Notes: a model not told the origin generated them from the sequence alone. Counted from the stretch's first letter, positions 1-64,000 are shown. The stretch: 64,000 nucleotides of DNA from Candidatus Marinacidobacterales bacterium (GCA_965237955.1 OZ250169.1:4000001-4064000), one strand, 5' to 3'. Program-made: numbers and translations.

Positions 1-1
1 T

Positions 2-700
2 GCGTTCTCGAGCACGAGCCCGGTGTTCGAGCCGGGCGCCTACGACCAGCGCGAAACGGAAGCGATCTTCGGGGCGAAGGAGCCTTACCTTCCGCTCGCG
101 GCGCGACCCGACGTGGTGGCCTTCCAGACCGCGCCTCTCGACGAGGCGGTCGAGGTCGTTGGGCCGATTGTCGTAAAGCTCTATGTTTCATCGACCGCGG
201 TCGACACCGATTTCACCGTCAAGCTCGTGGACGTTCATCCACCTTCGGAGGACTACCCGCGAGGTTTCGCCATGAACCTCACGGACGGTATTCTCAGAAC
301 GCGCTATCGGAGCTCGGCGGAACGCCAGGAGCTCATGACGCCGGACGAGGTTTACGAAATCACGGTGGAGCCTTTTCCCACTGCGAACGTTTTCGGCAAA
401 GGTCACCGCATCCGGCTCGACGTATCGAGCAGCAACTTCCCGCGGTTCGACGTGAACCCCAACACGGGCGAGCCGCTCGGCGCCCATCGACGCTCAATGT
501 CCGCGGACAACGCCATCTATCACGACGACGCCCACCCCTCGCACGTCGTGCTGCCCATCGTGCCTGTGCCTTGGTGCACAACTCGCGATCTCGGTCCACA
601 ATTGTCCTTTACTCACGGATTCGAGGTTCCCCATGAGCATTTTCAAACGCACTCAGCGGAAGTATGTGAAGAAGGCCTATCGCGTGAGGAATTGGCGTGA
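2..700 (+). CDS. CocE/NonD family hydrolase, C-terminal part (5' end outside window); natural end at about 566 is fused to IS sequence
   Basis: DTDFTVKLVDV, GHRIRLDVSSSNFPRFDVNPNTG and HPSHVVLPIV match the PepX_C/CocE C-terminal domain. Codons after 566 are read from the IS5 end. Confidence 0.85.
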   Translation, partial: AFSSTSPVFEPGAYDQRETEAIFGAKEPYLPLAARPDVVAFQTAPLDEAVEVVGPIVVKLYVSSTAVDTDFTVKLVDVHPPSEDYPRGFAMNLTDGILRTRYRSSAERQELMTPDEVYEITVEPFPTANVFGKGHRIRLDVSSSNFPRFDVNPNTGEPLGAHRRSMSADNAIYHDDAHPSHVVLPIVPVPWCTTRDLGPQLSFTHGFEVPHEHFQTHSAEVCEEGLSREELA

Positions 701-1088
701 ATATGAGGCGGGTCTACGCAACCGTGGGAGCCTGACCGTCTGGATCTCGCTCACCGCCGGCAAGCTTGTGAACTGGGACGCGCCCCGGCCGAGGAGGAGG
801 AAACCGGGCCGTCAACGCAAGTACTCGAACCACGCCATCGAGACGGCTGTCACCCTGGGCATGGTGTTTCATCTGTCATCTAGGCAGAGCGAGGGATTAC
901 TGCGATCGTTGTTCGCTCTGATGAAGCTAGACAATGATGTGCCCGATCACACCACGATCTCGAGGCGCAAGGCGAAGCTGGGTAAGGTCCCCTTCTACCA
1001 AGACAAGCAGAAGACGCCGTTGCACATCTTGATCGACAGCAGCGGTCTCGCTGTCCACGCCGGCCAGCTGCGCAGAGCACCAAAGAGC
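567..1088 (+). mobile_element. IS5-family (IS903 group) element, truncated copy 1 (left 522 bp only)
   Basis: Begins with terminal IR TGCCTTGGTGCACAACT. Near-identical to the first half of the full copies and stops exactly where copy 2 begins. Confidence 0.93.
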
Positions 1089-1112
1089 TGCCTTGGTGCA
1101 CAACTCCGATAG
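633..1112 (+). pseudogene. Truncated IS5-family transposase
   Basis: Same N-terminus as the 321-aa transposase (YRVRNWREYEAGLRNRGSLTVW), cut after ...RRAPKS. Confidence 0.92.
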
Positions 1113-2175
1113 AGGCCGAGAGCTCGCTTGGCCCCGACTCCCATCATCCGATCATCTCGCTATCAGGCATCCCGAGCGCCGTCATCGTGTTGAGAATCTT
1201 GCACCCGATCCTTGCCCCGACTCTCTGTGCCGCCAACCCTCTCGCTCGCATCGCTGAGCCCACGATAGCCTTGTAGCGATGGAACGTTGTCTCGACTTTG
1301 CTCCGTTTGCTGTAGCCCGATTCTGTGTGCCACTTTCGTTTGCCGAGCCGAGCTTGTGCTGCAATGTTGCGATTGCGCTGTCGGCTGCTCGCCGGCCCCG
1401 ATGCGAGCTGGGCGCCCTTGCGCGGCGGTATCAGCACCCTCGGCGAGCAATGAGCGCTGTGATTCTCGATTGCCTCATAGACGCCGCCGGCGTCGTATGC
1501 GGTGTCAGCTCTGGCAGATGAGATGGGACTGTCGATCTGTCCGACAAGCGATGCAACCCGCGATGAATCGCGGGCTCTTTTGCTCGTCAGCTCGCCGGCG
1601 ACGACTTCGCCACTCTGCTCGTCGACACACAGATGGAGCTTGCGATAGTCCCTGCTCTTTGGTGCTCTGCGCAGCTGGCCGGCGTGGACAGCGAGACCGC
1701 TGCTGTCGATCAAGATGTGCAACGGCGTCTTCTGCTTGTCTTGGTAGAAGGGGACCTTACCCAGCTTCGCCTTGCGCCTCGAGATCGTGGTGTGATCGGG
1801 CACATCATTGTCTAGCTTCATCAGAGCGAACAACGATCGCAGCAATCCCTCGCTCTGCCTAGATGACAGATGAAACACCATGCCCAGGGTGACAGCCGTC
1901 TCGATGGCGTGGTTCGAGTACTTGCGTTGACGGCCCGGTTTCCTCCTCCTCGGCCGGGGCGCGTCCCAGTTCACAAGCTTGCCGGCGGTGAGCGAGATCC
2001 AGACGGTCAGGCTCCCACGGTTGCGTAGACCCGCCTCATATTCACGCCAATTCCTCACGCGATAGGCCTTCTTCACATACTTCCGCTGAGTGCGTTTGAA
2101 AATGCTCATGGGGAACCTCGAATCCGTGAGTAAAGGACAATTGTGGACCGAGATCGCGAGTTGTGCACCAAGGCA
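1089..2175 (-). mobile_element. IS5-family (IS903 group) element, full copy 2 (1087 bp)
   Basis: Terminal inverted repeats TGCCTTGGTGCACAACT / AGTTGTGCACCAAGGCA. No flanking direct repeat. Confidence 0.95.
1144..2109 (-). CDS. IS5-family DDE transposase
   Basis: 321 aa. IDSSG, YRKLHL, ADTAYD and YSKRSKVET motifs of IS903-like transposases. Confidence 0.95.
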   Translation of the reverse strand: MSIFKRTQRKYVKKAYRVRNWREYEAGLRNRGSLTVWISLTAGKLVNWDAPRPRRRKPGRQRKYSNHAIETAVTLGMVFHLSSRQSEGLLRSLFALMKLDNDVPDHTTISRRKAKLGKVPFYQDKQKTPLHILIDSSGLAVHAGQLRRAPKSRDYRKLHLCVDEQSGEVVAGELTSKRARDSSRVASLVGQIDSPISSARADTAYDAGGVYEAIENHSAHCSPRVLIPPRKGAQLASGPASSRQRNRNIAAQARLGKRKWHTESGYSKRSKVETTFHRYKAIVGSAMRARGLAAQRVGARIGCKILNTMTALGMPDSEMIG

Positions 2176-2267
2176 CCGGCTCGGTGGTGACCGCGGTCAG
2201 CTCGACAACGAAGAGCACCCGCTACCGCCGCCCGGACCGCAGCTCAAGTGCCCGGTATGCGTGAAGG

Positions 2268-3938
2268 TTACCGAGTAACCGCACCCTCCGACGCCGACGC
2301 CACCAGCTTCGCGTACTTGGCGAGCACACCTTTGTTGTAACGTGACTCACGAATCTCGAGCGAGTCGCGGCGCGCTTCGAGATCGGCATCGACGTCGAGC
2401 CGCCGCGCATCCACGTCAAGAGTGATGGTGTCGCCGTCTTGGACGAGTGCGATCGGGCCGGAATCCGCCGCCTCGGGCACGATGTGCCCGACCATGAATC
2501 CATGCGTCGCGCCGCTGAAGCGGCCATCGGTGATGAGCGCGACGTCATCGCCAAGACCTTGTCCAATGAGCGCGGCGGTGACACCGAGCATCTCCCGCAT
2601 GCCGGGACCACCCTTGGGACCTTCGTAGCGGATCACGACGACGTCACCCGCGACGATCTTCTTGTCTTGAACCGCGGCGAACGCGTCTTCCTCGCAGTCG
2701 AAGACTCGAGCCGGGCCCGAATGCTTCACCCGATCATGGCCGGCAAGCTTGACGACCGAGCCGCCCGGCGCGAGCGAACCGCGTAGGATCGCAATGCCGC
2801 CCCGAGGTTTGATGGGCTGGTCGAGCGCACGGATGACTTCCTGACCGGTGCTCTCGGCTGCTGATTCCGCTTCCTCTCTCAGCGTTTTGCCCGTCACCGT
2901 CAGCTCGTCGTTCACGTAGCCGCCGTCGAACAACCGCTTCGCGAGAAGCCGCAGCCCGCCGGCGCGATCGACGTCGGGTGCGGTGAAACGGCCGCCCGGC
3001 TTCAGGTCAGCGAGGACAGGAGTTTTCTCCGAGATGCGGTCGAAGTCGTCGATCGAAAGATCCACCTCGGCTTCCCTCGCGATCGCGAGCAAATGCAACA
3101 CTCCGTTCGTCGACCCCGCCGTCGCGGCGACCGATGCGATGGCATTCTCGAGCCCCGTCCGCGTGATGATCTTGCGCGCCGTGGTTCCGTCTTCGACGAG
3201 CTTCATCACCAGCTCGCCGCACCGATAGGCCGCTGGTCCCTTGCGCTCGTCGACGGCCGGGATATCGTTGGCACCCATCGGTGAGATGCCCAAAAACGTC
3301 ATGGCTGTCGACATCGTGTTCGCGGTGAACTGCCCGCCGCACGCTCCCGCACCCGGGCAAGCCACGTCTTCGAGAGAACGCAGCTCTTTGTCGGTGATGA
3401 GCCCCGCGGCGCAAGCGCCCACCGCTTCGAACACGTCCTGGATAGTGACGTCTTTGTCCCGGAAGCGGCCCGGCATGATGGAGCCGCCGTAAAGCATCAG
3501 CGACGGCAGGTCGAGCCGCACGAGGGCCATGACCGTTCCCGGGATCGTCTTGTCGCATCCGGAGAGCGCCACGACGCCGTCCATCATGTGCCCGTTCACG
3601 ACGAGCTCGATCGAATCCGCCACGATTTCACGTGACACGAGTGAAGCGCGCATGCCTTCCGAGCCCATGGCAATGCCGTCGGAAACCGTGATCGTGTTGA
3701 ACTCGATGGGCGTTCCGCCCGCGGCACGGATGCCTTTCTTCACGTGAACGGCGAGATCCCGCAGGTGCACGTTGCACGGCGTGACTTCGCTCCAGGTGTT
3801 GGCCACACCGATGAGCGGCTTTTCCAGATCCGCGTCGGTGAGCCCCATGGCTTTGAACATCGCCCGCGCAGGAGCGCGCGAGGCACCTTTTTTGATGGCG
3901 TCGCTTCTCATGGTCTTTTGAGCTCCAGGAGGATTCAT
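2268..3938 (-). CDS. ilvD: Dihydroxy-acid dehydratase
   Basis: [43 protein letters not shown] and TDGRFSG motifs. Confidence 0.96.
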
Positions 3939-4021
3939 GACAAACTTCTATCACAAACTCATGATTTCGGCCGGAGGGAATAAATTCTGCGTTGCGACGT
4001 AGTTCTATAGTTCGGGGCGAA

Positions 4022-4633
4022 ATGCACGAAACGCATGGACAGGTTCGAGCTCTATCAACGGCGCGCCTTCTCCTCGTCCCGGCCCTCATCACGTTGGCGC
4101 TCACCCAGCTGCGCCTAACCGGCGATTTACTAGGCATTTCGGGGTTCGGACCCTATGAAATCGCCTGGCTCGTGCCTATTTTCGGGGCCTATTTCGCCTT
4201 GCACCTGGCCAAGGCCGGGGAAACGGCGCCGCTCCCGGGGAGCCTCTTCAAGAACTCTCTCTTGCCGATGGGGCTCTTCGGCGCAGGCCTTTTGCTGTTC
4301 CACCCCACATCGGGAGGTATGGCCGCAGTCTCGCTCGTCGCCATCGTGTTGATCCGCCGCGCCTGGCCGCGTCTCGGCACCCTGCTCCTGGGCTACGCCC
4401 TCGCCGCCCGGCTGCCCGTCATCATCACGATGCTCGGAGCGACGCTGAACGGGTGGGAAACGGTCTACGACGTGTCGCCCTACAGCGTCCTGGCGGGGCT
4501 CCTCCCCCAACTCACGGTCTGGATCGGTTTCACCGTCGTCGCTGGAAGCTTGGCGGGCTCGATCGCCCTGGCGCTCCGGGGCTGGCTGCGGGACGAGACC
4601 GATCCGTTCGGCGGCTCGGCAGCCACACGCTAG
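4022..4633 (+). CDS. Hypothetical multi-pass membrane protein
   Basis: Several hydrophobic segments; divergent from ilvD. Confidence 0.65.
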   Translation: MHETHGQVRALSTARLLLVPALITLALTQLRLTGDLLGISGFGPYEIAWLVPIFGAYFALHLAKAGETAPLPGSLFKNSLLPMGLFGAGLLLFHPTSGGMAAVSLVAIVLIRRAWPRLGTLLLGYALAARLPVIITMLGATLNGWETVYDVSPYSVLAGLLPQLTVWIGFTVVAGSLAGSIALALRGWLRDETDPFGGSAATR

Positions 4634-4741
4634 CCTGCGCACACGCGTGCGCAGCCACTCCCGAGCCCGCCCGTTGAGCTTGTCCCCCTCTCGAGCGACG
4701 GATATCATGCGTTCCGTCGTTACCTTCAAGGGGAGTCCAAT

Positions 4742-7159
4742 TTGCAACCCACAAACTCCACTCTTTTCGCGCTCGTTCTCGTTTTCCTCTCCTCGCTGGC
4801 GAAGGCCGATGAGCGTCTCGGCATCCCCGGCTTGAAAGCCGACGTCGAGATCCTCACCGACCGCTGGGGCGTCGATCACATCTACGCCGAGAACGAGCAC
4901 GACTTGTTCTTCGCGCAGGGTTACGCCGACGCTCGAAACCGTCTCTTTCAGTTCGAGCTCTGGCGCCGCCAAGCGACGGGAACGGTCGCGGAGATCCTCG
5001 GACGACGCGAGCTCGACCGGGACATCGGAACGCGGCTTCACATGTTCCGCAAGGACATGAGCCAGGAGCTCGCGCACTACCACCCGCGCGGCGAGCTCAT
5101 CATCAATTCCCACGTCGATGGCATCAACGCCTATATCGAGGAGACTGAGCGCAATCCGGGTCTTCTGCCGATGGAGCTCGAGCTCCTCGGGATCAAGCCC
5201 GGCAAGTGGACGCCCGCGGTGGTGATCTCGCGACACCAAGGACTTCTATCAAACGTAACGACCGAGCTCCGTCTCGGCCAAGCGGTCGCCGCGATTGGCG
5301 CGGAGAACGTCAGAGAGCTCGACTGGTTCCGCCCCGGCGATCCCGTGCTCGAGCTCGACCCCGCCATCGATGGAAGGCTTTTAACGGACGACATCCTGCA
5401 CTACTACCGTGCGTTTCGTCGCTCCGTCCAGTTCGAGCCGAGCGACATCGTGGCGGCCTATCGAAGCGAGCCCGCGTCGTACGAGCGTTTGGCCGCGGCG
5501 ACGCGCCAAAGCATCTCGACGGGTGACGGCACCGATGGCACCGGTTCCAACAACTGGGTCGTGAGCGGACGCTACACGCAGTCGGGCTACCCGTACATCG
5601 TCAACGACCCTCATCGGAATCTCAACGCGCCCTCGCTTCGGTACTTCGTTCAACTCCACGCCCCCGGTTGGAACGTGATCGGCGGCGGCGAACCGGCCTT
5701 GCCTGGTATTTCGATTGGGCATAACGAGTACGGCGGCTGGGGGCTGACCGTTTTCGGTCAGGACAACGAAGACCTCTACGTCTATGATACGAACCCGTCC
5801 AATCCGAACCAGTATCGCTACCTCGGCGGCTGGGAGGACATGCGCATCATCGAAGAGACCATCGCGATCCAAGGTGAGTCTCCGGAGACGGTCGAGCTCA
5901 AGTACACGCGTCACGGACCCGTTCTTTACGAAGATCGCACGAACCACAAAGCGTACGCACTCCGAGCGGCGTGGATGGAGATTGGAAACTCTCCCTATCT
6001 CGCAAGTCTGCGCATGAATCAGGCGACGACCTGGGAAGAGTTCGTCGAAGCGTGCTCCTATAGCCGCATGCCCGCCGAGAACATGATCTGGGGCGACGTG
6101 AACAAGAACATCGGCTATCAGGCCGTGGGCATCTCCCCCATTCGTCCCAACTGGAGCGGGCTCGTGCCGGTACCCGGAGACGGGCGCTACGAATGGGAGG
6201 GATATCTGCCTATCAACGCGCTCCCGAGCGTGAAGAATCCCGAGAGAGGTTACTGGGCCACTGCCAATAACTACATGGTGCCCGACGACTATCCATATCC
6301 AACGGCGCTCCATTACACCTGGGGCGACGAGATGCGAGGGCTTCGCGCGGATGAGCTCTTATCGTCCGGGCGCCGGTTCACGATCGTGGACATGATGCAG
6401 TTCCAGCATGATGAGCTTTCGATCCCGGCGCGATCGATTGTGCCCTTGCTCGAGCACGTCGAGCTGACGAGCGCGCTCGATCAAAAAGCAGCGGTTGCGC
6501 TCTCCGATTGGGACTTCGTTCTCGATAAGAGCTCGACCGCTGCGGCCATCTACGTCAGCTTCGAGAGGCGCCTTCTCGAGAACGTGCGGAACACCGTGGT
6601 TCCGGAAGAAGCTCGTGCACTCATCCCGAGGATGAACAAGAAGCGCGTCATCGACTGGCTCGTCGCCCCCGACGGCCGCTTCGGCGATGATCCGATCGCG
6701 GGCCGCAACGAGATCCTGCGTCAGAGCCTGTCGGAAGGCGTCGCCGACCTCGTCGAACGGCTCGGCCCGGACAGGTTGCACTGGCAATACGGACAAGAAA
6801 AGTTCAAGCACGTTCTCATCCACCATCCTTTGAGCCCCGCAGTCGACGATGACACGCGCGCGATGCTCGATGTCGGTCCGGCGCCACAGGGCGGGTACGA
6901 TTCCACGCTCAACAACACAGGGGCGGGAGACAACCAGACCGGAGGTCCAAGCTTCCGCGTCATCCTCGATGCGGCGAATTGGGACAACTCCGTTGCCACG
7001 AACGCGCCCGGGCAGTCGGGTGATCCGAGAAGCCCCCACTACTGCGATCTTTTCGATCTCTGGATCGACCACCAGTACTTTCCGCTCTTCTACACGCGAG
7101 CCAAGATCGAGTCGGTCACCGAATCCCGTCTCGTGCTCGAGCCCGCAACCGATCACTAG
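4742..7159 (+). CDS. Penicillin acylase family protein (Ntn hydrolase, S45), secreted
   Basis: Signal peptide, DRWGVDHIYA, autocatalytic GSNNW, NDPH, TRHGP and PGQSGDP motifs. GGAG RBS before the TTG start. Confidence 0.93.
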   Translation: MQPTNSTLFALVLVFLSSLAKADERLGIPGLKADVEILTDRWGVDHIYAENEHDLFFAQGYADARNRLFQFELWRRQATGTVAEILGRRELDRDIGTRLHMFRKDMSQELAHYHPRGELIINSHVDGINAYIEETERNPGLLPMELELLGIKPGKWTPAVVISRHQGLLSNVTTELRLGQAVAAIGAENVRELDWFRPGDPVLELDPAIDGRLLTDDILHYYRAFRRSVQFEPSDIVAAYRSEPASYERLAAATRQSISTGDGTDGTGSNNWVVSGRYTQSGYPYIVNDPHRNLNAPSLRYFVQLHAPGWNVIGGGEPALPGISIGHNEYGGWGLTVFGQDNEDLYVYDTNPSNPNQYRYLGGWEDMRIIEETIAIQGESPETVELKYTRHGPVLYEDRTNHKAYALRAAWMEIGNSPYLASLRMNQATTWEEFVEACSYSRMPAENMIWGDVNKNIGYQAVGISPIRPNWSGLVPVPGDGRYEWEGYLPINALPSVKNPERGYWATANNYMVPDDYPYPTALHYTWGDEMRGLRADELLSSGRRFTIVDMMQFQHDELSIPARSIVPLLEHVELTSALDQKAAVALSDWDFVLDKSSTAAAIYVSFERRLLENVRNTVVPEEARALIPRMNKKRVIDWLVAPDGRFGDDPIAGRNEILRQSLSEGVADLVERLGPDRLHWQYGQEKFKHVLIHHPLSPAVDDDTRAMLDVGPAPQGGYDSTLNNTGAGDNQTGGPSFRVILDAANWDNSVATNAPGQSGDPRSPHYCDLFDLWIDHQYFPLFYTRAKIESVTESRLVLEPATDH

Positions 7160-9196
7160 ATGCCCACGGCCCCCGTCGCCAAAAAAGTCCCGCGGAAGCT
7201 CGAAGCACACGGCGACGTCCGCGAGGATCCTTACTACTGGCTCAACCAACGCGAAGACCCCGAGGTCATCGCCTACCTCGAGGCGGAGAACGAGTACACG
7301 CGCTCGGTGATGGCCCACACCGAAAAGCTCCAGGAGACGCTCTTCGAAGAAATCAAAGGGCGACTCGATCCCGTTGACAGCTCGGTTCCCTACCGCAAAG
7401 ACGATTTCTACTATTACTACCGCTTCGAAGAGGGCAAGGAGTACGCGATCCACTGCCGCAAACGCGGCTCTCTCGACGCTGACGAGGAAATCCTCGCGAA
7501 CGGGAACGCCCTGTCCGAAGGTCACGAGTATTTCTCGCTGCACGTCTCCGGTGTGAGCGTCGACCACAACCTTCTCGCGTACGCGATCGACACGAAAGGC
7601 CGCCGCATCTACGACATTTATTTCAAGACCCTCGGGACCGGCAAGCTTCTCGACGACGTGATCGGAGACGTCACCGGAAGCGTGGCGTGGGCCAGCGACA
7701 ACCAGACGGTCTTCTATTCCAAGCAACACCCCGAGACCCTGCGCGCCCACCAGGTGTACCGGCATCGCCTCGGAACGGACCCTGCGAACGACGTTCTCGT
7801 GTTCGAGGAAACCGATGAGACGTTCCACGTCGACGTGTTCAAAACGAAGTCGAAACGTTTCATCATGATTTCCTCCGATCAGACGCTCACGAGCGAATAC
7901 CGGTTCTTGCCGGCCGACGAGCCGGACGGCGATTTTCGAGTGCTGCAGCCGCGGGAGCGCAAACACGAGTACTCGGCGAGCCACTTCGAAGACCACTTCT
8001 TCATCCTCACCAACGACGACGCCGTGAATTTCCGGCTCATGAAAACGCCGGTCAACAAGCCGGGCAAAGAGCACTGGGAAGAAGTCATCCCTCACCGCGC
8101 CGATGTCCTGCTCGAAACGTTCGCGATGTTTCGTGACTACCTCGTGCTCGTCGAACGACACGAGGGTCTGCGGAAGATTCGCATCCGGCCTTGGGACGGC
8201 TCCGACGAGCATTATCTGGAGTTCGATGAGCCGGCGTACTACGCGTACCTGACGCAGAACGTCGAGTTCGACACGACCCTATTGCGGTTCGCGTATACGT
8301 CGATGACCGTACCGCGATCGACGTATGACCACGACATGAAGACCCGAGAGAGAACGCTTCTGAAGCAGGACAAAGTTCTCGGGGACTTCGACCAGAGCCG
8401 CTACGTCACCGAGCGGCTCGCGGTGAGGGCCGAAGACGGCGTCTCGGTCCCAATCTCTCTCGTCTATCGAAAAGACACCGAGCTCGATGGCAACGCGCCG
8501 CTCTTGCTCTACGGCTACGGCTCCTACGGCATCAGTATGGAAGCGACGTTCGCGGCGGCGCGGCTCAGCCTTCTCGACCGCGGCTTCGTGTACGCGATCG
8601 CTCACATCCGAGGAGGTGAGGATCTCGGCCGGCCGTGGTACGACCACGGCAAGCTTCTCGAGAAGAAGCACACGTTCACCGATTTCATTGCCTGTGCCGA
8701 GCACCTCATCGCGAAAGGTTACGCGGACCGCAAACGACTCTTCGCCTCGGGTGGAAGCGCCGGCGGGCTCTTGATGGGGGTGGTCATAAACTTGCGGCCC
8801 GAGCTCTTCTCGGGGATCGTCGCCGAAGTTCCGTTCGTCGACGTCGTCACCACGATGCTCGACGACACCATTCCTCTCACGACCGGTGAGTACGACGAAT
8901 GGGGCAACCCGAACGACAAGAAGTTCTACGACTACATCCTGTCGTACTCGCCCTACGACAACGTCGAGCCGAAGGCTTACCCTAATCTTCTCGTAACAAC
9001 AGGTCTTCACGACTCCCAGGTTCAATATTGGGAGCCCGCGAAGTGGGTCGCCAAACTGCGCGCGATGAAAACCGACGACAACCGTTTGGTGATGAAAACG
9101 AACATGGACGCCGGGCACGGCGGCGCCTCGGGCCGCTTCAAGCGGTATCGCGAGACGGCGCTCGCCTACGCGTTCCTGCTCGATTTGGTGAAATGA
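7160..9196 (+). CDS. ptrB: Oligopeptidase B (S9A)
   Basis: DPYYWL N-terminus, YGYGSYG, HIRGG, catalytic GGSAGG, HDSQVQYWEPAKW and GHGG. Confidence 0.93.
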   Translation: MPTAPVAKKVPRKLEAHGDVREDPYYWLNQREDPEVIAYLEAENEYTRSVMAHTEKLQETLFEEIKGRLDPVDSSVPYRKDDFYYYYRFEEGKEYAIHCRKRGSLDADEEILANGNALSEGHEYFSLHVSGVSVDHNLLAYAIDTKGRRIYDIYFKTLGTGKLLDDVIGDVTGSVAWASDNQTVFYSKQHPETLRAHQVYRHRLGTDPANDVLVFEETDETFHVDVFKTKSKRFIMISSDQTLTSEYRFLPADEPDGDFRVLQPRERKHEYSASHFEDHFFILTNDDAVNFRLMKTPVNKPGKEHWEEVIPHRADVLLETFAMFRDYLVLVERHEGLRKIRIRPWDGSDEHYLEFDEPAYYAYLTQNVEFDTTLLRFAYTSMTVPRSTYDHDMKTRERTLLKQDKVLGDFDQSRYVTERLAVRAEDGVSVPISLVYRKDTELDGNAPLLLYGYGSYGISMEATFAAARLSLLDRGFVYAIAHIRGGEDLGRPWYDHGKLLEKKHTFTDFIACAEHLIAKGYADRKRLFASGGSAGGLLMGVVINLRPELFSGIVAEVPFVDVVTTMLDDTIPLTTGEYDEWGNPNDKKFYDYILSYSPYDNVEPKAYPNLLVTTGLHDSQVQYWEPAKWVAKLRAMKTDDNRLVMKTNMDAGHGGASGRFKRYRETALAYAFLLDLVK

Positions 9197-9564
9197 CTAT
9201 CGAGCCCGATCACGAACGCTACGTCAACCTCGCGACGTTGCGAAAAGACGGCACCGAAGTGAGAACGCCGGTCTGGATCGCCGCCGCCGAAGGCGTGCCT
9301 GTCGTCTACACGAACGCGACATCGTGGAAAGTAAAGCGAATCCGCAACAACGCACAAGTTCGCCTTGCACCATGCACCGCGCGCGGAGACATTCGCGGCG
9401 ACTGGGTGGACGCGACCGCACGGATCGTCGACGACGACGCGGGCCGCGACCGTGGCATCCAGGCTTTCGTCAAGAAATACGGCTGGCAAATGCGTCTAGC
9501 ACTTTTCATGTCGCGCCTTTCGGGCCGCTACGACGATAGAGCCATCATCGAGTTCGAGTTCTAG
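9193..9564 (+). CDS. PPOX-class (F420/FMN split-barrel) oxidoreductase
   Basis: YVNLATLRKDG..TPVW..KVKRIRNN..APC..KKYG pattern. ATGA overlap with the ptrB stop. Confidence 0.85.
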   Translation: MTIEPDHERYVNLATLRKDGTEVRTPVWIAAAEGVPVVYTNATSWKVKRIRNNAQVRLAPCTARGDIRGDWVDATARIVDDDAGRDRGIQAFVKKYGWQMRLALFMSRLSGRYDDRAIIEFEF

Positions 9565-9721
9565 CATAATAATCAACTTGACATAACATTCCGATGGGCA
9601 GAGCGTTCTCCTCACGGTTTTCGAGGGCCATCGCCGGCTGCTTGACTCCGCGATCCAAAGCTCTCGACTCCCCGGAAGAGTCATCGGTTCCGTCCAAAGC
9701 GCCCGTCGACGACCGGGTATA

Positions 9722-10200
9722 ATGCCCGGCATCGTGCACAACGACCTGGTTCACGCCAACCAATTGCAAGCGAATCTCGGGCGTGAGGACTGGGCCATCG
9801 TCGACACGCGCTTTTATCTGCCGGAACCCGACCGGGGCGCTGCCGAATACGTCGAGGCCCACATCCCTGGTGCGATCTACGCGCATCTCGACCGCGATCT
9901 TTCCGGACCTCCAACTGGCACGAACGGACGTCACCCCATGCCGAGCGTCGAGCAGATGGTCGACCGCTTCTCGAAGTGGGGCATCGACGACGACGTTCAA
10001 GTCGTCGTCTACGACAACGCCGGCGGTCAGATCGCGTCGAGGCTCTGGTGGATGCTCCGTTATCTCGGCCACGACGCGGTGGCGGTGCTCGACGGCGGAC
10101 TACCGGTGTTCGGCAGAGAGCTACGCGGAGGACACGAGGAGCGCACGCCACGGAGCTTTACTCCGCAGGTGCAAGACGCCATGCGTATCGACATCGACGC
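9722..10200 (+). pseudogene. Sulfurtransferase (SseA-type rhodanese), truncated by IS5 copy 3
   Basis: HIPGA, GRHPMP, RLWWML and VLDGG form the first rhodanese domain. The catalytic second domain is missing after the IS junction. Confidence 0.88.
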
Positions 10201-11288
10201 TGCCTTGGTGCACAACTCCGATAGAGGCCCGAGAGCTCGCTTGGCCCCGACTCCCATCATCCGATCATCTCGCTATCAGGCATCCCGAGCGCCGTCATCG
10301 TGTTGAGAATCTTACACCCGATCCTTGCCTCGACTCTCTGTGCCGCCAACCCTCTCGCTCGCATCGCTGAGCCCACGATAGCCTTGTAGCGATGGAACGT
10401 TGTCTCGACTTTGCTCCGTTTGCTGTAGCCCGATTCTGTGTGCCACTTTCGTTTGCCGAGCCGAGCTTGTGCTGCAATGTTGCGATTGCGCTGTCGGCTG
10501 CTCGCCGGCCCCGATGCGAGCTGGGCGCCCTTGCGCGGCGGTATCAGCACCCTCGGCGAGCAATGAGCGCTGTGATTCTCGATCGCCTCATAGACGCCGC
10601 CGGCGTCGTATGCGGTGTCAGCTCTGGCCGATGAGATGGGACTGTCGATCTGTCCGACAAGCGATGCAACCCGCGATGAATCGCGGGCTCTTTTGCTCGT
10701 CAGCTCGCCGGCGACGACTTCGCCACTCTGCTCGTCGACACACAGATGGAGCTTGCGATAGTCCCTGCTCTTTGGTGCTCTGCGCAGCTGGCCGGCGTGG
10801 ACAGCGAGACCGCTGCTGTCGATCAAGATGTGCAACGGCGTCTTCTGCTTGTCTTGGTAGAAGGGGACCTTACCCAGCTTCGCCTTGCGCCTCGAGATCG
10901 TGGTGTGATCGGGCACATCATTGTCTAGCTTCATCAGAGCGAACAACGATCGCAGCAATCCCTCGCTCTGCCTAGATGACAGATGAAACACCATGCCCAG
11001 GGTGACAGCCGTCTCGATGGCGTGGTTCGAGTACTTGCGTTGACGGCCCGGTTTCCTCCTCCTCGGCCGGGGCGCGTCCCAGTTCACAAGCTTGCCGGCG
11101 GTGAGCGAGATCCAGACGGTCAGGCTCCCACGGTTGCGTAGACCCGCCTCATATTCACGCCAATTCCTCACGCGATAGGCCTTCTTCACATACTTCCGCT
11201 GAGTGCGTTTGAAAATGCTCATGGGGAACCTCGAATCCGTGAGTAAAGGACAATTGTGGACCGAGATCGCGAGTTGTGCACCAAGGCA
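10201..11288 (-). mobile_element. IS5-family (IS903 group) element, full copy 3
   Basis: Same terminal IRs as copy 2 and near-identical sequence. No target duplication. Confidence 0.95.
10257..11222 (-). CDS. IS5-family DDE transposase
   Basis: 321-aa protein from ATG 11222, essentially identical to the other copies. Confidence 0.95.
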   Translation of the reverse strand: MSIFKRTQRKYVKKAYRVRNWREYEAGLRNRGSLTVWISLTAGKLVNWDAPRPRRRKPGRQRKYSNHAIETAVTLGMVFHLSSRQSEGLLRSLFALMKLDNDVPDHTTISRRKAKLGKVPFYQDKQKTPLHILIDSSGLAVHAGQLRRAPKSRDYRKLHLCVDEQSGEVVAGELTSKRARDSSRVASLVGQIDSPISSARADTAYDAGGVYEAIENHSAHCSPRVLIPPRKGAQLASGPASSRQRNRNIAAQARLGKRKWHTESGYSKRSKVETTFHRYKAIVGSAMRARGLAAQRVEARIGCKILNTMTALGMPDSEMIG

Positions 11289-11372
11289 CCCCGCTACCGC
11301 TAACCCACACCTCCAGTTTTTATATGTCGCTCTCGAGGGAGGTTTCGCTGAGGGATTTCGTCTCCATCCCCT

Positions 11373-12667
11373 ATGGACACGGTGGCGGCCACGCCTGCCC
11401 TCGTCCCGCCAAGGGACGACTGTCCGCCCATGTATCGCCCGCGCAACCCGCACGCGAGCCCTCTATTCCAACTCTTCGAAACACACTACGAAACCGTCAA
11501 GACCGTCTGGGAAGAGCGATTCGAGCGCCAGTATGGATTTTGGCAAGACGCTGGGATCGTGCCGTGGCCGCTTACCTTGACTGTGGCTTGTTCGAATCCG
11601 GTTTCGCCCGCGTCCAGTGCCCGAACTGCAAAGTCGAGTTCCTCGTCGCCTTTTCGTGTCGGTGTCGGGGGCTTTGTCCATCGTGCAGCGCCAAGCGCGC
11701 CGCCATTTTCTCCGAGTTGCTGCAACACAAGATTCTCGCGGACATGCCTCACGCTCAATGGGTTTTCTCGATCCCAAAAATGTTGCGCCCCTACTTTCTC
11801 TACCATCAAGAGCTTCTAGGGGATCTCGCAAGACTCGCCTACGAGACCGTGCGTGAGACTGATGGCGGCCGCTGTCGAGGAGCCCGACGCGCGGCCGGGA
11901 ATGGTCGCCGTCATCCAGACCTTTGGGTCGTCGTTAAAATTCAATCCTCATATCCATGCGATCGTCACGCGTGGGGTCTTCCTCTCTAACGGACAGTGGC
12001 ATCCCATTCCCTACGTCGATGCCCACAAAGCCGAGCTTGTCTTTCGCCATAAGCTTCTCCGATTTCTACGAGACCGGACCTCATTTCCGAAGACCGCATC
12101 GACTTACTCTTATCTTGGCGCCATTCAGGTTTCAGCGTTCACAATCACACCACCGTCTATCCCAGCGACACTGAAGGGCTCCATCGCCTCGCTTGCTACT
12201 TGCACCGCGCCCCCGTGAACTTGTCCCGACTTCGCTATCATCCGGAATCCGGCATCCTTATTAATGAGCCCAAGCCCGGACACGATGTCGGCGACACCGA
12301 GCCTATCGACCCGCTCGAATTTCTCGCCCGAGTGCTCATCCACATCCCTGAGCCCAACAAGCATCTCGTCCATTTCTATGGCGCCTACGCCAACCGCGTT
12401 CGCTCCTCGACAACGCGTCTTTGCGACTCTGCGCAAAAGCAGGGAGAGGATCGACCGGCACCTACGCAACGCTCGGTGCGAAAACGATGGGCTGAGCTCA
12501 TTTACAAAATCTACGACGTCGACCCTTTGACCTGCCGATGCGGGGCCCAGATGAAGATCGTCGCTTTCGTCACTGAGCCCGCTTCCATTCGTCGTATTTT
12601 GGCGCACCGTAAGAACAACCCCTCGCGACAAAGAGCTCCTCCAAAGCCGACGCTCAACCTCCATTGA
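11373..12667 (+). pseudogene. IS91-family (Y2/HUH) transposase, frameshifted
   Basis: Consecutive frames give the zinc-binding CPNC..FSCRCRGLCPSC, the HUH motif NPHIHAIV, WRHSGFSVH, PLEFLARVLIHIP and C-terminal DPLTCxCG. Confidence 0.88.
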
Positions 12668-12852
12668 CGCCTACCCCACTAAACGCTCTTCCTGTGTCTT
12701 GAACCTCGTGAACGGTCTTCGACGCCCCATACCGTCCCCGCGACGATCCCTTTTTCTCTCGCAATGCGTCCGGCTTAATTCAAAACGCCCACCTTGAAAG
12801 GAAATTTGCCTCAATCTTGCCTCCCAAGGACTGGCCCTCGGGATAGAAACGG

Positions 12853-13041
12853 CTATCTGTTCCGATTCTCGCCGGGCGACATCCTCGACCTCAGAAGCGA
12901 CGGGATGGCAATCGCGGCCAGGACGAGCGCGAGTATGGTGAGAACGAGACACCCGGTTCCACCAAAGCTGGACGTTTCTCGGGCTGTCTCGTGACTGTCT
13001 GGTTCCTCTCGCTGCTCTCGAATCACCTTTCGCGCCGCCAA
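12853..13041 (-). CDS. Small membrane peptide with pilin-like segment (possible gene fragment)
   Basis: LVLTILALVLAAIAIPSLLRSRMS resembles the hydrophobic helix of type IV pilin-like proteins. Confidence 0.35.
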   Translation of the reverse strand: MAARKVIREQREEPDSHETARETSSFGGTGCLVLTILALVLAAIAIPSLLRSRMSPGENRNR

Positions 13042-13087
13042 ACGAGCTCGCCCGTCCCCTCTTGCGGCCGAAGCGCGATCCGATCCT

Positions 13088-13175
13088 CAGTAAGCTCGAC
13101 TTTCGCTTCATCACCCTTTCGCGGAGTCCCTCAGGTTCATTTCTAGGCGCCACTGAGTTACGATCTCCTATCAGT
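13088..13175 (+). repeat. 88-bp direct repeat, copy 1 (putative oriIS end of IS91-like element)
   Basis: Near-identical to 15904-15991. Its last 13 bp (ATCTCCTATCAGT) are tandemly duplicated at 13176-13188. Confidence 0.85.
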
Positions 13176-13304
13176 ATCTCCTATCAGTCCTCGGGAGGCA
13201 GACCCTTCGCGTCGGACGGCTTCTCGCTCATGAGCGGGACACTTATAACACCGTCGCCGGCTGGAGGTCCCGATCAATCCCCGGTAGAATCTTCGACCAA
13301 AAAT

Positions 13305-15044
13305 ATGCGCCTGACCTCGGGATCGCGCAAGCTCTCGGCACTTCTCGCCTCGGTGGCGTTCGTTGCTTGCGAGGCGCCCGAAAGTCAGCGCCCCAACATC
13401 ATCCTCGTCATGACCGACGACCAGGGGATCGGGGATTTGGCTGTCATGGGGAACCCCGTGATCGACACCCCGAACCTCGACCGCCTCGCCGCCGAGGGGG
13501 CGCAGATGACGACGTTCTACGTCAGCCCCGTGTGCGCGCCGACGCGCGCGAGCTTGATGACGGGCCGCTACAACTATCGCACGCGCGTCGTCGATACCTA
13601 CATCGGCCGCGCGATGATGGAGCCGGAGGAAGTGACGCTCGCGGAAGTGCTGCGCGATGCCGGCTACGCGACCGGGCTCTTCGGTAAGTGGCACCTCGGT
13701 GACAACTATCCGATGCGGCCGCAGGATCAAGGATTCGAAGAGGTCCTCATGCACCGCGGCGGGGGTATCGGCCAGCCGTCGGATCCACTCGCGGGCGAGA
13801 ACAGGTACACCGATCCGGTGTTGTTCGAGAACGGCGTCGAGAAGAGCTTCGAAGGTTATTGCGCGGACCTCTATTTCGATCACGCGATGAAATGGCTCGA
13901 GCGCGAGCACCGTGCCCGCCGGCCCTTCTTCGCTTACATCTCGAGCAACACCCCTCACAGTCCCTATCACGATGTGCCCGAAGAGCTATATCGCAAGTAC
14001 CGAGAGCGTGACCTGTCAGAGGTCATGCTGAGAGGTGGCGACGATCCCGATACGCTCGCGCGCATCTTCGCGATGGTCGAGAACATCGACCAGAACATGG
14101 GCCGCTTGCACGATCGGCTCGGCACGCTCGGCATCGCCGAGAACACCATCGTCATCTTCCTCACCGACAACGGGCCGAACACGATGCGCTATGTCGGCGA
14201 TCTGCGAGGCATGAAGGGGCAGGTTCACAGCGGCGGCATACGGACGAGCTTCTTTTGGCGCTGGCCCGCACGTGTCGACGCCGGACGCAGGATCGACACC
14301 ATGGCGGCGCACATCGACGTCATGCCCACGTTGCTCGAAGCGGCGGGAGTTGCGTCACTGGCAGGCATGGACGGTGTGAGCTTCTTGCCGGAGCTCGAGG
14401 GAGATGTCCGCGAGCGAGACGATCGTACGCTTTTCATCCAAACGCACCGTGGCGATGTGCCGCAGCTGTATCACCACGTGTCCATCCACACCGAGCGATG
14501 GAAGCTGGTCAACCCGAGCGGCTTCGGGCTGGACGCGATGGAGGGCGAGCCCGAGTGGGAGCTCTACGATCTGAGCGTCGACCCGGGCGAGAGCAACAAC
14601 GTCGCCGAAGAGAATCCGCAGCAGCTCGAGCTACTGAAGAAGCAGTACGAAGATTGGTTCCGCGACGTGAGCTCGACGCGAGATCACAACTACGCTCCGC
14701 CGCGCATCATCGTCGGCTCCTCGCACGAGCCGATCTCGGTGCTCACGCGGCAGGACTGGCGGCATTTTCAGGATCGACCGTGGGCGCCGCGCTCCAACGG
14801 GGTTTGGAAGATTGACGCCGCGGAGGGTGGGACATATCGGGTGACGGTGCTCTTAAAGACCGAGCCCGAGAGGGTGGAGCTGCGCTGGGGCGATCGATCG
14901 TGGACTCAAAGCGTCGGCGACGGCGCGACCGAGGTCGTCTTCGATGTCGACGAAATCCAGGCCGGTCCCGCTGATCTCATGGCCGTGGCTCGAGAGGACG
15001 GGGCCGAGTATGGCCCTTGGCAGGCGGAGGTGGAGAGGAGGTAG
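13305..15044 (+). CDS. Arylsulfatase (Cys-type formylglycine sulfatase), probable lipoprotein
   Basis: PNIILVMTDDQG, CAPTRASLMTGR, GKWHLG and TDNG motifs. N-terminal FVAC lipobox-like signal. Confidence 0.92.
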   Translation: MRLTSGSRKLSALLASVAFVACEAPESQRPNIILVMTDDQGIGDLAVMGNPVIDTPNLDRLAAEGAQMTTFYVSPVCAPTRASLMTGRYNYRTRVVDTYIGRAMMEPEEVTLAEVLRDAGYATGLFGKWHLGDNYPMRPQDQGFEEVLMHRGGGIGQPSDPLAGENRYTDPVLFENGVEKSFEGYCADLYFDHAMKWLEREHRARRPFFAYISSNTPHSPYHDVPEELYRKYRERDLSEVMLRGGDDPDTLARIFAMVENIDQNMGRLHDRLGTLGIAENTIVIFLTDNGPNTMRYVGDLRGMKGQVHSGGIRTSFFWRWPARVDAGRRIDTMAAHIDVMPTLLEAAGVASLAGMDGVSFLPELEGDVRERDDRTLFIQTHRGDVPQLYHHVSIHTERWKLVNPSGFGLDAMEGEPEWELYDLSVDPGESNNVAEENPQQLELLKKQYEDWFRDVSSTRDHNYAPPRIIVGSSHEPISVLTRQDWRHFQDRPWAPRSNGVWKIDAAEGGTYRVTVLLKTEPERVELRWGDRSWTQSVGDGATEVVFDVDEIQAGPADLMAVAREDGAEYGPWQAEVERR

Positions 15045-15046
15045 TC

Positions 15047-15247
15047 GTGAGAGACAAATTGGAGCTCGTTGGGAACGCGGCTGGGCTCCTTGGAGTGGTG
15101 CTCTGTCTTGGAGCGGGGCTAGGAAGGGTCGCGGGCTTCTACATTCTCGCGGGGTTCGAGCCGATGAGCCTGTACTTGGGAGGGATGGGCTTCATGCTCG
15201 GCGCTTGCTTGGCCAAGCTCCATTTGTTGGGCGCTGCCGAGCGTTGA
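15047..15247 (+). CDS. Small two-TM membrane protein
   Basis: GAGGAGG RBS and GTG start directly after the sulfatase stop; 66 aa, hydrophobic. Confidence 0.6.
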   Translation: MRDKLELVGNAAGLLGVVLCLGAGLGRVAGFYILAGFEPMSLYLGGMGFMLGACLAKLHLLGAAER

Positions 15248-15251
15248 GGGA

Positions 15252-15280
15252 CGGAGACGTCGCTAGACGCGACGTCTCCG
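15252..15280. terminator. Perfect 12-bp hairpin (terminator or REP-like)
   Basis: CGGAGACGTCGC-tagac-GCGACGTCTCCG right after the small gene. No clear U-tract. Confidence 0.45.
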
Positions 15281-15296
15281 CCTTCGCTCAGACGCC

Positions 15297-15991
15297 GTGG
15301 TCGTCAATGAGGGCTTGGCCCAGGGCCGCGGACTCCTCGTCGTCCAGCACCGGGGTGCAATCCAAATCGAGAGACGGGTTCACCCAGACTCCCAGCTCAT
15401 CCTCTACGAGTCCAAAGCTGGGCACGAGGTCGACGATGAGTCCCACCTCAACCCCTTGGAGTTTCTGGCTCGAGTTCTTATCCACATCCCCGAGCCCAAC
15501 AAGCACTTGGTTCATTTCTACGGCGTCTATGCCAACCGCGTTCGTTCCACGTACCGGAAAAGAAGATACGGCTCCACCCGACGAAGCGACGGACGCCACG
15601 CCTCCCCGGCGCGTTGTGAGCAAGCGATGGGCCGAGCTCATCTACCGAATCTACGAGATCGACCCTTTAACCTGTCGGCAATGTGGCGCCCCAATGAAGA
15701 TTCTCGCTTTCATCACCAAGCCCTCCGTCATCCGCCGAATCCTCGATCACGACGCCAGGAGTCGACAACGAGCTCCCCCCTGCCTACTCGACTCGAGTCC
15801 ACTAAACCCAACGACTCATGCCGACACTCGACGTCTGCCTACCAGCCGTCGACTCCGAATCCACCAACCTGAACTCGAGCTTTCCTCTAACTCGAGCCTA
15901 CACCAGTAAGCTCGACCTTCGCTTCACCACCCTTTCGCGGAGCCCTTCAGGTTCATTTCTAGGCGCCACTGAGTTACGATCTCCTATCAGT
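15297..15991 (+). mobile_element. IS91-like element remnant (3' part of transposase plus end)
   Basis: PLEFLARVLIHIPEPNKHLVHFYG..KRWAELIY..DPLTCRQCG..RAPP is paralogous to the 12200-12667 segment; frameshifted. Confidence 0.82.
15904..15991 (+). repeat. 88-bp direct repeat, copy 2
   Basis: Matches 13088-13175 with few substitutions. Confidence 0.85.
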
Positions 15992-16031
15992 CGATTGGAC
16001 CACTGGGATGCAACTCTGCCGTCAGAATATG

Positions 16032-17840
16032 TCAAACAAGGGAAGACGCCGGTCCCGGACGACCCAACCGAACCCGCCTACCGCCCGCAATAGAAGCCGC
16101 GGCTGCGCCAAGCAGTAGCAGCGCAGCCGGGAACCCTCCGAAATTGCTGCGCTGGCCAGGAACGCTGCAGTCGCAGCCCGACTCCTGATCGGTATTGCTG
16201 ACACGCGTGGAGGCGTCACCATCCTGTGTGCCGCCCGCGTCCATTGGATCAGACTCCATCTGCTCCGTGCCATCAGGCGGATCAGTCGAGTCCATGGCGC
16301 TTCCTGCGTCGGCTCCCATCATCATATCCGGGCCAGGTTCACCACCTCGCGGAGGCGGCTGGTCACCAAACGCGAACGAATAGACCTTTGCGTCTCCCGT
16401 GATCTCAAAACGAATCCGCGTTTCATGTCCCACGCACCTGTCGTAATTGTAGTCGTTCATCCAGGTGAGACCGGAATCCACCCCGCTAGCCGTCATGGGT
16501 TCGCTCTCAGCGATCACAGCACCTTTGGCATCAAGCAACGTCACCTTGACGCTGCCGCCCGCCTCGATGTCGGCCGTGACTTCAAGGTTGCTGCCCCGGC
16601 AGATCACCGGGACCGTATTGACCTCCGCGGGTGCGTCAGAAGCTGGCTCATAGCCCGCCCAGTGATCGGGTTTGATGGTGGCCAGGCCCAAGAACCCTTT
16701 TCGCCAATCGAAAAAGTACCAATCGCCAGCGCCGTAATAGATGCGCACCTCGTCCTCCAGAAACACCGGCGCCGACGCGAATATCACCCCGAAGTCATGG
16801 GCCATTTTTCCGAATTCGGGGGGAGTGGGACCGCTCGTGCCGTTTGGAATGAAGGGGGTGCCCGGCTCGATCCGGTGCCAGGTTGTGCCGTCCGGGCTCC
16901 AGGTTAACTCAACATGCTGCGTGACATTATCCATCACCCCCTGATCTGGCGTGGCTCCCTCTGGGAAATGCATGGATCCCAAAAGCCCAATGTAGATGCC
17001 CCCGGTCGGGAACACGATCATGTCATGAGCCTGCTCCAACGGGTCCTCGCTCGCAGCAAAGACCTCAGTGTGCTTCGTCCAGGTCAAGAAATCTTTCGAC
17101 TCGGTGAACGTTACCACGCGTCCCTGCGGTCCCTTCTCGCGCGTGTAGCCCATGTACCTCCGCGTTCGTTCATCCCAAAAAGCGTTGTTGTGCGTGTCAC
17201 CTGGGGACTCAATGGTGGCCGCGTTTACCCAGTCTGACCAGTTCACACCATCGGGAGAGTAAGCGATGGTCATGTCCTTGGTGCCGCGGAAGTCAAAGCT
17301 TGAGAAGAACGCCTTGTAGCGCTTCTTAGGGTCTGCATCATGGGGATCGACGAAAATGCCCACACCGTGAGGTTCATGCATCACAAAGTTGTTGGCAGTG
17401 TTGCCTTCAAACTCGAGCAGATTCAGATCAGGTTTTTCCCAAACCAGGCCGTCTGCGCTGGTGGCGTACAGCAGTGAGATCACCCGATCATTGGGCTTCT
17501 TCCTCATGTAGTCGGTGTCCGTAGGGTTTCGCTCCGCCTCCGGCGTCGACGTCGTCCGCATATCTACGGTGAAGGGGTTGTACCAACACTTGTAAACACC
17601 TTGTTCAAACACGACGTTCGCGTAAACGTTGTCGAACCGAACCTCCCACGGCTTGTCCTCCCCAAACAGTGGCTCCGGATGTTTGTCGATTTCTCCGACT
17701 GTCAGCTTCGCCCCCGTCTCGGACTCCACAAACCCGAGGAGCATGTACCGTTCATAATCAGGCGTTTGCGCGAAGGCGCTCTCGATAGTGAACGCGCCTA
17801 CGAGCAGGGCCAAACAGGCGCGTCGAACGATGGTATGCAT
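16032..17840 (-). CDS. Secreted five-bladed beta-propeller glycosidase-like protein with MYXO-CTERM-like C-terminal anchor
   Basis: Signal peptide; SxDGxxW repeats (SADGLVW, SPDGVNW, SKDFLTW, SPDGTTW); low-complexity linker; GCDCS motif, TM helix and RRVR tail. Confidence 0.7.
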   Translation of the reverse strand: MHTIVRRACLALLVGAFTIESAFAQTPDYERYMLLGFVESETGAKLTVGEIDKHPEPLFGEDKPWEVRFDNVYANVVFEQGVYKCWYNPFTVDMRTTSTPEAERNPTDTDYMRKKPNDRVISLLYATSADGLVWEKPDLNLLEFEGNTANNFVMHEPHGVGIFVDPHDADPKKRYKAFFSSFDFRGTKDMTIAYSPDGVNWSDWVNAATIESPGDTHNNAFWDERTRRYMGYTREKGPQGRVVTFTESKDFLTWTKHTEVFAASEDPLEQAHDMIVFPTGGIYIGLLGSMHFPEGATPDQGVMDNVTQHVELTWSPDGTTWHRIEPGTPFIPNGTSGPTPPEFGKMAHDFGVIFASAPVFLEDEVRIYYGAGDWYFFDWRKGFLGLATIKPDHWAGYEPASDAPAEVNTVPVICRGSNLEVTADIEAGGSVKVTLLDAKGAVIAESEPMTASGVDSGLTWMNDYNYDRCVGHETRIRFEITGDAKVYSFAFGDQPPPRGGEPGPDMMMGADAGSAMDSTDPPDGTEQMESDPMDAGGTQDGDASTRVSNTDQESGCDCSVPGQRSNFGGFPAALLLLGAAAASIAGGRRVRLGRPGPASSLV

Positions 17841-17971
17841 GTTCACTAGTACCCCCTTCTTGCGCTCGCTTGGCCAACGCTTGGGCGGCCTCAAGCACCT
17901 GCCTTAACGGGCGTTCCTCAAGGAATTTCACGCAGGCAGGCTAGCACATCCCTTCGTTTCTGTTTCGCCAC

Positions 17972-19159
17972 TTGATCCCAAGACCGATTCGGCAGAAATT
18001 ACCCGTTATGACCAAGACCACCTCGGACGCGAAGACAGGCCGGAAGCGGTACAAGTGGACGACGGCCAAGGGCTCGCGCCAGGACGCAGAGAAGGCGCTG
18101 ACGGCCCAGCTCGCCGAGGTCGATGCCGGTACGAACGTCGACCCGTCCACCATGAAGGTAGGCGAGTGGCTCGACACGTGGATCAAAACGGTCATCGAGC
18201 CGGACGAGCGGAAAGAAGGCAACGACGAAGGCATCGCCCCGAGAACCGTCGAGACATACCGGGCCGTCGTCAATCACCATTTGAGGCCCGCGCTCGGCAG
18301 GCATCGGCTCCAGAAGCTAACGGCGATCCACGTGATGGACTACTACGCGGCGAAGGGCGCCGAGCTTTCGAAGACGACCCTGCAACAGCATCAGGCGGTC
18401 TTCCATCGAGCATTGAAGGACGCGAAGAGTATCAAGCTCGTCTCTCAGAACGTCGCGGCCTCCGTGCCCAACAAGCCGCGAAGGAAGAAGGGCTATCGAG
18501 CGGTCGATCCCGACGAAGAGGTATGGACCGTTGCCGAGGTACGCAAGGTCCTCGAGGCCGCGCGGAAGATGGGTAAGCAACCGGCAGCGTTCTATACCGT
18601 CGCCCTGGAGACGGGTATGCGAAAGGCGGAGCTCTGCGGGCTCAAGTGGCAGGACATCGACCTCGACGAAGGCCGGATCTCCGTCGTCCGCCAGCTCCGA
18701 AAGCCCGGAGCCGATCCCGTGTACGGTCCTCCGAAGAACGGCCGCACGAGAAAGCTCGAGATCAGTAAGACGGTCGTCGAGCTCCTGCTCAAGCACAAGA
18801 GGTCCCAAGCGGAACAGAAACTAAAGAACCGGATCGTCTATCGAGATCATGGTCTCGTGTTCAGTAAGGAATGGTCGGAGCTCGGACGCAATGATCGACT
18901 GGATGAGCCTCTCCAGATGAACAACATCGGTCAGAGAGAATTTGCGACGCTCATCGAGAAAGCGGGCGTCAAGACGATCACCTTTCACGGGATGAGGCAC
19001 ACGTGCGCGACCTTGGCGCTCGAGGCCGGAGTGCCCGCGAAGGTGGTTCAAGAGCGGTTGGGTCATAAGGATATTTCCATCACGCTCGGTATCTATACGC
19101 ACGCGCTGAAGTCGATGCAGCAGGACGCGGCAGAGAAGTTGTCGAAGCTGATGCGATAG
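17972..19159 (+). CDS. Tyrosine recombinase / phage-ICE type integrase (N-terminus possibly clipped)
   Basis: TGMRKAEL, PPKNG, FHGMRHT, LGH and IYTH catalytic motifs; N-terminal arm-binding-like region. Confidence 0.92.
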   Translation: MIPRPIRQKLPVMTKTTSDAKTGRKRYKWTTAKGSRQDAEKALTAQLAEVDAGTNVDPSTMKVGEWLDTWIKTVIEPDERKEGNDEGIAPRTVETYRAVVNHHLRPALGRHRLQKLTAIHVMDYYAAKGAELSKTTLQQHQAVFHRALKDAKSIKLVSQNVAASVPNKPRRKKGYRAVDPDEEVWTVAEVRKVLEAARKMGKQPAAFYTVALETGMRKAELCGLKWQDIDLDEGRISVVRQLRKPGADPVYGPPKNGRTRKLEISKTVVELLLKHKRSQAEQKLKNRIVYRDHGLVFSKEWSELGRNDRLDEPLQMNNIGQREFATLIEKAGVKTITFHGMRHTCATLALEAGVPAKVVQERLGHKDISITLGIYTHALKSMQQDAAEKLSKLMR

Positions 19160-19173
19160 CGCTGGAACCGACG

Positions 19174-20206
19174 TTGACAAAACGGATCCTAATATTTGGA
19201 GCCGGTGCATCTAACGCGGCAGGCTACCCGCTTGCGAACGACCTCCTCCCCTCAATCAAGGATTTTCAGACAACAAACACAGCGCTTGTCCAGCTACGCG
19301 ATGCATGGGAAAAATGGGAAGGCGCGAGGAATGCGCTATCGGAAACGTACACCAAAGATCTATTGTCGAATCCGAATCCAGAAGTAGCCCTTTCTCTACT
19401 TGAACTAATTGAAATCGGCGCGACTTCCAGTTCTAACCTCCACGAGCAGACTGCCAAGGTGCGCTCAGCCAAAGCAGCATTATTTGAGTGCCTAAAGTGG
19501 TATTTCACGTTCAAGAATCGTGACGATGCCGAGGATCCAAGTCGGCGTGACTACCTTCGTGATCTACTGCGCTCCCTGGACGAGGGCGATGTCGTTCTTA
19601 CTCTGAACTGGGACACAGTTGCTGAAAGAACTCTTTGTGAACTGGGCGGGAAATGGAACCCGACAACAGGATACGGTCTTGACTGCCCTCTCCATTTCCT
19701 CGGGTCTCCACATTATTCCGTTCCAGACGCGGCTATACCGCGAACGCAACCCTCTCAAGTAACAGTTCTAAAGCTTCATGGTTCCTTCGGATGGTACGAG
19801 ACGTATGGCGATTTCTACATCAGCCGGCAGGTCCTAGACGACTTCCGATTTCAGTACGAGGGTGACAACGTGTTCCCACGCCACCTACGGGAGCCGCTTG
19901 TTGGTCCTGACATGGACCCTGTGCTTTTGTACCCTTCATTCCTGAAACGCTTGAGTAGAATCGAACTGCGAGAGATCTGGCACAAAGCCAAGATCGCTCT
20001 AGACAATTGTGACCGCGTGGAGATCTACGGCTACAGTCTTCCAGAGACAGATATTGCCGTTCGTGCGCTTCTAAATGACCTTCGGTTCCGCCTTCAAGAG
20101 GGGCACCGTTACTGCGCATGTGTCAAACCCCAATGAGGAGGCGCAGAGCCGATGGCGAGATCTGTTGGGCGAGCGCGCGCAGATTGATTCGTCACGCTTA
20201 GAGTGA
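19174..20206 (+). CDS. SIR2-like (SIR2_2) domain protein; probable frameshift near 20100
   Basis: FGAGAS, TLNWD, KLHGS and YGYSLP motifs. The alternative frame after the G-run gives VTAHVSNPNEEAQSRWRDLL to a stop at 20206. Confidence 0.8.
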
Positions 20207-20812
20207 CGACTCGGTGAGTCTCCTCGCCCCCGGCGGGCTCGCCCTCCCTCCTCCCTGGATATGCTGACCAAGTAAGCCGAGCCCGCCCCTCACTCCCCGG
20301 CGAGCCCGGCTTCCTTGCCCTTCACGCCAAACACCCATGTAAGACGAAATTCGGGGCGGGAAACCTCCCTCGGGCGCCCCCGTTTCATCCAAAGAACTTG
20401 CTTTTGCAGGTAGCCTCCCGAGCTGGTATAGCTTCAGCTGGTCTCTGGTTCTCTATATTTCGGCGGCGGGGTGAGTGTCGCCTGCAAAGGAGGTCCGTCA
20501 ATGTTTTTCAAAAACATGAAATACAAGACACAAGCTGCGGCGTTCACGCCTGCCCCGAGGTCAAAAGCAAAAGTCTGGCGCGCGGAGTCCGGGGGGAAAG
20601 AACCGCCGCCGGAGGTTTGGAAGCTTTGGGACGACGAAAGGGATAAAGACTGAAGGTATTATTTATAAAAAGTATATTAAATTATCGTGGTTAACATAGG
20701 AGGTATGAAATATGAAAACATATAAAATATTGGTCTTTTGTGTATCCGTCGCGTCAATATTATTGCTCTCGTGCAGAAAGACAGATACGAAGAGGGAACC
20801 TGTTGTTTTTAA

Positions 20813-22528
20813 GCCTCTCCTGCCATTTCAGTGGATCCTCTCGAGGGTGAGACCGCCACAGTTTAGGTAGACGAGACTGATGAGAGCTTCGGCAGAGTGG
20901 AGTCCAAAGCTGCGGTGGCTCAGCAGCCGGATTTTGTTGTTCATTCCTTCGAGTCGGCCGTTGCTGAGTCTCCACGTGACCCACGCGATGACGCCATCGA
21001 AGTGGCTGCTCATCTTCGCCGCGCGTTTGACGGGCTCTATCCTCGAGCTCATAGCGCGCCGCAGCCATCCTCGGAGAAACTTCTTGGCCCATGTCTCGGT
21101 TTTGTAGGTGTAGAGGTCCATGAAGTTGTCGCGCAGAAGCATGGCGCGGTAGAGGCGACGATTAGCTCGCACCTGCTCGCGGAGCACCCGTTTGTCTTTC
21201 GCGCTGCGGTTGTGTTTGGCCTTGAGAAGGGGAAACTTGGTGTTCTTGAGGTTGCGCCGGGCAGTCCCTTTGAGCTCGCGCACCAGCTCGCGCCGGGTCT
21301 TATCCACGGCCTCGTTCAGATGCTTGACGATGTGGAAGCGGTCAAAGATCACCCGTGCCTGAGGAGCCTTTTTGCCGACGACAGTTATGTACGGCTCCCA
21401 CATGTCCATGCTGACCGCTTCGAGCTCCGCGGCTCTTTGTGGTCCGAGCTTGCGGAAAAACCGCAGCAGCGTCTTGGCCTTGCGCTCCTTTCCCGCCCAG
21501 ACGACCCGGCCGCTGAGATGGTCTATTACCACTGTTAAGTACTTGTGGCGTTTGCGGTAGCTGATCTCGTCCATCCCAATCACCCGCAATCCATCGAGCT
21601 CGCGCCGCTCATCCCGCTGCTCGGCAACCACTCGCTGGATGATCCGTCGCACCGAACGCCACGTCACTCGGAAATAGTTCGCTACGGCGCTGACGTCCGT
21701 CCTCTGTGCCAGCCACGCTACCTCTTGTTCGAAGCTTTTGGTAAAGCGGCTTCCCTTGTCGGCCCAAGGCACCTTTTCTCTGACCACTCCACACCGCCGA
21801 CATACCACTCGTCGGATCGAGTAGCGAAGATAGGTCCGGACTCCGAACAGGTCCAAGTGCCGCCAGTAGCGATTGTAGCGATCTTTGTTCTTGCGGACCT
21901 TTCGTCCGCAAATCCCGCACAGAGGCTTCCTCCTCCGTGGTACTACATCCACCACCACTCTGGCTTTGTCCGCCTGGAAGTGGAAACCTCGGACCCACAG
22001 GCCTTGCAATCCGATGAGCTTGTTGACTAACGTAGTAACGCGCATCGCGGGAACGCTCTTTTCTCTTTCGGAAAAAAAGATTCTAGCGTTCTCGCCGATG
22101 CGCATCTACACATGGCTTACCCTCTCAACCCACGGGCCTCACCAAATGCCACTGCCCCTCAGCGGGAGACAAGGCTGTGGGAAACGCCCCCACGGTTCTG
22201 GTCGTTCAGACCTTGCTCACGACTGAGTTCTCTTCGAAGCCTGGAAGGGCGTTTTCCATAGCCTCCACTAATCGAGCCCCCCCTTCCTTATTCCATATGA
22301 ATTAATCTTTCTTGTATATATATCAGGAGGGGCCTGTGGGCGCTCGTGGGAAACGCGAAGCGTTTCCCAAGCGATTGTGGAAAACGCCGCTCCACGTTTG
22401 TACGTGCTCACAACCTTTCCCTAAACGCCTCTCTCGCCCGGAGTTTCCGGCGTTTTCCACAATCGCGGCAGCGTCCATAGGCCATGCCCTCCAACACAAA
22501 TCAGATCCCCCGAAACGACAGGAGAACC
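20813..22528 (-). mobile_element. ISL3-family element
   Basis: Imperfect IRs GCCTCTCCTGCCATTTCAGTGGATC / GGTTCTCCTGTCGTTTCGGGGGATC. 8-bp TSD GTTTTTAA at 20805-20812 and 22529-22536. Confidence 0.93.
20828..22045 (-). CDS. ISL3-family transposase
   Basis: CGICG and CRRCG zinc finger, IGMDE, SMDMW, DRFHIV and SNGRLEGMNNKI motifs. Confidence 0.93.
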   Translation of the reverse strand: MRVTTLVNKLIGLQGLWVRGFHFQADKARVVVDVVPRRRKPLCGICGRKVRKNKDRYNRYWRHLDLFGVRTYLRYSIRRVVCRRCGVVREKVPWADKGSRFTKSFEQEVAWLAQRTDVSAVANYFRVTWRSVRRIIQRVVAEQRDERRELDGLRVIGMDEISYRKRHKYLTVVIDHLSGRVVWAGKERKAKTLLRFFRKLGPQRAAELEAVSMDMWEPYITVVGKKAPQARVIFDRFHIVKHLNEAVDKTRRELVRELKGTARRNLKNTKFPLLKAKHNRSAKDKRVLREQVRANRRLYRAMLLRDNFMDLYTYKTETWAKKFLRGWLRRAMSSRIEPVKRAAKMSSHFDGVIAWVTWRLSNGRLEGMNNKIRLLSHRSFGLHSAEALISLVYLNCGGLTLERIH

Positions 22529-22719
22529 GTTTTTAATTCATCCTGGGAATCTCTGGAACAATACAAGTGTCCAGAGTGGTTCCGCGATGCGAAATTCGGG
22601 ATTCAGTCACAATGGAGTGGTTACGTAGTGCCTGAAACCGGCGATTGGTATGCCCGCAATATGTATATCCAGGGAAGCAGGCAGTACAAATACCATCTGG
22701 AGAATTACGGACACCCGTC

Positions 22720-24164
22720 GGAGGTGCCCCCACCATAGTTGAAGGTTCGAGGTGGTGGCGGCTCCTGACACATGGTTTACCCGACTTTGGCGTGCTTGTC
22801 GAGCGCTTGATTCTCAGTGACCTCCGCTAACTTCGCTTCGAGGATCGGTAGCGATTGGTATCCAATGATACGACGGAAATTTTTCTCCGTGGCGAGCAGA
22901 GCCGAAGCGGCCCATCTCAGAACCATCTTGCCATTGCGCCAGCGGGTGACGCGACGGGTACGACCTCGCGCACCGCTGAAGCACGACTCGATGATGTTCG
23001 TCGATCCAAGGCAGCGTTTCAGAGATGCGGGGAGGTCGAGCTCGTTGATGGTGAACATCTCGTCGAGCCCCTCCCGGATGCTCTCCGCCGCCGAGGGGTA
23101 GTCGTCCTCGAGCCACTTCGCCTGTTGCTCCAACCGCGCTTTGCCCTTCTTTGCTGGGAGCTGCCAGGCCGAACGCAGGCTCGCTTGCACTTGCGGCTTC
23201 AGCTCCTGCGGCAGATAACCGAGCACATTGCGCTCCTTGTGCTTCCTGCAACGCTGGACCTTGTTGTGGGTACCGAACACAGCGTCGACGGCGACCCGTA
23301 GCGCCTTGGAGCCATCGATCACGAACAGCCGACACCGCTCTGGGCTCAGGCCTCGTTCGACCAGGTCCTCCAGCAGCGCCTTGCACACTATCTGGTTCTC
23401 CGATGCTCCATCCCGAAGCCCCAGAACATGCTTGTATCCCTCTGTATCTACGCCGATTGCCGCCAGCGCGTGGTGCTCGCCGAAGCGAATCCCGTCCAGG
23501 TACACGACCGCGATCTCCAGCTCGTCCAGCGGACGCTCCATCAGCCCCTGCAACTGCTCCGCGCTTGCTTCCACGAACTCACGGCTCACCTCGCTCTTGC
23601 TAACCCCTACCGTCTCCGCCATCTCGGGAAGAACCGACGCGTACTTGCGCGTCGACACACCCAGCATCAGGATTTCCCAGATGCGTTGGCTCAGCCGAGA
23701 CGAGTTGTTCACCGCTTCGTAGGCAGGAATCGCAACCTCCCCTCCCTCTGCCTTTCCCTTACGCCGCAGACGTGGCCGGCTCACTCTCAACTTCCGCTCC
23801 GCAAGGCTTACTACGCCACCCTGCCGGCCGTGCCAGCGAACATCGCTACCCTTCTTCCCCGGGTGTTTCTCCCCAGCCACACTTTTGGCTGACAGATCCA
23901 AGACCGCTTCGATCGTCGCTCGGCCAGCAACGTCGATCACTTCGTCGATCGCTATCTCGGTTCGCTCAATCGCATCCAAGAACGGCAACAGAGCTTGCCC
24001 CTTCGAGCTCAGTATCTCTCGAAGCTTCTTCCTGTTCTTCGCATCGATGATTTGGTAATTTGACATCGTGGTGGCTCCTTTCTTTTTCCTTCACAGCCGG
24101 ATTCTATCGAACCCGGCCTTAGGAGCCGCCACTCCTAACCTTCAACTATCTCAGGGGCATCTCC
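22720..24164 (-). mobile_element. IS256-family element
   Basis: IRs GGAGGTGCCCCCACCATAGTTGAAGGTT / GGAGATGCCCCTGAGATAGTTGAAGGTT. 8-bp TSD CACCCGTC at 22712-22719 and 24165-24172. Confidence 0.94.
22777..24066 (-). CDS. IS256-family (Mutator-like) transposase
   Basis: GVSTRK, YLDG, GYKHVLG, IDGSKAL, QRCxxH and STNIIES motifs. Confidence 0.94.
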   Translation of the reverse strand: MSNYQIIDAKNRKKLREILSSKGQALLPFLDAIERTEIAIDEVIDVAGRATIEAVLDLSAKSVAGEKHPGKKGSDVRWHGRQGGVVSLAERKLRVSRPRLRRKGKAEGGEVAIPAYEAVNNSSRLSQRIWEILMLGVSTRKYASVLPEMAETVGVSKSEVSREFVEASAEQLQGLMERPLDELEIAVVYLDGIRFGEHHALAAIGVDTEGYKHVLGLRDGASENQIVCKALLEDLVERGLSPERCRLFVIDGSKALRVAVDAVFGTHNKVQRCRKHKERNVLGYLPQELKPQVQASLRSAWQLPAKKGKARLEQQAKWLEDDYPSAAESIREGLDEMFTINELDLPASLKRCLGSTNIIESCFSGARGRTRRVTRWRNGKMVLRWAASALLATEKNFRRIIGYQSLPILEAKLAEVTENQALDKHAKVG

Positions 24165-24293
24165 CACCCGTCCAAATTCGGATATAAGGATGTCATAGAG
24201 CTTTGGAAGGCCGATAAGTTTCATCCCGACAGCCTGGTAGCCCTCTTTAAAGAGGCCGGGGCAAAATACATTGTGTCATTAGCCGCACACCAC

Positions 24294-25380
24294 TGCCTTG
24301 GTGCACAACTCGCGATCTCGGTCCACAATTGTCCTTTACTCACGGATTCGAGGTTCCCCATGAGCATTTTCAAACGCACTCAGCGGAAGTATGTGAAGAA
24401 GGCCTATCGCGTGAGGAATTGGCGTGAATATGAGGCGGGTCTACGCAACCGTGGGAGCCTGACCGTCTGGATCTCGCTCACCGCCGGCAAGCTTGTGAAC
24501 TGGGACGCGCCCCGGCCGAGGAGGAGGAAACCGGGCCGTCAACGCAAGTACTCGAACCACGCCATCGAGACGGCTGTCACCCTGGGCATGGTGTTTCATC
24601 TGTCATCTAGGCAGAGCGAGGGATTGCTGCGATCGTTGTTCGCTCTGATGAAGCTAGACAATGATGTGCCCGATCACACCACGATCTCGAGGCGCAAGGC
24701 GAAGCTGGGTAAGGTCCCCTTCTACCAAGACAAGCAGAAGACGCCGTTGCACATCTTGATCGACAGCAGCGGTCTCGCTGTCCACGCCGGCCAGCTGCGC
24801 AGAGCACCAAAGAGCAGGGACTATCGCAAGCTCCATCTGTGTGTCGACGAGCAGAGTGGCGAAGTCGTCGCCGGCGAGCTGACGAGCAAAAGAGCCCGCG
24901 ATTCATCGCGGGTTGCATCGCTTGTCGGACAGATCGACAGTCCCATCTCATCGGCCAGAGCTGACACCGCATACGACGCCGGCGGCGTCTATGAGGCAAT
25001 CGAGAATCACAGCGCTCATTGCTCGCCGAGGGTGCTGATACCGCCGCGCAAGGGCGCCCAGCTCGCATCGGGGCCGGCGAGCAGCCGACAGCGCAATCGC
25101 AACATTGCAGCACAAGCTCGGCTCGGCAAACGAAAGTGGCACACAGAATCGGGCTACAGCAAACGGAGCAAAGTCGAGACAACGTTCCATCGCTACAAGG
25201 CTATCGTGGGCTCAGCGATGCGAGCGAGAGGGTTGGCGGCACAGAGAGTCGAGGCAAGGATCGGGTGCAAGATTCTCAACACCATGACGGCGCTCGGGAT
25301 GCCTGATAGCGAGATGATCGGATGATGGGAGTCGGGGCCAAGCGAGCTCTCGGCCTCTATCGGAGTTGTGCACCAAGGCA
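24294..25380 (+). mobile_element. IS5-family (IS903 group) element, full copy 4
   Basis: Same terminal IRs, 1087 bp. No target duplication; the two flanks belong to unrelated genes. Confidence 0.95.
24360..25325 (+). CDS. IS5-family DDE transposase
   Basis: 321-aa protein matching the other copies. Confidence 0.95.
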   Translation: MSIFKRTQRKYVKKAYRVRNWREYEAGLRNRGSLTVWISLTAGKLVNWDAPRPRRRKPGRQRKYSNHAIETAVTLGMVFHLSSRQSEGLLRSLFALMKLDNDVPDHTTISRRKAKLGKVPFYQDKQKTPLHILIDSSGLAVHAGQLRRAPKSRDYRKLHLCVDEQSGEVVAGELTSKRARDSSRVASLVGQIDSPISSARADTAYDAGGVYEAIENHSAHCSPRVLIPPRKGAQLASGPASSRQRNRNIAAQARLGKRKWHTESGYSKRSKVETTFHRYKAIVGSAMRARGLAAQRVEARIGCKILNTMTALGMPDSEMIG

Positions 25381-25492
25381 CCTCATTTGAAGTACTTCTT
25401 CAGAACTCGTCTCTCTTCGGGCGTCAACGTCTGGCTCCACACGAGCTCGCCTCCCTCTCCCGTGGCCGGCCTTCTCGCAACCAACGAGCCTC

Positions 25493-26371
25493 GTGCCCGA
25501 GCTCGACGAGACCTACTCTTTCGACCATGACACCACGTTCGCGATTCTCGCCGGCTTCGCGTACAACCGCCGCGTTCTCATCCAGGGCTACCATGGCACA
25601 GGCAAATCGACGCACATCGAGCAAGTCGCCGCACGTCTGAACTGGCCGTGCGTCCGCGTCAACCTCGACAGCCACATCAGCCGCATCGACCTCGTCGGGC
25701 GAGACGCCATCGTCATCCAGGACGGACGGCAAGTCACGGAATTTCGTCAGGGGATGCTCCCCCGCGCACTTCAATCTCCGACCGCGCTCGTCTTCGACGA
25801 GTACGATGCCGGGCGGCCCGATGTGATGTTCGTGATCCAGCGAGTGCTCGAGGTGCGCGGCAAGCTGACGCTTCTGGACGAGAACAAAGTCATCTGGCCC
25901 CACCCGGCGTTCCGCCTGTTCGCGACGTCGAACACCGTCGGCCTCGGCGACACCACCGGACTCTATCCAGGAACCCTTCAGCTCAACCAGGGTCAGCTCG
26001 ATCGGTGGAACGTAGTGGTGACGCTCAACTACATCGAGCCGGACGTCGAGTCCCAGGTCGTGATCGCGAAAGTTCCCGTCTACGACAACGAGCCCGGAAG
26101 GAAAATCGTACAGCAAATGGTATCGCTCGCGGCGTTGACCCGAGAGGGATTCGCGGCGGGCGACTTGTCCACGGTCATGTCTCCCCGGACGGTGATCACC
26201 TGGGCGGAGAACACGGTGATCTTCGACGACGACATCGCCTTCGCTTTCCGCGTAACCTTTCTCAACAAGTGCGACGAGTCCGAGCGCTCTATCGTAGCCG
26301 AGTACTACCAGAGAGTGTTCGGCGCCGAGCTTCCCGAATCCGCAGCCACTCCCCGAGACCCGACTGCCTAA
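25493..26371 (+). CDS. cobS: CobS-type AAA+ ATPase (cobaltochelatase subunit CobS family); N-terminus probably damaged
   Basis: [54 protein letters not shown] and [12 protein letters not shown]. Confidence 0.9.
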
Positions 26372-26375
26372 ACCG

Positions 26376-28073
26376 ATGGCGCCTAGATCGATGGGACCTA
26401 GATCGATGGGAGAAGACACGTTCCGACGCGCGGTCGCGGCGGCGGCACGCGCTTTGGCGCGGGAACAGAATCTGAAGCTCAACCTTCCCCCGGCAACGCC
26501 TGCCGACCCCACGCAAGTCGCGCGGGTCCGCGGAGCCGCGGACGCGACGGCGATGAAGGAACGCTTCCACGATCCCGACACCCACGCGCGCACGTTGCCC
26601 GCGTTCGAGCCCGCACGCTCCATTCTCGAAGCGGCGGAGCAGGCGCGCGTCGAAGCACTCGGCGGAAGCGAGTACGACGGCGTCCGCGTCAACTTGGACA
26701 CCGAGCTGACGTTGCGCTACCGTGCGCTCGGGCTCGAGAACATTCGTGAGCGCGACCAGGCGCCACTCGCCGATGTCGTACGCCTCATGGTGCGCGAGTG
26801 GCTCACCGGCACGCCGCCGCCGCCGTCGACTCTGGTGATGATCGAGCTGTGGCGTCCGTGGTTCAACCAGCACGCGAGAAGCGAGCTCATGGAGATGACC
26901 CGCCAGGTCAGAGACCAGGAGGCGTTTGCGGATCAGGCATTGAAGCTCATCGCGCGCCTTCCCGAGTCTCGACTGGCGACGCCGCCCAAGGTCGATCCCA
27001 CCCCGCACGATCCCGAGCGCGGGCAGGACTACTTCAAAGAAGGCGACCCCATGGACGCCGATACGCTCGTTCACCATCCCAAGCGTCGCTGGGAAACGCG
27101 ACCGAAGCTCAGCCTGCCCGATGCCGAAGCTCTCGAAGCCGAGAGCGCTCGCTATCGAGTGTTCACGCGCGAGTTCGACGAGATCATCGACGCTCACCGC
27201 TTGACGACGCCCGAGGATCTGCTTCGTCTCCGCCGCAAGCTCGACGCTCTGCTTCGCAAGCTCGGCGGCGGGATAGCTCATCTCGCCCACCGGCTGCAAC
27301 GTCAACTGCTCGCGCGGCAGACTCGTTCGTGGGCGTTCGACCAGGAAGAAGGCATCCTCGACTCCGGCCGGCTGGCGCGCATCGTCGCCAGCCCGCATCG
27401 GCCGTTGTCGTTCAAACGCGAGCGGCAATCCGAGTTCCCCGACACGGTCGTCACCCTTCTCGTCGATAATTCGGGCTCGATGCGCGGTGTCCCGATTACG
27501 ACCGCCGCGCTTTGTACCGACATCCTCGCGCAGACGCTCGAGCGTTGCGGCGTGAAAGTCGAGATCCTCGGCTTTACGACGAAAGTGTGGAAAGGGGGCG
27601 ACTCCCGCAAGAAGTGGACCGAGCTCGGAAAGCCGGCGAATCCAGGACGGCTGAACGACCTGCGGCACATCATCTATAAATCGGCGTCGGTTCCGTGGAG
27701 GCGCGCACGCCGTCGACTGGGCGTGATGCTGCACCCGGACCTGCTCAGAGAGAACATCGACGGCGAAGCGCTCCTGTGGGCGCACGCGCGCCTCGTTGCT
27801 CGAGCGGAAGCCCGGCGGATCCTGATGGTCATCTCCGACGGCGCGCCCATCGACGACAGCACGATCTCGGCAAACGATCGGGCCTTCCTCGACGACCATC
27901 TCCGGACAGTGATCTCGGCGCTCGAGGCGTATTCGCCCATCGAGCTCGTCGCCATCGGCATCGGCCACGACGTGACTCGCTACTACCGCCGCTCCATCAC
28001 CATTGCCAGCCCCGAAGATCTGGGCGCGGCCATGGTCGAGCAGCTCGAAGAGCTATTTCTCCGCCGAAGTTGA
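26376..28073 (+). CDS. cobT: CobT-type VWA protein (cobaltochelatase subunit CobT family)
   Basis: [46 protein letters not shown] and ISDGAP motifs. Confidence 0.88.
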
Positions 28074-28136
28074 CCCAGGGTTGACAACGCCCGGCCCCGC
28101 TCATATGTTGCGGTTCTGCGGCAAGGAGGGGCACCC

Positions 28137-28637
28137 ATGTCAGAGTATGTCACCGAATTCGGTTCGCTCAACGACTTCAAGAAGGGTGGCGTCGAGATCA
28201 TCGACGACGATCCCAAAAACTACGTCTTCTCGAACGTCTTCGAAGTCGCCCGTGCCAGCGCACCCTACGAGCGTGTCGCGGTGGGCAAGAACTTCGAGTA
28301 CGTCATCGAAGCGGTTCGCGCCGAGGGGACGTCGCCATGGTACACGGCGGCGCACGACGAGTTCGCCCTCTGCATGGACGGCACCATCAACGTACACCTG
28401 GTGAAGCTGGACGATCCGAGCATAATAGGGCGCGAGACCGAAGGCGCCATTCGCCTGCCCTTCGATCCAAAAGGCCCAAAAATGGGGCGCATTACCCTCG
28501 GGCGCGGCCATATGGCGCTTCTTCCCACCGGCGCGGCCTACCGTTTCCACGCGGACGCACCAAGCGTTGCCATCGTCCAAACCATGGAAGGCGACGTGAC
28601 CGTCCAAAAGTGGGCCGAGATCTGTCAGACCACATGA
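28137..28637 (+). CDS. hapC: Hydroquinone 1,2-dioxygenase small subunit (HapC/HqdA/PnpC1 type cupin)
   Basis: FGSLNDFKKG, YVFSNVFEVA, YVIEAVRAEG, AHDEFA, GHMALLP and KWAEIC are characteristic of this family. Confidence 0.85.
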   Translation: MSEYVTEFGSLNDFKKGGVEIIDDDPKNYVFSNVFEVARASAPYERVAVGKNFEYVIEAVRAEGTSPWYTAAHDEFALCMDGTINVHLVKLDDPSIIGRETEGAIRLPFDPKGPKMGRITLGRGHMALLPTGAAYRFHADAPSVAIVQTMEGDVTVQKWAEICQTT

Positions 28638-28647
28638 AGGTCATGCG

Positions 28648-29631
28648 ATGACGACCCAAGAGCACTACCACGTCAGCGACCGCGACAACTACTCCGGCTA
28701 CAAATCGTTCGAGGCCGGCTCCTTCGGCTTCACCCGTGATGAATACTTCGCGCACATCACCTGGCCCAAGGGATCGCACATCATGGCCATCGACGCGTTC
28801 TTGCGCGCCTTGATGCGCGACGTCGCCTGGGGATTCTTCTATGGCACCGTGAACTTCGACGCGGTTTTCGGCACCACCAACCGCTACGGCACCGTCGAGA
28901 TGTTCGCGGGCACCTACAACGAAACATACAAGAACGCCGGGTGCGACACCCTCGAGACGTTCCACTCCGAAGGGCTCTTGAAGATTTTCAAAGAGATGGT
29001 CTCCGATTGGACGAACGACGGCTACGATCCGTTCGCCGCGCCTGCCGAGACGGCGGTGCCGTGGGGGAAAAAGAATGGAAGCAAGGACGACGCAATAGGC
29101 CGACTTCGAGTGACGGCCAAGCGGATGGTCGGCGTTGCCGACGATGCTCCGCGGCGCTCGGACGCAAACGGCTACCCGGTCAACCGCATGTTCGCGGACG
29201 TTCCCCAGGACGAGCCCGTCGTCGAGGCCGAGCCCGGCTTCGAGAACGACGTCGCCGCGTTCAATCTCTACGCGTACTTGTCCCGCTCCGATGTCACTTG
29301 GAACCCATCCGTGTGCTCGGTCGTGCACGAAAGTCTCTTTTGTCCTACGTCGGAAGAGTTCATTTTGCCCGTCGAGCACGGAAACGATCGCGTGGAGTGG
29401 TTCGTCCAGCTCTCCGACGCGATTATTTGGGACGTCAAGGACAAGGAGACGGGCCGTGCCCGCGCGAAAGTCACCATGCGCGCCGGCGACGTGGCGGCGA
29501 TGCCCGCGGACATCCGGCATCAAGGCTACGCGCCCAAACGCTCCATGCTCCTCGTGTGGGAGAACGCATCACTGAAGATTCCCGAGCTGATCCAAAAGGG
29601 TGAGGCCCCAATCGTGCCCGTCAAGTTTTAG
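28648..29631 (+). CDS. hapD: Hydroquinone 1,2-dioxygenase large subunit (HapD/HqdB/PnpC2 type)
   Basis: FLRALMRDVAWGFFYG, SRSDVTWNPSV, metal-ligand HGNDRVEWF and MPADIRHQGY motifs. Confidence 0.88.
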   Translation: MTTQEHYHVSDRDNYSGYKSFEAGSFGFTRDEYFAHITWPKGSHIMAIDAFLRALMRDVAWGFFYGTVNFDAVFGTTNRYGTVEMFAGTYNETYKNAGCDTLETFHSEGLLKIFKEMVSDWTNDGYDPFAAPAETAVPWGKKNGSKDDAIGRLRVTAKRMVGVADDAPRRSDANGYPVNRMFADVPQDEPVVEAEPGFENDVAAFNLYAYLSRSDVTWNPSVCSVVHESLFCPTSEEFILPVEHGNDRVEWFVQLSDAIIWDVKDKETGRARAKVTMRAGDVAAMPADIRHQGYAPKRSMLLVWENASLKIPELIQKGEAPIVPVKF

Positions 29632-29649
29632 AGGACTCTATCCGCGCTG

Positions 29650-30657
29650 ATGGAGTTCGTTTACGAACCGATTGGAACGCGTGTGGTTTTCGGAAGCGGT
29701 ACCGCTTCGAAGATCCGCGCTGAGGTTGAACGGCTCGGCATCGAGCGTGCCTTTCTGATCACGAGGCGACGCGAACTCGCTTCCGATTGGGCGGCGGGTG
29801 TTTTCGAAGACGCGGCGATGCACGTGCCGACCGACGTTGCCGAGCGGGCGCGTCAGCAAGCCTCGCAACTAGGCGCAGACGGGCTCGTCGCTGTTGGCGG
29901 CGGCTCCACCATCGGTCTCGCGAAGGCAATCGCGCTCGAGACGTCCCTTCCCATCGTTGCGGCGCCCACCACGTACTCGGGCTCCGAGATGACATCGATA
30001 TGGGGACTGACGCGAGCCGGCAAGAAGACGACCGGCCGCGATCTCAAAGTCTTGGCCAAGACCGTGGTCTACGATCCCGAGTTGATCAAAACTCTGCCGC
30101 CGAACATCGCCTCCGTGAGCGGGATGAACGCCATCGCCCACGCGGTCGAAGCCCTCTACGCCGAGAACAGAAATCCAGTCGTGTCGTCCATGGCGGAAGA
30201 AGCGATCCGCTCTCTCGCTGCCGGCTTGCCCCAAAACGCTCACGCGCAGTGCCTCTACGGCGCATTCCTCGCGGGCGCCGCGCTCGGCTCCGTGGGGATG
30301 GCGCTTCACCACAAGCTTTGCCACGTGCTCGGCGGTAGCTTCGGTCTCCCGCACGCCGAGACGCATACCGTGATCCTGCCGCACGCGACGGCCTACAACC
30401 GTGATGCCGCCTCCGACGCGATGGCGCGGGTCGCGCGAGCGCTCGGAGCCGAGAGGGCACCCGAGGGACTCTTCGACTTGGCCCTCACGATCAGCGCACC
30501 CACTTCACTCGATGCACTCGGGATGAAAGAAACCGACCTCGACCGCGCGGCTGAGATTTCGACGGAGAACCCGTACTACAATCCGCGCCCAGTCACTCGT
30601 GAGGGCGTTCGCACCTTGCTCGACGACGCGTTTCACGGTCACCGGCCCCAGACATGA
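29650..30657 (+). CDS. Maleylacetate reductase (Fe-ADH fold)
   Basis: AMHVP, GGGSTIGLAKA, PTTYSGSE, MALHHKLCHVLGG and PYYNPRP motifs; fits the pathway context. Confidence 0.9.
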   Translation: MEFVYEPIGTRVVFGSGTASKIRAEVERLGIERAFLITRRRELASDWAAGVFEDAAMHVPTDVAERARQQASQLGADGLVAVGGGSTIGLAKAIALETSLPIVAAPTTYSGSEMTSIWGLTRAGKKTTGRDLKVLAKTVVYDPELIKTLPPNIASVSGMNAIAHAVEALYAENRNPVVSSMAEEAIRSLAAGLPQNAHAQCLYGAFLAGAALGSVGMALHHKLCHVLGGSFGLPHAETHTVILPHATAYNRDAASDAMARVARALGAERAPEGLFDLALTISAPTSLDALGMKETDLDRAAEISTENPYYNPRPVTREGVRTLLDDAFHGHRPQT

Positions 30658-30669
30658 GCATGACATAGC

Positions 30670-31038
30670 ATGCAATGGAAGGATCATGACGGCGCTCCCG
30701 AAGAAGGGATCGAACTGTGCACGCTCGACGAAATTGAAAATGAAGCCGGGAAAGAATTGGTCATTGGTGAAGGCGACACAAAGTGGCCGTTCCGTATGTT
30801 CGTCGTGCGCCGGGGTGGCGACGTGTGGGGCTACGTCAACACCTGCCCCCACCAGCACATTCCGCTGAACTATTTTCCCGACCGTTTCGTCAGCGCGGAC
30901 AAGCAGTTCATCATGTGCGGCAATCAGGCAGCGCTTTTCAATTTCGACGACGGCTACTGCGTCTCGGGACCGTGTGCGGGCCAAAGCCTGCAACGTGTGC
31001 CCGTCACCGTTCGTGATGGGGTGGTGCGCGTCGGATGA
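30670..31038 (+). CDS. Rieske (2Fe-2S) ferredoxin-like protein
   Basis: YVNTCPH first box and CVSGPCAG tail. The second box reads CGNQ instead of CxxH. Confidence 0.75.
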   Translation: MQWKDHDGAPEEGIELCTLDEIENEAGKELVIGEGDTKWPFRMFVVRRGGDVWGYVNTCPHQHIPLNYFPDRFVSADKQFIMCGNQAALFNFDDGYCVSGPCAGQSLQRVPVTVRDGVVRVG

Positions 31039-31368
31039 CGACCCTCAGGCGACAGCTCGGGCTTGCCGCGGTCATGGCCGTCGTCATGGGCGACATACTC
31101 GTTCCCCTGCAGCTCATGAACGTCGCGACCGTCGCCGCCGTTCCGCCTACGAAAGCGCGCTCTGGAAAATCGCCACAACGATCAGTATTTGACGCCTGGC
31201 TATCCCGTCGTGCCGCTCGTTTTCATCGTCGTGATGACGCTTTTAATGGTGAACACGGCAATCTATAACCCGCAGGATACGTTCATCGGGCTCGCGCTGA
31301 CCGCGCTGGGACTACCCGTGTATCTTTGGATACGAGAAGGCTACGATTCGTCTGAACAAACGCCCTGA
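31035..31368 (+). pseudogene. APC-family amino-acid permease remnant with large internal deletion
   Basis: N-terminus TLRRQLGLAAVMAVVMGDI is joined to C-terminus YLTPGYPVVPLVF..GLPVYLW. Confidence 0.7.
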
Positions 31369-31385
31369 TGTAGACTCGCCGGGCT

Positions 31386-33096
31386 ATGACGTATCTCAGA
31401 CTTTGCCTCGTTTTGATGCTGGTGGTCGCCGGCTGCGGCGGTGAGACGGGTCCCGAGCCAGCGGACCTCGTGCTCTTACACGGCAAGATCGTCACCGTCG
31501 ATGACGATAGGCCCGAGGCGCAGGCGCTCGCCGCGAAAGGCGGCGTGATCCTCGCCGTCGGAAGTGACGCCGATATCGAGCCCTACATCGGTGACGACAC
31601 CCGCGTTCTCGACCTCGAAGGCTTGCTCGCCGTTCCCGGCCTCATCGAAGGCCACGGCCACTACATGAGCTACGGCGCGTCTATGATGGAGCTCGACCTT
31701 CGCAATGCACGCGATTAGGATCATATCGTGTCGATGGTCGAAAATGCCGTCGCCGAAGCCGAGCCGGGTGAATGGATCGTGGGCCGCGGGTGGCATCAAG
31801 ACAAATGGGAGTCGCGGCCGGAGCCGAGCGTGGAAGGCCTGCCGACGCACGACACGCTGAGCGCGAGCCCAGAGAATCCGGTTTTCTTGAGCCACACGAG
31901 CGGTCACGGCGTTTTCGTGAACGCCAAAGCTTTGGAAGCAGCCGGGCTCACGCGCGACAGCAAAGACCCGTCCGGTGGCGAGATGGTTCGAGACGCCGAC
32001 GGGAATCTGATCGGCATGCTGCGCGAAGGTTTCCGCGCGGCCGGCGCGGGACGCGCTCGCCGACTACCAGGCCCAGCAATCGCCGGAAGAGATCGATCGT
32101 GTGCGCCGCCAACACGTACAGCTTGCGGCCGATGACGCTATGAAAAACGGCATCACCAGCTTTCAAGACATGGGATCGAGCTTCGAGACGATCGACCTGC
32201 TCAAGACCATGGCCGACGAAAGCAATTTGCCGATTCGGCTCTACATGGCCGTTCAGGAGACCGCCGAGGACATGAAGGACAAGCTCGCCGACTACCGCAT
32301 GGTGGGCTACGGCGATGGCTATCTCACCGTGCGCACCATCGGTGAGAAAGTGCTCGACGGCGCGCTCGGAACCCACGGCGGCTGGTTACTCGAACCGTAC
32401 ACGGATCTGCCACGAAGCGCCGGCTTCGAAGTCACGCCCGTAACCGAGATCGAGGCGTCGGCTGCGCTCACGATGGAGCACGACTACCAGATGGCGATCC
32501 AGGGCATCGGCGATCGTGCCGCGCGGATTCTTTTCGACATTTACGAGAAGGAGTTCGAAAAGAACTACGCCAAAAGTGATTTCCGGTGGCGTATCGAGCA
32601 TGCTCAAGTCATCCATCCCGACGACTTGCCGCGGTTTGCCGAGCTCGGTGTCATTCCAGGCATCCAAGGTGTCTTCGCGTGCTCCGACGGTCCCTGGGTC
32701 GTCGATCGTCTCGGCGAAGAGCGCACCCAGGAGCGCGGCTACATCTACCGTTCCATGATCGAATCGGGTGCCATCGTCCAAAACGGAACCGATCCGCCGG
32801 TCGAGGAGATCGATTCCATCGCGAGCTTCGACTGTTCGGTTACGAGGCGACTTCCGGACGGATCCATCTTCAACGCCGACGAAGCGATGACGCGCGAGCA
32901 AGCCCTTCGCTCGCACACCATCAATAATGCTTTTGCCGCGTTCGAAGAGGACGAGAAGGGCTCGCTCACACCGGGGAAATACGCCGACATCACCGTGTTG
33001 TCGAAAGACCTGATGACGATTCCCGACGACGAGATCCGCACGACCGAGGTCGTGTACACGATCATCGGCGGCGAGGTGAAGTACGAAAATCGGTGA
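31386..33096 (+). pseudogene. Amidohydrolase 3 (YtcJ-like) lipoprotein, interrupted
   Basis: VPGLIEGHGH, GRGW, DGALG, RIEHAQ and GSLTPGKYAD motifs. In-frame TAG at 31716-31718 and a frameshift near 32030. Confidence 0.85.
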
Positions 33097-33805
33097 TCAC
33101 GAAGCGCATCTCTGGGTCGTACGACCGGACGATATTCGTGATGAGAAGCTTCTCCGCGCCTACGGCGAGCTCCTCACGGAGGACGAGCGCCAAAAGCGCG
33201 ACCGGTTCCGCTTCGAAAAAGACCAGCACAGCTGCCTCGTAACCCGCGCGCTCGTGCGGACGGTTCTATCGAAGTACACGGACGTGCCGCCCGAAGCGTG
33301 GCGCTTCGTCACCAACGAGTACGGCCGACCCGAGATCGAGCAGCCCAAAGACGCGATGTGGATGAAGTTCAACCTATCGCACACCAACGGCCTCATCGCC
33401 TGCATCGTCGCCCGCGATCGGGAAGTCGGCGTCGATGTAGAGGATCGCGAGCGACGAGGCCGCCTATTGAACGTGGCCGACCGCTACTTCTCACCGTCGG
33501 AAGTAGAAGCGCTCCGAGCGCTCCCCGAGAACGAACAGCTCGATCGGTTCTTCCTTTACTGGACGCTGAAGGAATCCTACATCAAGGCCCGCGGCATGGG
33601 CCTCGCGATCCCGCTATCGCAGTTCTCGTTCGCCGTCGCCTCCGATATCTCGATCGCGTTCGACCCCAAACTCGACGACGACCCCGACAGTTGGCAGTTC
33701 ACCGCCATGAGCTTCGGCCCCCGCCACGCGCTCGCTGCCAGCATCCGACGCGGCGCCGAAGACAATGTGCGGGTAGTACTGCACGAAACGGTACCCTTAA
33801 CTTAG
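33083..33805 (+). CDS. 4'-phosphopantetheinyl transferase (Sfp type)
   Basis: YGRP, FNLSHT, VGVDVE and WTLKESYIKARG motifs. The open frame extends up to an ACG at 33083. Confidence 0.9.
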   Translation, partial: TKIGDHEAHLWVVRPDDIRDEKLLRAYGELLTEDERQKRDRFRFEKDQHSCLVTRALVRTVLSKYTDVPPEAWRFVTNEYGRPEIEQPKDAMWMKFNLSHTNGLIACIVARDREVGVDVEDRERRGRLLNVADRYFSPSEVEALRALPENEQLDRFFLYWTLKESYIKARGMGLAIPLSQFSFAVASDISIAFDPKLDDDPDSWQFTAMSFGPRHALAASIRRGAEDNVRVVLHETVPLT

Positions 33806-33842
33806 GGCCCGCATCAACGGTGTAGCGGCAGGGACGAAAACG

Positions 33843-34001
33843 GGTGCTTCCGTCAAGAAGTGTTGGCGCAATGAAGTTAAGGCTTTATGGTGCAATAGCT
33901 TAAGTCAAGTTAGGCCCTGTCAACTTCTGTTCGCGTTAAACTAAGCGCCTTCTTTGCAATAGAATGCGTACACATCACCAACAGTAGATGACGGAAGCAC
34001 C
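33843..34001. mobile_element. MITE-like 159-bp element with terminal inverted repeats
   Basis: GGTGCTTCCGTCA-N5-TGTTGG at the left end and its reverse complement at the right end; AT-richer interior. Confidence 0.55.
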
Positions 34002-34253
34002 CAATTCTAAGTCGGCTATGGTAAGATGCGGCTCCATTTTCATACGCTCATTCGGTGAGGCATCGGGAGAAGAAAGAGCGAATTTCGAGTCTGGGCAATT
34101 CTGAGCCCTTCTGGTCGACTTGCTATGGGAATCCGACCAAATGTTCGTTTTTCGGTGAGCTGTCGACCGATAATCAACGTAACGAAGAGGGAGCTAATCT
34201 TTCCAAAGAGGGCGGCTTCCTCTGCGCGTGAGGTTGCATAAGGAGGAGAATCG

Positions 34254-34607
34254 ATGGACCGAAGACAGTTCAATAAATGGATGGGGGCCGCAGTCGCGGG
34301 AATGCTGGTGGGCTCCAATGTCTCCGCGCAGGAAAAAAAGGATGAGGAGAAGGCAGCCAAACACGTCTGTAAGGGGCTGAATGACTGTAAGGGCCAGGGC
34401 GGCTGCACGACGGCGAAGAATGACTGCTCCGGCAAGAATGACTGCAAGGGTCAGGGCGGTTGTGCGACCGTGGCGCATCACGACTGTTCCGGCAAGAACG
34501 AGTGTAAAGGCCAGGGCGGTTGCGGAGGCCAAGCGGGCAAGAATGATTGCAAGGGCCAGGGCGGCTGCGAGGTACCGCTCAACCCGGAACATCAGAAAAA
34601 GAAGTAG
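34254..34607 (+). CDS. Cys-rich MNIO RiPP precursor (BufA2/bufferin-like) with twin-arginine-like signal
   Basis: AAGGAGGAG RBS; MDRRQF..VSA signal; four CKGQGGC repeats, 11 Cys; directly upstream of DUF692. Confidence 0.85.
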   Translation: MDRRQFNKWMGAAVAGMLVGSNVSAQEKKDEEKAAKHVCKGLNDCKGQGGCTTAKNDCSGKNDCKGQGGCATVAHHDCSGKNECKGQGGCGGQAGKNDCKGQGGCEVPLNPEHQKKK

Positions 34608-34619
34608 TTATTGTCTTAT

Positions 34620-34660
34620 CGGGGGCCACCGGGCGACCAGTGGCCCCCGGTGTCTTTTGT
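34620..34660 (+). terminator. Intercistronic stem-loop after precursor gene
   Basis: CGGGGGCCAC...GTGGCCCCCG stem followed by a T-rich run. Confidence 0.6.
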
Positions 34661-34668
34661 AGGCGCCT

Positions 34669-35547
34669 GTGTCGGATATTCCTCTCATGAAGACGAATCG
34701 GTGGGGCTTGCCTGACCTCGGGATCGGGGTAGGTCTGCGCACCGTGCATTTCGGGTACGTTCTGGCCAACCAACCTGCTGTGGATTGGTTCGAGATTCTT
34801 TCGGAGAACTTCATGGACACGGGCGGGCGGCCGCTATACGTTTTGGACCAGGTTGCCGAGCGTTATCCGATCGCCATGCACGGTGTGTCGATGAACATCG
34901 GAAGCAAGGATCCCTTGGACTGGGATTATCTTCGCAAGCTCAAGGAGCTGGCCCGGCGGACGAAAGCACATTTGGTGTCGGACCATCTCTGCTGGACGGG
35001 AGTGGCCGGTCAGAACGTGCACGATCTTCTTCCCATGCCAACGAACGAGGAGACGCTTCGATACACCATATCTCGAGTCGGGGAGGTTTCGGATTTTCTC
35101 GAGCGTCCGCTCATCCTCGAGAATGCGTCCACTTACCTGGAGTTCGCCTCTTCGACCATGACAGAGTGCGATTTCCTGGCCCGGCTACTCGAGGAAGCCG
35201 ACTGCGGCATCTTGCTCGATGTGAACAACGTCTATGTCAGTTCTTTCAATCACGGTTTCGACCCCCGTGCTTATATTGATGCCATCCCGCCGGATCGCGT
35301 CGTCCAGTATCACCTGGCCGGACACACCAACAAGGGGACGCACATCATCGATACCCACAATGACCACGTTATCGACGAGGTCTGGGATCTCTACGGTTAC
35401 AGCCACGAGCGGACCGGGCCCGTGGCGACGCTACTCGAGTGGGACGCGGACATCCCCGAGTTTGAGGTCCTCCACGCCGAAGCGCTCAAGGTTCGAGCCT
35501 ATCGCGGACACGCGCAAGCCGAGACAGTGCAGACCCGTGGCAACTGA
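34669..35547 (+). CDS. DUF692 multinuclear non-heme iron oxidative enzyme (MNIO, BufB-like)
   Basis: GVGLR, EILSENF, HGVSM, SDHLCW, LENAS, LLDVNNVYV, HLAGH, IDTH and EWD motifs. Confidence 0.93.
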   Translation: MSDIPLMKTNRWGLPDLGIGVGLRTVHFGYVLANQPAVDWFEILSENFMDTGGRPLYVLDQVAERYPIAMHGVSMNIGSKDPLDWDYLRKLKELARRTKAHLVSDHLCWTGVAGQNVHDLLPMPTNEETLRYTISRVGEVSDFLERPLILENASTYLEFASSTMTECDFLARLLEEADCGILLDVNNVYVSSFNHGFDPRAYIDAIPPDRVVQYHLAGHTNKGTHIIDTHNDHVIDEVWDLYGYSHERTGPVATLLEWDADIPEFEVLHAEALKVRAYRGHAQAETVQTRGN

Positions 35548-36385
35548 AATTCACCTGGATCAAGTCCAACGTTGGATGCAGGCGTTCATCGTCCATCCCG
35601 GAACCGACGAAGAAGCGCTCGAAACGGCAAGCGCAGAAGGCATTTCTGGCGAAGAGGTGCCACGCGTCGTTCTTCCCTCCTCCGCGCTCACCGCGATCGA
35701 GCGGGTGGGAATCTACCGCGGGATGTATCTACTGAGGCTGGCGGAGACCCTAGAGGTGGATTACCCTGCGGTCCAGCATTTCCTCGGAAACGAAGCCTTC
35801 ATGGAGCTGGTGAGAGGCTATGTTCACGCCTACCCACCGCGCAGCTATACGTTGAACCGGTTGGGGGATCACTTGCCCGAGTACATACGCTCGGCAAACG
35901 GCGTTCCTCGTCGGGAATTTCTTCACGATCTAGCTCGATTGGAGCTTGCGGTCACCGAGGTGTTCGATGCACCGGAGTCTCCAGTTCTGGCCACCGAGCA
36001 GATCGTCGCTATCCCAACCGATGCCTGGGAGCAAGTCCGTCTCAAGCCGATCGCAGCATTTCGACTTCTTTCCTTCCGCTACCCGGTCGAAGCCTACTTG
36101 GATTCGGTGAAGGATGAGAGTCACGATCACCCCAGGGCGCGACGAAAAGACACCTGGTTGGTCGTCTTCCGTCACAACTACGTTTGCCGACGGCTGGACC
36201 TCAGCCGCCCCGCGTACAACCTGTTGCAGGATCTAACCTCGGGCACTCCTATGGGAGATGCGATCACGTCATCCGTCCGCAAGCACCGGAGGCGGAAGGG
36301 ATTTGAAGAGGATCAACTTTTCCGACGGTTTCGCGACTGGGTGAGTGAGGGGGTTTTCCAGTCTATAGAACTACCCTCTTCCTGA
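35537..36385 (+). CDS. DUF2063 / HvfC-BufC-like MNIO partner protein
   Basis: RVGIYR..Y..RL..L..DYP..LG..F and DLARLE patterns; overlaps the DUF692 stop. Confidence 0.85.
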   Translation: MATEIHLDQVQRWMQAFIVHPGTDEEALETASAEGISGEEVPRVVLPSSALTAIERVGIYRGMYLLRLAETLEVDYPAVQHFLGNEAFMELVRGYVHAYPPRSYTLNRLGDHLPEYIRSANGVPRREFLHDLARLELAVTEVFDAPESPVLATEQIVAIPTDAWEQVRLKPIAAFRLLSFRYPVEAYLDSVKDESHDHPRARRKDTWLVVFRHNYVCRRLDLSRPAYNLLQDLTSGTPMGDAITSSVRKHRRRKGFEEDQLFRRFRDWVSEGVFQSIELPSS

Positions 36386-36460
36386 CCAGGGTGGTGGCCT
36401 TGCCCCGGTCCACCTCACACCTAGCAGCTAGTAGAGCACCGTTCGGCTTTTCTCTCAGCA

Positions 36461-36506
36461 GCAATAGAATGCGTACACATCACCAACGGTAGACGGCGGA
36501 AGCACC
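36461..36506 (+). repeat. 46-bp direct repeat of the MITE-like right end (33956-34001)
   Basis: GCAATAGAATGCGTACACATCACCAAC(A/G)GTAGA(T/C)G(A/G)CGGAAGCACC, 3 mismatches between copies. Confidence 0.88.
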
Positions 36507-36565
36507 ATCATTAGACGACGATGCGAGACCAACCGCGTGCGCTTCTTGCCGGCCACAATAATTCG

Positions 36566-37375
36566 TCAGCCCGGTAGAATCTCGCGGAGATAGGCGTCCA
36601 TTCCCTCGTCGACGTTCCAATGCCTCGGATAGCCGAGGGAGACTTCCTCGAACCGCACGCCGTCGATGATATCCGTCGAGCGTATGTGGAGATGACCGTA
36701 CACGACGACTTTGGCGCGGAACCGCACATGCCAATCTTTGGTTCGCTTCGTGCCGCACCAGAGCGAAAACCGCGGGATACGCCAGAGCCGCACCAGCTCT
36801 TGCCTCAAAGGAAAGTGATTAATAATGACGAGCGGATACTCTGCGGCCGCCTCCTCGAGCCGTTTCTCCGCGACAGCGCATCGAGCCACGCACCAGGCCT
36901 CACGGCTCGGATGTGGGTCGGGGTGGAGGTAGCGCTCGTCGGCGCAGACGATGCCGGCCTCGGCCGCCCAGTCGAGCGCCTCGTCCGCGGACACGTCGTC
37001 GGGACGGAAGGTGTAGTCGTAGAGCAGGAAGAGTGGTGCGAGCGCACAGGGTCCGCCCTCGCCCTCCCACACGACGAACGGATCCTCGGGCGTGATGACG
37101 TCGAGCTCGCGGCAAAGCTCGACGAGAGCCTGATACTTCGCTTCGCCGCGCGGCCCGTCGCGCGGGAGAGTCCACAAATCGTGATTGCCCGGCACCCACA
37201 AGACGCGATCGAATCGATCGGTCGCGATCTCGAGGGCCAACTCCAAATGTGCGAGCGTCTCACCCAGGTCGCCGCCGAGGATGAGCCAGTCGTCGGGATG
37301 TGATCCTAGAGTGTCGAGCGCCTCTCGGTTCTCCTCGAACCCGAGATGGAGGTCGCTGAGCGCGTATAGCTTCAT
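36566..37375 (-). CDS. Metallophosphoesterase, PptH (Rv2795c)-like phosphopantetheinyl hydrolase
   Basis: SDLH, DWLILGGD, WVPGNHDLWT, TPEDPF, LFLLYDY, NHFPL, FSLWCGT, YGHLH and FEEVSLGYP motifs. Confidence 0.82.
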   Translation of the reverse strand: MKLYALSDLHLGFEENREALDTLGSHPDDWLILGGDLGETLAHLELALEIATDRFDRVLWVPGNHDLWTLPRDGPRGEAKYQALVELCRELDVITPEDPFVVWEGEGGPCALAPLFLLYDYTFRPDDVSADEALDWAAEAGIVCADERYLHPDPHPSREAWCVARCAVAEKRLEEAAAEYPLVIINHFPLRQELVRLWRIPRFSLWCGTKRTKDWHVRFRAKVVVYGHLHIRSTDIIDGVRFEEVSLGYPRHWNVDEGMDAYLREILPG

Positions 37376-37878
37376 CGCACCTGGGCGAACTCAGGACGAT
37401 ACCGAGCGAGTCCTCGTATACCCTCCATCGCCGACTCGTCGAGCACGAGCAGCATGAACACTTCGTCGGGCACGTTCCACTCGCACCGCACTCCATGAGC
37501 AATCGCCCGCTCGAAGCCGAACCGCGGATAGTAGTCCGGATGCCCCAGCACAATCACGAACGGGCATCGTCGCTCCTCGAGTTTCGCTAGGCCCGCGCGA
37601 ACGAGCTCGGAGCCGATTCCGTCGCGCTGCCGCGCCGGAATGACCGCCATCGGCGCCAGCCCCATCCCCTGCACGTCGCCAAGAAAAGCCGGACTAAAAA
37701 GGATGTGACCCACGATGTCCTGATCGTCCACGGCGACGAGAGACAATAGATCCGAGCAGTTGTTTCGAAGTGTATCGACGAGTTGCGCTTCCTGAGGCTG
37801 TCCGAACGCGTCCGTGTTCACGCGCCGGATCGCATCGGCTTCGCCCGCCTGCTCCTCGCGGATCTCGATCGCTTCCAT
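37372..37878 (-). CDS. GNAT N-acetyltransferase (YhbS-like)
   Basis: VGHILFS, LAPMAV, QRDGIGSEL and VLGHPDYYPRFGF motifs. Confidence 0.9.
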   Translation of the reverse strand: MEAIEIREEQAGEADAIRRVNTDAFGQPQEAQLVDTLRNNCSDLLSLVAVDDQDIVGHILFSPAFLGDVQGMGLAPMAVIPARQRDGIGSELVRAGLAKLEERRCPFVIVLGHPDYYPRFGFERAIAHGVRCEWNVPDEVFMLLVLDESAMEGIRGLARYRPEFAQVR

Positions 37879-37897
37879 CTCCAGCGAAGAGTTTAGA

Positions 37898-38263
37898 TCA
37901 TCTGACGCGTCGCCTGCGCCAAACGAAGAAGTACGCGGCGAGGTTCACGGCAACGACGAGGGCCGCGAGAACGAACTGCACGTTCCGCGTCAGCCCGTCG
38001 GGGTAGACGATCGGCAGCAGGTAACGCTCGACGAAGCTTTCCGAATATCCTTGCTCTCCGGCGTGCAGGCGGAGCCAGCTCTCGAGCGGCGTCAGAGGGC
38101 AAGTCCAATTGAAAAGCTCGATGAGCACACCCCACGCCGCAGCCGGCAGGTGTGCCCACACGATACGAGGCCAACGAGCCACGGTGAGCCCACCAAGAAC
38201 GATGAACGCGATGAAGGCGAGATGGAGCGCCAGCGTCGCGTCAGCGAGCGCTGCGTAGATCAT
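37898..38263 (-). CDS. DUF2784 family membrane protein
   Basis: LAD..HLAF, HLPAAAW, CPLTPLE and YLLPIVYP motifs. Confidence 0.85.
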   Translation of the reverse strand: MIYAALADATLALHLAFIAFIVLGGLTVARWPRIVWAHLPAAAWGVLIELFNWTCPLTPLESWLRLHAGEQGYSESFVERYLLPIVYPDGLTRNVQFVLAALVVAVNLAAYFFVWRRRRVR

Positions 38264-38372
38264 GCGTAAGAAAGATCCCCCAGGCCAGATTTACCACCCT
38301 CGACGTAAACGCTGATATTGAGTGTCTCATCGACTCCGCACCGATATCCTATACTCCAGGTTCACTTATTAG

Positions 38373-38816
38373 TTGGAGTTCCTGCAATCGAGATCCAACG
38401 AAACACAGGCGGCGTTCTCTCCCAACGGACGATGGATCGCCTACACATCCGACGAATCCGGTCGGCGGGAGGTCTACGTTCGATCCTTTCCCGAGCCGAG
38501 AGCTAAGCGACAGGTCTCTACCGAAGGCGGATTCCGTCCTCTGTGGAACCCAAATGGACGAGAGCTTTTCTACCGTAGGGACGGCCAGATGATCGCGGTC
38601 GAGACCAAAACAGAGGGCGAGCTCGTCCTGGGCACGCCGCGGGTCCTTTTCGAGTCGGACGCTCACATGCGTCAAAGATTGAGTTACGATGTCAGCGCCG
38701 ACGGCGAGCGCTTCGTCATGATCGACCGAGGCGAATCGGTTCCGCCGTCGAGGGAGCTCGTTCTCGTCCAGAATTTCGGGGAAGAGCTGAAGCGGCTCGT
38801 TCCCACCAACAACTGA
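38373..38816 (+). pseudogene. C-terminal PD40/TolB-like propeller fragment typical of acidobacterial Ser/Thr kinases
   Basis: FSPNGRWIAYTSDESGRREVYV, PLWNPNGRELFY and YDVSADGERF..LVQNFGEELKRLVP. No kinase domain upstream. Confidence 0.7.
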
Positions 38817-38846
38817 ACGGCTGAGCGCTGTCTCGAATAACTTATA

Positions 38847-39242
38847 ATGAAGCCCGCTTTGAGTGGGCTTACGGAAGTCTTTTTCGTCGGCGCCGGAGGG
38901 TTCGTGGGCGCGAGCCTGAGGTTCATCATGAGTGGACTCGTCCAGCGTCTCGATCCCATGGGCACGTTTCCCTACGGGACCATGAGCGTGAACGTTCTCG
39001 GCTGTCTCGTCATCGGGATCCTGGGGGGCCTTGCCGATTCCCGTCACGTGCTCGGTCCCAACGCGCGCTTGTTCGTACTCCTCGGGGTGCTCGGGGGCTT
39101 CACGACGTTCTCGACGTTCGCGTTCGAGTCGCTCGCACTTCTAAGGGACGGTGAGAGCCTCCGCGCCGGCGCCAATGTATTCGGGAGCGTTCTCGCTTGC
39201 CTCGTCTCGGTTTGGCTCGGCTACGCGATAGGAAACCGCTGA
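38847..39242 (+). CDS. crcB: Fluoride efflux channel Fluc
   Basis: GGFVGASLR, FPYGTMSVNVLGC and GVLGGFTTFSTF motifs. Confidence 0.93.
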   Translation: MKPALSGLTEVFFVGAGGFVGASLRFIMSGLVQRLDPMGTFPYGTMSVNVLGCLVIGILGGLADSRHVLGPNARLFVLLGVLGGFTTFSTFAFESLALLRDGESLRAGANVFGSVLACLVSVWLGYAIGNR

Positions 39243-39577
39243 TGACGCTTCCCAAACAAGGCCACTTGCTCCGGATCTTCATTGGCGAGCGCGACAAGGT
39301 TGGTCGAGTGCCCCTCTACGAGTGGATCGTTCGCAAGGCACGCGAGCACGGTCTCGCTGGTGCCACGGTGCTGCGCGGTCTCGAGGGCTTCGGCGCCAAG
39401 AGCCACCTACACACGGCGAAAATACTGCGGCTCTCGACGGACCTTCCCATCGTCATCGAGATCGTGGACACCAAAGAGAAAATCGAAGCATTCCTTCCGG
39501 AAATCGATGACGCCATCACCGATGGTCTAGCAACCCTCGAGAAAGTCGAAGTTCGCTTCTACCGCAGCGGGCGCTAG
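39242..39577 (+). CDS. DUF190 (PII-like) protein
   Basis: LLRIFIGE, GLAGATVLRG and LSTDLPIVIEIVD motifs; the usual crcB partner. Confidence 0.9.
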   Translation: MTLPKQGHLLRIFIGERDKVGRVPLYEWIVRKAREHGLAGATVLRGLEGFGAKSHLHTAKILRLSTDLPIVIEIVDTKEKIEAFLPEIDDAITDGLATLEKVEVRFYRSGR

Positions 39578-39654
39578 CAACGCCGCCTGGTTGCACTCCG
39601 CGGACTGGTCGCAGAGAATACCCTCCCCCTTGTCTCTGCGGGAGGGCTAGTGTC

Positions 39655-40021
39655 ATGAGAGATTTGGTGTTGCCTAATTTTCCCGACTCGATTCTCGAGC
39701 GCGTCGATGCGTACATCAAGCTGCTAGAGAAGCTCAATCCTGGACGGACGTGGTCGCGCGCGTCGGCTATTTCCACGCTTTCTGGTGCGCGCGTTGGCCG
39801 AAGTCGAAGGCTCCGAGCTGAGATGGAGCCGTAGGGGCGGCACGGACCGACGAGATCGCGGACGGGGCCCCGAACGACGCCAGGGTCCTGGCGACCGGCG
39901 CACGGTCGCGTATCCGGAGATGATCGATCTCGTCATCGAACAGATTCTGACGACCCATGTGGACCCGGACATGCAGAGCAGCGGAACGTGGCGCGATCGC
40001 CACGACGCGGACGATATTTGA
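39655..40021 (+). pseudogene. Small hypothetical (ribbon-helix-helix-like N-terminus), frameshifted near 39780
   Basis: GGAGG RBS; MRDLVLPNFPDSILERVDAY..SRASAI continues in another frame as LVRALAEVE..DRR/ERR repeats. Confidence 0.4.
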
Positions 40022-40049
40022 TCCCTCGGTCAGCCGGCTCGAATTGCCG

Positions 40050-40225
40050 GTTTCTTGATCTACGTGGCATCGAAGCGCGGGCACTACCACCTCCGCGCCC
40101 TTCCTCGTGCGAGCGCACCGAGCTCGGCTCGGCGTTTCGGCGGGCGTTTCTTCCACTGCTCGCTCCCGCGATCCTGGTGGGCGGTATCCTTTTCGGAATC
40201 TTTACGCCCACGGAAGCAGGAGTGG
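40050..40225 (+). pseudogene. TRAP transporter large permease (DctM) internal fragment
   Basis: AFLPLLAPAILVGGILFGIFTPTEAG signature without the rest of the gene. Confidence 0.65.
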
Positions 40226-40251
40226 ATCGAGAGGTTTCTCGAAGCCCTACC

Positions 40252-40734
40252 CTAGCGCTGCGCTAGCGGCTTGATCGCACCGGCCCCTTGACCATCGACT
40301 ACGATCACGACAGGCTGCATCCGCGAGTGCTGCCAGAACGCGATGCGGTGTCGAGAGGCGAGCTTCTTTCGAAGGTAGGACACGTAGCTCTCTTCGAGCT
40401 GGAGCTGTCCGGGTGCAACGACGATCTCGGGGTTGCCTTCAGACGCTTTGATATCCGTTAGGCCGAACAGCACTTGGCGTTCAGCGATGGAGTGCTGATA
40501 CAGCGCATCCGAGAACCACGAAGCGGAGCTGGTACTCTCCGGAAGCTCTTCTTCTTCGGCGACCTTCACGTCGATCGCCAGGCTTCCGTCGGTGACGAAC
40601 TGGCGACCGTCCCCAAGCTTGGCGACCGAGGTCCACTCCGGCGTCGTGTAGCCCATGATGAGCTCGTGGCAACCGGCAAGAGAGACGAGTGCCACCAGCA
40701 GGAAGGTTTTCAAAACGGCGGGTTTTCTGCTCAT
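40252..40734 (-). CDS. Hypothetical lipoprotein
   Basis: Basic N-terminus, hydrophobic stretch and LAGC lipobox. Confidence 0.6.
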   Translation of the reverse strand: MSRKPAVLKTFLLVALVSLAGCHELIMGYTTPEWTSVAKLGDGRQFVTDGSLAIDVKVAEEEELPESTSSASWFSDALYQHSIAERQVLFGLTDIKASEGNPEIVVAPGQLQLEESYVSYLRKKLASRHRIAFWQHSRMQPVVIVVDGQGAGAIKPLAQR

Positions 40735-40830
40735 AAGAAAAGGATAGGGGACGATTCTGAAATCTGCAAACGCCCCCTCACCTGTCCTCGATGGCGCGTC
40801 CGCGCCATCGGGTGCGGGGGGATCAACGCG

Positions 40831-43077
40831 TCAGGATTCGGCTGTGGCTTGAACTTCGACGACGGCTCCGTCTTCGCGGCGTTTGGTGACTTCGCCGATG
40901 ACCGCAACATGGTCGAGTTTTGCGAGCGCATTCTCGACCGCGCTTTCCGGAAGGCCGAACAAGAGCCCGCCCGACGTTTGTGGGTCGAACAAGAGCTCGA
41001 GCTTCGGGTGGCGCGCCGCCTCAGGGCGAATGACGATACCCTTTTTGGCTTTCTCGTTCTCGGGATGAAAGGTACTGCGAAACCCTTGTGCCAAGAGCTC
41101 GACGGCGCCCGGCAGCGCCGGAAACTTCGATGCATCGAGAACAGCACTCACACCGCTCGCGCGTAACATCTCGGCGAGATGGCCCAAGAGTCCGAATCCG
41201 GTAATATCGGTAAGCGACTTCGCACCAAGCTCAGCGATAATGCGCGCGGCAGCGGCATTGCTTCCGGTCATCGACTCGAACGTCGTCTGAAGCCATGGGC
41301 CGGAAACGCGGCCTCGCATGTCCGCATGCAAGAGAACGCCAGTTCCCAAACCCTTGGTGACGAGAAGGCGGTCTCCGACTTCGAGGCCATCGATCGCGAG
41401 AAGCGATCCATTAGCGAACCCATCGACGGAGAATCCAACGAGAAGCTCGGGCGCCGTGGTCGTGTGTCCGCCCAGAAGCGTCACACCTGCGGGATCGAAC
41501 ACCGCCCGCGCACCCGAGAGCACTTGAAAGAGAATCTCCTCCGCTTCGTCGGGCGGAGCGTCCTTGGGAACCGCGACCAGTGCCAGGGCGTAGCGTGGAT
41601 CGGCACCGGTCGCGTACAGATCGGAGACCGAGTTCACCGCGGCGACTCGTCCGACGAGGTAGGGATCATCGACGAATGCACGGAACGCGTCGACGCTCGA
41701 GACGACGATATCTCCGCTGGGGGTCACGTACGCCGCCGCGTCATCGGGCTCGTCGAGGCCCAGTTTGACGGTGTCGTCAGTTGCACGCGGTGGGAGACGA
41801 CCGAGCGCGCGTTCGAGAACGCTCTGCCCAACTTTAGCAGCGCAGCCACCGCACAGCATCTCCATTTCCTGCGACATATCGGGAAGACGTTTGAACTCGT
41901 CGGTCATGGTACCGTCCCGATCCAACACCTGGAACTTCGTCATGAAGCGACGATCGATCCAATCCTTGAGCCGAAAAACCCATTCGCCTTCGAACGACAA
42001 CCCTGACTTCGCGCCGAGCGCGGTGCCGTCGCCGAGGTTCAAGAGCGTGAGAAAATCTTTTTGCGGCCGATAATTCTCGAGTGCCCTGCCTTCGATCTTG
42101 GCGCGGAGGTTATCGGCCAAGTAGGGGCCTTGGCGCACGGCGTACACACCGGCCTTCGGCGTTTGGGGGTAATCATTCATCGTTGCGCAGTCGCCAACCG
42201 CGAACAGATCATCGTGGCCTTCGACTTGCAACGTGGATCGCGTGCGCACGAACCCGCGGGACTCGGTCGGTAATCCCGAGTCGGTAAACACCGGATGGCT
42301 CACAGCGCCCGTCACCCAGATCAAAGCGTCGTACGGCATGGTGTCGCCGTCTTCGAACACGATGACGTCATCCCGCGCCGACGCCACGCGGCGCCGGGGC
42401 ACGATATCGATACTGCGCTCCCGCGCGTTGCGCCGAACGCGCTCGACGAGACTCCGAGGGTAGCCGGGCAGCACTTCATCGAGCGCGTGTACGAGCGCCA
42501 TCTGGATCGCAGAATCCTCGCGGACCCCGAGCCGCTCCCAAAGCGTGAACCCGAGCTCCACGCCCCCGGCACCGCCCCCCACGATCACGACCCGAAAGCT
42601 CGAGCCCGGCTTGCGACTGCGAACCTTCTCTACGAGCGCCTCGGTTCTGCGCACGAGTTCCGTGATGGGTCTGGTGGGCAACGCGTGCTCCCGGATGCCG
42701 GGAAGCTCCAACCCCACCACGGTTGATCCGATGTCGACGGATGCAACGTCATACCGGATCGGCGGGCGATCCGCGAGGTGCACCAACTTTTCGCCTGCAT
42801 CGATACGGGTCGCGGGCGACAGGATGACCCGCGCCATGGCACGCCGTGCGAGGGGCACCACGTCGATTTCGAGCTCGTCGGCCCGATACTGACCAGCGAC
42901 GAAACCCGGGACCATGCCCGAGTAGACCGCGACCGGCTGATCGACCACCACGGTCATGTGGGTCGACGCCGGTGGCTTCATCGCGAAGCGGCGGATCACT
43001 TGAACGTGGGAGTGACCTCCCCCTACGAGAACGAGCTCAGTTTGCGTTTCCGGTCGGGTTCCGTTCGTCGTCGACAA
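40831..43077 (-). CDS. selD: Selenide, water dikinase fused to N-terminal pyridine nucleotide-disulfide oxidoreductase domain
   Basis: GGGHSH, YSGMVPG, GGGAGGVE and PKAGVYAVRQG in the N-terminal domain; CGGCAAK, DDAA, GGHT, TDITGFGLLGH and DPQTSGGLL in the SelD domain. Confidence 0.9.
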   Translation of the reverse strand: MSTTNGTRPETQTELVLVGGGHSHVQVIRRFAMKPPASTHMTVVVDQPVAVYSGMVPGFVAGQYRADELEIDVVPLARRAMARVILSPATRIDAGEKLVHLADRPPIRYDVASVDIGSTVVGLELPGIREHALPTRPITELVRRTEALVEKVRSRKPGSSFRVVIVGGGAGGVELGFTLWERLGVREDSAIQMALVHALDEVLPGYPRSLVERVRRNARERSIDIVPRRRVASARDDVIVFEDGDTMPYDALIWVTGAVSHPVFTDSGLPTESRGFVRTRSTLQVEGHDDLFAVGDCATMNDYPQTPKAGVYAVRQGPYLADNLRAKIEGRALENYRPQKDFLTLLNLGDGTALGAKSGLSFEGEWVFRLKDWIDRRFMTKFQVLDRDGTMTDEFKRLPDMSQEMEMLCGGCAAKVGQSVLERALGRLPPRATDDTVKLGLDEPDDAAAYVTPSGDIVVSSVDAFRAFVDDPYLVGRVAAVNSVSDLYATGADPRYALALVAVPKDAPPDEAEEILFQVLSGARAVFDPAGVTLLGGHTTTAPELLVGFSVDGFANGSLLAIDGLEVGDRLLVTKGLGTGVLLHADMRGRVSGPWLQTTFESMTGSNAAAARIIAELGAKSLTDITGFGLLGHLAEMLRASGVSAVLDASKFPALPGAVELLAQGFRSTFHPENEKAKKGIVIRPEAARHPKLELLFDPQTSGGLLFGLPESAVENALAKLDHVAVIGEVTKRREDGAVVEVQATAES

Positions 43078-43206
43078 AGCGCCCTATTGTAGCGCTGTCG
43101 GAACGCCGTGTCCCAGAATCGAACAGCGCACATCCGGTGCTGTGGACAAGACCGTTCGGCGGTGGGTGTTTCGGGCTGGCCCAGAACCTGCACTAGAATC
43201 ATTATT

Positions 43207-43590
43207 ATGCTGCACGATCTCCGCCATGCCCTTCGCTCCCTGACACACGCGCTCGGGTTCACGACCGCGGCGCTTTCGACTCTCGCCCTCGGCATCGGAG
43301 CGACCACCGTCGTTTTCAGCCTCGTCAATGGCCTGTTGCTTCGACCGCTCCCGTTCGGAGACGGATCGCACCGTGTCATCTCGCTGCACGGAACGCACCC
43401 GACTCAATTTCCCGAAGATTGGGACGACGCCGGAGTGTCGTACGCAGACCTTCTGGACGTGCGCCGGGAGAGGTCGGCTCGCGTACGCGAGCCGGGTGAG
43501 GGGGCGCTGCCGAAGCCTGCTTCGACTCTGAATCCCACGACGGCGATCTCCCCGCGCCGCACGATCCTCAAGAGCAAACGCTTGAGATAA
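43207..43590 (+). pseudogene. MacB-like / ADOP ABC permease, N-terminal fragment
   Basis: DLRHALRSL..GFT..TLALGIGATTVVFSLVNGLLLRPLPF; similarity is lost after about 90 codons. Confidence 0.75.
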
Positions 43591-43599
43591 GCTAGCAGC

Positions 43600-44325
43600 G
43601 TGGTTGCCTCCATTCCCTTTCGCGACATCGAAACGGTGTTCCTCGATGTGGGGAATACGCTCGTTTCCATGGACTACGTCTGGATTCGTGATGAGCTCGC
43701 GAACGTTGGGGTCTCGACGGAGCTCGAAGTCCTCATGCGCGCGGAAGCGGCAGCGCGTCCAGTCGTCTCTCGAGCCGTCGCGGGCAAGGGATCCACGGAG
43801 GGCTTCAGCATCTTCGAGCTTTACTTGAAAACGATCCTGAGCAACCTCGGGACGTCGGCGGACGCGATACCCGCTCTTGTCGAAAGCCTGGTGCCGATAT
43901 TCCGCGGTCCGGGGCGCGAGCGACTATGGAGCTACGTGCTTCCCGGAGTACCCGAAGCGCTCCATCAATTGAAGTCTCTCGGTCGAACGCTCGCGGTCGT
44001 CAGCAACTCGGACGGAACCGTGGAGCGGGTTCTCGAACGACAAGGACTCAGACCCTATCTCGACGCGGTGTTCGATTCGCACATCGTGGGTTTCGAGAAA
44101 CCCGATCCGAGACTTTTCTTGCACGCACTCGAGGCGACCGGCACTCACGCCGAGTCGACGCTTCATGTGGGTGATCTCTATTCCACGGACATCGAAGGCG
44201 GGCGCGCCGCCGGCGTTCATACCGCACTCGTGGATCCGTTCGACGATTGGGATGGCGTCGATTGCCCGCGCTTCAAAGACCTCGAGGCTCTCTCTCGAGC
44301 GTTTCGTGCTAACGTTGGGCCGTGA
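43600..44325 (+). CDS. HAD-superfamily hydrolase
   Basis: FLDVGNTL, VVSNSD, EKPDP and HVGD..D motifs. Confidence 0.9.
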   Translation: MVASIPFRDIETVFLDVGNTLVSMDYVWIRDELANVGVSTELEVLMRAEAAARPVVSRAVAGKGSTEGFSIFELYLKTILSNLGTSADAIPALVESLVPIFRGPGRERLWSYVLPGVPEALHQLKSLGRTLAVVSNSDGTVERVLERQGLRPYLDAVFDSHIVGFEKPDPRLFLHALEATGTHAESTLHVGDLYSTDIEGGRAAGVHTALVDPFDDWDGVDCPRFKDLEALSRAFRANVGP

Positions 44326-44843
44326 ATCCGATGGCACCCAGGACTCTCATCTCGATTTCTTTGCTGGCGGTTGCATCGTTCGCCTTCGGGCAGGCGACTC
44401 CGACCGTCTACGTCACCGTCAACGAGAACGAAACCCTTTCCAAGCAAGAACGCCGCGAGTTGGCAGATTCGGCGCGGGACGTCCGCGAGCAGCTGAAAAA
44501 GAGGAACGGCGTCGAAACCGCTGAAGATCGGGACGACGCCGATGTCGTCGTCACTATTCTCGACCGACGCATCGAAGTGAATGAATCCGGCACCAACGAT
44601 TGGGGCGGAGCACTCAGCCAGACGCACTACGAGAGCCGGTACATCGTGTTTTTCCGCTTCGAAAGCGGCGCTACGATCGAAGAAGCCGAGATCGCGCTCG
44701 CCGGCGCGTTCGTGACATGGAAGCGCGTCGCGGGCGTCCTCGCCAAAGACGCCGAAGAATGGGTCCGCAAAGAGCGGCGGAAACAGAAAATTCACGCTTC
44801 CCCCTCATCGAGTGAGGAGGGATCACAGGCGACTGGAAGCTGA
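44322..44843 (+). CDS. Hypothetical secreted protein
   Basis: Signal peptide (…ASFAFG); overlaps the HAD stop codon. Confidence 0.65.
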   Translation: MNPMAPRTLISISLLAVASFAFGQATPTVYVTVNENETLSKQERRELADSARDVREQLKKRNGVETAEDRDDADVVVTILDRRIEVNESGTNDWGGALSQTHYESRYIVFFRFESGATIEEAEIALAGAFVTWKRVAGVLAKDAEEWVRKERRKQKIHASPSSSEEGSQATGS

Positions 44844-44871
44844 CGTAGACTACCGCGCTCAAGGAGGCGTT

Positions 44872-45333
44872 ATGAAACATCTGTCGATGGTTTTGTTGTT
44901 GATTGCATTGCTCGCGGGGCTCGGTCTGTTTTGGCCAGGAGAGTCCAAAGGTGCCACCGAGCATCGCTTCTTGAACGTGCCGGGGCGAAGCGGTAACAAC
45001 CCGTACAGCGATGCGGTTCTCGTCGGCGATACTCTCTATCTGGCCGGTGACATCGGCATCGATCCAGCGACGGGCGCTCCGCCGGAAGAAGTCAAAGACG
45101 AAGTCAAGAACTTGATGGACGGCATGAAACAGCGGCTCGAAATGGTAGGTATGAGCATGGACGACCTCGTCATGGTCAATGTGCACTGCCCGGATCTATC
45201 GTTTTACGCCGACTTCAACGACGTCTATCGCACCTACTTCTCCGACCATTTCCCAGCGCGCGCGTTCATCGGCTCGGGGCCTCTGCTATCGGGAGGGCGG
45301 TTCGAGGTCACCGCGATCGCCGCTCGTCAGTGA
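44872..45333 (+). CDS. RidA/YjgF family protein with N-terminal signal or anchor
   Basis: PYSDAV, LYLAG, FNDVY..YF..PARA and FEVTAIA motifs; AAGGAGG RBS. Confidence 0.85.
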   Translation: MKHLSMVLLLIALLAGLGLFWPGESKGATEHRFLNVPGRSGNNPYSDAVLVGDTLYLAGDIGIDPATGAPPEEVKDEVKNLMDGMKQRLEMVGMSMDDLVMVNVHCPDLSFYADFNDVYRTYFSDHFPARAFIGSGPLLSGGRFEVTAIAARQ

Positions 45334-45430
45334 GGAACTCGCGGAGTGGAAACCAGTGCTCAGCGCGGCGGCTGCGTCGTTCCCCCTCACCCGGCTGCTA
45401 GCGAAGGCGGGAGGGGGGAGAGGGTAGGGC

Positions 45431-46435
45431 CTAATCAAGAACGTTTTCGCGGTAGGCGTAGAGAGCCGGGGATCCTCCGGTGTGGATGAAGAGGATGTTT
45501 TGGTCCTTTTTGAAGAACCCTTTGCGCGCGAGGTCGATGAGGCCCGCCATGGTTTTGCCGGTGTAGACGGGGTCGAGTAAGACACCTTCGAGTCGCGCGA
45601 GCATCCGTATCGCTTCTCCCATCTCGGGTGTCGGCAAGGAGTATCCGGGACCGACATAGTCGCCGAAGCAGAGCACTTTGTCTCGCGGGATCTCGGAGCG
45701 CACGCCGAGCCGCCCCGACGTTTGCCGCACCAAATCGTAGACTTTCTCCTCTTGGGCGTCTTTCGGGCGACTGACGTTGATCCCGACGACGGGGATGCTT
45801 GCGTTGGCGCCCTCGAAGCCAGTGACCAGCCCGGCGTGCGTTCCCGAACTTCCGCTTGCCGTCACCACTCGATCGATGGCGATCTCGGACTCGAACGTCT
45901 GCGACAATATCTCGAGTGCGCACGCAACGTAGCCTGTCGCCCCGATGGGATTGGAGCCGCCGCCGGGGATCACATAGGGCTTCCGCCCTTCGGATTTGAG
46001 CCCGTCGGCAACAACCGCCATCTCCGTATCCATGTTCGAGCCACCGGGAACGACACGAACCTCTTCGACACCGAGTAAACGAAAAAGAAAATTGTTGCCG
46101 CTCGCGTCAGCGTCGTAGCTACGTTCGACTCTCTCTTCCAGTACCAGCCGGCACTTCAAACCTTCCTTGACCGCGGCGGCCAAAGTCAGCCGGCAGTGGT
46201 TCGACTGGACGGCCCCACATGTCACCAGAGTGTCGGCGCCTTTGTCGAGCGCATCGGCGACCAGGAACTCGAGCTTGCGCGTCTTGTTGCCGCCGGACGT
46301 CAGACCCAAGAGATCGTCGCGCTTGATGTAGATCGTCGGGCCGCCGAGCTCCGCTGAGAGACGCGACAGTTTTTCGATGGGTGTCCGGCCTTCCGTGTAA
46401 CGCCGGCGCGGGAACCGTGCCAAGTTCATCGGCAC
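45431..46435 (-). CDS. dcyD: D-cysteine desulfhydrase (PLP, ACC deaminase family)
   Basis: KRDD..GGNKTRKLEF, QSNHCR, PGGGSN, SGSSGT, LDPVYTGK and HTGG motifs. Confidence 0.9.
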   Translation of the reverse strand: MPMNLARFPRRRYTEGRTPIEKLSRLSAELGGPTIYIKRDDLLGLTSGGNKTRKLEFLVADALDKGADTLVTCGAVQSNHCRLTLAAAVKEGLKCRLVLEERVERSYDADASGNNFLFRLLGVEEVRVVPGGSNMDTEMAVVADGLKSEGRKPYVIPGGGSNPIGATGYVACALEILSQTFESEIAIDRVVTASGSSGTHAGLVTGFEGANASIPVVGINVSRPKDAQEEKVYDLVRQTSGRLGVRSEIPRDKVLCFGDYVGPGYSLPTPEMGEAIRMLARLEGVLLDPVYTGKTMAGLIDLARKGFFKKDQNILFIHTGGSPALYAYRENVLD

Positions 46436-46505
46436 CTCCTTCGGCCGGATTCTCTGAGGTTTTTACTCGTAGTGCAAGGCTTGGACCGACGGGACTCAGG
46501 CTTCG

Positions 46506-48440
46506 TTAGTGATCGAGCGCCGCGAGGGCGTCGCCGAGCTCCGCCGCCGTCTGGAAGCGCTCTCCGGGATCCTTCGCCAGGCAGCGAAGAATGAGGCTCG
46601 ACAACTCATCCGGTACACCCGGCCGGACCTCTCCCGGGTTGGGAGGATCGACTTCGAGGTGCATTCTTTCGACTTCATTGATGTAGTCGCCGTTGAACGG
46701 CCGGCGCCCGGTGACCATTTCGAACACGACGATCCCGAGGGAATACAGGTCCGAGCGCTCGTCGACGCTCTCACCTCGGATTTGCTCCGGCGAGGCGTAC
46801 ACCGGCGTACCGACGAACCTGCCGTGGCGTGTTATCTCGGGCCCGTCGACGAGACGGGCCAAACCGAAGTCCGTGATCCGAGGCTCGCCGTGCTCATCGA
46901 TGAGAATATTGGACGGTTTGATGTCGCGATGGATGACGTTAGCGCCGTGAGCGGCCGCCAACGCGGCCGCGAGCTTGGCCCCGAGCAAAACCGCCCTTTC
47001 GAAGGTGAAGGGCGCTTCTTTCGAGATGACCTCGGCGAGGTCGGGGCCATCCACGAACTGCATGGTGACGTACTTCTGACCGTTGTCGTCACCGAGATGA
47101 TAGGTCTTGAGAACGTTCGGGTGGGTGAGGTCTCGAGACAAGAGCACTTCGCGGCGCAGCCGGACGGCGGCGTCTCCATCGGTGCTGTATTCGCGCTTGA
47201 GAAGCTTGATCGCGATGTCGGTCCGGAGCAAAGTGTCGCGCGCCTTGTACACTTCACCGGCGGCGCCTTGTCCCAGGCGACTGAGTAGCTCGTAGCGCCC
47301 GTCGACGCAGCGCGGAGCGTCGGCCGAAACCGATTCCTGGCGCGTAGCTTCATCGATCGTCGTTCGCGGCAGGTTGCCGTCTGGACGGTGGGCACGTTGA
47401 ACGCTCGGTAGCTCGCTGAACCACCGTTTGAAGAAGAAATTCGCGAGCGCATAACCGCCACCAGGTGCACGGTGAATGAAGCCGAGATGTTCCAGCCGCG
47501 ACAGATCACCGTTCAGCACGGACGACTCCACCGCGAGAATGTTCCCGATGGAATCGGTCGTCGACTCTCTCCGTGCACTGACGATGCGGATGATATTGCG
47601 CTCGGTCTCGCTCAGCATCTCGAAATCGACGGCGAAGAAATGCCGAACCATCTGGTCAGCGGCAATCTCCTCGATCGCCTTATCGAGGTCTCCGAGCTCC
47701 ATGTATCGCTCGCACACGAGCTGGAGGAGGTAGGGATGGTTGTTGCAGCGTTCTCGGATCGTTTCGATGGTACGCTCGTCGACATCTGGCCGAGAATCCT
47801 CGGGGAGGTGCGACTGGCGGATCAGAGACCGTGCGGCGTCGTCCTCGAGCCCGAAGACGTAATGCGGCGGTGTGAAACCATGAAGAAATGGCGACGTGCT
47901 CGTGTCTTCGTTCGCGAGCTCCCACAGCTTGATCTTGGACGCCAGGACGGTGCGGATGTTCTCTGCCGATTGCAGGGCCCGCCGCAGACGACGCAAGAAC
48001 CGGGGCTCGCGCTCGTTGATGGTGATGAGCTCTTCCACTTCGTCACCGAGAAGCAGAAGCGTAAGCTCACGCGAGCGAAGCTCGCGGCGGAGGCGATTGA
48101 TGGACTCGAACAGATCGTCGGCCTCGACGCGCTCGAGCGGAACGCCGATGTCTTCGAGACGGTCCATCGCGTCGAGGAGCGAGTCGCTCAGGCTCTCGTG
48201 GAGATCTTCCGGCTTCTCTGCACCTTGGAAGTCCCAGAACAACGGGAAGTAACCGAGCTCCGCCGAAAGTGACGTCCGTCGCTCCAGCTCTTTGAGTGTG
48301 GACGTTTTGCCAACCCTGCGAGTGCCTAGAAGCCAAAGACAGTTTCGATTGCCGTGAAGAATGTCTTGGATGAGCTCGTTCCGTCCGTAGAAGCTATCCC
48401 CACGAACCCACTGGCCGACAACGTAGGGCGTCACCGACAT
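46506..48440 (-). CDS. STAND/AAA-type ATPase fused to C-terminal Hanks-type Ser/Thr kinase
   Basis: PYVVG..FYGR, Walker A GTRRVGKTS, Walker B LLGDE and HPYLLQ; kinase motifs GQGAAG, AIK, HRDIKPSN, DFG, SPE and DLYSLG. Confidence 0.88.
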   Translation of the reverse strand: MSVTPYVVGQWVRGDSFYGRNELIQDILHGNRNCLWLLGTRRVGKTSTLKELERRTSLSAELGYFPLFWDFQGAEKPEDLHESLSDSLLDAMDRLEDIGVPLERVEADDLFESINRLRRELRSRELTLLLLGDEVEELITINEREPRFLRRLRRALQSAENIRTVLASKIKLWELANEDTSTSPFLHGFTPPHYVFGLEDDAARSLIRQSHLPEDSRPDVDERTIETIRERCNNHPYLLQLVCERYMELGDLDKAIEEIAADQMVRHFFAVDFEMLSETERNIIRIVSARRESTTDSIGNILAVESSVLNGDLSRLEHLGFIHRAPGGGYALANFFFKRWFSELPSVQRAHRPDGNLPRTTIDEATRQESVSADAPRCVDGRYELLSRLGQGAAGEVYKARDTLLRTDIAIKLLKREYSTDGDAAVRLRREVLLSRDLTHPNVLKTYHLGDDNGQKYVTMQFVDGPDLAEVISKEAPFTFERAVLLGAKLAAALAAAHGANVIHRDIKPSNILIDEHGEPRITDFGLARLVDGPEITRHGRFVGTPVYASPEQIRGESVDERSDLYSLGIVVFEMVTGRRPFNGDYINEVERMHLEVDPPNPGEVRPGVPDELSSLILRCLAKDPGERFQTAAELGDALAALDH

Positions 48441-48443
48441 GCT

Positions 48444-50819
48444 CTAGAGCCCCTCCGGCTGGCAGACGGTCTCGAGATCCGTCAACGTGAAGCTCCGCCG
48501 CTGCTCCTCGTGGCCTCGATCCACGAGCGCACAGCAGATCCTCTGGATGAGATAGGGCTTGCAGCTGGTCCGCCGGAGGATCTCGTCCACAACACCGTCC
48601 GCGAACGTAAAAACGCCCTTGACCGGCGCCTCGATGAGTGCAGCTGCCTCTTTTCGATCCAGCGGCTAGACCTCGATCTCCTGGAAGAAGTTGTACCAGG
48701 GGCTGCCTTCTCGCTCCCATTGTTTTTTGATCGCCACGCCGGAAACGACCGAGACGAGACTGTCCGCGAACGTTCTCATGAACAAACTGCGTAGCTTTTG
48801 GTTGACACGGGGGTCGTAGTCGTTCAGCTCGTCGACTTCATCGATCAACAATGCGAGCTTGATACGCTTGGTCGAGCCGTTTTTCAAGGCTTTGACCACA
48901 CCGTGGAGATCCTTCACGAACTCGCGGTAGCCGTACATGTCCTCGTCGAGCGACGGATGGGGCTCGAGACCGCCCAAGCGAGGTTGAAGCTCGTCGAAAA
49001 TCTAGGTTGCGAGCGTGGCGAAGAATTTGTCCTCGGGCGTTCCCTGATCGATGAAAACCGGATAGAAGACGTGGTCGGGATCATCGAGCGTGGTCAAACA
49101 CTTCTTCAGCTGGTGCTGGAACGACGTCTTACCGATACGTCGCTCACCGTACAGAAGAATGCTGTTGTTGTAAACTCTCCGCAAGACGTGGTCCAGCAAC
49201 TGTTCGCGTCCAAAAAATCTCTTTTGCTCCAGAATCGGAGCGCCGGCGACATAAGGATTGAAACGCCTTCGCAGAAGCTGCCGGCGACGGTGGGCCTTGG
49301 TGCCGACAAGCCCGAAGCCGAGACAAATCAACGCGGCACCGATCGACGCGGGAAACCACAACGACCTCGAGAACGGGACGACGTACTCGACCGAGTACGC
49401 TTCTTGCGTCGATTTGCCCCCTTGATCGACCGCAACGAGCTCGAGCGTAGAAACACCCGGAGGGAGCTCGTGCTGGAATCTGAATTCGGTAATCCAAACA
49501 CCCAAAAACTCTCTGCTGTGGACGCTCGTCTTCCCGACTTCCTCGTCCGCGCTTCGGATCGAAAGCTCGACCGGAGTGTTGTCGTACACGGTCCCGGTGA
49601 GGACGAACTCGGGTGAGCGGATCACTTCGACGCGGGCTCCGTCAACTCTATCCACGCGCACATCGTCGAACAGAATCGAAGGAGGTGCGTTGTCGATCGC
49701 CAGCAACGCATCGCTGAGCCCGGCGTACGCTCGCGCGATATGCCGTAGCGCGCCTTCGTGGTCAGGCGCCAGAGCCAACACCCGGTTGGCGCTTCTCAAC
49801 GCCTGCTCGAAGTTGCGAGCCTCGAGCTCGCGTTCCGCTCGGCTCAGTAGAGTCTGAACTCTATCGCCCTGGTCAGCCGCAGCTTGCATCGCAAGAATGC
49901 GTTCCTGCTGGCGGCGGGCCTCCACGTTTCGCGGATCGGCAGCGAGCACGTGCTGCAACTCACTCAGAGATTGCTCCAGCTCGCCGGCGACCTCGAGCTC
50001 AGCCGCGCGCTCGAGACTCTCGCGGACGAGACGTCGGTTCTCTGGTTCGTCCGCCCCGGCGAGAATACCTTCCTGGGCCTGTGTCAGAAGAGCTAACGTA
50101 TCCGCATCGCGACGAAGATCGAGCGCGCGGGTGAAGCTCAGCGCCGCTTCTCGATAGTCTCTCGACGCCAAGCTCGCTCGCCCCTGCTCCAACAACCTGG
50201 CGACCCGCTCGCCGGCTTCTTGCTGGCGTTGCCGGGCGGCGACGGCAGCGAGCACACGCCGCCGCAACTGCTGAGCGTCTTCGAGCTCGGGCGCCACCGC
50301 GATTACTTTCGCGATCGCATCGAGAGCTTGGTCGAAGCGGCCCTGCCCCTCTAGGCGCCGCGCCTCCCGGAGATTCTCGGCAACGACTTCCTCGGCGCGG
50401 AGTCGTCGTGCATCCTCCGCCTCTGCTTTGGCCTCCAGGATGGCATCTCGGTAGCTTTGGAGCTCCGCATAGTCTTTTGCGGAGCTCTGAATCTCGCCTT
50501 GACGCTCCTCGGTCTCGAAAGCTTGTAATGCGGCGTCTGCCTGGCCGAGACGTTCGTAAGCAACACCAAGCTTCAGAAACGGAAAGTACGCGATGAACCG
50601 CATGCCGTAGGTACGGGCCCGTGCGGCCGAGCCGGGCTTTTGCTGCACCGCATCGTTGAGATGGCGGATCGCCTCGCTCCAGTTCTCGTCTTCGAGAGCC
50701 TCCTCGGCCCGATGATAAGACTCGAACCACGTTTGCGCGAAAACTCGAGGAGCACGAGCGAACACCAACGCGAACGCGAGGGCGGAGACCAAGGCGAGGA
50801 AGCGCCATTGACTCTGCAC
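48444..50819 (-). pseudogene. Signal peptide-TPR-Ig-like-TM-STAND ATPase protein; frameshift near 49003 and TAG at 48666-48668
   Basis: TPR-like helices, beta-rich domain, TM (WFPASIGAALICLGFGLVG), NPYVAG..FFGR, GERRIGKTS, LLIDEVD, SPWYN and KPYLIQ across frames. Confidence 0.78.
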
Positions 50820-50829
50820 CGAGACCTCG

Positions 50830-52138
50830 TCAGAACCTGTAGACGATCGAGACCGACAACAGATCCGCCGTGTCCGACAGATCGAACCCGACGTCGAACT
50901 GGACGTGGTTGAATACGACGCCCACTCCCGCAGCAATATGGATGTCGTCAGCTCCTCCGTCGAAGACGGCACGCTCGAACAGATCGGCATCTGGACCAGA
51001 ATCGAGGCCATGAGCCGGGTCACGCCAACGCACCGAAACGGAGCGCGAACACCTGCTGGGCCGCTTGAAACACATACTCCGTTCCGAAGTGAAGCTCGTC
51101 CCCATCGGACAGCTCGATTTGACCGGGATCGAAGACGTTGGTGTCGAGGCTCTCGGTGATTGACGAGTACCGGACTCGGTCCCACTCGAAGCTGAACGTC
51201 AAAGCTCCGTCTAGCATACGGAACGCGGCGCCGAGACCGTAAACGGAGGGCAAGCGGAGGGGAGTGGTGACGTCCAGCTCCACCGTACCTTCCAGAGCTT
51301 CATCGTTGGCCGGACCCACAATCTCGGTTACCTCCACCGTCAACTCCGGTCCCTCGCGAAAGTATCCGCCGAACGACCATTGAGGGTTGGGGCGCCACGA
51401 GAATCCCCCGTGGAATGTGAACCCTGAGTCGCTTCCACCGAGCGTATAGCTCGTGTCGAGCAGCTCGGGGTCGCGCGGGTTGGACGCAAAGAAATCTTCG
51501 TCTTCGACAGCGAACTCTTGCGACCGCGAGTCCATTCGCGCCTGAAAGTAGACGAGGCCGCCACCGACACTCAGGCCGTCGGTGAGCTCGTAGGCTCCGA
51601 CGAAGCCGTTGTTGGTAACGTCGAGGTCGGTCGTGGCAAGAATGTCCTCGGAGCGCTCGAGCTCACCGTCGATGACGCCGAAAAGACTATCGATCTGTCG
51701 CGACACCGCGAAGTTGGCCCATCGATGCCGGTACACCGCAACCGACCAGCCGTCGCCCAGGTAGACGAATGATAAGTAGGAGAGTCCGTTGACCGTGCTC
51801 GAGGACACGCCGTAGCGGAGTCCGCCGGCGGTATCGATACCGATCCCTGTCGGAGTCCCCGACGTACGTCCTCCCGCGACGAACGGGATGTCATACGACC
51901 ACGAGCGTCCTTCGAGCGAGACTTCGGGCTCGATGAGATGGACCAAGCCGGCCGGATTGGCGAAGGCTGCCGTCGCATCGTCTGCCAATGCGGCGAAAGC
52001 GCCGCCCAAACCCATGCTCCGCGCCCCTGGATTCGAGAAGCTGAACTCGAACGTGACAGGTCCTTCCTGGCTGGTCGCCGGAACAGCAAGTAACAGCACG
52101 CACGCCAGCAGACAGAGAGAACAGCCAGTTCTTCTCAT
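50830..52138 (-). CDS. FadL/TodX-like outer-membrane beta-barrel; frameshift near 51025
   Basis: Signal peptide, NPGARSMGLGGAF..LADDATAAFANPAGL, alternating beta strands and a C-terminal ...IVYRF barrel signal in the adjacent frame. Confidence 0.8.
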
Positions 52139-52236
52139 GGAACCGCCTCCTCGGGCCCGCACACGCGGAAGCGCGTGTTCGGGATGCTTTAGTTTTTCGG
52201 GTAAGTTCTTATTATCGGATATGGCGGCGAGGACGT

Positions 52237-52725
52237 CTAGAGGTCCGAGGGGGGCTGGCGTCGCCGGATCCCCATCAGCCGGCCCACTTCTTTGGGCCGG
52301 TCCAGGTGGCGGTGTTCCTCGAACACTTTCGCCAGAGCTTGGTGCACCACCGGCGGCATTCGAGTCGAACGCCGGATGCGCATGTCGATGAAAATCGATA
52401 AATGCTCGCACGTCGCCGCGAGGTAGTCCTTTTCGACGTGGTGCATGCGCTGGAAGTAGTGCATTCGCTTCTCGTCGAAATCCAGAAACTGCAAGTCGAT
52501 TCGGATTGGGTCGCCTTCTTCGAGCTCGCGCTGATACGTCAGACGATCTTCGAGCGCGAACATCGAGCCGGACTCACGGGCAACGTAGTCTTCTCCGAGG
52601 CCAATATTCGCAAGAACCCGATCCGTCGCCTGATCGAACGCCATGTGGTAGTACGCCACGTTCATGTGGCCGTTGTAGTCGACCCAATCCGGCTCGACCC
52701 GTCCCGTCCACAGGTCCATCACCAT
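52237..52725 (-). CDS. Hotdog-fold acyl-CoA thioesterase
   Basis: WVDYNGHMNVAYY..FD and DEKRMH motifs. Confidence 0.85.
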   Translation of the reverse strand: MVMDLWTGRVEPDWVDYNGHMNVAYYHMAFDQATDRVLANIGLGEDYVARESGSMFALEDRLTYQRELEEGDPIRIDLQFLDFDEKRMHYFQRMHHVEKDYLAATCEHLSIFIDMRIRRSTRMPPVVHQALAKVFEEHRHLDRPKEVGRLMGIRRRQPPSDL

Positions 52726-52902
52726 GCCGACGATTTTACCTGCCCTTCAACCGTGATACATAGGCAACAATAGAACACTCCCTCCGGTTGACTAGGACCC
52801 GCACGGGCCTTATCTTGGATCCAGTTCATCTCGAAAACGTTCTTATCACGGACGGCGCCGCCCCGGTGGCGTCTCGCATGGCTCTTATCTTCCCGTTGAG
52901 AC

Positions 52903-55900
52903 ATGAGAATCAGACGGAGATCCGTGCGCGCGCTTGCCGCCATCGTGGTGTTACACGTCGGGGTGGTAGCGACGAGCTACGCCCAAATCGTCGAGCTCAT
53001 GTCGAAAGCGGATTCCGGGACGATATCCGAGACCCCGGGAGGCAATAGCTCCCCGCACGGGATCAGCGCCGACGGACGCTACCTGGTCTTCGAAAGCGAC
53101 GCCGTCAACCTCGTGCCAGGCCAAATCGACTCGAACTTCGGACCTGATGTTTTCCTCTATGACCGCATCACCGGAGGGACGACTCTCGTGAGTCAACACT
53201 ACGGGCAACGACACGTCGGCGCTCGCCAGCATCAGCGCCGACGGGGCGTTCGTCCTGTTCCAGAGCGACGCGGACGATCTCGTCACCGGTATGGTGGACA
53301 CCAACGGCGCGTCCGATATGTTCTTGTTCGAGCGCGCCACGGGGATGGTCACGCTCCTGAGCCACCGGGCGGGCTCTCCACTGACCACGGGCGACGCCAG
53401 TTCCAATTTCCCTCTGTTCCCTCCGGCGCTCACGTCTCTTTTGAGCGCCGATGGAAGCTACGCGGTGTTCGTCAGCTGGGCAACGGATCTCGTCGCGGGA
53501 CAAATCGACGTGAACGGAGGCACCGACGTCTTCGTCTTCGAGCGAGCCACCGGCATGATTAGCCTCGTGAGTCACGTGCCCGCATCGCTCACGACGACAT
53601 CCGATGGGGGCTCCTACAGTCCTCGCATCAGCGCGGATGGAGCATACGTTGCGTTCACGAGCTCGGGTTTCGACCTCGTCCCGGGTCAGGTCGACCTCGT
53701 GATCGATGACGTCTTTCTCTACGAACGCGCGAGCGGACTCGTCACCCTCGTGAGCCACATTCCGGCCAGTCCAGTGACAACGGCCGACGGCGATTCGTTC
53801 GGCGCTCACATAACCGCCGACGGTTCGTTGGTCGTTTTCATCAGCTTCGGCAACGATCTCGTGGCGGGCCAGACCGATTTCAACTTCGGTGAGGACGTCT
53901 TCCTGTTCGAGCGCGCGACGGGAACGGTGACGCTCGTGAGTCATGTTCCGGCAGACAACACCCAGACCGGAGACAGCTTCTCGGGGTTCAACGCCTATCC
54001 GCGTGGACTCGCGATCAGCCCCGGCGGTGACTTCGTTGGATTCCTGAGCCGGGCGAACGATTTGGTCGTCGGCCAAATCGACGCCAACGGACAAAACGAC
54101 GTGTTCCGCTACGAGCGTGCGAGCGGAACGATCGAGCTCGTAAGCGCCATCCCTGGGACGACGACGGACACGTCGTTTTTCGAGTCGTTCGAGCTTTCGA
54201 TGAGCGACGACGGGGAACGCATCGCGTTTGTCAGCGTGGGCGACGATCTCGTGGCGGGCCAAGTCGACACCAACGCTGTGAACGACGTCTTCTTGCGAGA
54301 TCGTGCGGAACCACGACGCTAGTGAGCCACACGATAGGCGCCGCGACCGCGGCGGCCGACAACATCTCGGAAAAAGCGCTCATGAGCGCCGCCGGCGCCT
54401 ACATTACTTATGGGAGCAATGCATCGGACCTCGTCAGCGGGCTCGCCGATTCGAACAATCGCCCCGACGTCTTTGTCCATGAAACAGCATCCGGGAACAA
54501 CGACATCGTGTCTCGCATCGACGTCGGCTCTCCCTCCGGAAGCGCAAACGGGGGAAGCTCCACCGATCCCGGCCGGGACTGGATGAGCGCAGACGGCAGG
54601 TACTCTCTGTTCGTGAGCGCCGCCACGAACCTCGTCGCCGGACAAGTGGACACCAATAATGCGAGCGACTTGTTTCTCTACGTTCGGCTCACCCAGGCCG
54701 TCACCTTGGTCAGTCACGCCGCCGGGGCACCCAACGTCACCGGCGATCGCTTCTCCGACCTCGCCAACGTGAGCGACGACGGGAATTGGGTCGTCTTTCG
54801 AAGCGGCGCGACGAACCTCGTCCCCGGACAGATCGAGGGGAATACGTCGTCGGATGCGTTCCTGTTCGAGCGCGCGACGGGCAACATCACCCTCTTGAGC
54901 CATCCCCCGGGACTGCCGACCACGACCGGCAACCTCGGTTCCGGCGTCCCGTCGGTCAGCGCCGACGGGACGTGGGTGTCGTTCTCGAGCTTCGCGTCGG
55001 ATCTCATCCCCGCCGACACCAACGGCACCAACGACGTGTTCTTGTTCCAAAGAGCGACCGGCAACGTGACCCTCGTGAGTCATATTCAGGGAGCGCCGGG
55101 AACGCCCGCGAACAACTTCTCGAGTGACAACCACATCAGCAAGGACGGAAATTGGGTTACGTTCGAAAGCCGCTCGACCAATATCGTCACCGGCCAGATC
55201 GATACCAACGGGGGCGACGACGCCTTCCTGTTCCACCGACCCACCGGTGTCGTCTCGCTCGTGAGTCGCGCCGCGGGCACGGTGACGACGACCGGAAACG
55301 GAATTTCGTCAAGGCCCAGGATCAGCTTCGATGGATCCTTCGTCGAATTCAGAAGCGCGGCGACGAACGTCGTTGTCGGGCAAGTGGACACGAACGGAGC
55401 GGACGACCTCTTTGTGTTCGACCGGGGTCTCGCGACGACGAGCATCATCAGCCACCAGGTGGGGGCCGCGACAACGACAGGAAGCTTCGACTCGCTCTTT
55501 TTCGCGATGAGCGACGACGCTTCGTACATTGCGTTCACGAGCCGCGCGACCGACCTCGTCGCCGGGCAGGTGTCGGTTTTTGGCGACGACATTTTTGTTT
55601 ACGAGCGGGCGACGGGTCTGAACACCCTCGTCAGCCACGAAGCGGGCACCCCGGCGACCGAGGGAAACCAAGCGTCCGACACATCCGTCATCAGCGGCGA
55701 TGGGAACTGGATCGCGTTTAGAAGCTCGGCGACCAACCTCGCTTTCGGACAGATGGATACCAACAATTCCCCAGACGCATTTCTGCACGATCGCGTTGCG
55801 GGAACGACAAGTGTCGTGAGCTTGAAGGCCGCCACCACGGCCACGACGGGGAACAAGTTCGCCGACGGCACGGTGCTCGGCGGTAACGGCGACTACGTGG

Positions 55901-58128
55901 CGTTTCGCTCGCAGGCCACCGACCTCGTGCCCGATGATTTCAACGGGAACAACGACGCATTTCTCTATAGGCGCACGACGCAAGCATCGGATCTCACGGT
56001 GATCAAAGACGACGGTCAAACGACCGCGGTACCGGGTGAGCCGATCGCGTATCTCATCACCGTGACCAACAACGGACCGGCCGCTCTGACGAGCCTTACT
56101 CTTACCGACACCGTGCCACCGGAAATCCTCACGCCGGTGTTCACTCCCTCAGCCGGCGTTTATGACAGCGGGACCGGTGCTTGGACCGGCATCACTCTGC
56201 CTCCCGCCGGATCGATCACCATGACCCTCGCCGGCACCGTCGACCCGGCGGCGCGGGGAACGCTGGCAAACTCGGTCACGGTAGCGCCGCCCCCGCCCAT
56301 CGTCGATCCGTTGCCAGGCAACAACGTCGCCGTCGACTCGGACGTCCTGACGCCGGAAGCGGACATGGAGATCACGAAGACCGACAGTCCCGATCCGGTC
56401 ACCTCCGGCTCCACGCTGACGTACACGTTGACGGTGGTCAACAACGGTCCTTCGGAAGCGACCGGCATCGTCGTCACCGACGCGCTCCCGCCGGTGACGT
56501 TTCTCTCCTCGGTCCCGGGCGCTCCGACGTGCAACTACGCGGCGGGAACGGTGACGTGCAATATGGGGAGTCTCCCGCCGACGTGGAGCACGATCGTCAC
56601 CATCGACGTCCTCGCGAATTTCGCCGGCCTATCGAACGCGGCCAACGTGACCGCGGTCGAGACCGACCCTGACACAAGCAACAACATCGACAGCGAGGGC
56701 ACCGTCGTCAACATCCCGAGCGACGCGGTGCGTTTCTTCACCGCGAAAGCGACCACGGGTCAGAACCGGCTCGAGTGGTTGAACCCCACGCCGGTTGATT
56801 ACGTCGCGACCCACATCGTGGCGAACACGACACGCTTTCCTGCAAACGAGACCGACGGCACCGTGATCGTCAACGGCGGTACCGCGGGCGCGAAGGAGAT
56901 CTTCGATCACACGGGGCTCATCGACAACACCGTGTACTACTACGGAGCGTTCGTGGAGCGTCTTTCCGTCTTCACCGCCGGCAAGTTCACCAGCGGACGA
57001 CCGTTCGACGACTCGGGACCGGTCAAGTGGGCGTTCACGACCGGAGCTGCGTCGATGGCGCCGCCGAGCCTCGGGTCTGTTTACGCCGCTTCGAACGATC
57101 GCGTTTTGTACTCGATGACGCCCGGACCCACCGGAGGCGACTGGCCCATCGGGTGGACGCCGTTCGAAGCGCCCGAGCCGGCTCAGTCTCGCGCGCCGGT
57201 CGTACCCGTCACCGTTGGCGGTGCGAGCAAGGTCGTATTCCTCGGCGCGCAAGACGGGCAGGTGTATGCTGTCGACGCCGATACCGGCACCCTCGTGTGG
57301 CCGAGCCCGATGCTCGGCGATCGCGTCCAAGCCGCACCGGCCGGGATGTTCACCACGTTCGGTGGAGCCTATGATCTCATCCTCGTCGGAAGCCGGAACT
57401 CGTCGACCGACAACATCTTTTATGGTCTCGGCCTCGGCACTGGGTCGGTCTCGTGGATGTTCGACAACCTCAGCGGCACCGGCGGGATCGGCATCATCAG
57501 CGGAGGGGCCTCGGTCGACTACGCGAACGATCGTGTCTATTTCGCCAGTCGCAATCGAGGCGGTGGAAGTCCGAGCACGCTCTGGTGTCTCGATTTCGAT
57601 GGCGCGAGCGCGACACTCCGATGGGAGCGCGACCTCGGCAATATCGACGGAAGCCCTATCCTGATCGGCGGGAAAATCTATGTCGGCACGAATGCCAGCG
57701 AAGTACACGCTCTCGATGCCGACGACGGCAGCGACCTTTGGGGTGCTCCGTACGATGCCGGTGACGGTCCGATCAAGAGCTTTATCTGGCCCATATGGGG
57801 GGACAACGAGCTCTTTTTCTCCACGACGAACAACGTGTGGTCGATTGCCGATGATGGAACCGACGCATCGCTCAACTGGCAGGAAGGCTCCATACCTTCC
57901 CCGTCGACGCCGCTCTTTTTCCAAGGCGTCGACCTTCTGTTCGTCGGCTCGAGCGACGGCCAACTGTATCAACTCGATGTCTCGGGGCCGACGCCGATGA
58001 TTACCTCGGTGGCGCTAGGAGACGGCGGCGGAGCGGGCGGAAGCCCATCTCTCGACGGCGCACGCAATATCGTCTACATCGGAACCGACGCCGGCATTCT
58101 CTACGCGGTCGAAATCCCACTACCCTGA
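52903..58128 (+). CDS. Very large secreted protein: TolB-like propeller repeats, two DUF11 domains and PQQ-type propeller; split by frameshifts near 53200 and 54315
   Basis: Signal peptide; many SADGxxVxF.S.AxDLVxGQxDxNxxxDVFxxERATG repeats in all three ORFs; DLxxxK..YxxTVxNNGP twice; C-terminal PQQ-like repeats. Confidence 0.8.
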
Positions 58129-58183
58129 TCCAAAGTGTCCGTTTCAACCCGAGTTTCAATACGCTATAGTCGGGCTTCATCGA

Positions 58184-59197
58184 ATGAGCATCACGATTCT
58201 CGTCACAGGCGGCGCGGGCTTCATCGGCAGCAACTTCATCCATTATCTCGTCGCAGCGCATCCGGACTGGGATGTCATCAACCTCGACAAGCTCACCTAC
58301 GCGGGAAATCTCGAAAATTTGACGGAGGTGGAAGATCGAGCGGGCTACCACTTCGTGCACGGTGATATCTGCGACCGCGAAACCGTGGCGCCCTTGGTAG
58401 CGGAATCCGACTACATCGTGAACTTCGCTGCGGAGACCCACGTCGATCGCTCCATCCACGATCCGGGTGATTTCATTCTCACGGATGTGTTCGGCACCCA
58501 CGTGCTTCTCGAGGCGTTCCGATCCGCCGAGAGACCAAAACGCTTCGTCCAAATCTCGACGGACGAAGTCTACGGCGCTATTGAAACCGGCTCCGCCAAG
58601 GAGACGGACCCTATCGCGCCTCGAAACCCTTACTCGGCGAGCAAGGCTGGCGCGGACCGGCTCGCCTATTCGTATTTCGTCACTTACGATGTTCCGGTCA
58701 TCGTGACCCGCGCTTCGAACAACTACGGTCCACGTCAATACCCCGAGAAAGTCATACCGCTGTTCGTGACCAACTCGCTCGAAGACCGCCCGCTGCCCCT
58801 CTATGGCGATGGCCTTCAAGTCCGCGACTGGCTGCACGTGGACGACCACGCGCGGGCCATCGATCGGATCCTCGACAAGGGTGTCGATGGCGAAAGCTAC
58901 AACATCGGGGGCGGCCACGAGCTCACGAACCTCGAGCTCACGAAAAAAGTCCTCGCAATTCTCGACAAGCCCGAAAGCCTCATCGAGAAAGTCAAGGATC
59001 GACCGGGTCACGATCGACGCTATAGCCTCGACACCGAAAAGCTCCGTGGGCTCGGATGGAAACCGGAGGTCGAGTTCGATGAAGGTTTGGCGGCGACGGT
59101 TCAATGGTATCGGGATCATCCCGAATGGTGGCAACGCATCAAGCGCGGAAGTGCGGAGTATCGCGACTTCCACAAGAAGCAGTATGGCAATTCATAA
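58184..59197 (+). CDS. rfbB: dTDP-glucose 4,6-dehydratase
   Basis: TGGAGFIG, DKLTYAG, AAETHVDRS, STDEVYG, YSASK and DRPGHDRRY motifs. Confidence 0.95.
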   Translation: MSITILVTGGAGFIGSNFIHYLVAAHPDWDVINLDKLTYAGNLENLTEVEDRAGYHFVHGDICDRETVAPLVAESDYIVNFAAETHVDRSIHDPGDFILTDVFGTHVLLEAFRSAERPKRFVQISTDEVYGAIETGSAKETDPIAPRNPYSASKAGADRLAYSYFVTYDVPVIVTRASNNYGPRQYPEKVIPLFVTNSLEDRPLPLYGDGLQVRDWLHVDDHARAIDRILDKGVDGESYNIGGGHELTNLELTKKVLAILDKPESLIEKVKDRPGHDRRYSLDTEKLRGLGWKPEVEFDEGLAATVQWYRDHPEWWQRIKRGSAEYRDFHKKQYGNS

Positions 59198-59316
59198 ATC
59201 TTTGGCGATCGCGCTCGTGGCGGCTTGCGCTTTGAGCTTCGCGTGCTCGAAGAGTGATCGATGATGTCGTGCGTCTCGTGGTGCAGGAGCTGACGCGCGA
59301 GAAACTCGTGAGGTAG
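59184..59316 (+). pseudogene. Lipoprotein gene remnant, probably internally deleted
   Basis: MAIHKSLAIALVAACALSFACSK signal followed out of frame by a short C-terminal-like stretch (DVVRLVVQELTREKLVR*). Confidence 0.35.
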
Positions 59317-59319
59317 GCG

Positions 59320-60216
59320 CTACCAGCGCAAGGTGTTCGCCAGGAGCTCACCGCCGTCCAACTTGAGCGTCGCGGTGACGACGACCGGGCCGTCCTCGTG
59401 CGCCGGGGTCCACCGTCCCGACATCTGATAGAGCACGGCGCGCGCGCGCGCGTCGATGCGGCCGACACCGAGGGGTACGACACCGCCGGTGTTCTTTCCT
59501 CCGAACGACCAGTCCAAGCGCAACGTGTCGGGGTCGAGCGGTTGGTTGCTCCGGTTCACCAGCCGCACCGCCAGCCGGTAGCGATCGCCGAGCTGCACTT
59601 CTCTGGGGCTGAGCTCGATGAGGAGATGCGCGGGGTTCCCCCGAAGGGCGTGCGCTGGGTATACATCTTCGTCTCCTTTGATGAACCCTTTGATCTCGCC
59701 GGGTTGGCGGCGGGGGTCGACAAAGCTGGTCTCGCCGAGGCTGAACCTCTCGGCGGTTCCCGTTGGCTCGCTCACCAGCACCTCTCGTTCTTGCAAGGCC
59801 CGCAGGAGGTCGACGCGCTGGCCCGCAAGCTCAGTCCAGAGCGCCTCGTTCGCTTCGCGGAGAGCCGTCAGCTCTTGGCGCGGATCACGAATGGATGCGA
59901 TTTTCCGATGGGCCTCTTGGATCGCGACCAGGTCGGCGCTGGCTGCTTTTCGAATCGCCGCGAGCTCCCGCTCCTGCCGAGCGAGGTCCAGCGAGAGCGC
60001 TTTGCTCCGTGTGCGAGACTCGACATCCAAAGCGCCGATATCCGCCCGAGCTTCCCATACCTGGCCTCCGAGGCGCAGGCCGTAGGAGGCGACCAGGCCA
60101 ACCGAAACGAGCGTACCCAGACCGATCACGGCCAGGGCCGTTGTCAAATAGACCTGGTTGCGGCGTAGCTGGCTGCGCAGCTCCGAAATTTCCAGCCGCA
60201 GATCTCGAGGCTCCAA
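59320..60216 (-). CDS. Hypothetical membrane-anchored coiled-coil protein with C-terminal beta-sandwich
   Basis: Single TM, heptad-rich middle and beta-rich end (VRLVN..LRLDW..NTLRW). Confidence 0.65.
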   Translation of the reverse strand: MEPRDLRLEISELRSQLRRNQVYLTTALAVIGLGTLVSVGLVASYGLRLGGQVWEARADIGALDVESRTRSKALSLDLARQERELAAIRKAASADLVAIQEAHRKIASIRDPRQELTALREANEALWTELAGQRVDLLRALQEREVLVSEPTGTAERFSLGETSFVDPRRQPGEIKGFIKGDEDVYPAHALRGNPAHLLIELSPREVQLGDRYRLAVRLVNRSNQPLDPDTLRLDWSFGGKNTGGVVPLGVGRIDARARAVLYQMSGRWTPAHEDGPVVVTATLKLDGGELLANTLRW

Positions 60217-60771
60217 CGGGGAACACTCCTATTCCATTGTGTGGGGGGATATCTCCTTTAATTGTCAGGTATGGACCGCGCTCTTGCAAGCAACAACACC
60301 AAACCCACACCACCCACGAGACCCCACGCCCACGGAGAGCCCCGATGAGAGCGAATATGAGCGTGAAGATGAACCCTAGTGCCAGGAAAGCGCCCGCGAT
60401 GGACACGATCCAACGTCCAATGGGGGCGAGCGGTTCGCGCCTCGGATGGACGCGAAGTCGCTCTCGGCGATGTGTACGTCCATCGACCGAGCGCGTCTTC
60501 TCAACGTCGGCCTCGGTTAAGCCTGTTCTTTTGCAGGTGAACGACGACATGGCGGGCAGGAGGCGACGTCGATTTTCCGCGGTTTCTGGTTGGATCGGCC
60601 ACGCGGCACCACTCTGGGTGTCGGCCGCCACTCCCGCGCGATGGGGGTTCGTGCTCATCCTCGCTGCTCTTCTGTTTCCTGCCCCTTCCCGCAAAGCTCG
60701 ACTGTGATTCGCCTTCTCAAATGCTCGAGGTCTATGGAGGAGCCGCTCGCCCCCTTCAAGCGGAATTGGTG

Positions 60772-61133
60772 TCTTGATTCTTGGGTTTCAAGAAGTAAAG
60801 GAAAGCTCTCTGGAATTGTTGTCCGCCTGGTTTTCTAAAACGAATCGATAGGCTCCAGGGCAGCTGTCTTTACTTTTTGTCTTCTTTCTTTCTTTGAACA
60901 GGTGAGAACGTGCCGGAATCTCATCGAGAGATCAAGTGACCTCCTTGGTGACTTGATTTTTGACTTCCAAGAAGTAAAGGAAACCTTTATAATGTTCCCA
61001 ACGCCTCCCTAGTTTAAAACGGAATCGACAGGCCCCAGGGCAGCCATCTTTACTTGTTATCTTCTTTACTTTTTTGACGAGGCAAGGAGGTGCCATGAAA
61101 GTGAGTAGGATTTCATCAAAAGGTCAAGTGACC
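60772..61133 (+). repeat. Diverged tandem duplication of TA promoter and antitoxin 5' end (60772-60941 and 60951-61133)
   Basis: Shared blocks CAAGAAGTAAAGGAAA, TAAAACG, GAATCGA.AGGC.CCAGGGCAGC, TCTTTACTT and TCATC..TCAAGTGACC occur in the same order. Confidence 0.8.
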
Positions 61134-61319
61134 ATTCCCAAAGCGATTCGGGAAAGCCTTGGGGTCAGACCAGGCGATCTGATTGCGTACGAGGTTCAGG
61201 ACGACGGTGTTGCGCTCCGACCGGTGGAGGCGATGAACGAGGCGTTCCACGACTACCTTTCGCTCACGCTGGACGAGTGGGACACCCCGATCGATGACGA
61301 GGCCTTCCATGGTCTGTGA
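61095..61319 (+). CDS. AbrB/MazE-type antitoxin
   Basis: ISSKGQVTIPKAIRESLGVRPGD motif, acidic C-terminus EW..DDEAF, AAGGAGG RBS. Confidence 0.88.
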   Translation: MKVSRISSKGQVTIPKAIRESLGVRPGDLIAYEVQDDGVALRPVEAMNEAFHDYLSLTLDEWDTPIDDEAFHGL

Positions 61320-61698
61320 ACGGGGCGATGTCGTTGTCATACCGTTCCCCTTCGCTGCCGGGGTCAAAGGCAAGAGGCGCCCCGCTCTAGTGATCAGCAC
61401 AAAGACCTTCAACGAGTTTGGATACACCATCTTGTCGATGATAACGACTCGGGGTCACCGGCCCTGGCCCGGCGACATCCTGCTCAAGGACTACCCGGAA
61501 GCCGGCTTTGGGGCCTCATGCCTCGTTCGGCTCAAGTTCTTTACGCTGGAGAACCGGTTTATCATGGACAGGATTGGGCGACTATCGTCCTCCGATCAGG
61601 AAAAGCTGGACGCCTCCTCTCGTCTTTACATCGCCAGTGGCTTCCTTCACGACGTGGATTTTCTCGTCGCAGAGCACGATCACCAGCCGGAAGTCTAG
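61309..61698 (+). CDS. PemK/MazF-family toxin
   Basis: RGDVVVIPFPF..KRRPALVIS..MITT motif; overlaps the antitoxin stop. Confidence 0.88.
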   Translation: MVCERGDVVVIPFPFAAGVKGKRRPALVISTKTFNEFGYTILSMITTRGHRPWPGDILLKDYPEAGFGASCLVRLKFFTLENRFIMDRIGRLSSSDQEKLDASSRLYIASGFLHDVDFLVAEHDHQPEV

Positions 61699-61774
61699 AG
61701 GCTCCGTTCCGCCCAGCCCCGAGTGTCAGAATGGTCCTCTTTCGTGAGGTGAGCGGGCTGATTCGGATGAAGCT

Positions 61775-63994
61775 CTAGCTTGACTCCGCAGGCGAGGCCA
61801 CCAAGAGGGAAGAGTCCTGTTCCTCCGCACGAGCTTCTAGCCGTTTCCGGCCTCGTGGTTCTCGCGGCGTGCCTGGCTTGTTGGGCGTTCGACGCTTCTT
61901 TTCGGCTCCACCACACCGGCCACAGATGTCGCGATCCGACTCGACTTGGAGGTAAACACGCGGGCACTTCGTGCACGGCCGGTAGCCATGATTACCGAAG
62001 AGCGCCTCCCCGAGCGCAAAGTAGAGAGCGTCGAGAACATTGTGCCACTCCGTGCTCGCCTTCCAACCCTCTTGAATGTTGTATTCGTGCTTGAAGGACT
62101 TCCTCCGGGCGGCGCCAAGCACCTCGCGCACGCCTTCGGCCGCAGTTAGCCATGTGAGGTACTCTTCCTTGGTCCAGTGGTCTGGCGACTCCAGGACATT
62201 TCCTCCCAAACGCTCTAGCCAATCCATCACACGGGTCAGCTGAGCACCGTGGTCAGACTCGTCCTTGAACGGCTTCCGAGCGGATTTGAACCCACCCACT
62301 GGATTGGTCGAGTCAATGAGTCGCCTCTCGATCTCCTCAAAGGCTTCCAAGTTCTCCTTCAAGATCCTGAGCACCTCAGCTCGGATCTCCGTGCCGGGAG
62401 GCGAGTCTCTTCCCAGCGTGCCTGCGTGCGCTGGCGTCATGAGAACACCGAGGCGGAACAGAAATCGGAAACGTCGTTGCTCGCTCCAAAAGCGCTCGAG
62501 GGGGAGGCTCCAATCGAGCAGAGTGGGTATTCCCTTGTTGCCGGTATCGCTGGCGCCAACTGGTCGAGCCAACTTCAACTCATAATGTCCGTCCCAAAGA
62601 AGCGGACCGAACTTTTGGGTGAAGGACTTTGCTGCCTTGGCCGTTTCGCCATGCGCCGCTAGATTGGTGAATTCGAGGTGCGCACCGTCGAAAGGCACGA
62701 CGGCTTGTTTCTCGTCGGCAACCGGCCCCGTCGCTACACTGAGGAAGGATGGTGCTACCTCCCACAACGCCGCCGGCGACTCGTTTCGTCGCTGCGGGGC
62801 TCGTTTCACATGCCCGAGCAGCCGACCGCCTTGGGTCCGAATCCTCCTCAGCTTTAGCAGCGACTCAGCCTCGAAGAGCTTCGGAGCGGCGTGTCCTGCT
62901 TGCGACTCGTTCATCGCGTCACGTCTCTCCAGGACCATCAACCGGTTTTCCGTGACTCGATCCTCATAAGCTCGGCGAACCTGGGTCTCCACGGCTGGAT
63001 GGAGACCCAACAACGCGTTCAGGTCAACGCGATTCACGCTCAAAAGCTCCGTATTGGCGAGGGCAGTCACGGCAGCCTCGGGAGGTAAACCCCTCAAGAC
63101 GGAAAGCGCGTCAAAGAAATCGCCCTCTGCGAATGTGGCTACTCGAAGTCGCCGGCCCTGTTGCTGGCAAGTGACTTCCACTTCGCCCGTGCTCACGATG
63201 AGCATGGAGTCACTCGAGTCGGACGCCGAAAGAATCGCCGTACCCGCCTCCACCTTGCGGCGGACGAGCGTGCGGGCAACACCGGTAAGCTCTCGAGCGT
63301 TGAGTCCCGAGAAGAGTGGGATCCCGACTAGCTCATCGGTCGCGAGCGGTGCGGGCTCGCCCAACTCGGTGTCGCTATCGTTCCCGGATGGTATGGCGAG
63401 ATCGGTCCCTTCCGGCCGCAGCCAAGCGATGGCATCAGCGAGCTCTTAAGCGTTTAGAGCCGAGAAGAGTTGGGCTCCGATAGGATCGTCCGCCGCGAGC
63501 GGTGCGGGCTCGCCCACCAGGTTGTCGCTATCGTTCGATGATGGCGCGGTGAGATCGATCTCCTCCTGGAACCACGCGAACGCATCCGCGTCGCATTCGG
63601 CCACGCCAGGCACGGTCTCGACCATAATGTCGAGCTCCACTTCACCGCCACCTGCCGTTTCCTCTCCAGCGCTCGTCGAAGGTTCGTCAGCCGGCGGCGG
63701 GACGGCCACGGCCGCAGCCCAACTTTCAATCTCGATGCTTTCGGGTGGCGCGGTTTCACGCGAGCTCGCCTTTACTTCAAGCTCCGGCTCGGCTTCGCCG
63801 GTAGCCGCTTTCGTACTTTCCTTTTCAACCGAAAGCTCGCCAGCGTGGATTTCCGTTTGAGACATCTGAACCGGCGCATTGGACAGCGCATCGCTTCCCG
63901 AATCTGAATCGTGAGCGACGTCGAGTTTCGTGGCGGCCTGCGCATCGGCCTCGCTAGCTTCATGTGTTCTGGAACCAGTTCGAGGTTGCTTCAT
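61775..63994 (-). pseudogene. Acidic linker, cNMP-binding domain, unknown domain and C-terminal CxxC/CxxC zinc ribbon; in-frame TAA at 63446-63448; start may lie outside window
   Basis: IPLFSGL..GEVEV..GDFF..AAVTA cNMP fold and CTKC..CGRC. The ORFs at 63446-63994 and 61775-63364 share one frame. Confidence 0.6.
63288..63590. repeat. Tandem duplication, about 153-bp period
   Basis: Both units encode ADAxAW..DL..S.NDSD..GEPAPLA.D..G..LFS.LNA and share GCGAGCGGTGCGGGCTCGCCCA. Confidence 0.82.
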
Positions 63995-64000
63995 CCCGCC

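Follow-up and report, generated by a model that had tools for sequence, protein, structure and literature searches.

The window analysed here, a 64,000-nucleotide stretch of the genome of Candidatus Marinacidobacterales bacterium (GCA_965237955.1 OZ250169.1:4000001-4064000; the genome is a single 8.13-Mb contig with a completeness of 98%), carries three genes on its minus strand, at 52138-50830 (gene 1), 50819-48444 (gene 2, with a GTG start at 50819) and 48440-46506 (gene 3). When recomputed, the intergenic gaps were 10 bp between genes 1 and 2 and 3 bp between genes 2 and 3, which bears out the co-oriented, tightly spaced triad that an earlier sequence-only reading had described. Its domain calls on all three genes were upheld by Pfam, structural models and Foldseek. 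The layout and the domains thus stand, but genes 1 and 2 are not the open frames they were taken for, as they contain a frameshift, two TAGs and a lost codon. The features are as follows.

50830..52138, minus strand: gene 1, FadL-fold 14-stranded outer-membrane barrel, pseudogene (Pfam Toluene_X; homologue model; Foldseek)
51023..51027, minus strand: +1 frameshift in the barrel gene, near 51027 (alignment to homologue; run contigs)
48444..50819, minus strand: gene 2, receptor-ATPase, pseudogene (Pfam, motifs, alignment, homologue model, hydropathy)
50439..50738, minus strand: TPRN, conserved TPR domain at the periplasmic N-terminus, carrying an inserted beta-hairpin (W..Y..A..AL, TYG...Y.P.L.LG.A)
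49371..49700 (limits approximate), minus strand: periplasmic Ig-like beta-sandwich (beta-strands 381-479 in the model of homologue P0002)
49305..49361, minus strand: single transmembrane helix, then a basic RRR stretch (hydropathy and alignment)
48447..49270, minus strand: ATPase 1, Cdc6/Orc1-like AAA+, with Walker A GERRIGKTS and Walker B LLIDE (Foldseek, VIA-align, consensus)
near 49045, about 40 bp upstream of the first TAG, minus strand: lost invariant Leu codon of DLQG in gene 2 (alignment)
49002..49004, minus strand: first in-frame TAG in gene 2 (aligned homologues have E or D)
48666..48668, minus strand: second in-frame TAG in gene 2 (aligned homologues have Q, K, R or E)
46506..48440, minus strand: gene 3, open frame, soluble ATPase 2 with a winged helix (Walker A GTRRVGKTS, Walker B LGDE), fused to a Ser/Thr kinase
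about 46548-47294, minus strand: Ser/Thr kinase domain of gene 3 (Pfam Pkinase, 179 bits)

Domain content of the three genes

Gene 1 begins with a signal peptide and a conserved N-terminal hatch (PGARS..G.GGAF..ADDATA..NPAG), and it scores 34 bits against Pfam Toluene_X/FadL (cut-off 29.7). The model of an intact homologue (pLDDT 93) has a 14-stranded FadL fold, for which BamG and FadL were tied as best Foldseek matches (E about 1e-18). The 14 strands, the hatch and the NPA motif (conserved as NPAG) of FadL/TodX are all present, and these are the features held in common with FadL/TodX, BamG and PorV (PDB 1t16, 9hiv). However, identity to these proteins is 11–17%, and the barrel falls below the threshold for PorV membership (NCBIfam PorV_fam, 30 bits versus a cut-off of 90, with the match confined to the hatch). 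The hatch is the conserved section of the barrel (conservation 0.82), and the periplasmic turns (0.36–0.53) were no better kept than the outer loops (0.40–0.56), so that mapping of conservation revealed no conserved face towards the periplasm. The genomic partner of the family in the loci read is the receptor rather than genes for beta-oxidation, BAM or type IX secretion. Two homologues of FadL, BamG and PorV, act in protein binding (PMC12578637), so the FadL fold can serve this role instead of solute passage.

Gene 2 encodes, in order, a signal peptide, TPRN, TPR repeats, an Ig-like domain, one transmembrane helix (TM) and the cytoplasmic ATPase 1. Hydropathy indicated a signal peptide and one TM for this protein and neither for that of gene 3. 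Pfam recovered the TPR repeats, while ATPase families were matched only under their cut-offs. Every motif quoted in the sequence-only reading was found, comprising NPYVAG..FFGR, GERRIGKTS and LLIDEVD in gene 2, PYVVG..FYGR, GTRRVGKTS and LGDE in gene 3, and, as the catalytic motifs of the gene 3 kinase, HRDIKPSN and DFG. We identified 386 homologues of gene 2 among 7995 scored candidates, and most of the 120 homologues listed cover 96–100% of its length; the nearest, P0002, is 93% identical and intact. The best-kept parts are the ATPase (0.76) and TPRN (0.73). ATPase 1 aligns with archaeal ORC2 in VIA-align (Z 18.4, rmsd 3.1, 251 aligned) and with PABY2304 (Z 15.4), and the nearest solved folds are the archaeal Cdc6/Orc1 and PABY2304/SSO1545 ATPases (PDB 1w5t, 2qen, 2fna). 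Whereas those proteins are soluble, ATPase 1 hangs from a membrane receptor and, in the model, stops after the lid without a winged helix. For ATPase 2, a sequence search of the PDB returned nothing significant; a helix-turn-helix (HTH) is located after it. Both ATPases keep Walker A and B (consensus GxxxxGKTS and hhhhDE).

STAND NTPases, as reportedly defined by Leipe and colleagues in 2004, have a Cdc6/Orc1-related AAA+ P-loop and a helical domain with a GxP motif, followed by a winged helix. The fold and the consensus of the two ATPases agree with the P-loop part of this description, including Walker A and B. At the site of the GxP motif the consensus is kPyl in ATPase 1 and nHPyl in ATPase 2, the Gly being absent from both. 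STANDs of the NLR/Avs type have C-terminal cytoplasmic sensor repeats and an N-terminal effector; here, in contrast, the TPRs are N-terminal and periplasmic and the outputs mostly C-terminal. The earlier label of STAND ATPase needs qualifying, in that the two ATPases resemble Cdc6/Orc1 and have no C-terminal sensor repeats of the NLR type.

Decay of this copy

The frameshift removes residues 348–412 of gene 1 (homologue numbering), which form the final three strands of the modelled barrel; identity to the homologue L037 is 73% and 69% on its two sides. The sequence-only reading had proposed a read check at 48666, 49003 and 51025, and we carried this out with four runs from three samples and two studies. 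Contigs of X1, which may be the source sample, and of X2, which belongs to another study, span all four lesions with zero differences, and contigs of X5 run without a gap across three of them, including the frameshift. In X4, which shares its sample with X2, there is a variant that lacks the first stop, the codon loss and the frameshift and so is intact at three of the four sites. As the lesions are unchanged in the X1 and X2 contigs and an intact variant is present in X4, they are real mutations and not assembly errors. Genes 1 and 2 of this copy are accordingly pseudogenes and predicted to be non-functional. Intact copies exist elsewhere, for example in L038 or P0002.

That the TAGs are sequencing errors, or are read through to give a functional copy and possibly a fusion of genes 2 and 3, appears extremely improbable. 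This reading would draw on the three TAGs between 49004 and 48444, each in frame with gene 3 and each preceded by C. However, homologues have varied residues at the first two TAGs and terminate at the third, no tRNA with a CUA anticodon is present among the 55 tRNA genes found, and the TAGs are accompanied by a frameshift and a lost invariant codon. They also recur in runs of another study, alongside the intact variant, and no fused homologue of genes 2 and 3 was seen among longer proteins, although this last point is weak evidence. TAG recoding and a fusion of genes 2 and 3 were therefore rejected on the tRNA set, the homologue alignment and the run contigs.

Gene decay is common in the host genome, where 7 of 53 near-complete kinase loci are likewise split and both sister barrel loci are also broken. 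At one locus (L118), contigs of X1 and X5, which belong to a single study, run across the split in the histidine-kinase gene without any change. Judging from their assemblies, several copies in relatives are fragmented too.

Conservation of the triad, its outputs and TPRN

A GTDB scan for gene 2 gave 400 confirmed stretches, of which 80 were kept. An ATPase-2 gene is present in 77/80 of these loci, in 66/80 directly downstream, adjacent and co-oriented, and a barrel in 57/80. Where at least 6 kb was available on both sides (n = 43), this neighbourhood search found ATPase 2 in 43/43 loci and a barrel in 36/43, so the triad co-occurs elsewhere far beyond chance, as the sequence-only reading required of it. 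Linkage to the barrel therefore holds, but the fixed order of barrel, receptor and ATPase does not: only 10/43 well-flanked loci have a co-oriented barrel immediately upstream, and 7/43 have none within the flanks. Gene order and barrel strand vary between loci, and barrels are often duplicated. The three genes are found together in many uncultured bacteria, with most homologous loci belonging to Acidobacteriota classes and Woeseiaceae. Among 40 relatives (a tally that includes the unpublished genome G027, with a weak match only), a strong ATPase-1 match was found in 8, all 8 of which have a strong barrel match. Barrels also occur in two further relatives: in one the neighbouring ATPase locus is degenerate, and in the other the copy contains stops. 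The triad is a real, conserved module.

The fusion of ATPase 2 to a kinase was confirmed, but the kinase is one of several outputs, the alternatives being transcription factors. The 103 ATPase-2 ORFs comprise 41 with a kinase (one a frameshifted, mixed call), 21 with no output, 19 with an N-terminal winged-helix domain, 8 with a winged-helix domain and a TM tail, 5 with an ECF sigma factor and 1 with a TM tail only; 8 are cut by contig ends. The winged-helix output is a Trans_reg_C/CadC-like DNA-binding domain, the ECF output scores 198 bits against TIGR02999 (cut-off 126), and the kinase catalytic loop is kept in 37/37 fusions. At several loci, one receptor lies beside two or three ATPase-2 genes with differing outputs. 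Because outputs swap between a kinase, an ECF sigma factor, a CadC-like domain and none, their predicted functions point to gene regulation rather than cell death.

TPRN has no Pfam family of its own, giving generic TPR matches only, and the clusters obtained from an Atlas search were all either unnamed or generic TPR. Our TPRN profile matched 4093 representatives at E<=0.001 and, within the abundant but poorly studied phylum Acidobacteriota, 91 of the 401 genomes searched. The host genome has two other matches to gene 2, both limited to its first 100 residues, that is, to TPRN. All three TPRN genes there (3/3) lie directly behind a barrel gene, the other two barrels being divergent. Past TPRN, the second gene continues as PEGA-PEGA-TM-kinase and the third as TPR-Ig-TM-histidine kinase; the latter gene is intact in another genome (G009), where the barrel gene is interrupted. 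The genomic pairing of barrel and TPR is therefore not tied to the ATPases, since the same TPRN is found with barrels where no ATPase is present. Judged by these domain matches, TPRN is the wider constant than the ATPases and appears to link the ATPase triad and ATPase-free barrel modules within one genome.

We also chose 60 TPRN loci by hand among the 150 matches listed. A barrel is adjacent in 24 of these and within 6 kb in 30; the half without a nearby barrel are mostly beside a kinase gene, often with PP2C, and TPRN may therefore be a periplasmic domain associated with kinases in general. Many TPRN proteins are soluble adaptors beside a kinase gene. Across the 401 genomes of the phylum, TPRN was found in 78/85 genomes with a barrel match at about E<=1e-20 versus 13/316 others and, at 1e-10, in 84/139 versus 7/262, counts that are inflated by kinship, as kin are not independent, and in which two unpublished genomes without TPRN, G186 and G063, are included. 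Barrel and TPRN co-diverge with a rho of 0.55, likewise inflated by kinship.

A proposed relay and its relation to known systems

In agreement with the sequence-only reading, which knew of no named system with such a layout, searches of the main texts of published papers found no description of a barrel, a receptor-ATPase and an ATPase-kinase together; the clade may be listed in supplements. The layout is likewise not described in the available parts of PMC7159879, PMC8195603, PMC13581612, PMC7826278 and PMC12578637. The module is apparently undescribed. Paired STAND operons are already known (nSTAND2; Npun2340/2341), so the new part is the barrel-TPR input.

The Npun2340/2341 proteins are reported to be paired STAND NTPases of the MNS clade, set out by Leipe and colleagues in 2004, with adjacent genes and fusions to signalling domains. 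The ATPases of the module appear related to them, in the PF01637/AAA_35 neighbourhood (weak Pfam matches), and the placement of two related ATPases in adjacent genes is also seen in the module (66/80 loci). The Npun2340/2341 family is not known to include an outer-membrane barrel or a periplasmic receptor of the TPR-Ig type. The family is named in PMC8195603 (Kaur et al. 2021), which also describes the nSTAND2 operon as two adjacent STAND-type ATPases that are predicted to assemble into a hetero-multimer and one of which has a variable output. The module resembles nSTAND2 in its adjacent ATPase pair, one member of which bears a variable output. However, nSTAND2 has an inactive member in its ATPase pair and GT4 or HEPN as its outputs (PMC8195603), whereas here Walker A/B are kept in both, one ATPase is a membrane receptor, and the outputs are a kinase or transcription factors.

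We consider that the module probably carries a signal from the barrel to the TPR end of the receptor, on to ATPase 1, ATPase 2 and the kinase, and from there to gene regulators. The barrel would hold or admit a cue, which the receptor's TPRs in the periplasm would read through an inferred barrel-TPR contact. The signal would drive clustering of the receptor, whose ATPase would nucleate an ATP-dependent hetero-oligomer with its sister ATPase; the fused kinase would be switched on by proximity, and whichever output the partner carries would be activated. The end point would be transcription, with secreted or surface proteins as the probable targets. We infer the physical chain of barrel, TPRs, ATPases and kinase; the relay draws its support from domains, topology, nucleotide-binding motifs, linkage, output swapping and the reuse of barrel and TPR. 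ECF groups that are regulated by kinases, without anti-sigma factors, do exist (PMC7826278). Points against the relay are the variable position and strand of the barrel, the half of the 60 TPRN loci that have no nearby barrel, the periplasmic turns of the barrel, which are no better kept than its outer loops, and the use of FadL-fold barrels as subunits that bind proteins.

The variable order and strand of the barrel and its frequent duplication would also fit a system in which the receptor-ATPase pair senses the periplasm alone, the barrel being a co-regulated target or a PorV/BamG-like handler of surface proteins, a reading that we consider rather unlikely. It gains from BamG as the top fold match, from the weak PorV_fam match in the hatch and from the protein-binding roles of these FadL homologues (PMC12578637). 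It also gains from the secreted repeat proteins and subtilases (FG-GAP, Calx-beta, DUF5666, RHS, SdrD, S8) found in 17/39 loci versus 2/20 control regions, a comparison in which the class was picked post hoc, the genomes are related, the cut-offs were unequal and ORF subsets were used (116 plus 61 of 284; controls 85/141, with two control regions yielding no ORFs). These neighbours hint that the targets or cargo are surface proteins. However, no single C-terminal sorting signal is common to the 31 neighbouring secreted proteins (a GFE[ST]G-type end in 4, an AVPAVP end in 3 related ones), and the barrel stays beside TPRN even where a kinase or a histidine kinase forms the cytoplasmic part, as well as in the case of soluble TPRN adaptors. 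We regard it as decidedly improbable that the module is an anti-phage or conflict system of the NLR-like kind, with invaders sensed by the barrel or the periplasmic TPRs and a toxic kinase set off by the paired ATPases. Two-gene paired STAND operons are predicted conflict systems (nSTAND2, PMC8195603), the kinase domain matches the PADLOC PD-T4-6 models, and the system is patchy in distribution and often broken. Yet the PADLOC match is generic to the kinase domain, gene 2 and the barrel having none; the alternative outputs are transcription factors, and none of the ATPase-2 ORFs read had a recognisable output of the nuclease, TIR or pore-forming kind; and the sensor end is conserved, not hypervariable. 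Plausible defence genes (restriction-modification or similar) were present in 2–3 of 18 loci, a count from 118 of 284 selected ORFs with no control.

The routes known to carry outer-membrane signals to the cytoplasm are mostly TonB-dependent receptors, Rcs/sigma-E relays or histidine kinases. FecA-FecR-FecI comprises a TonB-dependent outer-membrane barrel, a single-pass inner-membrane relay, an anti-sigma factor and an ECF sigma factor. The module is like it in having an outer-membrane barrel and a single-pass relay, with an ECF sigma output in only 5/103 ATPase-2 ORFs, and unlike it in its FadL-fold barrel, its TPR-Ig receptor with an ATPase and the fusion of the sigma factor to an ATPase; no FecR match was found in the receptor. 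Extending the proposed relay, we tentatively suggest that a FadL-fold barrel and TPRN could form a general plug-in receptor across the Acidobacteriota envelope, serving TonB-independent cell-surface signalling and connected either to a kinase, of the Ser/Thr or the histidine type, or to a two-ATPase switch. In such a switch, the membrane receptor ATPase would recruit interchangeable ATPase-kinase, ATPase-sigma or ATPase-transcription-factor partners. If so, ATPases would take the place of anti-sigma factors or phosphotransfer in a class of cell-surface signalling, and a barrel-fed receptor ATPase that chooses its output among sister ATPases would represent a new relay logic, with paired STAND-like ATPases at work in everyday regulation rather than immunity.

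Further TPRN loci, with and without a barrel

Two other loci of this genome (contig G000:C1) pair a barrel gene with TPRN, the conserved periplasmic N-terminal TPR domain of the triad's receptor-ATPase:

about 1323800-1327700 (L117:6835-10682), second locus, kinase type
about 4491300-4495200 (L118:7280-11159), third locus, histidine-kinase type

At L117, which carries a frameshift, TPRN lies downstream of the barrel and is followed by PEGA-PEGA-TM-Ser/Thr kinase; a similar locus is found in another genome, G017 (L130). The L118 receptor continues beyond TPRN as TPR-Ig-TM-histidine kinase, and the reading frames of both its barrel and receptor genes are split; the receptor has an unbroken counterpart in G009 (L127).

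TPRN also occurs in barrel-free operons (L132, L133, L135, L138, L145, L149, L156, L163), where genes for a PP2C phosphatase and a Ser/Thr kinase accompany one for a soluble TPRN protein; this protein has a conserved C-terminal TPR that ends in an SP(R/K)I-type motif. A conserved cluster combines a trypsin-like protease, two kinases and a TPRN adaptor (L139, L146, L153, L165, L167, L173, L178), in most cases with a penicillin-binding protein gene.

Secreted neighbours in other genomes

In Woeseiaceae/Gammaproteobacteria, a DUF5666 lipoprotein-like gene lies between the receptor gene and a divergent ATPase-2 gene with winged-helix output in place of the kinase (L051, L053, L056, L058, L059, L062, L069, L076, L111), and is a candidate regulated target. 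Secreted neighbour proteins at L064, L085, L100 and L110 end C-terminally in a D(G/D)FE(S/T)(G/S)-type motif, possibly a sorting signal.

Other features of the window

52903-58128, large secreted beta-propeller/DUF11/PQQ-like protein(s), divergent from the triad
1147-2196, 10260-11462, 20831-25322, several transposase-like ORFs
43108-43590, ABC permease-like gene fragment, apparently truncated

The transposase-like ORFs, among which one family is present in three copies, fit a genome rich in insertion sequences with many broken genes. The beta-propeller/DUF11/PQQ-like coding region contains a frameshift near 53200.
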